Assembly (NCBI GenBank): GCA_944363795.1
Contig: CALVVG010000003.1
Location: forward strand, 1 to 44,990
Reading direction: 5' to 3'
DNA length: 44,990 nt
From: an uncultured Bacilli bacterium
GTDB taxonomy: Bacteria > Bacillota_I > Bacilli_A > RF39 > UBA660
Of this stretch, positions 1-44,990 are shown in pieces (position 1 is the stretch's first letter; each line of letters begins with the position of its first letter). The notes beneath the pieces are model-generated. The model was not told the DNA's origin. It saw only the letters and a list, made by a program, of their open reading frames with translations, and ran no database searches. Both the position numbers and the translations under genes were made by a program.

Positions 1-37
1 ATGATGAACGTATAGTTTACATTTAAAATAAAAAAAA

Positions 38-66
38 TTGATATTTAAAAAAAAATAAGTTATAAT
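38..66 (+). promoter_or_regulatory. sigma70/SigA-type promoter of the pilin-like operon
   Basis: TTGATA (38-43), 17-nt spacer containing an A9 run (47-55), TATAAT (61-66); AGGAGG RBS before ATG 99. Confidence 0.7.
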
Positions 67-98
67 AAAGGTATAGTAAAAGGAGGAATTTATTTAAT

Positions 99-356
99 AT
101 GAAAGAAGCGACTGGTGAATTAAATATGACTGTTGTTACTGTCGTTGCGATAGTTGCTGTAGCAGGATTCTTCTATGCTGTAGTTTGGCCAGGTATTCAA
201 ACTAGTTTGGCAAGAAGTACATGTTCTAATATGTGTCCTGGTGGAAAATTGGATTCAACACAAGGATCTGGCGGAGTTGATACTGATCAAAAGATATGTT
301 ACTGTGCTGAAGGTGATCCAATTCAATATGATGATGCAGCTGATGATTCTGAATAG
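99..356 (+). CDS. Flp/Tad-like small pilin-like protein
   Basis: 85 aa; MKEATGE N-terminus, hydrophobic helix ending VWP, C-terminal part with four Cys; strong RBS; first gene of a tight operon. Confidence 0.6.
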   Translation: MKEATGELNMTVVTVVAIVAVAGFFYAVVWPGIQTSLARSTCSNMCPGGKLDSTQGSGGVDTDQKICYCAEGDPIQYDDAADDSE

Positions 357-373
357 ATAGTTGGTAAAGAATT

Positions 374-652
374 ATGAAAGAGGCTACAGGAGAAATAAAT
401 CTAGCAGTGATTGTTATGATATCAATTGGGGTCTTGATGGCCTTTTTTTTCGGTGTATTATGGCCAATGTTAGATTTTAATTTTACGAGTACAGCACAAT
501 GTAATAAAGCTGTTTGTAATTGTAGTGAAAATTCTAAACAAGGATTATCAGGTTTACATGAAATTGATGGGATAATGTATTGTACATGTTGGGATGATGA
601 AGAAGAAAATAGATCAGACGATAACAGTTTTGATTGTCTTTATAAAGGATAA
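374..652 (+). CDS. Flp/Tad-like small pilin-like protein (paralog of 99..356)
   Basis: 92 aa; identical MKEATGE start, TM helix ending LWP, six Cys. Confidence 0.6.
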   Translation: MKEATGEINLAVIVMISIGVLMAFFFGVLWPMLDFNFTSTAQCNKAVCNCSENSKQGLSGLHEIDGIMYCTCWDDEEENRSDDNSFDCLYKG

Positions 653-662
653 GTGAGTTATA

Positions 663-1163
663 ATGAAAGAATCAATTAGTATTACAACAATTTTTCAGAT
701 TTTTATATTATTTGTATTATTATTTACCGCAATTATGTGCTTAACAATTAATAATTCTAATGCTTTTGGTGTAAAAAATGAAATACTAAATATAATTGAA
801 GCTAATAATGGTATATATGAGGGGGATGATGGTAATTTAAGTGATGCTATAATAGATACTATAAATGAGACCTCTTATCGTACTACGGGAACTTGTCCGG
901 AAAATTATCAAGGCTATCAACGAAATGGTTCTCCTGTTACAAGTGGTCAAGAAGCATCAGTTTGTATTAGAAAAGTTAATGTTACTGATGAACTTGATAA
1001 TTATTTAGAAAGTGAATTAGGAGCTGGTACTGTAGCCACTGAAGATTTTGTTGATGGATCGTATGTCCAAGTAATGGTATTTTATCAATTAGATATTCCA
1101 GTAATAAAACAGATTTATAACTTTAAAACAAAAGGAGAAACTAGAATAATATATAAAAATTAA
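663..1163 (+). CDS. TadE/TadF-like pseudopilin
   Basis: MKES start, single N-terminal TM helix, VKNEILNIIE helix, Cys pair, C-terminal VMVFYQLDIP strand; paralogous to next gene. Confidence 0.5.
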   Translation: MKESISITTIFQIFILFVLLFTAIMCLTINNSNAFGVKNEILNIIEANNGIYEGDDGNLSDAIIDTINETSYRTTGTCPENYQGYQRNGSPVTSGQEASVCIRKVNVTDELDNYLESELGAGTVATEDFVDGSYVQVMVFYQLDIPVIKQIYNFKTKGETRIIYKN

Positions 1164-1177
1164 AAGGAGAATAGAAT

Positions 1178-1657
1178 ATGCGAGAAGTTACAGGATCTAC
1201 TTGGGTATTTCAAATAATGATTTTATTCATTTTAATTTTTGCCTGCTTTTTAGCTCTAGTTTTGAATTATTCTAAAGCTTATCGAGTAAAAAATGAAATG
1301 TTATCTATAATTGAAAAATATGAGGGAATTACCACACAATCTAGTAAAATAATAAATAATTATATGAATGGTCAAAGTTATACTACAAAAGGTCAATGTC
1401 CCCAAGATGAAGATGTAACATGGTATGGTGCAATTGATTTAGAAGGTAATTATGAAGAAGCAATTGCTAATAGTAAATATTATTATTGTTTTTCTCAAGT
1501 TAGTCAACCAAGTGACTCGAAAGATTATCTATATTATGATATTATAGTATTTTATCGATTTAATTTACCTTTTTTGGGAGATATTGCTACATTTAATGTA
1601 CATGGTAGAACAAATTCTTTTGTAGGAAGCAATAATTTAATTGGAGGAACAGAATGA
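1178..1657 (+). CDS. TadE/TadF-like pseudopilin
   Basis: MREVTG start, TM helix, VKNEMLSIIE helix, C-terminal IIVFYRFNLP; aligns by eye with 663..1163. Confidence 0.5.
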   Translation: MREVTGSTWVFQIMILFILIFACFLALVLNYSKAYRVKNEMLSIIEKYEGITTQSSKIINNYMNGQSYTTKGQCPQDEDVTWYGAIDLEGNYEEAIANSKYYYCFSQVSQPSDSKDYLYYDIIVFYRFNLPFLGDIATFNVHGRTNSFVGSNNLIGGTE

Positions 1658-2643
1658 ATGTAATAATTTCTAATAAATATCAAGCTCTTCTTGCTAGTTT
1701 AGATATAGATGTTATTAAAAGTATCAATGGAGAATTTTCCGTTGAGGAATTAATATCGCAATTTTCTAATTTTTATTTTAATAAAATGATTATAGATATT
1801 ACTGCTATAAAAAATTATCAAGATATAAATACAATCCAAAATTTATCGGTTAATTTTGATATGTCTAAGGTAATTCTATTATTAGATGACTCTGAAATTG
1901 TCAATTCACCAATGTATATATCACAATTGATTTCGATGGGTATTTATAACTTTGCAAATGATATTAATGTAGTCAAATATTTAATTAATAATCCTAATTC
2001 CTATAAAGATGTAGCAAATTATCATAACATTAATGGCTATAAAAGACCGGCATTAAATGAAAATGCAGTTGATACAACAAAAGGCAAAATTTCTCAAAAA
2101 ATAATTGGTATTAAAAATGTAACTAATCATGCGGGAGCCACAACTTTAACTTATCTTTTAAAAATTCATTTAGAAAAAGTTTATAAAGTAAAAGCTGTTG
2201 AAATTAATGGTAATGATTTTGGATATTTTAATGATAATTCTTTAGATAGTATATCAAGTATAAATTTTAGTGAATATATTGCCAAAAATTCTAATTGCGA
2301 TGTAATTTTGGTAGATTTAAATGATAGTTCTATTGAAAATTATTGTAGTGATGTAATATATTTAATTGAACCAGGACGTATACAATTAAATAAATTAATT
2401 AGAAAAGATAATTTGATTTTTGAAAAATTAAGAGGCAAAAAAATAGTATTAAATCGTAGTATTTTATCGGATAAAGATGTTACAGAATTTGAAAAAGAAA
2501 GTGGAAGTAAAGTATTTTTCAATTTGCCAAATGTCGATGATAAATTAGATAATCAACCAATAATTAATGTATTTTTATCTAATTTAGGTTTTAGTAGAAT
2601 TGAACCTTCTAGTGGATCAGGGATATTTAGTATATTTAAATAA
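1654..2643 (+). CDS. TadZ/CpaE-like protein (atypical receiver domain + degenerate MinD/ParA P-loop domain)
   Basis: Receiver-like alpha/beta N-terminus; KNVTNHAGATTLT deviant Walker A lacking the catalytic Lys; DVILVDL Walker-B-like; amphipathic GIFSIFK tail; ATGA overlap with upstream gene. Confidence 0.55.
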   Translation: MNVIISNKYQALLASLDIDVIKSINGEFSVEELISQFSNFYFNKMIIDITAIKNYQDINTIQNLSVNFDMSKVILLLDDSEIVNSPMYISQLISMGIYNFANDINVVKYLINNPNSYKDVANYHNINGYKRPALNENAVDTTKGKISQKIIGIKNVTNHAGATTLTYLLKIHLEKVYKVKAVEINGNDFGYFNDNSLDSISSINFSEYIAKNSNCDVILVDLNDSSIENYCSDVIYLIEPGRIQLNKLIRKDNLIFEKLRGKKIVLNRSILSDKDVTEFEKESGSKVFFNLPNVDDKLDNQPIINVFLSNLGFSRIEPSSGSGIFSIFK

Positions 2644-2738
2644 TAATGGATAATTTGTAAAGATAACATCAATAAAGATTGACTTTAATTACTTATTAAT
2701 GTAAAATAAGGGTAGAAAAAGAGAGGAGTGTTTAAATA

Positions 2739-3104
2739 ATGGGGAATGTTGATACTTTTTGTACAGATACTGTAAATATATGGAGAACAGTTGGATATTT
2801 TTTATACATATTTAAAATTGTAATTCCTATAATATTAATAATTTTTGGAATGATAGATTTAGGAAAGGCTGTAATATCAAGTGATGATAAAGCCGTATCA
2901 AAAGCTGCTAAATCATTATTAATGCGTTGTATTGCAGCAGTTTGTATATTCTTTGTACCAACCATTGTATCTTTTGTAATTAAATTAGTAGATACTAGTG
3001 CTGCAGATAATTCAACTGTATGTGCTAATTGTATATCAAGTCCTGGAGGTTCAGGAGAACAAGGATGTAAAACTATATACGATCAAAAATTTGGTGGTGT
3101 ATAA
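2739..3104 (+). CDS. TrbC/VirB2-like two-TM pilin-like membrane protein
   Basis: Two hydrophobic helices separated by DLGKAVISSDDKAVSKAAK loop; own promoter TTGACT(2679-2684)-17 nt-TAAAAT(2702-2707) and GAGGAG RBS. Confidence 0.55.
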   Translation: MGNVDTFCTDTVNIWRTVGYFLYIFKIVIPIILIIFGMIDLGKAVISSDDKAVSKAAKSLLMRCIAAVCIFFVPTIVSFVIKLVDTSAADNSTVCANCISSPGGSGEQGCKTIYDQKFGGV

Positions 3105-3129
3105 AAATAATTTAATATTAATTTTTAAT

Positions 3130-3158
3130 GAGGTAGTAATATAGCTACTTCTTTTTTT
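3130..3158 (+). terminator. intrinsic terminator
   Basis: GAGGTAGT-6 nt-GCTACTTC stem followed by T7. Confidence 0.7.
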
Positions 3159-3468
3159 GTTAAATAAATTTTGAATAAATAATATTTAGTTTTTATTTAT
3201 TATTATAAAATTGCGAAGCAAATTCAGAGAAAAAAAATAATCTCTGTTAATTTGTCCAATGAATTAAAAATAATTGTGATAAATCCAAAATGTGTTGGAG
3301 GTTCTTTACTTGATTTTCTAGACTCACAACTTAATATAAAGCTTTAAATTAGTTCTTAATTTTTCTGATATTATAATATTTATCAGATACTATTAATCAA
3401 AAACATCCTAATATTTCTGATTATATACTTACCGCAATTAAAACATAAAATAATTTTCTCATTACATT

Positions 3469-3495
3469 AAAAAAAGGAAAACCTTTTGGTTTTCT
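3469..3495 (-). terminator. intrinsic terminator of 3495..5006
   Basis: GAAAACC-TTTT-GGTTTTC hairpin with an A run on its left (U tract on - strand). Confidence 0.6.
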
Positions 3496-5006
3496 CATCT
3501 ATATTCGTATTCTCCAGTATAATCCCAGCCACTTAAATTTTTATTGGTGCTCCATTTATATGTAGCTGTCTTATGATACCAAATTGTTTCTGTATCTTTA
3601 TTAGTTTTGTAATAACCTTTATAATCATTTCTGTTATCATATGTATCTCTAGTACAATCATTTTCATCAACATAGCTAACAGTAAATTTAAGAGGTACAA
3701 AGTATATATAGCTATTAATATTACTTGCATAATAACGATTAACCCCATTATTATTTCGATAATTAATAGTAACTAATGTTTTATATGAATTACCCTCTTT
3801 ATATAAATTACTAATAGCGTAATTAAAGTTATTTTCTGTTAAAGATGAACTTCTAAAAGTTGAAGCATTAGATATTTTAATATTATGGGTGCTAACATTT
3901 CCGGTCATATATAAGTCATTAGTTTGATTAATATATTTTTGATAATCAGTTGTTGAACTAGAAAAATAAGAACGATCTGTTATTTGTATTTCATTGTCTA
4001 CTATATCTCTGGCATCTATGTTTTGTAATGTTAGTTCATAATTATAGTTTTGTGAATTTCTTGAAGCACTTACCCAGCTAGTTGTGTAATAGGTTTTATC
4101 AGTGTATTTACAATAATCATAAGTGGTAACAGTTTCTTTTTTATTTTCGGTATTGCTTTTTGTTGAATATCCTTCTTCCCAATCTGACCATTTAACTAAT
4201 TTATAATATTTTGTTTTTTCTTCTGTTGGCTTTTCATCTGGAGTATTATCATCTGGATTTGCTGGTGTCGAAGGTTTATCTGGCTCTGTTGGTTTACTAG
4301 GTTCAGTAGGTTTACTAGGTGAACATCCTAATGCAGAACAAGTAATTTTAATACTAACTGTAGTTTTTACGGTAGTTGTTACTTTACTACTAGTACTTGC
4401 GCTGGAGCTAGAACCACTTGTTGTAGTTGTATTATTATTACTGCTACCATTATTTGCATTGTTATTGCTAGAGTTATTATTACTACTATTATTAGTGTTT
4501 TCTGTTGTATCATCATTTATTACAACGTCAGTATTTGGTTTTTCATTGCAGTTATTTTCTATAGTACAAGATTGTTCTTCAATTGTTGTTATAATAAAAT
4601 CTGATTTATCTCCACAATCTAAGCTAATTTTTAGCGCATAATTATTATCCGCAGTTTTAGTAGCTTGAATATAACTTGAATCAATATCACATATGTCTCC
4701 ATCATTGGTAAAATCAATTAGTAATTTTTGGTTTAGCATTTCTGATAAGGTTAATCTTTCAGTTTCTCCAATGTTTTCAGGCAATTTCGAAGAAGTAAAA
4801 TATTCAAAGGCTGCATCTTTCATTGCGGTTATATTATTAATATACTCAGTATCACCTACAGCTAGTGTAGATTTATTAGCAGATTTATTACCATTTATTT
4901 TAGTAATTATAAAACAAATTATAAAAACAATTACAGCCAATATAGCTAACTTAATAGCCAAAGATCCCCAATTAAAATTTAATTTTCTGTTTCCATCTTC
5001 GTACAT
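3495..5006 (-). CDS. membrane-anchored surface protein with pilin-like N-terminal domain and low-complexity N/S/T/P linker
   Basis: 503 aa; N-terminal TM; MKDAAFEYF...LTLSEMLNQKLL ComG-pilin-like segment; Asn/Ser/Thr-rich tract and PSKPTE tandem repeat; Tyr/Trp-rich C-terminus; AAAGGGGG RBS. Confidence 0.65.
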   Translation of the reverse strand: MYEDGNRKLNFNWGSLAIKLAILAVIVFIICFIITKINGNKSANKSTLAVGDTEYINNITAMKDAAFEYFTSSKLPENIGETERLTLSEMLNQKLLIDFTNDGDICDIDSSYIQATKTADNNYALKISLDCGDKSDFIITTIEEQSCTIENNCNEKPNTDVVINDDTTENTNNSSNNNSSNNNANNGSSNNNTTTTSGSSSSASTSSKVTTTVKTTVSIKITCSALGCSPSKPTEPSKPTEPDKPSTPANPDDNTPDEKPTEEKTKYYKLVKWSDWEEGYSTKSNTENKKETVTTYDYCKYTDKTYYTTSWVSASRNSQNYNYELTLQNIDARDIVDNEIQITDRSYFSSSTTDYQKYINQTNDLYMTGNVSTHNIKISNASTFRSSSLTENNFNYAISNLYKEGNSYKTLVTINYRNNNGVNRYYASNINSYIYFVPLKFTVSYVDENDCTRDTYDNRNDYKGYYKTNKDTETIWYHKTATYKWSTNKNLSGWDYTGEYEYR

Positions 5007-5149
5007 AATGTACCCCCTTTACATAGATATATATTTATATTTATAAATCGCCTATATTTTAACATAATTATATTAATATGTCAAATAGTTAATAGGCTAG
5101 CATATAAATATTTTACGCTAGTATTGTCAAATATATAATTGGGTAGATT

Positions 5150-5163
5150 AGAACTTTAGTTTG
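5150..5163. promoter_or_regulatory. LexA (SOS/Cheo) box upstream of uvrA
   Basis: AGAACTTTAGTTTG fits the Firmicutes GAAC-N4-GTTY consensus and lies ~70 nt upstream of uvrA. Confidence 0.7.
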
Positions 5164-5232
5164 TAATATATTATTAATGTATTTTAATTATAAAATATGA
5201 TAAAATATTTAATGTTTAAGGAGGTTTTTATC

Positions 5233-8040
5233 ATGGCTAATGTAGATAAAATTGTAATTAAAGGAGCAAGAGAAAATAATTTAAAAAATATTGATATAGA
5301 AATCCCCAAAAATAAATTAGTAGTTATGACTGGTGTATCTGGAAGCGGAAAAAGTAGTTTAGCTTTTGATACAATATATGCTGAAGGTCAACGAAGATAT
5401 GTTGAAAGTTTATCAGCTTATGCTAGACAGTTTATTGGTGTAAATGAAAAACCAGACGTAGATTCGATTGATGGCTTAAGTCCTTCAATATCTATAGATC
5501 AAAAGTCAACAAATAAAAATCCACGTTCTACTGTGGGGACCATAACGGAAATATATGATTATTTACGATTATTATTTGCTCGTATAGGAGTACCTTATTG
5601 TCCAAATCATAAAATTCCAATAACAAGTCAAAGCATTGAGGAAATGACTAATAAAGTTATGGAATACATTGGTAAAACAGTGACAATTTTATCTCCAATA
5701 GTTCATGGGGAAAAAGGAACACATAAAGATTTATTTGATGAACTTAGAAAAGAAGGTTATTCTAAAGTACGAGTAAATGATAAAATTGTCAGTTTAAATG
5801 AAGAAATAAATTTAGAAAAAAATAAAAAAGATAATATTGATATTGTAATTGACAAAATTCTTGTAGAGGATTTAGAAAGAGGACGAATCTTTGAAGCTAT
5901 TGAAGCATCCACTAAAAAAGCTGATGGAAAAGTTGTTGTTTTGGTTGATAATGAAGAAATATTAATGAGCGAAAAATATGCATGTGTTAAATGTAATTTT
6001 TCAATGCCAGAATTAGAACCACGAATATTTTCTTTTAATGCTCCATATGGAGCTTGTCCAGAATGTAAAGGTTTAGGAACTAAACTTAAAATTAGTGAAG
6101 ACTTGCTTATTCCTAATTGGGATAAATCTATTTTAGATGGTGGAATAACAGCAATTAGTATGGATTCAACAACTTATTTTACACAAATTGAAACTGTATG
6201 TAAATATTATGATATTGATATGACTATTCCATTAAAAGATATTCCTAGAGAAAAACTTGATTATATTTTGTATGGCACAAAAGAAATAATGGAATTTAAC
6301 TATGTATCTAAAAATGGCAATACCAGAAATACTAAAAATACATATGAAGGTGTAATACCAGCTTTAGAAAGAAGATACATTGAAACAAAAAGTGGTTGGA
6401 TAAGAGACTGGCTTTCTGGTTTTATGGTTGAAACTGAATGCCCAATTTGTAAAGGAAAAAGATTACAAAAATCAGTACTTTCAGTATATATAAATGGAAA
6501 AAATATATATGATATGACCGATATGTCTATTGGAGATTTACTAGAATTTGTTAAAAAGTTAAAATTATCTAAAGAAGAACAAGATATAAGTGGTTTAATT
6601 TTAAAAGAAATTATATCAAGATTAGAATTTTTAAATAATGTAGGTTTATCATATTTAACTTTGACTCGTAGTGCTGGTACTTTATCTGGTGGTGAAGCTC
6701 AAAGAATTAGACTAGCTACTCAAATAGGTTCACATTTGTCTGGTGTATTATATGTGTTAGATGAACCAAGTATAGGGCTTCATCAAAAAGATAATGAAAA
6801 ATTAATTAATTCTTTAAAAGAAATGCGAGATTTAGGAAATTCATTAATAGTAGTAGAACATGATACTGATACTATGTTAGCTGCTGATTATTTGATTGAT
6901 ATAGGTCCAGGAGCTGGTGAATTTGGAGGACAAGTCATGGCTGCAGGTACACCACAAGAAGTTATGAAAAATCCTAATAGTTTAACTGGTAAATATTTAA
7001 GTGGTGTAGAAAAAATTGAAATACCTAAGGAAAGAAGAAAAGGTAATGGTTTAAAGATTAGTATTAAAGGTGCTAAAGAAAATAATTTAAAAAATATTTC
7101 TGTTGATATACCTTTAAATAAATTTGTATGTATAACTGGAGTTTCAGGTTCTGGAAAATCATCTTTAATAAATGAAGTCTTATATAAAACGTTAGCTAAC
7201 CATTTATATCGTACTAAAGTAGTACCTGGAAAATGTAAAGAAATAATTGGTTTAGAAAATATAGATAAAGTTGTTCAAATTACTCAAGATGCAATTGGTA
7301 GAACTCCGAGAAGTAATCCAGCAACTTATGTTGGTGTATTTGATGACATAAGAGATTTATATGCTTCAACTAAAGAAGCTAAGTTGCGAGGTTATGATAA
7401 AAGTAGATTTTCTTTTAATGTCAAAGGAGGAAGATGTGAAAATTGTTGGGGCGATGGTGTAAAAAAAATAGAAATGCATTTTTTGGCAGATGTTTATGTT
7501 CCTTGTGACGTTTGTAAAGGAAAAAGATATAATAAAGAAACATTAGAAATTAAATATAAAGGTAAAAATATTAGCGAAGTCTTGGATATGCGAGTTAGTG
7601 AAGCAATAGAATTTTTTCAAAACGTTCCCAAAATATATAATAAGCTTAAAGTTATGATGGATGTGGGTCTTTCATATATTAAATTAGGACAATCTGCACC
7701 AACATTATCTGGCGGTGAAGCTGGTCGAGTTAAATTAGCTAAAGAGTTACAAAAAAAAGCTACAGGAAAATCATTATTTATTCTAGATGAACCAACTACT
7801 GGATTACACTCAGATGATATAAAAAAATTATTGAAAATATTAAATAGAATTGTCGATAATGGTGATACAGTTATTGTTATAGAACATAATTTGGATGTAA
7901 TAAAAGTTGCTGATTATATTATTGATTTAGGACCGGATGGGGGAAAAGGTGGAGGTAAAGTTGTAGCTACCGGAACCCCAGAAGAAGTCGCAAAGTGTAG
8001 TAAATCATATACTGGTGAATTTTTGAAAAAAATGTTATAA
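5233..8040 (+). CDS. uvrA: excinuclease ABC subunit A
   Basis: Two ABC domains (GVSGSGKSS twice, LSGGE twice), Zn fingers, [10 protein letters not shown]; start placed at ATG 5233 after AAGGAGG RBS (ORF track begins 5197). Confidence 0.98.
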
Positions 8041-8065
8041 TTTTAATGTAGGGAGGAAAACTTGG

Positions 8066-8875
8066 ATGAATCGATACATATTTACAATAGGAAACATTAA
8101 AATTGAATGGTATTCTATTTTAATTGTTTTGGGTGCTATTATTGCCATTTTAATGATAATAAAAGAAGCAAAACGTTATAATTATCAAGCAGATTTTACG
8201 TTTAATTTATGTTTTTGGACAATAATAGTTGGTATTATTGGTGCCAGAATATATTATGTTTTATTTAATCTGGATTTATATTCTAATTTTTTAGATATTT
8301 TTAAAATATGGGAAGGCGGATTAGCTATTCACGGAGGGATAATATTTGGACTTATAACATGTGTTTTATATTGTAAAAAGTATCAAGTTAGAATTATTCG
8401 CTTTTTGGATTTTATTACACCAGCACTACTACTTGCACAAGCAATTGGACGTTGGGGAAATTTTTTTAATCAAGAAGCCCATGGTGCCGCAACTACGTTA
8501 GGTCATTTACAAGATTTACATATTCCTAATTTTATTATTAAAGGTATGAATATTGGTGGTATTTATTATGAACCAACTTTTCTATATGAATCATTATTAT
8601 GTTTAATTGGTGTAATACTTATATTGATAGTTCGACGCTTAAAGATTACTAAAGTAGGTCAACCAACAGCTATATATTTAATGTGGTATGGATTGATTCG
8701 CTTTTTTATCGAATATATGCGGACCGACTCTTTAATGTTAGGGGGATTCAAAATGGCTCAACTAGTTTCTGTAATAATGATTATAATTGGTGTAATAATA
8801 ATAATGATTACAAGCCGTAAAGGTCGCTATGAGGATTTATATGATCAAGATGAAAATCAAACTGTAAGATTTTAA
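8066..8875 (+). CDS. lgt: prolipoprotein diacylglyceryl transferase
   Basis: GARIYYV, IWEGGLAIHGG, QAIGRWGNFFNQE, PTFLYES motifs. Confidence 0.96.
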   Translation: MNRYIFTIGNIKIEWYSILIVLGAIIAILMIIKEAKRYNYQADFTFNLCFWTIIVGIIGARIYYVLFNLDLYSNFLDIFKIWEGGLAIHGGIIFGLITCVLYCKKYQVRIIRFLDFITPALLLAQAIGRWGNFFNQEAHGAATTLGHLQDLHIPNFIIKGMNIGGIYYEPTFLYESLLCLIGVILILIVRRLKITKVGQPTAIYLMWYGLIRFFIEYMRTDSLMLGGFKMAQLVSVIMIIIGVIIIMITSRKGRYEDLYDQDENQTVRF

Positions 8876-8886
8876 GGAGATGGATT

Positions 8887-9762
8887 ATGTACGATATTAT
8901 TATTGTAGGTATGGGGATTAGTGGTATTACCGCTGCTATTTATGCTAAAAGAAGTAATAAAAATATATTATTAATTGATAAAGGTATGCCTGGGGGATTA
9001 CTTAATAATATAGATTTAATTAGCAATTATCCAGGTTTAAAAGATATAAAAGGCCCAGATTTTGCCGAAAAATTATTAGATCAAATTAAATCGATGAATA
9101 TATCATATGTTTTAGAAGAAGTTGTAAGTTTAGACTTACAAAAAGAAGACAAATTAGTAAAGACAACTAACAATGAATATAAGGCTAAAAAAATAATTTT
9201 AGCGATGGGGAGAAAGCCCAAATTTTTAGGATTGGATAATGAAAAAGATTTATTAGGTAGGGGAATATCTACTTGTGCTATGTGTGATGCCTATTTTTAT
9301 AAAGATAAAGAAATTGCTGTGGTAGGGACAGGTAATAGTGCATTGCAAGAAGCTTTATATTTATCAAATATTGCCAAAAAAATTTATTTAATCAATCGTC
9401 GGGATGGCTTTAGAGGAGAAGAAATGTTAGTTGAGCAAATAAAACATAATCCTAAGATTGATATAATATACAATGCAAATATAAAAAAATATATTGAAAA
9501 AAATCAAAAATTAGAAGCAATTATTTTAGATAATGGAAATTCATTAAATGTTGCAGGTGTATTTATTTATATTGGTTATCGACCAGCAACTGAAATAGTA
9601 GATAAATCAATATTAGATGAAAATGGATATATTATAGTCAATGAAAATCTGGAAACTCCACTAGAAAATGTATATGCGATTGGTGACATAATCAAAAAAG
9701 ATGTTTATCAATTAGTTACAGCCACATCAGATGGAGCTAGAGTTATTTATAATATGCATTAA
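8887..9762 (+). CDS. trxB: thioredoxin-disulfide reductase
   Basis: GxGxxG FAD motif, CAMCD redox centre, GTGNSA NADPH motif, YAIGD. Confidence 0.9.
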   Translation: MYDIIIVGMGISGITAAIYAKRSNKNILLIDKGMPGGLLNNIDLISNYPGLKDIKGPDFAEKLLDQIKSMNISYVLEEVVSLDLQKEDKLVKTTNNEYKAKKIILAMGRKPKFLGLDNEKDLLGRGISTCAMCDAYFYKDKEIAVVGTGNSALQEALYLSNIAKKIYLINRRDGFRGEEMLVEQIKHNPKIDIIYNANIKKYIEKNQKLEAIILDNGNSLNVAGVFIYIGYRPATEIVDKSILDENGYIIVNENLETPLENVYAIGDIIKKDVYQLVTATSDGARVIYNMH

Positions 9763-9785
9763 TCGCTATTTAAGCGATTTTTTTT
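9761..9785 (+). terminator. intrinsic terminator
   Basis: AATCGCT-5 nt-AGCGATT followed by T run. Confidence 0.75.
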
Positions 9786-9832
9786 GACTTGAATACCAAT
9801 TCATGCTAGTATACTAGCTATGGTGATAAAAA

Positions 9833-10657
9833 ATGCCCAAAAATAGAGAAATAATTATATTATTTAGTTTGTTATGTTTTGCAATTTTGTTGGTAATTGA
9901 TGATTTGATAACACAACAACAAGTAGAAAGCCAAGATAAAAACATATATTTAGATTTAGCCGATGTTAATAAAATAGTTGATGAAAATATGGAATTGATA
10001 GATAGTCAAATAAATTATTATAAAGAAAATTACCATGTTACAATTAATGTTCATAATATGCAGATAAATTCCGATTATAAATTAGAAAAAATAAATAGTA
10101 GTGAAATTATAATTGATTCATTAAATAAATTAGGAAAATATTTTAATATACTAGGAAAAGAATTTTTTATTAATTTTTATAAAAATAATATGAGTGGTTT
10201 ACAAATATATTTGGTAAATAATATAAGTAATAATAATAAAAGTTCTAAAACGACAGATGTTGTTGGTTTATTTTTAAAAAAAAATAATCAATACATAATT
10301 GTATTAAAGGTTAATAGTAATGAAGATATAGTTAATATTGCTTTTCATGAAACAATGCATGCAATTGAGGAGTATTTACATAATTTCAATGAATATTTTG
10401 CAAAATGGAATTATTTTAATCCTCCAGAATTTTCCTATTCTCAAATTTTTTATACCAAACAAATATTTAATGATACCATTGCGGGTAGTTTAAATTTTAA
10501 TGATGTTTATTTTATTGATAATTATGCTAGAAGTAGTGCAATGGAAGATCGAGCAAGAATGTTTGAATATTTATGTTTAGATGTAAATATAAACAATTAT
10601 CCTAATTTAATGTTAAAAGCTCAATATTTAAAAGAAATATTAAAAAAGTATATTTAA
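9833..10657 (+). CDS. membrane-anchored putative zinc metallopeptidase
   Basis: N-terminal TM; HETMH (HExxH) plus downstream YARSSAMEDRA motif. Confidence 0.65.
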   Translation: MPKNREIIILFSLLCFAILLVIDDLITQQQVESQDKNIYLDLADVNKIVDENMELIDSQINYYKENYHVTINVHNMQINSDYKLEKINSSEIIIDSLNKLGKYFNILGKEFFINFYKNNMSGLQIYLVNNISNNNKSSKTTDVVGLFLKKNNQYIIVLKVNSNEDIVNIAFHETMHAIEEYLHNFNEYFAKWNYFNPPEFSYSQIFYTKQIFNDTIAGSLNFNDVYFIDNYARSSAMEDRARMFEYLCLDVNINNYPNLMLKAQYLKEILKKYI

Positions 10658-10700
10658 TTTAAACGAATAATTTGTTAAAATAAAGTAGGAGTTGAATTTT

Positions 10701-12122
10701 ATGAAAGTAAGAACACGTTTTGCCCCTAGTCCAACTGGATATATGCATATAGGAAACTTAAGAACTGCTATATTTGAATATTTGTTGGCCAAAAAATATA
10801 ATGGGGATTTTATATTAAGAATTGAAGATACTGATCAACAAAGAGCTGTTGATGGGGCAATTGAATTTATATATAAAACGTTAGAATTATGTAATTTTAA
10901 AATAGATGAAGGGCCAATGAATGAAAAAGAATATGGGCCATATATCCAAAGTGAAAGAAAAGATATTTATAAAAAATATGCTTTGGAATTAGTAGAAAAG
11001 CAAAGAGCTTATTATTGCTTTTGTACTGAAGAAGAATTAGAAGAAATGCGTAAAAAGGCAACACTTAGAAAGAAGCCATTTTTATATGATGGTAGATGTA
11101 GTCATTTAAGTAAAGAACAAATAGCAGAAAATTTAAAAAATGGTGTTCCATATGTAATTAGACAAAAAATGCCTAAAACTGGTGTTACAATAGTTGAAGA
11201 CATTATATATGGAAAAATTAAAATAGATAATAGTATTTTGGATGACCAAATACTTCTTAAAAGTGATGGCTTTCCAACTTATAATTTTGCTAATGTTGTA
11301 GATGATCATTTAATGAAAATTACTCATGTTATTCGTGGTAAAGAATATTTAGATCAAACAGCAAAATATAATTTATTATACGATGCTTTTGGTTGGGAAA
11401 AACCTATTTATGCTCATGTTGCTATGGTGTTAGGGGAAGATGGTAATAAACTTTCTAAACGAAATGGTGATGCTTCATTTATGGATTTATTTGATATGGG
11501 ATTTTTGCCTGAAGCAATAGTAAATTATTTAAGTTTATTGGGCTGGAGTCCAAATAATAATCAAGAGTTTTTTACCATGGAAGAATTAATTGCAAATTTT
11601 GATGAGTCAAGAATTAGTAAATCATCTAGTCAATATGATGTAAAAAAATTAGAATGGTTTAATCATCATTATATTATAAATATGGATAATCAAAAATATT
11701 TAAATTGGATAAAAAAATACTTTAAGCAAGACGTTCATGACAAAGATGAAAATTGGATTGATAAATTGTTGCTTGTTTATAAAGACCATTTAAATTATGG
11801 AAAACAAATTAATGAAGTTACAAATAATTTCTTTATTAAAGATATTTCTTTAGATAATGAAGAAATAGAATTTCTAAAAAGTGATGAAAAAATTTCTACA
11901 ATTTTAAAAGAATATTCGAAAGAAATTGAAAGTATAATAGAGTGGTCTGTTGAAAATATCAATAAAGCTATTGAAAATGTCAAAAATAATTTAGGTGTAA
12001 AAGGAAAGTTGCTTTACATGCCCATTAGAATTGTTGCCAGTGGTTTTATGCATGGGCCAGAGTTAGCTGATACTTTATATTTAATTGGAAAAGATACAAT
12101 ACTTGATAGGTTAAATAAATGA
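10701..12122 (+). CDS. gltX: glutamate--tRNA ligase
   Basis: RFAPSPTG, HIGN, LRIEDTD, KLSKR; ATG 10701 follows AGGAG. Confidence 0.97.
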   Translation: MKVRTRFAPSPTGYMHIGNLRTAIFEYLLAKKYNGDFILRIEDTDQQRAVDGAIEFIYKTLELCNFKIDEGPMNEKEYGPYIQSERKDIYKKYALELVEKQRAYYCFCTEEELEEMRKKATLRKKPFLYDGRCSHLSKEQIAENLKNGVPYVIRQKMPKTGVTIVEDIIYGKIKIDNSILDDQILLKSDGFPTYNFANVVDDHLMKITHVIRGKEYLDQTAKYNLLYDAFGWEKPIYAHVAMVLGEDGNKLSKRNGDASFMDLFDMGFLPEAIVNYLSLLGWSPNNNQEFFTMEELIANFDESRISKSSSQYDVKKLEWFNHHYIINMDNQKYLNWIKKYFKQDVHDKDENWIDKLLLVYKDHLNYGKQINEVTNNFFIKDISLDNEEIEFLKSDEKISTILKEYSKEIESIIEWSVENINKAIENVKNNLGVKGKLLYMPIRIVASGFMHGPELADTLYLIGKDTILDRLNK

Positions 12123-12505
12123 AAAAAATATTTAGATTGATATTAGTATTATTAATAATAATATTAATTATTTTTGGAGTTTACAAATTTTTCTTCGATT
12201 GTCAAAAATATAACGTTGATTTTGATAAGTATTTTACATTGCAAGAAATGGATTACGCAATTATTGGTAAAGAAGCTACATTAAAATTGTTAGCTATAAA
12301 TGAAGATAAATGTTTAAATAATAATTGTGAGTATGATGGTCAAGAAGTTGTAAAGTTTTTAATTATGAATGAACATAAAATTGCATATATTAAATTAGGT
12401 ACTTTAGAAGAAAATAAAAAAACTATTAAGGATACTGATTATATTGTTGAACTTATCAAAGTAGATGACAATGGTGCAACATTTGAAGTAACTAAAAAAC
12501 AATAA
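12119..12505 (+). CDS. hypothetical membrane-anchored protein
   Basis: 128-aa ORF coupled to gltX (ATGA overlap); N-terminal TM. Confidence 0.7.
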   Translation: MKKIFRLILVLLIIILIIFGVYKFFFDCQKYNVDFDKYFTLQEMDYAIIGKEATLKLLAINEDKCLNNNCEYDGQEVVKFLIMNEHKIAYIKLGTLEENKKTIKDTDYIVELIKVDDNGATFEVTKKQ

Positions 12506-12520
12506 GGAGATTTAAAAGTT

Positions 12521-13921
12521 ATGAAGATATATAATACACTTACTAGAACAATAGAGGAATTTATACCCTGGAATAAAGATTTAATCAGTTTTTATACTTG
12601 TGGTCCTACAGTATATCATTATGCCCATATTGGAAATATGCGAAATTATATTGGTCATGATATATTAGATAAAACTTTGCGTTATTTAGGATATAATGTA
12701 AAAAGAGTTATGAACATTACTGATGTTGGCCATTTAACTAGTGATTCTGATTCTGGTGATGATAAAATGGTAAGCAGTGCTAAAAGAGAAAATAAAACAG
12801 TTATGGATATTGCTAGATTTTATACCGATGCTTTTTTTAGAGATTTTGAACTTTTAAATAATCGAATGCCTGAAGTTGTTAGTCCAGCAACTGCTAATAT
12901 TCATGAATATATTAAAATCATAACAAAATTATTAGATACTAATTATGCTTATAAGTCTGGTGGTAATATTTATTTTGATACTACGAAACTAGATGATTAT
13001 TATAAATTGACAAATCATAAAGCTGATGAAATGGTAGTTGGAGTACGTGAAGGGGTAGAAGAAGATTCATCTAAAAAAAATCAAAATGACTTTGTTTTGT
13101 GGTTTACTAAGTCTAAGTTTGAAGATCAAGAATTAAAATGGGATAGTCCTTGGGGATTAGGTTATCCAGGATGGCACATTGAATGTACTGGGATAAGTAT
13201 CAAATATTTAGGTGAATATTTGGATATTCATGGTGGTGGAGTAGATAATATATTTCCTCATCATACTAATGAAATTGCACAAAGTGAAGCTTATATTGGT
13301 CACAAATGGTGTAATTATTGGTTTCATAATGAACATTTAAATGATGAAACTGGAAAGATGAGTAAAAGTAACGGTGCAATATTGACTGTTAGTGTTTTAA
13401 AAGAAAAGGGCTATAATCCATTAGCTTTTAGATTTATGTGTCTAATGAGCCATTATCGGCGACAACTAGTATTTTCTTATGATGCACTAGATGGGGCAGC
13501 TAATGCTTATAAAAAATTATTAAATAAAACAAGTAATATAAAATTTGGAGAAAATGTAAGTAAAAAGGATTATCAACTATGGAACGATAAATTTAAAGCT
13601 TGTCTAGAAGATGATTTAAATACAGCTAATGCTTTAACAGTTTTATATGATTTATTAAAAAGCAATGTAAATGATGATACGAAATATCATCTAATCAGTA
13701 AATGGGATGAAGTTCTTAGTTTGGATTTATTAAAAAAAGAAACCAAAAAAGCTCAAAATGAAGAATATATTTTAGAAATGATTAAAAAAAGAGATGAAGC
13801 TAAAAAAAATAAAGATTATCAATTAGCCGATGAAATACGGAGTAATCTATTAAAACAAGGTATTATTTTAAAAGATACAAAGGAAGGAACATTTTACGAA
13901 TTAGATGAAAAAATTTCTTAA
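12521..13921 (+). CDS. cysS: cysteine--tRNA ligase
   Basis: CGPTVY, HIGN, PGWHIEC, FPHH, KMSKS. Confidence 0.97.
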   Translation: MKIYNTLTRTIEEFIPWNKDLISFYTCGPTVYHYAHIGNMRNYIGHDILDKTLRYLGYNVKRVMNITDVGHLTSDSDSGDDKMVSSAKRENKTVMDIARFYTDAFFRDFELLNNRMPEVVSPATANIHEYIKIITKLLDTNYAYKSGGNIYFDTTKLDDYYKLTNHKADEMVVGVREGVEEDSSKKNQNDFVLWFTKSKFEDQELKWDSPWGLGYPGWHIECTGISIKYLGEYLDIHGGGVDNIFPHHTNEIAQSEAYIGHKWCNYWFHNEHLNDETGKMSKSNGAILTVSVLKEKGYNPLAFRFMCLMSHYRRQLVFSYDALDGAANAYKKLLNKTSNIKFGENVSKKDYQLWNDKFKACLEDDLNTANALTVLYDLLKSNVNDDTKYHLISKWDEVLSLDLLKKETKKAQNEEYILEMIKKRDEAKKNKDYQLADEIRSNLLKQGIILKDTKEGTFYELDEKIS

Positions 13922-15077
13922 AATAATTATAGTATTTTTAGTAGCATTACCATTATATGTAAATGCTATAGATCTTGATTTAAGTGCGCAAAATATAATC
14001 CTTTATAATTTAGATGATGAATCTATATTATATGAGGTTAATAGTAATGAAAGAACTAATATAGCTAGTTTAACTAAGATAATGACTTCTTTAGTAGCAT
14101 TAAATAATATTGATGATTTAAATGAATATATAATAATTACTTCCAAAGATTTTGAAGGAACAAATGGTTATTCTAAAGCCGGGTTTCAAATCGGAGATAA
14201 AGTTACTTACTTAGATTTACTTTATGGGGTTTTGCTTCCTAGCGGAGCAGATGCTGTAAATGCTTTAGTAAATAATACTTTAGGATATACTGATTTTATT
14301 GTACAAATGAATAATTTGGCGCATCAAATAGGCTTAAAAAATACAGAATATTCTAATCCTATTGGAAAAGATGATATTAATAATTATTCAACAGCTTATG
14401 ATGTTGCTAGTTTATTAAAATATGCTTTAAGTAATGAAGTATTTAAAAAAATTTTTACTACAAAAGAGTATATAACAACTAATGGTATAAAAATGGAAAG
14501 TACATTATACCCTTATAAAGACATATTAGAAATTGATAAAATATTAGGATCTAAAAGTGGTTTTACCAAAGGCGCTGGACGTTGTTTAGCATCAATTACA
14601 AATTTAAATGATGTCGATTATTTATTAGTGGTTTTAAATTCTAGTTTGGATTTTGCTTATAGTGCTGTTAAAGATACGTTAAATATTTATGATTATTACA
14701 ATGATAATTACAGTTATCAAACAATCTTACAAAAAGGTAATGTTATTACCACTATTCCAATAAATTGGAGTAAAGAAAAGGAATATACAATAACCGCTTT
14801 AAAAGATGTTGAACTTTTTTTAAAAAATGATACAGCAAAAAATTTAGAATATGTTTTCGATGGAGTCAATGAAATAGAAAAGGGAACGGAAAAAGGAACA
14901 AAATTGGGTACTATCAAAGTATTATATGGTGATACTATTTTATATAAAGAAGATGTATTATTAAATGAAAATATTGAATATTATAATCCAATAGTATTAT
15001 TAATAATTTTATTATTATTGATAGTATTAATTGTTAAATTTATGAAAAAAAGAAAAATAAATCGCAAACGCAAATAG
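13905..15077 (+). CDS. D-alanyl-D-alanine carboxypeptidase (peptidase S11, DacA/DacB-like)
   Basis: Signal peptide, IASLTKIMT (SxxK), SGAD, KSGFT, C-terminal TM anchor. Confidence 0.9.
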   Translation: MKKFLKIIIVFLVALPLYVNAIDLDLSAQNIILYNLDDESILYEVNSNERTNIASLTKIMTSLVALNNIDDLNEYIIITSKDFEGTNGYSKAGFQIGDKVTYLDLLYGVLLPSGADAVNALVNNTLGYTDFIVQMNNLAHQIGLKNTEYSNPIGKDDINNYSTAYDVASLLKYALSNEVFKKIFTTKEYITTNGIKMESTLYPYKDILEIDKILGSKSGFTKGAGRCLASITNLNDVDYLLVVLNSSLDFAYSAVKDTLNIYDYYNDNYSYQTILQKGNVITTIPINWSKEKEYTITALKDVELFLKNDTAKNLEYVFDGVNEIEKGTEKGTKLGTIKVLYGDTILYKEDVLLNENIEYYNPIVLLIILLLLIVLIVKFMKKRKINRKRK

Positions 15078-15189
15078 CATTTATAAAAACTTTTTTTTTG
15101 ATATAACAAATGTAAAATTTACATATAAAAAATAAGAAAACTTTTTTCTTGTTTTTTCTTTTGTTATAATTATTAAAAAGGGAGAGCTT

Positions 15190-15891
15190 ATGGTAAAAAT
15201 TAATCATTTAGGTATTATAGTTGATGGTAATGGACGTTGGGCTAAAGAAAAAGGTTTAAATAGAAGTATGGGGCATAAGCGGGGAGCTGAAGTATTAAAA
15301 GATATTATTCTTTATTTAAATCGTGAAAAATTAGTAAATTATTTAAGTTTATACGTGTTTTCAACTGAAAATTTTGATAGACCCCAAGAGGAAGTAAATT
15401 ATTTAATGGAGCTTTTTTTAAAATGGTTTAAAACAGTTGAAAAGGAGTATACTCAAGAAAATATAAAAGTTTATTTTTCAGGACGAAAAGAATATCTAAG
15501 AAGTGATATAGTTGATGCAATGATATTACTAGAAGAAAAAACTAAAAATAATACGGGATTGGTGGTAAATTTTTGTTTAAGTTATGGTGGAAGAGCAGAA
15601 ATAGTTGATGCCACTAAAAAAATTGTAAATAAAGTTATCAATAACGAATTAAATATTGAAGATATTGACGAAAAGTTATTTAGTCAAAATTTATATCACA
15701 ATTTACCAGATATAGATTTTCTAATAAGAACTAGTGGTGAAAATCGAATTAGTAATTTTATGTTATGGCAGATATCATATGCTGAATTTTATTTCCCTAA
15801 AACTTATTTCCCAGATTTTAATCTTGATGAGGTCAAAAAGGCTTTTGAGGAATATGCAAAAAGAGATCGTAGATTTGGGAGAGTGAAGTAA
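15190..15891 (+). CDS. uppS: undecaprenyl/polyprenyl diphosphate synthase
   Basis: IVDGNGRWA, FSTENF, YGGRAEI, IRTSGENRISNF, RRFG. Confidence 0.96.
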   Translation: MVKINHLGIIVDGNGRWAKEKGLNRSMGHKRGAEVLKDIILYLNREKLVNYLSLYVFSTENFDRPQEEVNYLMELFLKWFKTVEKEYTQENIKVYFSGRKEYLRSDIVDAMILLEEKTKNNTGLVVNFCLSYGGRAEIVDATKKIVNKVINNELNIEDIDEKLFSQNLYHNLPDIDFLIRTSGENRISNFMLWQISYAEFYFPKTYFPDFNLDEVKKAFEEYAKRDRRFGRVK

Positions 15892-16319
15892 TGGATTTAT
15901 ATAATAAAATTTTAAATATAAAAGGACAAAATACAGAAAATGCCATTATTGATGCTATAAAAGAAGTAAAGATAAAACTAAATAATTTAAATTATGAAAG
16001 AATGTGTTTAGTTTATAATAGTTATCTTTATGAAGCTTTAATAAAAAGACATGTACTAGTTCATATTGTTGATACAAAGGACTTAAATGCAACTTTTGAA
16101 CATAGATTTTTAATAGTATTTGATGGTCAAAATTATTATTTATGTGACTTAACTTATTCTCAATTCAAAGATGATGTTTATTTAATAAGCTTATTAAAAG
16201 ATGGATATATTAAATGTAATAATGAAATAATAAATTTATATTTAAAATTAATTTTACAGGAAAATAAAAAAATTAGTATAGATAAAGTTTTTAATAGTAA
16301 TAATATGGTTAGAAGGTGA
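15891..16319 (+). CDS. hypothetical protein, possible Cys-His-Asp transglutaminase/papain-like fold
   Basis: 142 aa, coupled to both neighbours; MC...EHRFL...YLCDLT spacing. Confidence 0.55.
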   Translation: MDLYNKILNIKGQNTENAIIDAIKEVKIKLNNLNYERMCLVYNSYLYEALIKRHVLVHIVDTKDLNATFEHRFLIVFDGQNYYLCDLTYSQFKDDVYLISLLKDGYIKCNNEIINLYLKLILQENKKISIDKVFNSNNMVRR

Positions 16320-17221
16320 AAATTTTGAATAAAATAGTAATAATAGGTTGTGGCAATGTAGGCATGAGTTATGCTTATGCCTTAGTTAATCAAAAATGCC
16401 CAGTGGACGAATTAGTTTTAATAGATAAAAATAATAACAAAGCAGAAGGAGAAGCAATGGATTTGAATCATAGTATTCCATATTCTCCAAATAATTTGAG
16501 CATTAAAGCTGGTAATTATGACGATTGTAAAAATGCTAAAATAGTTATGATTGCAGCTGGAGCTAATCAAAATATCGGAGAAACTCGTTTAGATTTAATT
16601 AATAAAAATGCTATAATTTTTAAAGAAATTATTAAAAAAGTAATGGCTACAAAGTTTAATGGAATCTTTTTAATTGCTACTAACCCGGTAGATATAACAA
16701 GCTATATAACTTATAAATATTCTAAACTACCAGCATCTAAAATTGTTGGAACTGGTACTAGTTTAGATACTGCAAGATTAAGATATATATTATCCAAAAA
16801 ATTTGAAATATTTCCTAAAAATGTTCATGCTTATGTTCTAGGAGAACATGGTGATTCAGAATTTGTGGCTTGGAGTAGCGCTATGATTGGTTCAGTAAAA
16901 ATTGATTCTTTACTTAGTGAAAGTGAAAAAAAAGAAATTAGTAAAGAAGTTCGTGATTCTGCATATAAAATTATTGAGAAGAAAGGAAATACCTCCTATG
17001 GAATAGGAATGTGTTTACTTAGAATAACTAATGCTATCCTAAATGATGAAAATGCTATTATAACAGTCTCTGCTTTTGAAAAAGATATCTATGTAAGTAG
17101 TCCATGTATTATAAATAAAAAAGGAATTAAAAGAAGATTAAAAATAGAATTATCAGAAAATGAGCAAGTATTATACAATAAATCGCGAAAAATAATTGAA
17201 GAAACTACAAAAAATGTGTAG
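16316..17221 (+). CDS. ldh: L-lactate dehydrogenase
   Basis: GCGNVG, AGANQ..GETRLDL (Gln specificity residue), NPVD, LDTAR, GEHGDS. Confidence 0.93.
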   Translation: MKILNKIVIIGCGNVGMSYAYALVNQKCPVDELVLIDKNNNKAEGEAMDLNHSIPYSPNNLSIKAGNYDDCKNAKIVMIAAGANQNIGETRLDLINKNAIIFKEIIKKVMATKFNGIFLIATNPVDITSYITYKYSKLPASKIVGTGTSLDTARLRYILSKKFEIFPKNVHAYVLGEHGDSEFVAWSSAMIGSVKIDSLLSESEKKEISKEVRDSAYKIIEKKGNTSYGIGMCLLRITNAILNDENAIITVSAFEKDIYVSSPCIINKKGIKRRLKIELSENEQVLYNKSRKIIEETTKNV

Positions 17222-17265
17222 TTTTTTAATTTTTGTGATAGAATATAGGCCTGAAAGGGGAAAAT

Positions 17266-18273
17266 ATGAAAGTAAGTGTAATTGTTCCTATATATAACGA
17301 AGGTGAATATTTAGCAAATTGTTTAAATTCATTAGTTAATCAATCGTTATCGGATATAGAAATTATTGCAGTAGATGATTGCTCTACAGATAATAGTTTT
17401 AAAGTTTTAAAAGAATATGAAACAAAATATCCGAATAAAATACGAATTTTTCGAAATGAAAAAAATTGTGGTGTAGGATATTCAAGAAATGTTGGTTTAA
17501 AAAATGCTAAGGGTACATATATAGGTTTTGTTGATAGTGATGATTATATAAGTAAAAACATGTATGAAGATATGTATAATGCTGCCTTAATAAACAATTA
17601 TCCGGATATTGTTACTACTAGAATAGTATTTACTAATAATGATGAATATTTAAATATGAAATTTCAACATATGTATAACGGATATGCTTATAATCCAATA
17701 GAAAAACCTTTTAAAGTTTTAGAAGAATCACCAACAGTTTGTAATAAAATTTATTTGCATTCATTTATTAGAAAATCACAATTTTTAGTAGGAAAACGTT
17801 GGGAAGATGTTCATTTTAGTTATGCTAGTTTATTTAATGCATCAAAAGTAGTAGATACTAGTAGTACTGGCTATTTTTACCGAAAAATAGATAATAGGGG
17901 TATGCACTCACTTGGCTATAAACCTCATAATCATTTATATGATATATTTGATATATTAGATGCTATTACAACTGATACAAAGAAAACTGGTAGATATGAA
18001 AAATTACAAAAAGAAATATTGTTAGTGCAAATTAAATATATTTTGATAAGAATGTATGAGGTTTTAAATTGGAAAATATCGGAAGAAGAAAAAGAAAAAA
18101 TAATTTGGCAAATGCATAAAATAACAAAAGAAAAATATATTGATTGGCGAACACTAAATTATGAATATTTATCTTCTATAATTGGTATATTGGATTTAGA
18201 AAAAATAGAAAATATAATAAATAAAAAAGAAAAGTTACTAAGTGAAAATAACACTTTAAATAGGGGGAATTAA
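17266..18273 (+). CDS. glycosyltransferase family 2
   Basis: VSVIVPIYN, DDCSTD, SRNVGL, FVDSDD, WED. Confidence 0.92.
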   Translation: MKVSVIVPIYNEGEYLANCLNSLVNQSLSDIEIIAVDDCSTDNSFKVLKEYETKYPNKIRIFRNEKNCGVGYSRNVGLKNAKGTYIGFVDSDDYISKNMYEDMYNAALINNYPDIVTTRIVFTNNDEYLNMKFQHMYNGYAYNPIEKPFKVLEESPTVCNKIYLHSFIRKSQFLVGKRWEDVHFSYASLFNASKVVDTSSTGYFYRKIDNRGMHSLGYKPHNHLYDIFDILDAITTDTKKTGRYEKLQKEILLVQIKYILIRMYEVLNWKISEEEKEKIIWQMHKITKEKYIDWRTLNYEYLSSIIGILDLEKIENIINKKEKLLSENNTLNRGN

Positions 18274-18274
18274 A

Positions 18275-19180
18275 ATGATAAAAAATATTGATCCGAGAGT
18301 TTTTCATGTAATAGATAAAATTTATTATGCTAAATTATTACAAAGCAGTCAAAATAAGTTATCTTTACAAAAAACACAAGAATTGGATTTTGAAAAAAAT
18401 GTTAATGAATTAAATAGTATATTACATTCATTACTATTTAGTATTAGCCAAAATATTGATACAAACGAATTATTTAATCAATTAGTAAAAATAGCCGATT
18501 TAAATATTCCAATAGTTACTGAAATTTTGAAAAAATATAATTATCAAAGGAATATTGATGCTGCAATTATTAAGTTTATTGGTGGTCAAAATTTACAATT
18601 AGAAGAACATAGTTTGCTAGAATGTTATATTAGACAAAATACACTAGATAATGATGTAGAAGCAATATTTGATAAATGTTTGAATAATGTTTTTAATCAA
18701 AATTATGAAATTGATTATGAATTATTTAAAATACTATTTATAAAATATAGATTACAAAAATTCAAAAATCAAAATATTAATGTAAATAATTATTGGAATT
18801 CTTTGTATAATCAATCGTTATCAGTAAATGAATCGATGATTAAAGATCTTTTTACTGCAAATAATATCTTGGCAATTATAAATATATTTTATATATTAAA
18901 AAAGTTAGAACAAAATAAATTAAATTTTGTAGATGATGATTTGTATCAAGAAAATAAAGAGTTATTTATTGAAAATGTAGTTGCTCAATATGATGCTATA
19001 GAATGTAGTTTAAATTATTTATACAATATTGGAATTTTTTTGAAAGATGAAGTTAGGTATCGTGATCAACAAACAAGTTTACTTAGAATAATTCAAGAAA
19101 ATGATAATAATTATAATAAACAGGAAACTAATTCAAACATTCAATATTTAAGTAAGTATCGTAAAAAAAAATGCTGTTAA
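18275..19180 (+). CDS. hypothetical protein
   Basis: 301-aa ORF with GGGG RBS immediately after the GT2 gene; no motif recognised. Confidence 0.65.
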   Translation: MIKNIDPRVFHVIDKIYYAKLLQSSQNKLSLQKTQELDFEKNVNELNSILHSLLFSISQNIDTNELFNQLVKIADLNIPIVTEILKKYNYQRNIDAAIIKFIGGQNLQLEEHSLLECYIRQNTLDNDVEAIFDKCLNNVFNQNYEIDYELFKILFIKYRLQKFKNQNINVNNYWNSLYNQSLSVNESMIKDLFTANNILAIINIFYILKKLEQNKLNFVDDDLYQENKELFIENVVAQYDAIECSLNYLYNIGIFLKDEVRYRDQQTSLLRIIQENDNNYNKQETNSNIQYLSKYRKKKCC

Positions 19181-19241
19181 CAATTATAAAATAATTATAC
19201 TTGAGTTTTAATTTATAGGATATCATTTAGCTGGGGGTAAA

Positions 19242-19601
19242 ATGAAAATTAATGAAGTTTGCCCTAAAATATAATTTGTCATCTGAAACTTTAAAGTATT
19301 ATGAAAAAATTGGTTTAATTGAAAAAGTTGCTAAAAAATCAGGTATTAGAGATTATAAAGATGAAGATTTAGAAAGAATAAGTTTTATAATTTGTATGAA
19401 ACATGCTGGATTAAGCTTAGAGGATATAAAAAAATTTATTGATTTAAATAAATTGGGAGATACGACATTGGATGACAGATTAAAATACTAGGAAGACAAA
19501 GACAAATATTATGTTCAGAGATAAAAGCTAAAAATGAAACATTAATTTATTTAAATTATAAAATTAATCTTTATCAGCAAAAGCTAAATAAAAATTTTTA
19601 A
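19242..19601 (+). pseudogene. MerR-family (AdhR/NmlR-like) regulator with two frameshifts
   Basis: Removing one T at ~19260 and adding one A at ~19485 gives MKINEVALKYNLSSETLKYYEKIGLI...FIICMKHAGLSL...RLKILGRQRQIL...LNYKINLY. Confidence 0.8.
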
Positions 19602-19641
19602 AATTTTTGACGAAATTTAAAAGCATTTCGTTTTTTTTTTT

Positions 19642-19672
19642 TTGACTTAGAATTAACTTTAACTGATATAAT
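19642..19672 (+). promoter_or_regulatory. MerR-type promoter with 19-bp spacer and dyad operator
   Basis: TTGACT (19642-19647), 19 nt, TATAAT (19667-19672); imperfect dyad CTTAGAA-TTAA-CTTTAAC overlapping the spacer. Confidence 0.8.
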
Positions 19673-19704
19673 ATAAATGTATTAAAATAAAGGAGACATA
19701 AATT

Positions 19705-20589
19705 ATGGAAAAATCAAAAGTATATTTTATTAAAGATATTAGTTCAGAGAATATTATAAAAGCATATAATGCTTTAAACAAAAAATTGGAAGGAAGAATT
19801 GCTATTAAAGTGCATTCTGGAGAAGCTGGAAATCAAAATTATTTAAAACCAGATTTTATTAAAGATATTGTTAATTATGTTAATGGAACAGTTGTCGAAT
19901 GTAATACCGCTTATGAGGGGGCTAGAAATACTACGGAAAAGCATCGTGAATTGCTTAAAGTTCATGAGTGGAATAAATATTTTTTATTTGATTTAATGGA
20001 TGCCGAAGGACCTGATTTAGAACTTGAAGTTCCAAATGGTATAATTTTAAAGAAAAATTATGTTGGTAAAGATTTAGCTAAATATGATTCTTTACTCGTA
20101 CTTTCGCATTTTAAAGGACACGCTATGGGAGGATACGGTGGAGCATTAAAACAACTTTCGATAGGTTGCGCATCATCTGCTGGTAAAACATTAATTCATA
20201 CTGCAGGTACAACAGATAATCAATATGAATTATTTAATAATTTACCTGAACAAGATAGATTTTTAGAAGCTATGGCAGATGCTGCATCAAGTGTAGTAAA
20301 TCATTTTAATGGTAATGCTATTTATATTAATATAATGAAAAATATTTCAGTAGATTGTGATTGTGACGGAAATGCATCTGCACCATGTATGCAAGATATT
20401 GGAATTCTTGCTAGTCTTGATCCTGTTGCTGTAGATCAAGCTTGCTTAGATTTGGTATATAATTCCAATGATTCTGGTAAAGATAAATTAATAAAAAGAA
20501 TTGAATCTTTACATGGTATTCATACAGTTGAAGCAGCTGCTAAATTAGGCATTGGATCACGAGAATATGAATTAATAAATGTTGATTAA
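19705..20589 (+). CDS. DUF362-domain putative Fe-S protein
   Basis: IKVHSGE, ECNTAY, SHFKGHAMGGYGGALKQ, DCDCD, DPVAVDQAC. Confidence 0.85.
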   Translation: MEKSKVYFIKDISSENIIKAYNALNKKLEGRIAIKVHSGEAGNQNYLKPDFIKDIVNYVNGTVVECNTAYEGARNTTEKHRELLKVHEWNKYFLFDLMDAEGPDLELEVPNGIILKKNYVGKDLAKYDSLLVLSHFKGHAMGGYGGALKQLSIGCASSAGKTLIHTAGTTDNQYELFNNLPEQDRFLEAMADAASSVVNHFNGNAIYINIMKNISVDCDCDGNASAPCMQDIGILASLDPVAVDQACLDLVYNSNDSGKDKLIKRIESLHGIHTVEAAAKLGIGSREYELINVD

Positions 20590-20594
20590 TAAGT

Positions 20595-20622
20595 AAACTG
20601 TCTAGTAATTAGGCAGTTTTTA
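20595..20622 (+). terminator. intrinsic terminator
   Basis: AAACTGTCTA-5 nt-TAGGCAGTTT(TT). Confidence 0.75.
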
Positions 20623-20693
20623 ATTACAATATTGTAATTATTAATATATAATGGTAAAATTAATATATAGTTTTAATAAGAAAAGGGATTATA

Positions 20694-21305
20694 TTGAAAA
20701 ATTTAAAATGGATAATATTATTTATTAGCTTAATTTTATTTTTGGCAATAACTGAAAATGTGTTTGCTAATGAAATAACCCAATTAGACATTATTGGATA
20801 TAATTTTATATCTAAAAACTTTATTACAGTTTCACTAACACCTTTAGTTAAATTTTTTACTAATTTTGGCAGTATTATTTTTTTATTGCCAACTACACTT
20901 TTATTGGCGTTAATAATTAAAAGTAAAAAAATTAGCTTAAATATTTTTATTAATTTAATATTTATTACACTAATTAATCAAATTTTAAAATTTATTGTTC
21001 AAAGACCTAGGCCCAGTGATTTTCAACTTGTTAATGAAACAGGTTATAGCTTTCCATCGGGACATACAATGATTAGTGTTGCTTTTTATGGATATTTAAT
21101 ATATCTGATTTATAATTATATTCATTTAAAAATTTTAAAATGGATATTAATAATTTTTTTGTTAATTTTAATTATTGCTATTGGAATAAGTAGAATTTAT
21201 TTAGGTGTTCATTATACTAGTGATGTTCTAGCAGGACTTTTGATAACTATAGCATATTTAATAATATTTATTAATATTAGTAATAAGTGGATTAAGGAAA
21301 AGTGA
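20694..21305 (+). CDS. PAP2-family phosphatase (undecaprenyl-PP phosphatase-like)
   Basis: KFIVQRPRP, SFPSGH, SRIYLGVHYTSD motifs, multiple TM. Confidence 0.92.
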   Translation: MKNLKWIILFISLILFLAITENVFANEITQLDIIGYNFISKNFITVSLTPLVKFFTNFGSIIFLLPTTLLLALIIKSKKISLNIFINLIFITLINQILKFIVQRPRPSDFQLVNETGYSFPSGHTMISVAFYGYLIYLIYNYIHLKILKWILIIFLLILIIAIGISRIYLGVHYTSDVLAGLLITIAYLIIFINISNKWIKEK

Positions 21306-21309
21306 TTAT

Positions 21310-21672
21310 ATGAAAAATAAAAGTTTAATAAATAGTTTTAAGTTTGCATTTGAAGGAATAGGTTCTTCCTTTAAAACGGAAAGAAATATGAAAATTCATG
21401 TTACTATAATGTTATTAGTAATAATAAGCGGTATTTTCTTAAAAATTAGTATATTAGAGTGGATTATTTGTGTATTTTGCTTTGCCTTTGTTATTGGCGC
21501 CGAAATGTTTAATACAGCAATTGAAAAGGTTGTAGATATTGCTATGCCCCAAAAAGATCCTCGAGTTAAATTGGCCAAAGATATTTCTGCGGGTGGAGTT
21601 TTGGTTTTTGCTATAGCATCTGCTATAATTGGAGTGATAATTTTTTTACCTAAAATACTTGAATTAATCTAG
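21310..21672 (+). CDS. dgkA: undecaprenol/diacylglycerol kinase
   Basis: SFKFAFEG, ERNMKIH, EMFNTAIEKVVD, AKDISAG. Confidence 0.93.
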   Translation: MKNKSLINSFKFAFEGIGSSFKTERNMKIHVTIMLLVIISGIFLKISILEWIICVFCFAFVIGAEMFNTAIEKVVDIAMPQKDPRVKLAKDISAGGVLVFAIASAIIGVIIFLPKILELI

Positions 21673-21860
21673 AATTAAATAATTATTTAAATATATTTAT
21701 TTATTTATTTTTTTATACTCAAAAATATTATACCCAAATAATAATTGACATTAATAATATTGTTTGATAACATAAATTGATAATAAAACACTAATTATAT
21801 TTTTGGGTATATATAACATAATAATAAATATTAAAGCAATATTATAGGAGATGGTCTTAA

Positions 21861-23804
21861 ATGTTTGAATTAGTATCTAATTATAAACCAAGTGGAGATC
21901 AACCAGAAGCAATTAAAAAGCTTACTGAAGGTATTATAAATGGTAAAAAGGAGCAAGTTTTATTAGGAGCAACTGGAACAGGAAAAACATTTACAATTGC
22001 CAATGTGATAAAAAATGTTAATAAACCAACTTTAGTGTTAGCCCATAATAAAACTCTTGCTGGTCAACTTTATGCCGAGTTAAAAGAGTTTTTTCCAAAT
22101 AATCATGTTGAATATTTTGTATCATATTATGATTATTATCAACCAGAAGCTTATGTTCCTAGTAGTGATACTTATATTGAAAAAGACGCTTCGATAAATG
22201 ATGAAATTGATGAATTAAGACATGCAGCAACATCAGCTTTAATTAATTATAAAGATGTAATTGTAGTTGCTTCTGTATCTTGTATTTATGGTATCGGTGA
22301 AAAAGAAGAATATGAAAAAAATATGCTTATATTAAATATTGGTGATAAAATATCTAGGAATAAAATTTTAAATCGTTTGATAGATATGACATATGAAAGA
22401 AGTGATTTAGACTTTCATCGAGGTACTTTTAGAGTAAGAGGAAATAATATAGATATAATTCCTGTAAATGAAAAAGTCAGTGGGATAAGAATTACTTTAG
22501 AGGAAGATGTTATTGACTCTATAGTTTTATTTGATCCACTAACTGGGGTTGTTACAAAAAACAAAAAAAGTATAACTATTTCGCCGGCTTCGCATTTTGT
22601 TACCAGTAAAGAAAAATTAGATATAGCTATTGAGCGAATTGAAAAAGAATTAAAGGATCGTTTAGAGGTATTAAAAAAAGAAAATAAATTAATTGAAGAA
22701 CAAAGGCTTAGAGAAAGAACTAATTATGATATTGAAATGTTGCGAGAAACAGGTTTTTGTAATGGCGTAGAAAATTATTCTAGACATTTGGCATTACGAG
22801 ATGAAGGAGAAACACCAAGTTGTTTAATAGATTTTTTTCCAAAAGATTTTTTATTAGTAGTAGATGAATCACATGTTACACTTCCACAAGTGCGGGGAAT
22901 GTATAATGGGGATAGAATGCGTAAACAAACATTAGTTGATTATGGATTCCGTTTGCCTAGTGCTTTAGATAATCGACCATTAACATTTTCAGAATTTGAA
23001 AACCATATAAATCAAGCGATATATGTTTCAGCAACACCTGGTGATTATGAATTAGAAAAAACTAATGGAGAATATGTTGAGCAAATAATTAGACCAACAG
23101 GATTATTAGACCCTATAATTGAAGTGAGAAAAACAGAAGGTCAAATAGATGATATTATTGCTGAAATAAAAGATAAAATAGAAAAAAATGAACGAGTATT
23201 AATTACAACACTAACTATAAGAATGAGTGAAGAATTAACTAATTATTTGAAAGAAATGAATATTAAAGTAGCATATTTACATAGTGAAATCAAAACTTTA
23301 GAAAGACTAAAAATAATTCAAGATTTAAGATTGGGTACTTATGATTGTGTTGTTGGTATTAATCTTTTGCGAGAAGGACTTGATATACCTGAAGTTAGTT
23401 TAATTTGTATTTTAGATGCCGATAAACAAGGATTTTTAAGAAGTAGTAGAAGTTTAATTCAAACAATTGGTAGATGTGCTCGAAATGAAAATGGTAAAGT
23501 AATAATGTATGCTGATACTGTAAGTGAAGCAATGCAAATAGCAATTACAGAAACTAAAAGAAGAAGAGAAATACAAGAAAAATATAATAAAGAACATGGT
23601 ATTATTCCTAAAACTATTACGAAAGAAATAAAAGAAGTAGTTTCTAATGATATTGTAACGGAAAAGAAAAAGAAAGTTAGTAAAAAAGAAAAAGAAAAGA
23701 TGATTTTAAAAATAGAAGATGAAATGAAAGAAGCTGCTAAAAATTTAGATTTTGAAAGAGCGATGGAATTAAGAGATATACTATTTGAGTTGAAAGGTAT
23801 TTAA
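21861..23804 (+). CDS. uvrB: excinuclease ABC subunit B
   Basis: [27 protein letters not shown]-terminal UVR domain. Confidence 0.98.
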
Positions 23805-23851
23805 AAAAGCTTAAGTTTATGGTAAAATCAATGAAGTAAAGAGGTGGATGT

Positions 23852-25471
23852 ATGACAACTTTTATATTTGGACATAAAAATCCTGATACTGATACAGTTT
23901 GTTCAAGTATAGCATTATCTTATTTAAAAAATGAATTAGGAGGTAAAACTGTTCCTAAAGTATTGGGAAATATTAACGAAGAAACAAAATTTGTTTTAAA
24001 TTATTTTAATATACCCGTTCCTAATTATTTAAATGACGTACGAGTAAGAATTAAAAATATTAAATATGATAAAAAAGCATATATTAATGAAAATTCGTCG
24101 ATAAATGAGGCATTTAAATTAATGCAAAAACAAAATATTACTGCTATTCCTTTAATAGATGAAAAGAAAAAATTAACTGGATATGTTACTTTAAAAGAAA
24201 TAGCTCGTTATTTAATTAATGGTAATAAAGAAATGGTATCGACAACTTTGGATAATATTGTTGAAACATTAAATGCTAAAATAATTGTTAAAAATGATGA
24301 TATAATTGATGGAAATATATTGATAGCAGGTTTACAAGATAAAACATTTCAAAAAGAAGTTGATTTATCCACAAATGATATTTTAATTGTTGGAGATCGT
24401 TATAAAATTTTAGAATATGCAATATCTTGTAAAGTAAAATTAATTATATTACCTTTAAACATTGAATTAGATAAAAAAATATTATCTAAAGCTGAACGTA
24501 ACAATGTGAATATTATTGCATCTGCATTTAATAGTTATCAAATAGCAAATAAAATTATATTAAGTAACTTTATTAAAAGTATTAATACTAATAAAAATCC
24601 AATTACAGTTCATAATGATGACTATTTTACAGACTTTAAAACTATGACACATAAAGTAAATCATACTAATTATCCAATAATAAACAATAAAGATGAATGC
24701 CTAGGGTTAATTAGATTAACTGGTCCTAATGAATATGAAAAACAAAAAGTTATTTTGGTAGATCATAATAATTTAGCCCAATCAGTAGATGGAATTGAAG
24801 AAGCGGACATATTAGAAATAATCGATCATCACAATTTGGGAGCTATTGGAACTACTGTTCCAATTAATTTTAGATCTAAACCAGTAGGATGTACATCCAC
24901 TATGATATATGATATGTTTATTGAAAATAAAGTAACTATTCCCAAAAATATTGCAGGTATAATGCTATCTGCTATATTATCTGATACTTTATTATTAACT
25001 AGTCCTACAACTACAGAAGATGACCGCTTTGTGGCTGTTAAACTTGCTAGTATTGCTAAAGTGGATATCGATAAGTATGGTACAGAAATGTTAAAAGCAG
25101 CAAGTTCTATCGCCGGTAAAAGTGTTGAAGAATTGATAAAAATGGATTTTAAATCATTTGTAGTTGGTTCTAAAAATTTAGGTATTGGTCAAATAATGAC
25201 AATGGATTTTGAAGGAATAAAAGAAAAAATCACTGAATTTGTAAATAAATTAAATGAAATGGCTAATACTAATTATAGTAATGTAGCAATTTTTGTAACG
25301 GATATTATAAAAAATGGTTCTTATGTAATATATGATGAAAAATCTGAAGATATAATTGCTGAAAGTTTTGGAATAAAAAATATTTATCAAGGTGTATTTT
25401 TACCAAAATTGGTTTCTCGAAAAAAACAAATTTTGCCAAGCATTTTGAATACTATTGATACAGAAAATTAG
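23852..25471 (+). CDS. ppaC: Mn-dependent inorganic pyrophosphatase with CBS/DRTGG insert
   Basis: GHKNPDTD, LVDHN, IIDHH, SRKKQI; ~230-aa CBS-DRTGG insertion. Confidence 0.93.
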   Translation: MTTFIFGHKNPDTDTVCSSIALSYLKNELGGKTVPKVLGNINEETKFVLNYFNIPVPNYLNDVRVRIKNIKYDKKAYINENSSINEAFKLMQKQNITAIPLIDEKKKLTGYVTLKEIARYLINGNKEMVSTTLDNIVETLNAKIIVKNDDIIDGNILIAGLQDKTFQKEVDLSTNDILIVGDRYKILEYAISCKVKLIILPLNIELDKKILSKAERNNVNIIASAFNSYQIANKIILSNFIKSINTNKNPITVHNDDYFTDFKTMTHKVNHTNYPIINNKDECLGLIRLTGPNEYEKQKVILVDHNNLAQSVDGIEEADILEIIDHHNLGAIGTTVPINFRSKPVGCTSTMIYDMFIENKVTIPKNIAGIMLSAILSDTLLLTSPTTTEDDRFVAVKLASIAKVDIDKYGTEMLKAASSIAGKSVEELIKMDFKSFVVGSKNLGIGQIMTMDFEGIKEKITEFVNKLNEMANTNYSNVAIFVTDIIKNGSYVIYDEKSEDIIAESFGIKNIYQGVFLPKLVSRKKQILPSILNTIDTEN

Positions 25472-25478
25472 GTGATTT

Positions 25479-26234
25479 ATGAAAGCTTTGATAACAGGTG
25501 CTTCTAGCGGAATAGGTAAAGCAATGGCTTATGAATTAGCAAATCGTAATGTTGACTTAATATTAGTTGCTAGAAGTAAAGATAAATTAGAAAAAATAAA
25601 AAATGACTTAAATGTTAATGTTAAAATAATCGTATTAGATTTAATCAAAGAAAAAAATGTATTTAAACTTTATGATATTATAAAAGACGAAAATGTAGAT
25701 ATTTTAATTAATAATGCTGGATTTGGTCTTTTTGGAACATTTGATAAAACTGATTTAAGTAGAGAATTAGAAATGATTGATTTAAATATCAGAGCTTATC
25801 ATATTTTAACTAAATTATTTTTAAAGAATTTTTTAAAAAGGAAACACGGTTATATTTTAAATGTATGCTCCAGTGCAGGTTTTATGGCTGGACCTCGTTT
25901 AAGTACTTATTATGCTACTAAAAATTATGTGACAAAATTGACTATAGCTATTAATGAAGAACTTCGTCAAAAAGGAAGTAAGGTTTGTATTTCAGCTTTA
26001 TGTCCTGGTCCAGTCAATACTAATTTTAATAAGGTTGCCCATGGAAAATTTGCAATAAAAGAAATAGATCCTCAGAGAGTTGCAAAATATGCTATCGATA
26101 AAATGTTTAAGAAAAAAATGCTTATTGTTCCAACATTAAAAATGAAATTGACATTATTTTTTAGTAGATTTGTACCTTACCGTTTACAATTATTAATAGC
26201 CTATCATATTCAAGGAAGAAAGATAAGTAAATGA
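25479..26234 (+). CDS. short-chain dehydrogenase/reductase
   Basis: TGASSGIG, NNAG, YYATK. Confidence 0.93.
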   Translation: MKALITGASSGIGKAMAYELANRNVDLILVARSKDKLEKIKNDLNVNVKIIVLDLIKEKNVFKLYDIIKDENVDILINNAGFGLFGTFDKTDLSRELEMIDLNIRAYHILTKLFLKNFLKRKHGYILNVCSSAGFMAGPRLSTYYATKNYVTKLTIAINEELRQKGSKVCISALCPGPVNTNFNKVAHGKFAIKEIDPQRVAKYAIDKMFKKKMLIVPTLKMKLTLFFSRFVPYRLQLLIAYHIQGRKISK

Positions 26235-26259
26235 TTCATAAAAATTTAATCTGAAAAGA

Positions 26260-26288
26260 TTGATTTTTTTTTTTTTTTTTTGTATAAT
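26260..26288 (+). promoter_or_regulatory. promoter whose spacer is a poly-T tract (candidate phase-variable)
   Basis: TTGATT (26260-26265), 17-nt spacer, TATAAT (26283-26288); T18 run at 26264-26281. Confidence 0.75.
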
Positions 26289-26309
26289 GGGGAAAATAGA
26301 GGTGTACCC

Positions 26310-27566
26310 ATGAAAAAAATAGCAATATTAGGATTAACAACATTAATAGTATTATCTATAGGAAGTTATACATATTTAACAAGTAAAAATGAAGGAAGTA
26401 TAGATAAAAAAGAAAAACAAATAAAAAGTACAAATATGCTCACTATGATGCTAGAAACAGAAGCAGGAAGTGGTAGTTATAAAGAAGTGACTCAAAGCGA
26501 GTGGCCAACTGATGGATATGAATTTAATGAAGTATTAAGTAAATGTGAAAATGGAGGAATAGTTAATTGGGATAATGATACAAAAAAAATAATAATGAAG
26601 TCCAATAAATCTGATAAGTGTTATATATACTTTGATGTCAAAAAAGAGTCATTTGTTGATTATATTATTAATAATGTTTATAAAGAAGATGGATTAAATG
26701 GCTTATATTATCATGATGGTCAAGGAACATATACTAATGCTAATCAAGAGGCTGGGGATAATTCCTATAGATATTCAGGAGCAAATCCAAATAATTATGT
26801 ATGTTTTGGAAGCGATGAGACGACGTGTTCCAATGATAATTTATATCGTATAATAGGATTATTTGATGACGATAGTGATGGTGTATATAATATAAAATTA
26901 ATTAAATATGATTATACTACAATAGAAATGTTAGGAACAGATGGTAGTTATAAGGGATCTTATGATGGTGATAGGTATTATAAAGGCAACATGTATTTAA
27001 CAGATATATCGGTATATAGTTGGAGTGGCAATGAAAGTAATGATGGATCAAATGATTGGTCTACTAGTGACTTTAATAAAATAAATTTAAATATAAATTA
27101 TTTAAATTATTTAAAAAATATAAATAATAAATGGGTTGATATGATAGAACAGACTATTTGGTATTTAGGGGCCGTAGACGATAGTCATAATAAAGCCAAA
27201 GAATTTTATAATTCAGAAAGAAGCACTTCTGTAGATGGAAATAATCCTCCTACTTATAAAGATGAAATAGGATTAATGTATCCAAGTGATTATGGCTTTT
27301 CATCAAATCCAGATAACTGGAGTAAAGATTTGGACGAATATCAAAGTAATAATTGGTTATTCATGGGCCTAGACGAGTGGACAATAACTCATTCTTTATA
27401 TTATGATGATAATACTGGAGTATTTTATTTGCGGCATATGAATGATTTAGGGTTTTATGTTGTTAGTTTGAAATATGCTGCACGCCCGTGTTTTTACTTA
27501 AAATCTAACGTAATAATTAATAATGGAACTGGCAGTGCCAGTGATCCATTTAGAATTAGTTTATAA
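26310..27566 (+). CDS. secreted/surface protein (DUF6273-like C-terminal domain)
   Basis: ATG 26310 after GAGGTG RBS; signal/TM helix; YRYSGANPNNYVCFG, YRIIG, IGLMYPSDY, ARPCFYLKS...GTGSASDPF; family name from recognition only. Confidence 0.7.
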   Translation: MKKIAILGLTTLIVLSIGSYTYLTSKNEGSIDKKEKQIKSTNMLTMMLETEAGSGSYKEVTQSEWPTDGYEFNEVLSKCENGGIVNWDNDTKKIIMKSNKSDKCYIYFDVKKESFVDYIINNVYKEDGLNGLYYHDGQGTYTNANQEAGDNSYRYSGANPNNYVCFGSDETTCSNDNLYRIIGLFDDDSDGVYNIKLIKYDYTTIEMLGTDGSYKGSYDGDRYYKGNMYLTDISVYSWSGNESNDGSNDWSTSDFNKINLNINYLNYLKNINNKWVDMIEQTIWYLGAVDDSHNKAKEFYNSERSTSVDGNNPPTYKDEIGLMYPSDYGFSSNPDNWSKDLDEYQSNNWLFMGLDEWTITHSLYYDDNTGVFYLRHMNDLGFYVVSLKYAARPCFYLKSNVIINNGTGSASDPFRISL

Positions 27567-27725
27567 TTAAAATATTTTTTCTATAATTAATAAAAATTTA
27601 AAATAAAATTTGATCAAACTTAAAATAAAATTAGCTAGTATAAGTTTGGCAAATTTTATTTTTTTTAAATTAAGTAGGAAAAAAGCACAAATTTTGATAT
27701 AATTAAAAAAGAATAGAGGTATATT

Positions 27726-29312
27726 ATGAAAAAAGGTTTTACATTAGTTGAATTATTAATTACAATTGCCTTAATTGCAGTAATTACAGTTAGTGTTGGT
27801 GTCAGTATAAGTAGTATGCTAAATCGTCAAGAAGAAAAGGAATTTAAAAAATATGTCGAATTAATTGAAAAATCAGCTTGTACTTATGCTGAGAAAAAAG
27901 ATTTACCTCAAGTTTCTAGTGAAGTTTCCATTTCTACTTTATTAAGTGAAGGGTTATTATCAAAAGATATTGTTAATCCTAAAACTGATAAAAATATTGA
28001 ATATTATGGTGCTGATATAATAGGAATAAAATGGATTGATTATGAAAGAGTATGCAATTATGCTCATCCAGAAGGTTCTACAGATAATGAAGATAGTGAA
28101 GAAGGATACGAAGATGATGACAAAAATCCATATATATATGCTAAAATTACTGATGTGGAAATTTTGGAGGTTACGGAATCATCAATTACAGTAAAGCCAA
28201 TAGTGGAAGTTGGAACAAGTCAAATTAATAAATATTATTATAGTATTAATAATGGTGATACCTATGTAAGTTCTAGTGACAATAACTACACATTTACTGG
28301 ATTAATAGAAGCTACAGAATATAATATAAAAGTTTTTGTTATCGATAATAAAGGATATGAGTCTAATGAATATGCTTTAAAGCAAAAAACAGTGACTAAT
28401 TTAGGGGGTATAATTGTTAATAAAGATATGTCTTTAAATATAGATGCTAATTATAAAGCTCCATGGATTCGTTTTGAAAGTAATAATACTTTAACATTAA
28501 GTGGTGGGGGCAGCTTAGAAGTACCAAACATTACTAGTTTAAATGGTAATAATGCTATTGGAATTGCTGGTAATGGAATAAATATAAGTGTTAACATTGA
28601 AAATGTAAAATTAATTGTTGAAAAAGTAACTTCAGGTAATGGGGGAATTGGAACTGGAGAAGACGGTGAAGATGGCGTTAGAAGTTATGGTAAACAAGGA
28701 GTTCCAGGTTATGATGCTACAGCTACAGTTAAGGGGGGGAATGGTGGTACAATTAACTTTAATTTAAATAATAGTTCAGAACTTGTGGTTGGAACTATTA
28801 CAACTGGAAAAGGTGGAAATGCTACAGGTGGTGATGGCGGTAATGGTAGTGATGGCGGTCCTGGAACTGGTGGATCATCAACAGGTTGGCGAACTGGCGG
28901 CGATGGCGGTGATGGTGGCAATGGTTCAGATAGTTTTGGCGGATCATCTGGTAATGTCAATATAAATAATCAAGGCATATTAAATATCGATTCAATAACT
29001 ACAAGCAATGGAGGCGATGCTATCGGGGGCGATGGTGGAAATGGTGGCGATCGGGGTTCTCATCATAGTTTGAGTCACTCATCAGCATATGGAGGTGATG
29101 GTGGCGATGGCGGTGATGCAACTAGTGGCAGTAGTGGTTCAATTAGTATTAGTGGTTCTGGAATAGTTAATGTTAGTAATACAACTATCGGAAATATTGG
29201 TAAAAGTACTGCTGGCGTTGGTGGAACAGGTGGTTTTGGAGATAAAAGAAGCTATGACGGCGAAGATGGAACTATTAAGTCTGGTATCAAAGGTACTATA
29301 ATGGGTGTATAA
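27726..29312 (+). CDS. type IV prepilin-like protein with FN3-like domain and Gly-rich C-terminal repeat region
   Basis: KKG^FTLVELL class III signal; YTFTGL..ATEYNIKV FN3 signature; GGDGGNG/GGDGGDG repeats. Confidence 0.85.
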   Translation: MKKGFTLVELLITIALIAVITVSVGVSISSMLNRQEEKEFKKYVELIEKSACTYAEKKDLPQVSSEVSISTLLSEGLLSKDIVNPKTDKNIEYYGADIIGIKWIDYERVCNYAHPEGSTDNEDSEEGYEDDDKNPYIYAKITDVEILEVTESSITVKPIVEVGTSQINKYYYSINNGDTYVSSSDNNYTFTGLIEATEYNIKVFVIDNKGYESNEYALKQKTVTNLGGIIVNKDMSLNIDANYKAPWIRFESNNTLTLSGGGSLEVPNITSLNGNNAIGIAGNGINISVNIENVKLIVEKVTSGNGGIGTGEDGEDGVRSYGKQGVPGYDATATVKGGNGGTINFNLNNSSELVVGTITTGKGGNATGGDGGNGSDGGPGTGGSSTGWRTGGDGGDGGNGSDSFGGSSGNVNINNQGILNIDSITTSNGGDAIGGDGGNGGDRGSHHSLSHSSAYGGDGGDGGDATSGSSGSISISGSGIVNVSNTTIGNIGKSTAGVGGTGGFGDKRSYDGEDGTIKSGIKGTIMGV

Positions 29313-29328
29313 GTAACTTTAAAAAGGG

Positions 29329-29826
29329 ATGATAAATATAGAAACGATTATTAGTATAATCTTAAATAAAAAAGAAGATTTTTATAATAAATATTCTAAA
29401 AATAAAATTAATAATGAACTTGAAGAGTATATTTTTAATGAATGTTATGGTGAAATATTTAAAAATAATATTAGAATTAATATTTATATAAGTTACAAAA
29501 TTGATGATAATGAAAAAAATGAAATGATTGATACCATAAGAAGAACTTTTGGTTTAAAAGTTCAGGATGAATTATATTATTATAATAAAGCTAGATATAA
29601 AAAAACTATCCTTTTTTTATTAGGAATAGTTTTTATAGTTTTATATTATTTATTATTTTCTAATATAATAAGGGAGATAATTTTAATACTTGGTTGGTTA
29701 GCAATATGGGAATCTGTTTATAGTTTTTTGACAGATTCTAACCGTGATTATATTTATATATATCGTTTAAAGCAATTATCTAAAGCTAAAATCTATTTTT
29801 CACAATTACATGATTCCAATTCTTGA
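29329..29826 (+). CDS. hypothetical two-TM membrane protein
   Basis: 165 aa; two C-terminal TM helices with GWLAIWE. Confidence 0.7.
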   Translation: MINIETIISIILNKKEDFYNKYSKNKINNELEEYIFNECYGEIFKNNIRINIYISYKIDDNEKNEMIDTIRRTFGLKVQDELYYYNKARYKKTILFLLGIVFIVLYYLLFSNIIREIILILGWLAIWESVYSFLTDSNRDYIYIYRLKQLSKAKIYFSQLHDSNS

Positions 29827-30062
29827 GATAAGGTTTTAAGGGAAGATTTTATTTTTTTAGAATCTTCCTTTTCTAATTGATAATAACCTTTTTTATATGC
29901 TAAATCAAAAAACTCTTTAGTATATTTATTTATTATTTCAAACATATGAAAGTACTCTTTATATAATTTTGCACAGCTTGCTTCATTTAAAGCATAAGTT
30001 GTATTCACAGATAAACATTTTAAATTATCTAAAATATCCATTACAATTTCTTTATCGTTCAT
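29793..30062 (-). CDS. spore coat protein, Coat F-like
   Basis: MNDKEIVMDIL...ALNEAS..LY...AYKKGYY pattern; GAGGA RBS. Confidence 0.7.
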   Translation of the reverse strand: MNDKEIVMDILDNLKCLSVNTTYALNEASCAKLYKEYFHMFEIINKYTKEFFDLAYKKGYYQLEKEDSKKIKSSLKTLSQELESCNCEK

Positions 30063-30274
30063 TATTTATCCTCACTTTCCATCAATAATTTTATTAAAGT
30101 TGAACAATTTTCAAAATGCATATTTGCAATTTTATTGGTTAATTGAGAAATTTCTTTATCTTCAATATAATTTAAATAAAAATCTAATTTTTTAAATGCT
30201 ATAAAATTCCAATTAAACATATCCTTTATATATGCACTATCTTTTGTCGAAATCATTTCTGGAACGTTTTTCAT
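30062..30274 (-). CDS. small spore-coat-associated protein (partner of Coat F-like gene)
   Basis: MISTKDSAYIKDMFNWN pattern; ATG 30274 follows GGAGGG; stop/start overlap with next gene. Confidence 0.65.
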   Translation of the reverse strand: MKNVPEMISTKDSAYIKDMFNWNFIAFKKLDFYLNYIEDKEISQLTNKIANMHFENCSTLIKLLMESEDK

Positions 30275-30360
30275 TTTTATCCCTCCATTTATATTATTGT
30301 TCAAAATTTGTTTTATAAGCTGTTATTTTTTGGTATAATTAAATATAGTAGGTGGTCATT

Positions 30361-31116
30361 ATGAAGAAAACTAATAAAGGATTAATAGCAATATATATGT
30401 TTGGTTATGCTGCATTTTTAATATTTGCTATTGGGGTAGGATTTTTTACGGTGGAAAATTTAAAAAATGAAAAATTATTAAATGCAGAGTTAGAAGAACT
30501 AGATTACTTATTTAATAATTATGATTTAAATTATAATGAAATAGATAAAAAATTAAATAATTATGTTACTACAGATGATTATTTAACTGTTGAAAAAGCT
30601 ATGAAAGATTATTGGAAGGAAATAGTAAAGAATTGTCGTAGATTAGAAGAAATTTATAACAATCAAGATTTATACTTAGTTTTATCTTTTGATAATTTTT
30701 ATAGCGATAGTCCTAATTTTATGTTTTCACAAAATATCATTGATACTTCAATAACACAATTGCAAGACGTAAAAAATAATTTAGCATATTTATTTGATAA
30801 GAATACAATATTATCTTTTATTGACGAATATGAGTTAGATAAATTTTATATTGATTATTATAAAGATTTGATGATTGATGAAGATACAATTGTTGATAGT
30901 AGAAAAGAAATTGAAAATAGTATAGATTATACTATAAATGCTTTAAAAATTTATCAAGAATTATTTAAATTACTTCAAGATAATCAAAATTCGTGGTATT
31001 TATATGGTGATTATATTTATTTTGATGATGATAATGTTTTAAATAAATATAATGAGCTTTTAGATTTAATTGAAAATATTGATTTTTCAGATGTAAATAT
31101 TGAACAATATATATAA
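30361..31116 (+). CDS. hypothetical membrane-anchored acidic helical protein
   Basis: N-terminal TM, long ORF; AGGTGG RBS before ATG 30361. Confidence 0.7.
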   Translation: MKKTNKGLIAIYMFGYAAFLIFAIGVGFFTVENLKNEKLLNAELEELDYLFNNYDLNYNEIDKKLNNYVTTDDYLTVEKAMKDYWKEIVKNCRRLEEIYNNQDLYLVLSFDNFYSDSPNFMFSQNIIDTSITQLQDVKNNLAYLFDKNTILSFIDEYELDKFYIDYYKDLMIDEDTIVDSRKEIENSIDYTINALKIYQELFKLLQDNQNSWYLYGDYIYFDDDNVLNKYNELLDLIENIDFSDVNIEQYI

Positions 31117-31117
31117 T

Positions 31118-31150
31118 AGTCATTTAAAAGTCACTTTAAAAAAATATACT
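31118..31150 (+). promoter_or_regulatory. OmpR/PhoB-type tandem operator and -10 for the ABC exporter operon
   Basis: AGTCA direct repeats at 31118 and 31129 (11-bp period), then TATACT at 31145-31150. Confidence 0.55.
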
Positions 31151-31171
31151 TATTTTGAAAGGACTGATTAA

Positions 31172-31849
31172 ATGGAAATTTTAAAAGTTGAAAATTTGTC
31201 AAAAATTTATGGTAAAGGTGAAAATACCATTAAAGCCGTAGATAATATTTCTTTTAGTGTGGAAAAAGGTGACTTTGTAGCCATTGTTGGAGCTTCAGGT
31301 TCTGGAAAATCGACACTTTTACATTTACTGGGAGGAGTAGATCGCCCTACAAAAGGAAAAGTATTTATTGATGGTGTAGATATTTATGCTATGGATAATG
31401 ATGCTTTAGCGATTTTTAGAAGAAGGCAAGTTGGGTTAATTTACCAATTTTATAATTTAATTCCGATACTTGATGTTGAAGAAAATATTACCTTACCAGC
31501 ACGACTAGATGGTCAAAATGTTGATAAAAAATATTTAAATGATTTATTAGATACTTTAGGTTTGGCAAATAGAAAAAAGCATTTACCAAACGAATTATCC
31601 GGAGGGCAACAACAAAGAGTATCAATTGGAAGAGCTATCATTAACAATCCAGCTTTAGTATTAGCGGATGAACCTACTGGAAATTTAGATTCTAAAGCTA
31701 GTGATGAAATAGTTTCTTTATTGAAAAAATCAAATGAAAAATATAATCAAACAATTATTGTTATAACTCATGATTTAGAAATTGCATCAAGCGCCAAACG
31801 AATAATTACAATTGAAGATGGCAAAATTGTTAATGATGTTAGGAATTAA
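31172..31849 (+). CDS. ABC exporter ATP-binding protein (MacB/LolD/SalX-like)
   Basis: GASGSGKS, LSGGQQQRV, LADEPTGNLD, ITHD. Confidence 0.95.
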   Translation: MEILKVENLSKIYGKGENTIKAVDNISFSVEKGDFVAIVGASGSGKSTLLHLLGGVDRPTKGKVFIDGVDIYAMDNDALAIFRRRQVGLIYQFYNLIPILDVEENITLPARLDGQNVDKKYLNDLLDTLGLANRKKHLPNELSGGQQQRVSIGRAIINNPALVLADEPTGNLDSKASDEIVSLLKKSNEKYNQTIIVITHDLEIASSAKRIITIEDGKIVNDVRN

Positions 31850-31851
31850 TT

Positions 31852-34413
31852 ATGAATATATTAAATAAGTTAACAATAAAAAATTTAAAACTTAATAAAA
31901 AAAGAACAATAGTAACAATAATTGGTATTATTTTATCTACTGCATTAATTTGTGCAGTTGCTGGAATGGTTAGTAGTTTACAAGCAACTTTAGTAGAAAA
32001 TGCTAAAGTTGAGTATGGGAATAGACATATTACAATTGAAGAAGTTTCTAAAGATAATTTAAAGTATTTTAAAAAGAATAAAAATATTGAAAATATATAT
32101 ATTACACAAAATATTGGTTATGCTTTAATTGAAAATAATCAATATGAATATCAACCGTATTATTATATTGTTGGTTATAGCAAAGAGGCTTTTGAAAATA
32201 CTACTTTAAATTTGATTAAAGGAAGATTACCTAAAAATGCTTCTGAAATAGTAATTCAAGAAAATATGCTTGATACAACAGGTATAAATATTAATATTGG
32301 TGATCGATTATCTTTAGATATTGGAGATCGTACTTGTTCTGATGGTTCAATTTTAAATCAAAATAATCCTTATTATGTTTATGATTCTGAATATAATCCA
32401 GTTGATGAATGTCATGAAACATTAGATTATAAATATACTAAAGAATATACTGTGGTAGGAATAATTGATAGATATCCATTTGAAAATTATGAATCACCAG
32501 GTTTTACTGCTATAACCTATATGGATAATTATACAAGTAATTCATATGATGTATCATTATTATTTAAAAATCCTAAATATTATGAAACCTATATTAATTC
32601 ATTAATCAATAGCAAAGATTTAAAAAATTATAATTATAATTTAAATGAAGATTTATTAAGGTGGCAAGGGGCTTCTTTAAGTGATAGTAATGAATCAATG
32701 ATATATGCAGTAGCTGGTGTTATAATAGCTATAATTATATTAACAAGTATATTTGTTATTCGAAATAGTTTTAATATTTCAGCATCTGAAAAAACTAAAC
32801 AATATGGAATGTTAGCTAGTATTGGGGCTACTAGTAAACAAATAAAGAAAAACGTTTTACATGAAGGATTTGTATTAGGTTTGATTGGTATTCCTTTAGG
32901 TATATTATCTGGAGTATTTGCTGATTTTGTTTTATGTCAAATTGTCAATTGGCTTATCGGTAATATTACTAATGATATTAATTTTGTATTTAGTGTTTCT
33001 TTTATAGCTATTTTATTAAGTATATTATTAGGTGTTATTACAATTTATTTTTCTGTAATTAGTGCTGCTAGGAAAGCCAGTAAAATATCACCAATCGAAG
33101 CAATTAGAAATAATAAAGAAATAAGGATAAATGCTAAAAAGTTAAAAACTCCAAAAATAATAGGTAAATTATTTGGCATTGGTGGTGAAATTGCTTATAA
33201 AAATTTAAAAAGAGCTCGTAAAAAGTATCGTACTACAGTTATTTCGTTAGTTGTGAGTATTTCAGTATTTATTGCTTTAGCTTCATTTATGAATTATGGA
33301 TTTTTAATAACTAATCAATATTATAAAGATATTCAATATAATATAAGTGTTAGTATTAATAATACTGATGAAAATAAAGATGAAGTAAAAAATATTTATA
33401 AAAAAATCAGTTTATTAAATGATGTTAATCAATATTCAATTCACCGTATGGCTTTACTAAAAATAGATTTTAAAAAATATATGAGTGATGAAGGATTTTT
33501 TCGTTATTATGGTTATAAGAAAAATGAGTATCCTCAAGAAGATTACATTTCTTATATAGAAATAAGGTCATTAGGAAATGAAGAATATAAAAGATATGTT
33601 GAATCAATTGGGGGTACAGTAGAACAATATGAAAATAGTGGTATACTAATTGATGATTTAGTTTATTATGTTGATGATAAATACAAAACTATAAATGCGT
33701 ATGATATAAAAAAATATAATACTTTTTCCGGTAATTTAGAAAATGATACAGCATTTGATTTACCCATTATTAAAAGAACTTCTAAGAGACCAATGGGACT
33801 AGAATCAATATATAATTCCAGTGGTATGATTATAGTATCAGATAAAATAATGGATAAAATATCTAATAATTATATAGAAATGTTTATTAATAGTGATAAT
33901 GTTGGTGCCTTAGAAAAAAATATTAATGAATTTTTAGAAAGTACAAATTATAAGTATAATTTAACTAATATTGAAGAAATGGTTAATGCCGAAAAATCAA
34001 TGTTAATTTTAGTTGCAATCTTCCTTTATGGATTTATAATAGTAATTAGTTTAATAGGTATTACTAATATATTTAATACTATTACTACTAATATTAATCT
34101 AAGAAGTAAAGAGTTTGCTATGTTAAAATCAATAGGAATGACTAAAAAAGAGTTTAATAAAATGATTAGATTAGAAAGTTTATTTTATGGAACAAAATCT
34201 TTAATTATTGGAATACCTTTAGGTTTGCTTGGATCATTTGCAATTTATAAAGCCTTTTTAGTCGGAAATGATATGGGATATATAATTCCTTGGCAAGCAA
34301 TAATTATTGCAATTATAGTAGTATTTATGCTTATAAGTTTAATAATGCATTTCTCTGTTAAAAAAATAAATAATCAAAATATTATAGAAACAATACGAAA
34401 TGATAATATTTAA
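31852..34413 (+). CDS. FtsX/MacB-family ABC permease
   Basis: Two FtsX-like TM blocks with large extracellular loops; KRTIVTIIGIILS, EFAMLKSIGMT. Confidence 0.92.
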   Translation: MNILNKLTIKNLKLNKKRTIVTIIGIILSTALICAVAGMVSSLQATLVENAKVEYGNRHITIEEVSKDNLKYFKKNKNIENIYITQNIGYALIENNQYEYQPYYYIVGYSKEAFENTTLNLIKGRLPKNASEIVIQENMLDTTGININIGDRLSLDIGDRTCSDGSILNQNNPYYVYDSEYNPVDECHETLDYKYTKEYTVVGIIDRYPFENYESPGFTAITYMDNYTSNSYDVSLLFKNPKYYETYINSLINSKDLKNYNYNLNEDLLRWQGASLSDSNESMIYAVAGVIIAIIILTSIFVIRNSFNISASEKTKQYGMLASIGATSKQIKKNVLHEGFVLGLIGIPLGILSGVFADFVLCQIVNWLIGNITNDINFVFSVSFIAILLSILLGVITIYFSVISAARKASKISPIEAIRNNKEIRINAKKLKTPKIIGKLFGIGGEIAYKNLKRARKKYRTTVISLVVSISVFIALASFMNYGFLITNQYYKDIQYNISVSINNTDENKDEVKNIYKKISLLNDVNQYSIHRMALLKIDFKKYMSDEGFFRYYGYKKNEYPQEDYISYIEIRSLGNEEYKRYVESIGGTVEQYENSGILIDDLVYYVDDKYKTINAYDIKKYNTFSGNLENDTAFDLPIIKRTSKRPMGLESIYNSSGMIIVSDKIMDKISNNYIEMFINSDNVGALEKNINEFLESTNYKYNLTNIEEMVNAEKSMLILVAIFLYGFIIVISLIGITNIFNTITTNINLRSKEFAMLKSIGMTKKEFNKMIRLESLFYGTKSLIIGIPLGLLGSFAIYKAFLVGNDMGYIIPWQAIIIAIIVVFMLISLIMHFSVKKINNQNIIETIRNDNI

Positions 34414-34440
34414 AAAATCATCTGAGGATGATTTTTTCTT
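34412..34440 (+). terminator. intrinsic (possibly bidirectional) terminator
   Basis: AAAAAATCATC-TGAG-GATGATTTTTT perfect hairpin. Confidence 0.8.
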
Positions 34441-34477
34441 GTATTTTTGTTAAAATATAGTATGAAAGGAACAAAAT

Positions 34478-35125
34478 ATGTATAAAATATTATTAATAGA
34501 AGATAATGAATATATCATCAAAGGAATTAAGTATTTATTAGAGATAAATAATTTTAATATTGTAGTAGCTAAAACATTAAAAGAAGCCAAAAATTTAATT
34601 AAAGAAAAATATGATTTAATAATATTAGATTTGATGCTTCCGGATGGAGATGGTTTAGTTTTTTATAATGACTTTTTACACAATTTACCAACTTTAGTAT
34701 TAACAGCCAAAGATGACGAAGATATAATTTCTTCATCTTTAGATAAGGGTGTAGAAGATTACATAATTAAACCTTTTCGTTCTAAAGAACTTTTATCTAG
34801 AATTAATAAAATAATTCATCGTAAACAAAGTAATGAAATAATAAAAGTTGATAATATAAAAGTCGATATAGATGCAAACAGAGTATTTGTAGAAGACAAA
34901 GAAATAAAACTAACTAGTTTAGAATATCGTATTTTATTATTACTATTTCAAAATTTAAATCGAATAGTAACTAGAGAAACAATTATAGATCGTATTTGGG
35001 ATATATCAGGTAATTTTGTGAATGACAATACTTTAACAGTTTACATAAAAAGAATAAGAAAAAAATTAAATAATGATAATATTATTAAAACAATAAAGGG
35101 AATTGGTTATAGGGTGGATAAATGA
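34478..35125 (+). CDS. OmpR-family response regulator
   Basis: IEDN, LDLMLPDGDG, KPF, winged helix TIKGIGY. Confidence 0.95.
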   Translation: MYKILLIEDNEYIIKGIKYLLEINNFNIVVAKTLKEAKNLIKEKYDLIILDLMLPDGDGLVFYNDFLHNLPTLVLTAKDDEDIISSSLDKGVEDYIIKPFRSKELLSRINKIIHRKQSNEIIKVDNIKVDIDANRVFVEDKEIKLTSLEYRILLLLFQNLNRIVTRETIIDRIWDISGNFVNDNTLTVYIKRIRKKLNNDNIIKTIKGIGYRVDK

Positions 35126-36318
35126 AAAAGTCAAAAATTATGTTTCTATTTATCACCGGCATTATATTTTTAGTAATATTTTTATTAAGTGTTTTTGAAT
35201 ATTTAAATTATGCAAAATTAACTAATAGTTTTGTGGTAAACATAGTTGAAAAAATAAATAATGATTATCCAAATATTGAAATATCAGAAATTGTAGATAT
35301 TATCAATTCTCCCAACTTGAAAAATAACAATTCTATTTTATATTCATATGGTTTTAGTGAAAATGACATTAATATAATTTCATCATTGCAAAGTAGTTTT
35401 TATAATAACTTAAAAATAAATTTTTTAGTATTTTTAATATTTTTATTAATAATAGTTATATATATTAGAATGTGTAAGTATAAAAATGCTAAAGAATTAA
35501 AATCCATTATTAATTATTTAAAAAAACTAAATAGTGGTAATTATGATTTACAAATAGATTTAAATAGTGAAGGATTATTGTCAATACTTAAAAACGAAAT
35601 ATATAAAACTACAATTATGTTAAGAGAAAAAGCCGAAAAAGAATTAAAAGATAAAATAAATTTAAAAGATTCGCTTACTAATATTTCGCATCAATTAAAA
35701 ACACCTTTAACTTCTATATCCTTATTAGTGGATAATTTAGATGATGAAAATATTGATTATAAATTACAAAAAGAGTTTTTAAATGATATTAAAATACAAA
35801 TAAAAAATATTAATTTTTTAATTATAATTTTACTAAAATTATCAAGGTTTGATGCTAATGTTGTAGTTTTTAAAAAGGAAATTATTAATGTAAAAAAGTT
35901 AATATTTGAAATATTAAAGTATATTGATGTAATAAGAGAAGTAAAAAATATTAATGTTCATGTAAGTGGTGCTAATGATATAACATTTATTGGGGATTAT
36001 AAGTGGGAATTTGAAGCTATTAGCAATATATTGAAAAATTCACTAGAATATACATCAGAAAATAAAAATATTTATATTAGTTTTAGTAAAAATAATCTTT
36101 ATACGGAAATTCTTATAAAAGATGAAGGTAAAGGAATGACTAATGAAGAAAAGAAAAAAATATTTGAACGATTTTATAAAGGACCTAATTCTACTACAAA
36201 TAACTTTGGCATTGGTATGTCTTTAGCTAAAGAAATTATAAATAAAGATAATGGAAAAATTAAAATAGAATCAGAAATAAATAAAGGAACAACTTTTAAA
36301 ATTCGTTATTATAAATAG
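35122..36318 (+). CDS. sensor histidine kinase
   Basis: Two TM, ISHQLKTPL H-box, N, D/G1, F and G2 boxes. Confidence 0.95.
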   Translation: MKKSKIMFLFITGIIFLVIFLLSVFEYLNYAKLTNSFVVNIVEKINNDYPNIEISEIVDIINSPNLKNNNSILYSYGFSENDINIISSLQSSFYNNLKINFLVFLIFLLIIVIYIRMCKYKNAKELKSIINYLKKLNSGNYDLQIDLNSEGLLSILKNEIYKTTIMLREKAEKELKDKINLKDSLTNISHQLKTPLTSISLLVDNLDDENIDYKLQKEFLNDIKIQIKNINFLIIILLKLSRFDANVVVFKKEIINVKKLIFEILKYIDVIREVKNINVHVSGANDITFIGDYKWEFEAISNILKNSLEYTSENKNIYISFSKNNLYTEILIKDEGKGMTNEEKKKIFERFYKGPNSTTNNFGIGMSLAKEIINKDNGKIKIESEINKGTTFKIRYYK

Positions 36319-36356
36319 TTTACTTATTTGTATTATTTCAGTATAATAAGCATGGA

Positions 36357-37283
36357 GTGACTAGTTTGAAAAAAAATAGCAAATTATATGAAAATATTAA
36401 AATAAAAAAAACTTCTTTGTTCATTGGAATAATGCTGTTAAGTATTAGCATATTTGTGGGAATAGTTGTAGTTTTATTAAATAAAGATAGGAAACCCAAA
36501 ACATTAAATAATGCACATAATGTTGGAGTTTATGTTACTGCTGATATCAAACTAGAATCTTCATTTGCCAACTCTAATAATGAAAATGATTATGAACTAT
36601 TTTACTTAATAAATATTAATGATTTTTATTATATTATTAAATCTAATCACAAATTGGATAATTCTAATTTAACTGTTTCTGGTATTACTGAAGAGATACC
36701 AAATACTATCAAACAATATGCTATAAATTATTTAAATAATATAGGTTTGGATGTAAATAGTAATAACTTTGCTAATTATGTAAATAATTATTTAATAAAT
36801 ATTAATTATGATATAAATGATAAAAATAAAACTGTGTTTTTATTTATGAGTATAGGTATAGTAATAAGTTTAATATTAATAATGCATTATATTTATAAAT
36901 ATATTAAAAGAACTAAATTTTTAAAAAAATATAGGAATGTTTTCGAGGAAATAGAAAATGAAAAAAGTTATTATTTTTTAGTAGGTAAGACATATTTAAC
37001 TACTAATTACTTAATAAGTGTAAATAAAAATATTAAAATTTATAATTTAAAAGATATAATTTGGGTATATCCTTTTGAAAGAAGATATAAAGGTAAAATT
37101 GTTTTGAAAAGTATATTTATAATGGATAATTCTGGAAATACTAATAATATAGCAATAATAAAGGATATGAAACATATAGATGATTTAGAAAATTTTTATG
37201 ATAAATTAATAGATAAAATTCCTAATGCATTATTTGGTTATACTAATATTAATAAAGAAAAAAGTAAAACATTAATACATTAA
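36357..37283 (+). CDS. hypothetical two-TM membrane protein
   Basis: 308 aa, two TM helices, DIIWVY and PNALFGY motifs. Confidence 0.7.
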   Translation: MTSLKKNSKLYENIKIKKTSLFIGIMLLSISIFVGIVVVLLNKDRKPKTLNNAHNVGVYVTADIKLESSFANSNNENDYELFYLININDFYYIIKSNHKLDNSNLTVSGITEEIPNTIKQYAINYLNNIGLDVNSNNFANYVNNYLININYDINDKNKTVFLFMSIGIVISLILIMHYIYKYIKRTKFLKKYRNVFEEIENEKSYYFLVGKTYLTTNYLISVNKNIKIYNLKDIIWVYPFERRYKGKIVLKSIFIMDNSGNTNNIAIIKDMKHIDDLENFYDKLIDKIPNALFGYTNINKEKSKTLIH

Positions 37284-37312
37284 TTAGTTTTAAATTTTAA
37301 CTAGATTGTGAG

Positions 37313-38032
37313 ATGATAATAATGATTGAATTAAAAAATGTATCTTTTACACGTGATAATAAAAAAATTATAGATAATATTAATTTACAATTGGATGACA
37401 AAAAGTTTTATTGCCTTACAGGACCTAATGGTAGTGGTAAATCAACATTAGCTAAATTGATTGTGGGAATTGAAAAACCTGATTCTGGAAATATTTATTT
37501 AAATGGTATTGATATTACAAATAAAACTATTGATGAAAGAGCTAATATGGGAATTGGTTTTGCTTTTCAACAACCGGTACGATTTAAAGGAATAACGGTT
37601 TTTGATTTATTAAAGTTTGCAGTTAATAAAAATATAAGTCGTCATGATGCTTGCAATTATTTATCTAAAGTTGGATTGTGTGCTTTAGAATATGTTGATC
37701 GTGAGGTAAATAATTCGTTATCTGGGGGAGAATTAAAGAGAATAGAAATTGCCACAGTTATAGCCCGTAATCCTAGTGTTGCAATATTTGATGAACCAGA
37801 AGCTGGAATTGATTTATGGAGTTTTCAAAATTTAAATAATGTATTTAAAAAATTAGATTCAATAAATAAAGGAGTTACTTTAGTTATTTCTCATCAAGAA
37901 AAAATATTAGAAATAGCTGATGAAATAATTCTTTTAGAAAAAGGGAAAGTTACAAAGATTGGAAAAAAAGATAGTATTTTAAATACGTTATTTCCTAATT
38001 CTAAATGTTGTCAAAAGGTGAAATATGAATAA
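37313..38032 (+). CDS. sufC: SufC/SmsC-like Fe-S assembly ATPase
   Basis: GPNGSGKS, AFQQP, LSGGELKRIE, DEPEAGID; adjacent to SufBD gene. Confidence 0.8.
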   Translation: MIIMIELKNVSFTRDNKKIIDNINLQLDDKKFYCLTGPNGSGKSTLAKLIVGIEKPDSGNIYLNGIDITNKTIDERANMGIGFAFQQPVRFKGITVFDLLKFAVNKNISRHDACNYLSKVGLCALEYVDREVNNSLSGGELKRIEIATVIARNPSVAIFDEPEAGIDLWSFQNLNNVFKKLDSINKGVTLVISHQEKILEIADEIILLEKGKVTKIGKKDSILNTLFPNSKCCQKVKYE

Positions 38033-38942
38033 AGTAGATGAATTATTATTAGAAGAAATTGTTGGTAAAGATTTAAAAAAAGCTGATGCTTTAAATATTC
38101 GTAAAAATGGAGAGAGTATTGAAAGAAAAGTTTCTCCTTTTATCAATATAGTACCCAAAAAAGATAAAAATGGAATTGATGTATTTGTTAAAGATGATGT
38201 TAAATTTGGTATTATTCATATTCCAGTTATAATTACTGAAAGTGGATTAACTGATATTGTTTATAATGATTTTTATATTGGTAAAAATTCTAACGTAATT
38301 ATTATGGCTGGATGTGGAATTCATAATGATTTACATAAGGATTCAGAACATGATGGAATACATCGTTTCTTTTTAAGTGAAAATTCTAAAGTTCAATATG
38401 TTGAAAAACATTATGGGGAAGGTTTAGGTAGTGGTAAAAGAATTTTAAATCCTACTACTGAAGTATATATGAAATCAGGATCTCTTATGAAAATGGATAC
38501 TTTACAAATTAAGGGTGTTGATGATACTATTAGAATAACTAAAGCAGAACTGGCAGAAAATACAACTTTAGTTGTTAATGAAAAGATATTAACTAATAAA
38601 GCTCAAAAAGCTTATACAAAATTTATTGTTGAATTAAATGGTGAAAATTCTAGTGTGAATTTAACTAGTAGATCAGTTGCAACGGAAGATTCCTATCAAG
38701 AATTTAAATCTGATATTATTGGAAATACTAAGTGTTATGCTCATGTAGAATGTGATGGTATTTTAAAGGATAAAGGATGTATTAAAGCTATTCCACAAAT
38801 ATATGCCAAAAATATCGATGCTAATTTAATTCATGAAGCTGCAATTGGAAAAATTGCTGGAGAGCAATTGCTTAAATTAATGTCTTTAGGATTAAGTGAA
38901 AAAAAAGCCGAAGAAGCTATTATTCAGGGCTTTTTAAAATAG
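38025..38942 (+). CDS. SufB/SufD-family (SmsB-like) Fe-S scaffold
   Basis: Beta-helix-like repeats; [22 protein letters not shown]. Confidence 0.88.
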
Positions 38943-38949
38943 GGGATAT

Positions 38950-39633
38950 ATGCAAAAATTAATATTAATAAGACATGGAGAAAGTATTTGGAATTTAGAA
39001 AATAAGTTTACAGGTTGGACTGATGTTCCTCTTTCAGAAAATGGTATTCAAGAAGCTATTGAAGCTGGTAAAAAATTAAAAAAATTACATTTTACTTTTG
39101 ATATAGCTTTTACATCTTATTTAAAACGAGCTAAAGAAACTCTTAATCTGATTTTAAACGAATTGAATTTAGATATTCCTATATTTTATAGTTATAAATT
39201 AAACGAACGACATTATGGTGCCCTACAAGGATTAAATAAAGAAGAAACAAAAGTAAAGTATGGGGAAAAACAAGTTATACTTTGGCGAAGAAGTGCTAAC
39301 GTAAGACCTCCAGCATTAACTACAGATGATTTAAGATATCCAGGTAATGATCCTATGTATAAAAATATTCCCAAAGAATTTTTACCATTAACGGAAAATT
39401 TATTGGATACAGAAAAAAGAGTAGTTGATTATTATGAAAATGTAATTATACCAGAATTAAAAAAAGAAAAAAGAGTAATTATTGTAGCACATGGTAATAG
39501 CTTAAGGGGATTAATTAAATATCTTGATAAATTAAATGATAATGAAATTATGAACTTAGAAATACCAACTGGAATACCAATTTGTTACGAATTAGATAAT
39601 AATTTAAATCCTATTAAACATTATTATTTATAG
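38950..39633 (+). CDS. gpmA: 2,3-bisphosphoglycerate-dependent phosphoglycerate mutase
   Basis: [34 protein letters not shown]. Confidence 0.97.
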
Positions 39634-39688
39634 TCGTTAATAAACAATCCTTATATTTTTAGCATAAGATAATATAAGGAGGAGGCTT

Positions 39689-40177
39689 ATGAATTCCAAT
39701 TTTTATAATAATTATAATTCTTTTGATAATTATAAAGTTTTTAATTATCGAAGTGATAAAAAAATATTTAATAGTGAAGAACTAATTACATTAAATCAAG
39801 CAATTGATTTAATAAAAAAATCTATTACAGATGAAAAAGAAGATGAATTATTTTATGATTTATTAATTACTCAAGCACCATCAGAAAAAGAAAAAAATAT
39901 TATTAAAAGTATTAGAGATGATGAAAGAAAGCATAATATTATTTTAAGGGAATTGTTTTATGAAATTACTGGCCAAACATTATCACAAGATATAATGAAT
40001 GCAGAATTTAATTACAATAAAAATTATAAAGAAAATTTAGAAAAAGCTTTATTTGGGGAGATAGATGCAGTAGCAAAATATCGAAAAATAATGAGTGCAA
40101 TGCCAAATGGTGATAGTTATAATTTATTAATGGCTATATTGACTGATGAATTACGTCATGCTGATAAATATAAATAA
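39689..40177 (+). CDS. ferritin-like/rubrerythrin-fold protein (sporulation-type), possibly C-terminally clipped
   Basis: DE...DERKH...GE...DELRH di-iron ligand pattern; AGGAGGAGG RBS. Confidence 0.8.
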   Translation: MNSNFYNNYNSFDNYKVFNYRSDKKIFNSEELITLNQAIDLIKKSITDEKEDELFYDLLITQAPSEKEKNIIKSIRDDERKHNIILRELFYEITGQTLSQDIMNAEFNYNKNYKENLEKALFGEIDAVAKYRKIMSAMPNGDSYNLLMAILTDELRHADKYK

Positions 40178-41129
40178 AAAAATAGAGCTTGATAACGAGA
40201 TAATAGAAATAATTTATATGGGAATATCTCAAAATGATAATATCAATTTTAAAAAAATAGAAAAATTAATAGATGGTTTTATAGATAAAATAAAAACTAA
40301 TGATATGATAAATAATATAGCAATTTTAAGAACAATTTTAAGAGAATATCAAGAAAAAACACTAGTTATTTTTTATCAAAATGATACTACATCTGAATTA
40401 GTAAAATATGATAACTTAAACTTATTACTATATGAAAGAAATCAAAAAAATAAATATTTTGATAAATATAAAATTAAATATGCACCAATATATGGTATTA
40501 AATTAAATTATAATAATCAGGATAAGGATATTAGTGATTATTTACGAATAGAACTTGTATCTAAGGAAATATCTGAATTGATTAAAAAAATTTTTTATTT
40601 ACAAAATATTCATACATTGGATTTAACATATAATGATAAATTATTAATAGAAGTTTATAAATTGTTTTATGAAGAAAATCCAGATTTTGCGAGTCATGAT
40701 ATAAATATAAAAATACAAACAATGATATCTATTTTAGGCGAATTCGGAATTACTTTGCCAGAAAATTATTCTTTTAATTTATTTAAAAACAATCTAATGC
40801 CATTATCAATTAATTTGGAACAACAAGTTAATAAATTATATCCATTCGGAGAAATAGTAAATGCAGAATATGAAAAATATTTAGATGCTGAATCGAAAAG
40901 GATAATACAAATTGTAGGCAAATATATTAGAAATAATGTTTATTATGAAAAAAATCCATTAAAACTATTGATAAATTTAAGTAAAGTAATATATGCAGAA
41001 AAATATTGTTTTTCAAATTTTGATTTTAATACAATATCAAGATTTACAAATGTTTCAATAAATGAAATAGAGTCAAATTTGAAATTAGTAAAAAATATAG
41101 AAAGGCAGATTCTTTATTCAAGCAATTAA
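40146..41129 (+). CDS. hypothetical protein (start uncertain)
   Basis: 327-aa open frame overlapping previous gene by 32 nt; no clear RBS or motif. Confidence 0.5.
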   Translation: MNYVMLININKKIELDNEIIEIIYMGISQNDNINFKKIEKLIDGFIDKIKTNDMINNIAILRTILREYQEKTLVIFYQNDTTSELVKYDNLNLLLYERNQKNKYFDKYKIKYAPIYGIKLNYNNQDKDISDYLRIELVSKEISELIKKIFYLQNIHTLDLTYNDKLLIEVYKLFYEENPDFASHDINIKIQTMISILGEFGITLPENYSFNLFKNNLMPLSINLEQQVNKLYPFGEIVNAEYEKYLDAESKRIIQIVGKYIRNNVYYEKNPLKLLINLSKVIYAEKYCFSNFDFNTISRFTNVSINEIESNLKLVKNIERQILYSSN

Positions 41130-41145
41130 ACATAAGGAGATTTAA

Positions 41146-41915
41146 ATGAAAGTATTGTTATTTACACATAAAAGCGATATTGATGGTATGGGAAGTGTTA
41201 TTTTAGCAAAATTAGCTTTTAAAGAAGTTAATTATATATAATGTGAAATGTCTAATTTGAAAAGTCAGATTTTAAAAGCTTATGAAAATGGTAGTATTTA
41301 TAATTATGATTTAATATTTGTTACAGATTTATTTTTAGATGATTCTATTTTAAATAAGATAACTAATAATTTACAATTATTTAATAAATTTTTTATTTTT
41401 GATCATCATGAATCAGCACAAAATTAGGATACTTCCAAATATCCTTTTATTACTTTAAAAATTGCAAATAAAAAAGGATTATGTTGTGGGACTAGCCTTT
41501 TTTATGAGTATTTAATTATTAAAAAGTATTTAGATAGTAAAAATGGAGCTATTAAACAATTTGTTGAACTAACCAGAAAATAAGAATAAAACAAAGTAAA
41601 AGATAAAAATTTAAATTATGCACAAAACATATATTATTGTAATTTTATGAATTTGGAAGTTGGTGTTGTATTTATCGATTATGAATATCGCAATGATTTA
41701 ACACAATTTTTAAGGGAAAATCATTATAATATGGATTTTATTATGTTAATAGCTATAGATAATGGAACAATTTCTTTAGTATTAAAAAAAATATTAATGT
41801 AAGATTAGTGGCTGAAGCAATGGGTGGTGGAGGACATGACGAGGCTGCTAGTAGTATTATAATTAAGCAACATATAAAAAAGATAATTGATATTATTATA
41901 AAAAAGTTTAATTAA
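41146..41915 (+). pseudogene. decayed DHH/DHHA1 phosphoesterase (NrnB-like oligoribonuclease)
   Basis: AAGGAG RBS; THKSDIDG, VTD, FDHH and GGGGH motifs; in-frame stops at 41239, 41425 and 41581 plus a later frameshift. Confidence 0.88.
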
Positions 41916-42096
41916 TTTATCGTTTGTTGAAACTTGGTAATATCTAAAATATTAAATAGTGTTGTACTTATATTTATACTTATGTTAATTGCAATAGTTG
42001 CTATATGAAAAAAATAAGCGGTAGTTAAAATGGTTTATTACTAATTTCGTTTACTTAGTATTAAAGTATAGTAAGATTAATAGGATGTGTAATTAG

Positions 42097-42240
42097 TTAT
42101 TCGGTTGGCTCTATACTCTGTAAAATAGTATGTAGAAGAACTTTAAGTTTTCTTTTTTTAGTTTTATAAGTGTAATTTTTAATAAGTTCTATTATTTTTG
42201 AATTGGGTTTAAATTCTTCTATAACTTTAAATTCAAGCAT
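42097..42240 (-). CDS. small basic 47-aa protein not in the ORF track
   Basis: AGAAAGGAGGT RBS directly upstream of ATG 42240; MLEFKVIEEFKPNSKIIELIKNYTYKTKKRKLKVLLHTILQSIEPTE. Confidence 0.5.
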   Translation of the reverse strand: MLEFKVIEEFKPNSKIIELIKNYTYKTKKRKLKVLLHTILQSIEPTE

Positions 42241-42290
42241 AAAAATGACCTCCTTTCTAGGAAGATAACATTAAAGTTTAATATTTATAT

Positions 42291-42328
42291 AAAATAAAAA
42301 CTTACAAACTTTTTATAGTTCGTAAGTT
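42291..42328 (-). terminator. intrinsic terminator on - strand beside left att-like site
   Basis: On - strand: AACTTACGAACT-6 nt-AGTTTGTAAGTT followed by U-rich tract. Confidence 0.6.
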
Positions 42329-42336
42329 GTATTCAA

Positions 42337-42349
42337 ATGGAGCGATAAC
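42337..42349. repeat. att-like direct repeat, left copy
   Basis: ATGGAGCGATAAC; 12/13 identical to 44771-44783; flanked by TTCG (42319) and CGAA (42362). Confidence 0.6.
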
Positions 42350-42511
42350 TTTACTTGTATTCGAAATTTTATACTCTCAAGATTGATTAAATCAACTAAA
42401 TAAATTATATCAGTTTTTAAGATTATTTCAAGTGGATTATAGAAAAAAGAACTTAAATATTGTATAATATTGATTAATAATTTATCTTTACAAGAAGCAG
42501 GAGGTAAAAAA

Positions 42512-43378
42512 ATGGTTTATTTAAAAAAATTTACTTTATTAGATGAACTTCAAGAACACGATATAGTTTGTTATGAAGAAATAAGAAGAATATTTAATAA
42601 TTATTATCCTTTACATTTATTTTCAACTAAATCTTTTAAAAATATAGATTTTGATAAAATTACAATTTTTTATGGTGGTAATGGTTCAGGAAAAACAACA
42701 TTAATAAATATTATTTCAGAAAAATTAAATGCTTCAAGAAAGTCATCAATTGATAAAGGTTCATATTTTGATTTATATGTTAAGCATTGTGATTATGAAA
42801 TGTCGTTTGATGAACCAACTGAAATAAAATTAATAACAAGTGATGACGTTTTTGATTATCTTTTAGATGTACGTTCAATCAATGCTAATGTTAATAGACA
42901 AAAAGAAAAATTAAGTAAAGAGTACTTAGATTATAAATTTAATAAAGATGGAAATTCATTTGACAATTATGATGAGTTAAAAACAAGTTATGAAGCAAAA
43001 AGAAAATCAATGTCTAAGTTTGTTAGAGAACGATTAGGAAATAATAATATTATAGAATGGTCAAACGGTGAATCAGCTCTTATGTTTTGGGAAAGGGAAA
43101 TAGAAGAAGATAGCATTTATATTTTAGATGAACCAGAAAACAGTTTATCTGCAGAAAACCAATTAAAATTAAAGAAATTTATAGAAGATTCCGTTAGATT
43201 TTATAATTGTCAATTTATAATTTCTACACATTCGCCATTTTTATTAAAACTTATGGATGCTAAAATTTATGATTTAGATCAAATTCCTGTGACTACTAAA
43301 GATTGGACAGAATTATCTAACGTTTTAGTATATTATAATTTTTTTAAAGAATACGAAGATGAATTTAATAAAAAATAG
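42512..43378 (+). CDS. stand-alone ABC/AAA_21-type ATPase (COG3910-like)
   Basis: GGNGSGKT Walker A, SNGE signature, ILDEPENSL Walker B/D-loop, STHS H-loop; ATG 42512 after AGGAGGT; TATAAT at 42463. Confidence 0.9.
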   Translation: MVYLKKFTLLDELQEHDIVCYEEIRRIFNNYYPLHLFSTKSFKNIDFDKITIFYGGNGSGKTTLINIISEKLNASRKSSIDKGSYFDLYVKHCDYEMSFDEPTEIKLITSDDVFDYLLDVRSINANVNRQKEKLSKEYLDYKFNKDGNSFDNYDELKTSYEAKRKSMSKFVRERLGNNNIIEWSNGESALMFWEREIEEDSIYILDEPENSLSAENQLKLKKFIEDSVRFYNCQFIISTHSPFLLKLMDAKIYDLDQIPVTTKDWTELSNVLVYYNFFKEYEDEFNKK

Positions 43379-43399
43379 GATAGTGTAATATAATAATTT

Positions 43400-43567
43400 T
43401 GCAGTAGTGATTGGAATTATTTCCTACTTTAACGAGTCGTTAAGGGACTAAATTAATTATGACGATTAAATAGTAATACTCCAAAGGACTAACCTACACG
43501 TTGTGTAGCCGCTTCGTTGCACTTCGCTTTAAGTCCATTTCCATATTACAATATCGTTAGTACTGCA
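43400..43567 (+). ncRNA. retron msr-msd ncRNA
   Basis: Terminal inverted repeat TGCAGTA (43400-43406)/TACTGCA (43561-43567); unpaired G43407 opposite G43560; msr hairpins GGAA-TTAT-TTCC (43413-43424) and TTAACG-AGT-CGTTAA (43429-43443); long msd stem 43460-43559; directly upstream of a retron RT. Confidence 0.85.
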
Positions 43568-43586
43568 TATACGGGAGGTAGTAAAA

Positions 43587-44546
43587 ATGTGGAAATACAT
43601 AGGTACAAAAGAATGTAATGAGTTTTTACTATCTCTCAATTTAATTAATTGTAAAGATGATAAAAAATACATAAAAACTATTTATTCCATTAGTAATAAT
43701 ATAGAAAAAAATTATAAAATATATAAAATAAAAAAACGTAATGGTAAATATAGAACTATATATGAACCAAATTTAATTTTAAAACAAATTCAAAAACAAA
43801 TCTTAAATAATATACTTAATAATAAGTCTATATCAAAATATGCAAAAGCATATCATAAAGGAATTCAATTGAAAGACAATGCGATTCCCCATATTAATAA
43901 AGAAATGATTTTAAAGTTGGATATTAAAGATTTCTTTGAAAATATATCATTTTTAGATATTTATAATTATTGCTTTCCTATAGAATATTTTCCTAAATCA
44001 GTTGGAATGATATTAACTTATTTATGTACATATGATAATCACTTAACTCAAGGGTCACCGACTTCTGCCTATATATCAAATTTAGTAATGAAAGAGTTTG
44101 ATGAAGAATTAGGAAATTGGTGTAATTTAAGGAATATATCTTATACAAGATATTCAGACGATATGACTTTTTCTGGTGCATTTAATCCTAGTGAATTAAT
44201 AACTAAAGTTAGAAAAATGTTATATAAATTAGGATTAGAATTAAATAATGATAAAATTCATATAGTATATAAGTCTTCTAGTCAAAATGTTACAGGAATT
44301 GTAGTTAATGAAAAAATGCAGGTTAATGTAAAATATCGTAATAAGATAAGACAAGAAATATATTATATTAAAAAGTTTGGATTAAGTTCTCATTTAAAAA
44401 AATGTGACATTAATATTGATTCAAAAAGATGTTTAAATATATTATATGGAAGAGTTCTCTATGTTTTACAGATTAATGAAAATGATAAAGAATTTATAAA
44501 ATATAGGCAATTTATTGAAAATTTAAAAAGACAATGTAAGTCATAA
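43587..44546 (+). CDS. retron-type reverse transcriptase
   Basis: NAIPH (NAxxH, region X), LKLDIKDFF, TQGSPTS, YTRYSDD catalytic motif, VTG (region Y); 319 aa with no fused domain; GGGAGGT RBS. Confidence 0.93.
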   Translation: MWKYIGTKECNEFLLSLNLINCKDDKKYIKTIYSISNNIEKNYKIYKIKKRNGKYRTIYEPNLILKQIQKQILNNILNNKSISKYAKAYHKGIQLKDNAIPHINKEMILKLDIKDFFENISFLDIYNYCFPIEYFPKSVGMILTYLCTYDNHLTQGSPTSAYISNLVMKEFDEELGNWCNLRNISYTRYSDDMTFSGAFNPSELITKVRKMLYKLGLELNNDKIHIVYKSSSQNVTGIVVNEKMQVNVKYRNKIRQEIYYIKKFGLSSHLKKCDINIDSKRCLNILYGRVLYVLQINENDKEFIKYRQFIENLKRQCKS

Positions 44547-44557
44547 TGACCTAGAAT

Positions 44558-44763
<206 letters not shown>

Positions 44764-44770
44764 TTACCTT

Positions 44771-44783
44771 ATGGAGCAATAAC
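44771..44783. repeat. att-like direct repeat, right copy
   Basis: ATGGAGCAATAAC; flanked by GTGCG (44753) and TGAAAC (44794). Confidence 0.6.
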
Positions 44784-44990
44784 AAAGGTTATTTGAAACT
44801 TCTAGAGAAAGTTGACAAACAACTAATTTCTAATAATATTTTAACACAAATTTTGTTATTTTAGACAAAAAAGTTTAAAAATATGTTATAATATGTTTTA
44901 CAAAGGGAGGTTTTAAGGTTGAAAATAAATAATTAAAATTAAGGCATACAAAAGGATTTCAAAAAATCAAAATTTTTTTGAAATGAAATT

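Follow-up and report, generated by a model that had tools for sequence, protein, structure and literature searches.

Organization of the locus

The window analysed here, a 44,990-nt stretch of DNA from an uncultured Bacilli bacterium, holds an ATPase gene, a retron ncRNA and a retron reverse transcriptase (RT) gene in sequence, all on the plus strand. The first gene encodes a stand-alone ABC-type ATPase of 288 aa (42512..43378, +), with Pfam matches to AAA_15 (50 bits), AAA_21 (41 bits) and ABC_tran (31 bits). The second encodes a retron RT of 319 aa (43587..44546, +; PADLOC RT_Ec107-like, 416.5 bits; Pfam RVT_1, 80.9 bits). Both reading frames carry the expected motifs. The co-directional order of ATPase, msr-msd and RT described in an earlier note on this DNA is confirmed. 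No further plus-strand ORF of at least 40 aa lies between 42512 and 44546, and no gene follows the RT before the contig stops at 44990.

Each gene is preceded by a ribosome-binding site legible in the sequence: GGAGG at 42500..42504 (+), 7 nt ahead of the ATPase ATG at 42512, and GGGAGG at 43573..43578 (+) for the RT, in which GGAGG is almost invariant in the alignment. Upstream of the ATPase, a consensus scan on its own suggests a promoter-like site (TAGAAA, 17-nt spacer, TATAAT; 42440..42468, +; 10 of 12 matches). This site is unconserved beyond the closest relatives, as homology to other paired loci begins only at 42464-42512.

The terminator scan calls nothing between the ATPase stop and the ncRNA, in agreement with the earlier note; its sole plus-strand call, at 43503-43522, is the hairpin within the msd. 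After the RT stop, a terminator-like hairpin followed by TTT can be drawn by eye at 44572..44606 (+); an 8-nt loop caps its 12-bp stem, in which one pair is G-U. Its T run was too short for the scan to call it. The gap between ATPase and ncRNA is indeed short; the 21 nt first given for it becomes 22 nt (43379-43400) when measured to the covariation-supported a1.

The retron is a cassette with its own 5' edge

The RT contains the NAxxH and VTG motifs and the YxDD catalytic site expected of a retron enzyme: NAIPH at residue 98 (43878-43892, +), YSDD at residue 189 (44151-44162, +) and VTG at residue 235 (44289-44297, +). A PADLOC run, which the earlier note had proposed, places it in a known orphan lineage. 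The match to PDLC03739 RT_Ec107-like is full length, over profile positions 2-306 of 307 (305 of 307); the runner-up, RT_III-A, scores 346.8 bits, 70 bits lower, and the top PADLOC matches are all retron RT profiles. By profile match, the RT is a genuine member of the already known clade-2 Ec107-like orphan lineage. In the parts of Mestre et al. 2020 (PMC7736814) that treat it, the Ec107-like branch (clade 2) has no associated protein cluster and the question of its function is left open. The corresponding portions of the 2026 SPIRE survey describe clade2_Ec107like as lacking a recurrent accessory gene and as occurring mostly in host-associated Bacillota (PMC13712802). Here, the 0.87-Mb source genome carries two Ec107-like retrons, and cassettes of this kind were found in more than 50 different contexts and in ~14% of the sampled order of ~1-Mb gut Bacilli.

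Directly 5' of the RT lies a structured ncRNA closed by inverted repeats, as expected of a retron. The RNAalifold consensus of 62 sequences places the msr-msd at 43401..43566 (+), with a1 (GCAGTA, 43401-43406) paired to a2 (TACTGC, 43561-43566), msr hairpins at 43413-43424 and 43427-43445, and an msd stem formed by 43473-43478 with 43544-43549 and by 43486-43489 with 43533-43536 around an inner hairpin, CTACAC/GTGTAG. The fold is strongly backed by covariation: 99.1% of cells are paired and 16 of 32 pairs show compensatory change; with slid partners the figures are 32-50% and 3-7 pairs. These values were reached by 0 of 500 shuffles. The a1/a2 helix shows compensatory change in 4 of its 6 pairs, and the conserved G directly after a1 (43407, +) is the candidate branching nucleotide. 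A single-sequence fold (z-score -1.0) had paired 43379-43391 with 43545-43557 as a1/a2. This pairing is rejected: its 5' arm is the promoter -10 region, the upstream sequences of the other loci are unrelated, and covariation favours 43401-43406/43561-43566. No Rfam family was found in the window at gathering thresholds.

The 5' edge of the cassette coincides with a putative -10 element of the retron's own (43386..43394, +), which reads TGnTATAAT in relatives and TAATATAAT in the window, where the TG is lost. Its columns are invariant or almost so in 62 aligned loci whose upstream sequence is otherwise unrelated, and homology among retron relatives runs from this TGnTATAAT box to the RT stop. 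The earlier note had pointed to the TATAAT at 43389-43394, which is present, as a possible promoter of the retron; its position at the conserved edge of the cassette favours that proposal. The homology blocks of the two elements are separate. By blastn, the match to the window extends from about 43384-43389 to 44505-44547 for RT-only loci and from about 42500 to 43375-43393 for ATPase-only loci. On this comparison the retron is a self-contained cassette, with a predicted -10 promoter of its own, the msr-msd ncRNA and the RT.

If so, the cassette would be transcribed from its own promoter, the a1/a2 helix would offer the RT the G that directly follows a1, and the RT would copy the msd into msDNA. 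At the window locus, read-through from the ATPase gene probably also transcribes the retron. Because the -10 element of the window has lost its TG and there is no intergenic terminator, this copy would rely more on such read-through, a point that speaks against two wholly separate elements. Contigs from RNA libraries, which may contain DNA and cannot show transcript ends, cover 43380-43596, 43442-43641 and 43414-43577; several parts are uncovered, and none of these contigs bridges the ATPase-retron junction.

The ATPase lacks a specific family and a constant neighbour

The motifs of an ABC-type ATPase can all be located in the sequence (+): Walker A (GGNGSGKT, 42674-42697), signature (SNGES, 43061-43075), Walker B (YILDEPE, 43118-43138) and H-loop (STHSP, 43223-43237). 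All are invariant across 28 relatives, paired or unpaired. PADLOC matches are weak and partial (mad3, 55.8 bits; PtuA, 54 bits). The structure model (pLDDT 80) shows an ABC head fold of generic type; its TM-scores against GajA, OLD, PtuA, SMC and ABC-F are 0.3-0.45. Foldseek against the PDB, a PDB sequence search and the ESM Atlas returned generic ABC ATPase matches only, and for this reason no specific family is assigned. Among the generic Foldseek matches are chains from Retron-Eco7 and Ec83 and retron I-A ATPase chains.

Profile searches and neighbour surveys found no nuclease, other effector domain or partner gene for this ATPase. The earlier note was correct that it has no TOPRIM extension and that no HNH gene is present: neither domain was found, and there is no extra ORF between the two genes. 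The ATPase is patchy in the order: 49 of 401 genomes have it, and broken copies are frequent. In the neighbour survey of ATPase-only loci no conserved partner was found, and the genes 3' of solo ATPases are mutually unrelated (HerA-like DUF87, DUF2207, DUF4186, GNAT, Tag glycosylase and Gate). The protein would thus be a separate, patchily distributed single-gene ABC-type ATPase with no conserved partner of any kind.

Occurrence of the two genes in relatives

The earlier note had offered the pair as a candidate new retron system and had named close RT homologs without the ATPase as the finding that would speak against it. Such homologs are common. Among 74 species-level loci with RT identity of at least 40%, 4 have too little upstream DNA to judge; the ATPase adjoins the RT upstream in 7 of the 70 judgeable loci and is absent from 63, and some RTs 79-88% identical to that of the window are among the unpaired. 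As a general architecture, the proposed system is not supported, nor do close RT homologs consistently carry a different effector, the other outcome the note had considered: no other effector is conserved. Neighbour clustering over the 74 loci found no conserved partner around RT-only loci. No cluster besides the RT occurs in more than 9 loci, and the largest, in 9, is made up of short ORFs that lie antisense inside the RT gene. A Pfam search of 7 upstream neighbours of RT-only loci gave one LexA-like repressor and otherwise no families.

The ATPase is likewise often found without the RT. Other genomes of the order yielded 29 ATPase loci, of which 5 are followed by an RT, 23 lack it and 1 cannot be judged. 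In a sample of 401 genomes (RT threshold E<=1e-40, ATPase threshold E<=1e-30), the ATPase is present in 49, the RT in 55 and both in 10, against 6.7 expected under independence; the two genes are adjacent in 6 of these 10 genomes and on different contigs in 4. Hence 45 of the 55 RT genomes have no ATPase match and 39 of the 49 ATPase genomes no RT match. Four genomes with ATPases 86-95% identical to that of the window (G164, G003, G251, G351) are not RT-positive at E<=1e-40, and three with RTs 80-85% identical to it (G120, G175, G022) are not ATPase-positive at E<=1e-30. When the DNA 5' of RT-only retrons was searched for remnants of an ATPase 3' end, only L009, L019 and L014 reached p <= 0.01 among 54 loci; L011 and L012 resemble these by eye, and the remnant signal overall is suggestive only.

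History of the pair

The pairs that do occur are not scattered at random. In an ATPase tree made by a quick method (the RT tree is a quick IQ-TREE run), a single 14-member clade (SH-aLRT 92) holds all 8 paired ATPases, and the 18 ATPases outside this clade are all unpaired. The picture is similar in metagenome contigs whose ATPase is at least 87% identical: downstream lies an intact retron in 20, a decayed one in 13 and neither in 0, so that all 33 judgeable contigs have, or had, the retron. The junction between ATPase and retron is identical in all pairs and stays constant across divergence of the RT to 76% and of the ATPase to 87%. As the trees have it, pairing is non-random and ancestral to one ATPase sub-clade. 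The ATPase-only effector or sensor architecture proposed in the earlier note lacks general support, with 7 of 70 loci paired, but retains some ground in the window's sub-lineage, where the pair appears ancestral and to have moved as a unit.

These observations, together with the co-directional genes, the lack of a called terminator between them and the resemblance of a patchy, often broken ATPase to accessory and defence genes, would fit a reading in which, in the window's sub-lineage, the ABC ATPase became a partner of the retron, as sensor or effector, and the pair spread as a defence module. It would resemble the co-option of the Septu ATPase by type I-A retrons, but we regard it as unlikely. 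Besides the 63 of 70 judgeable close RT loci that have no ATPase, some unpaired RTs, such as L005 and L033, are nested within the paired set as sisters of its members, and the starred branches of the RT tree force at least two changes. Near-identical ATPases also stay intact after the retron is deleted in the same genomic context. In 13 metagenome contigs an intact ATPase, ~93% identical, is followed by a mutated ncRNA stub of 55-130 nt from which the RT has been deleted; TATAAT has become TATAAC in 10 of the 13 stubs, and a1 is destroyed in all 13. Comparison of 6 decayed-retron contigs with the window showed that all have the window's flank immediately 5' of the ATPase; 4 of the 6, with stubs of ~130 nt, have its flank downstream of the RT as well. 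At L087 the ATPase is intact and 16 nt of the retron edge are left. The converse is seen at L074/G298, a pair in which a TAA stop lies within the ATPase and the adjoining RT is intact. Further points against partnership are the absence, noted above, of a nuclease or effector domain or partner gene, and PtuA-specific models that score far under their cut-off (NCBIfam PtuA, 32 bits against 500). A distinct ATPase-retron type would be expected to show the ATPase throughout an RT clade and mutual dependence of the two genes; paired and unpaired RTs are interleaved, and either gene can be lost while the other stays intact. Complex prediction for RT and ATPase (alignments A3 and A2) scored 0.00, which is no answer and speaks neither way on binding.

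Several loci raise another account, in which the ATPase gene acts only as an anchor of homology or a preferred landing site and retrons are swapped between genomes by recombination in or beside it, giving recurrent pairs with no shared function. At L158 the ATPase is chimeric: its first ~235 residues are divergent (~62% identity overall), and its last ~50 residues, like the retron, belong to the paired type. At L114 the ATPase is 99.3% identical to that of the window and the RT only 89.8%, and the RT tree splits the paired RTs into three groups or more. Against this, such chimeric or swapped cases number only two. Groups A, B and C recur in both the RT and the ATPase tree, so simple co-divergence from one joining explains most pairs, and wholesale swapping is accordingly quite improbable, still more so than partnership. 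L170, which looked like a divergent pair (ATPase 66%, RT 57-65% identity), was rejected as a degraded or error-rich copy, because its matches are fragmentary while its junction DNA equals that of group B exactly.

Surroundings of the pair

The earlier note had described the pair as the only intact genes between att-like repeats. Decayed genes do lie in the region: the one at 41141-41854 corresponds to a DHH/DHHA1 gene of which L037 has an intact copy. The att-like repeats are not confirmed. The best direct repeat around the pair (42296-42315 / 44588-44607) matches at 18 of 20 nt, has z = 2.1 against shuffled flanks, and is interrupted in its downstream copy by an indel in a 98%-identical relative, L001. 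Nor are flanking direct repeats general. They reach z >= 6 in 1 of 54 valid tests at RT-only loci (L043, L045 and L047 were left out for short-flank indexing artefacts) and in 0 of 23 at ATPase-only loci.

Homology of other paired loci to the window is limited to about 42464-42512 through 44505-44547, and the flanking genes of the pair differ among at least four groups. In two loci a direct repeat brackets the pair, exactly so in L035 (121 nt, z = 66) and with 52 nt in L072 (z = 22.6). Because these repeats enclose the whole pair, it was inserted or duplicated there as one unit; both this and the variety of contexts would also fit a partnership of the two genes.

Interpretation of the pair

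Taken together, the data favour an orphan Ec107-like retron beside an independent ATPase, to which we assign a probability of roughly 65%. This is the second of two alternatives in the earlier note. The ATPase and retron of the window are probably not a new retron defence type, as the RT and the ATPase each usually occur without the other in relatives. A single joining, in the ancestor of an ATPase sub-clade, would have created the pair, and the two genes would since have been inherited, moved and recombined together. The short distance of ~10 nt between the ATPase stop and the retron promoter would account for the pair staying together. Descendants drop either gene and keep the other intact, which argues that the two are not mutually dependent. 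Septu also exists without retrons, and ABC ATPases of broadly similar kind have been co-opted by type I-A retrons; separate lives alone therefore do not exclude coupling in the paired sub-lineage.

The role of the abundant clade-2 Ec107-like retrons is a puzzle because they have no effector in cis, and the window locus does not settle what they do. It contributes the exact anatomy of a cassette, with a TGnTATAAT promoter, a covariation-backed fold and exact edges. If the coupling is true, the locus would represent an ATPase-only retron module of two genes, one that moves as a unit in small-genome gut Bacilli, and the first cis partner for orphan clade-2 retrons, a lead to their role. If it is false, the window holds one more orphan retron. 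The relatives form a natural series in which the pair is intact, the retron lost or the ATPase lost, which makes the question of coupling cheap to test at the bench.

Comparison with known retron systems

Type III-A, which consists of an RT with PRTase-like and DNA-binding accessory proteins, provides the second-best profile of the window RT, as given above, and is described in PMC7736814 as sharing a node with the Ec107 branch. It differs in its accessory genes: neither the window nor any of the 74 related loci has a PRTase-like or winged-helix gene beside the RT.

With type I-B, OLD and Gabija GajA, the window ATPase shares an ABC ATPase head with the AAA_15/AAA_21 signature. Unlike these, it is without TOPRIM and ends ~50 residues past the H-loop. 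There is no Pfam TOPRIM match, and the PADLOC ATPase-Toprim_I-B match (41.7 bits) spans profile positions 186-260 of 443.

Type I-A (Ec78/Ec83) combines the RT with a Septu-like PtuA ATPase and a PtuB HNH nuclease. An ABC-type ATPase adjoins the retron in the window too, but the gene order is unlike, there is no adjacent HNH gene, and the RT is of a different clade. At 288 aa, the ATPase is shorter than the PtuA chains listed (~450-550 aa), and it reaches TM-scores of only 0.37-0.41. Its NCBIfam PtuA score is 32.2 bits against a cut-off of 500, and its PADLOC PtuA matches, at most 54 bits, are confined to C-terminal motifs.

The closest likeness is to Retron-Eco5 (Ec107) and the clade-2 Ec107-like retrons, the source of the best, full-length RT profile. 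As in that clade, no accessory gene is lineage-wide among the 74 loci, the ATPase being present in 7. An upstream ABC ATPase is unmentioned for Ec107-like retrons in the text portions of PMC7736814 and PMC13712802 that concern them, and their supplementary neighbourhood tables might list one. The loci described here differ in that their hosts are gut Bacilli with genomes of ~1 Mb, and in that one sub-lineage has an ABC ATPase directly upstream.

The retron, its promoter and its ncRNA

ORF calling and PADLOC place a retron reverse transcriptase (RT) of 319 aa at 43587-44546 on the forward strand, carrying the motifs NAIPH, YSDD and VTG. The best PADLOC profile is RT_Ec107-like (416.5 bits, 305 of 307 profile positions), followed by RT_III-A at 346.8 bits, which fits the clade-2 Ec107-like lineage. 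In the relevant passages of the 2020 classification (PMC7736814), the branch of RT clade 2 that holds Retron-Eco5 (Ec107) is called 'stand-alone': no protein cluster accompanies it, and the paper gives both its function and a possible trans effector as unknown. The corresponding passages of a 2026 survey (PMC13712802) count 192 'clade2_Ec107like' RTs, 93% of them from Bacillota and 92% host-associated. These passages of the two papers do not mention an ATPase as neighbour. The retron itself is of an already known kind; the ATPase beside it is a lineage-specific feature.

Alignment of the 215 nt that precede the RT gene at 62 related loci defines the 5' edge of the cassette. Conservation sets in abruptly at an extended -10 box, TGnTATAAT (43386-43394), upstream of which the sequences are unrelated from locus to locus. 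The box is followed by 7-9 variable bases and then by GCAGTAGTG. The earlier note had named the TATAAT at 43389-43394 as a possible promoter of the retron's own; since conservation across loci starts at this very box, the call is right, and the element is the conserved edge of the cassette beyond its match to the consensus. The feature is a genuine retron that belongs to a known orphan lineage and has a promoter of its own. At 43386-43387 the window and one relative (L002) read TA in place of the TG found in at least 90% of the 62 relatives. Given this substitution, the window retron may rely to a greater extent on transcription reading through from the promoter of the ATPase.

RNAalifold and a count of pairs support the closing inverted repeats of the msr-msd ncRNA, a1 (43401-43406) with a2 (43561-43566), as well as two msr hairpins and an msd stem with an inner hairpin. 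In the pair count, 99.1% of cells pair and 16 of 32 pairs have compensatory changes; sliding the partners lowers these values to 32-50% and 3-7, and none of 500 shuffles attains the observed values. A search of the window against Rfam, at gathering thresholds, gave no match. A single-sequence fold gave another a1/a2 pair, rejected since the promoter forms its 5' arm.

Three studies have RNA-library contigs that lie over the ncRNA (X16, 43380-43596; X17, 43442-43641; X18, 43414-43577), the latter two with zero mismatches to the window, and further contigs span parts of the ATPase and RT genes. As such contigs are blind to transcript ends and may be derived from DNA, they hint only weakly at production of the ncRNA. 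Among the related loci, in L039 some 100 inserted nt separate the ncRNA from the RT start and the RT ORF is broken, and L025 has a duplicate of the 3' part of the ncRNA and the 5' end of the RT gene.

The window's own genome (G000; 0.87 Mb, 82% complete) contains a second Ec107-like retron, on the reverse strand at contig C2:33855-34793 (L083:1498-2439), whose RT is 52% identical to the window RT. This copy comes with a TGnTATAAT box of its own and with covarying a1/a2 repeats (GAGCAATAT with ATATTGCTC). Ordinary-looking genes lie on either side of it, with no ATPase beside it.

The ATPase

The ATPase ORF (288 aa, 42512-43378, forward strand) ends 208 nt before the RT ORF. Pfam identifies an ABC-type P-loop protein (AAA_15, 50 bits; AAA_21, 41 bits; ABC_tran, 31 bits), and a Pfam search over all 288 aa found no second domain. 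The protein carries Walker A (GGNGSGKT), signature (SNGES), Walker B (YILDEPE) and H-loop (STHSP) motifs, and these catalytic motifs are invariant across family members, whether solo or paired, that is, directly upstream of an Ec107-like retron. Matches to ATPase components of defence systems are weak and partial, both in PADLOC (mad3, 55.8 bits; PtuA, 54; AriA, 49.5) and for the NCBIfam PtuA model (32 bits; cut-off 500). The AlphaFold2 model (pLDDT 80.2), for which 28 relatives were used, is that of a generic ABC head carrying a helical insertion. In Foldseek, this model matches ABC-F proteins, transporter NBDs, GajA, OLD, the ATPases of retron I-A and Eco7, and SMC heads, with TM-scores of 0.3-0.45 to all of these groups alike.

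Distribution of the two genes

A scan of one genome per species for RT relatives yielded 80 loci, 74 of them with an RT 40-99% identical to that of the window, nearly all from uncultured gut Bacilli. The ATPase, which the earlier note had considered a candidate partner in a new retron system, is no regular companion of these RTs: it lies directly upstream in seven of the 74 loci (L001, L002, L003, L030, L035, L072, L074), with four having upstream DNA too short for judging, and it is absent beside RTs 79-88% identical to the window RT (L004-L017). Clustering of genes within ~3 kb of the RT gave no shared neighbour, besides the RT, in more than nine loci.

Seen from the ATPase, the family is large; in a sample of 401 genomes of the order it is present in 49, from 26 genera, often in broken form. 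At 29 ATPase loci in other genomes, the RT follows in five and is absent in 23, and one locus ends too early. A conserved neighbour of the solo ATPase genes was looked for and not found; the genes downstream of them are mutually unrelated (HerA-like DUF87, DUF2207, DUF4186, GNAT, Tag glycosylase, Gate). The ATPase is a single-gene family in its own right.

Of the same 401 genomes, most of which are 89-99% complete, 55 contain the RT (ATPase threshold E<=1e-30, RT threshold E<=1e-40). Both genes are present in 10 genomes, compared with 6.7 expected under independence; six of these have adjacent pairs and four have the genes on different contigs. No ATPase match was obtained in 45 of the 55 RT genomes and no RT match in 39 of the 49 ATPase genomes. 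Close relatives are among them: G164, G003, G251 and G351, with ATPases 86-95% identical to that of the window, are not RT-positive in this sample, and G120, G175 and G022, with RTs 80-85% identical, are not ATPase-positive.

Origin and mobility of the pair

Comparison of window positions 40000-44990 with all loci by blastn resolves an ATPase module (~42500 to 43375-43393) and a retron module (~43384-43389 to 44505-44547), which meet within the 10 nt separating the ATPase stop from the -10 box. The sequence of this junction is identical in every pair, and the genes flanking the pair vary from group to group.

Trees of both proteins were made by a quick method. In the ATPase tree, all eight paired ATPases fall with six unpaired ones in a single 14-member clade (SH-aLRT 92), and none of the 18 members outside it is paired; the pairing may therefore have a single origin. 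The paired RTs form three groups, A (the window, L001, L002, L003), B (L030, L035, L074) and C (L072), which recur in both trees. In the RT tree they are interleaved with unpaired RTs, L033 being sister to L072 (98) and L005 to L003 (80). Parsimony on this tree needs four changes, and the starred branches force at least two.

Direct repeats bracket the pair at two loci. At L035, a 121-nt repeat (94% identical, z = 66; L035:4774-4894 and 6975-7094) exactly encloses it and corresponds to the promoter of the downstream gene plus its first codons. At L072, a 52-nt repeat (z = 22.6; L072:4682-4733 and 7212-7265) consists of the 3' end of a small gene with a terminal SEC-C-like motif. A common att site was rejected, because these are repeats of local sequence that differ between the two loci. 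The att-like repeats previously described around the window's pair did not hold up, the 20-nt repeat scoring z = 2.1. Taken in aggregate, the joining of the two genes is lineage-specific and inherited, and the pair has moved as a unit.

Loss of either gene and its bearing on function

In metagenomes, 61 contigs encode close relatives of the ATPase. Among the 46 judgeable contigs, the RT is adjacent in 22 (including a degraded copy, L170, and a chimeric ATPase, L158) and missing in 24; these counts do not represent independent events, because the contigs were not dereplicated. For ATPases at least 87% identical, the retron is intact in 20 contigs and missing in 13 (L118-L129, L153). These 13 form a natural 'retron knock-out' series: the ATPase, ~93% identical, is intact, the RT is deleted and a decayed retron stub is left (e.g. 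L125:3365-3660). In the stubs, the -10 TATAAT reads TATAAC in 10 of 13, a1 has changed from GCAGTA to AAGTAG in all 13, and the msr hairpins are mutated. Six were compared with the window, and all share the ATPase and its upstream flank (homology at 42330-42402 and from 42446). In L121, L125, L126 and L153, homology runs to 43507 and resumes from ~44669-44778, the flank downstream of the RT, so that the 3' half of msd and the entire RT are deleted next to an intact ATPase ORF. For L118 and L129, the match ends at 43431, and none was found downstream. At a further locus, L087, the ATPase is intact and is followed by 16 nt of the retron edge and then by unrelated sequence.

The opposite loss is seen in L074 (genome G298), where a TAA stop interrupts the ATPase beside an intact RT. 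The pair has thus been lost in both directions, with the surviving gene intact each time. At the RT-only loci L009, L014 and perhaps L011 and L012, the apparent last 20-45 nt of the ATPase gene, stop included, precede the retron -10 box. Such remnants would fit descent from a paired ancestor by ATPase deletion; the remnant test gives modest support, with p <= 0.01 in three of 54 loci. In L158:1226-2356, the first ~235 residues of the ATPase are divergent and the last ~50, adjoining the retron, are of the paired type, and in L114 the ATPase is 99.3% and the RT 89.8% identical. These two cases suggest that retrons are exchanged through recombination within the ATPase gene or next to it.

The ATPase and the retron do not appear to be mutually dependent. 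Nor, we infer, is the ATPase a toxin restrained by the retron, because a 93%-identical allele persists where the retron has been deleted from the same context, and G164, a genome where the RT was not found, holds a 95%-identical one. A real ATPase-retron module in the window's sub-lineage is an unlikely reading that keeps some weight because the pair spreads in a unit-like manner and because there is a precedent in type I-A retrons, which, according to the abstract of PMC12819146, co-opted an ATPase system that also exists alone. On the favoured reading, that of two independent neighbours, the adjacency probably persists largely because almost no intergenic DNA lies between them.

Other features of the window

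Two intergenic segments recur elsewhere. Copies of 42279-42488 lie 2-5 kb from retrons in L008 (two) and in L017, L024 and L034 (one each). Copies of 44600-44778 occur in reverse orientation in L063 and L065 and also follow the decayed retron in L121, L125, L126 and L153. Both segments may be dispersed repeat elements, or, for 44600-44778, a conserved flank. Positions 41141-41854 hold a decayed DHH/DHHA1-family gene with short ORFs only, at 72-76% DNA identity to the copies in L037 (intact, 313 aa) and L001 (partly intact). A 327-aa ORF at 40146-41129, matching no Pfam family, shares 32 nt with the end of a rubrerythrin/ferritin-like ORF (39689-40177).
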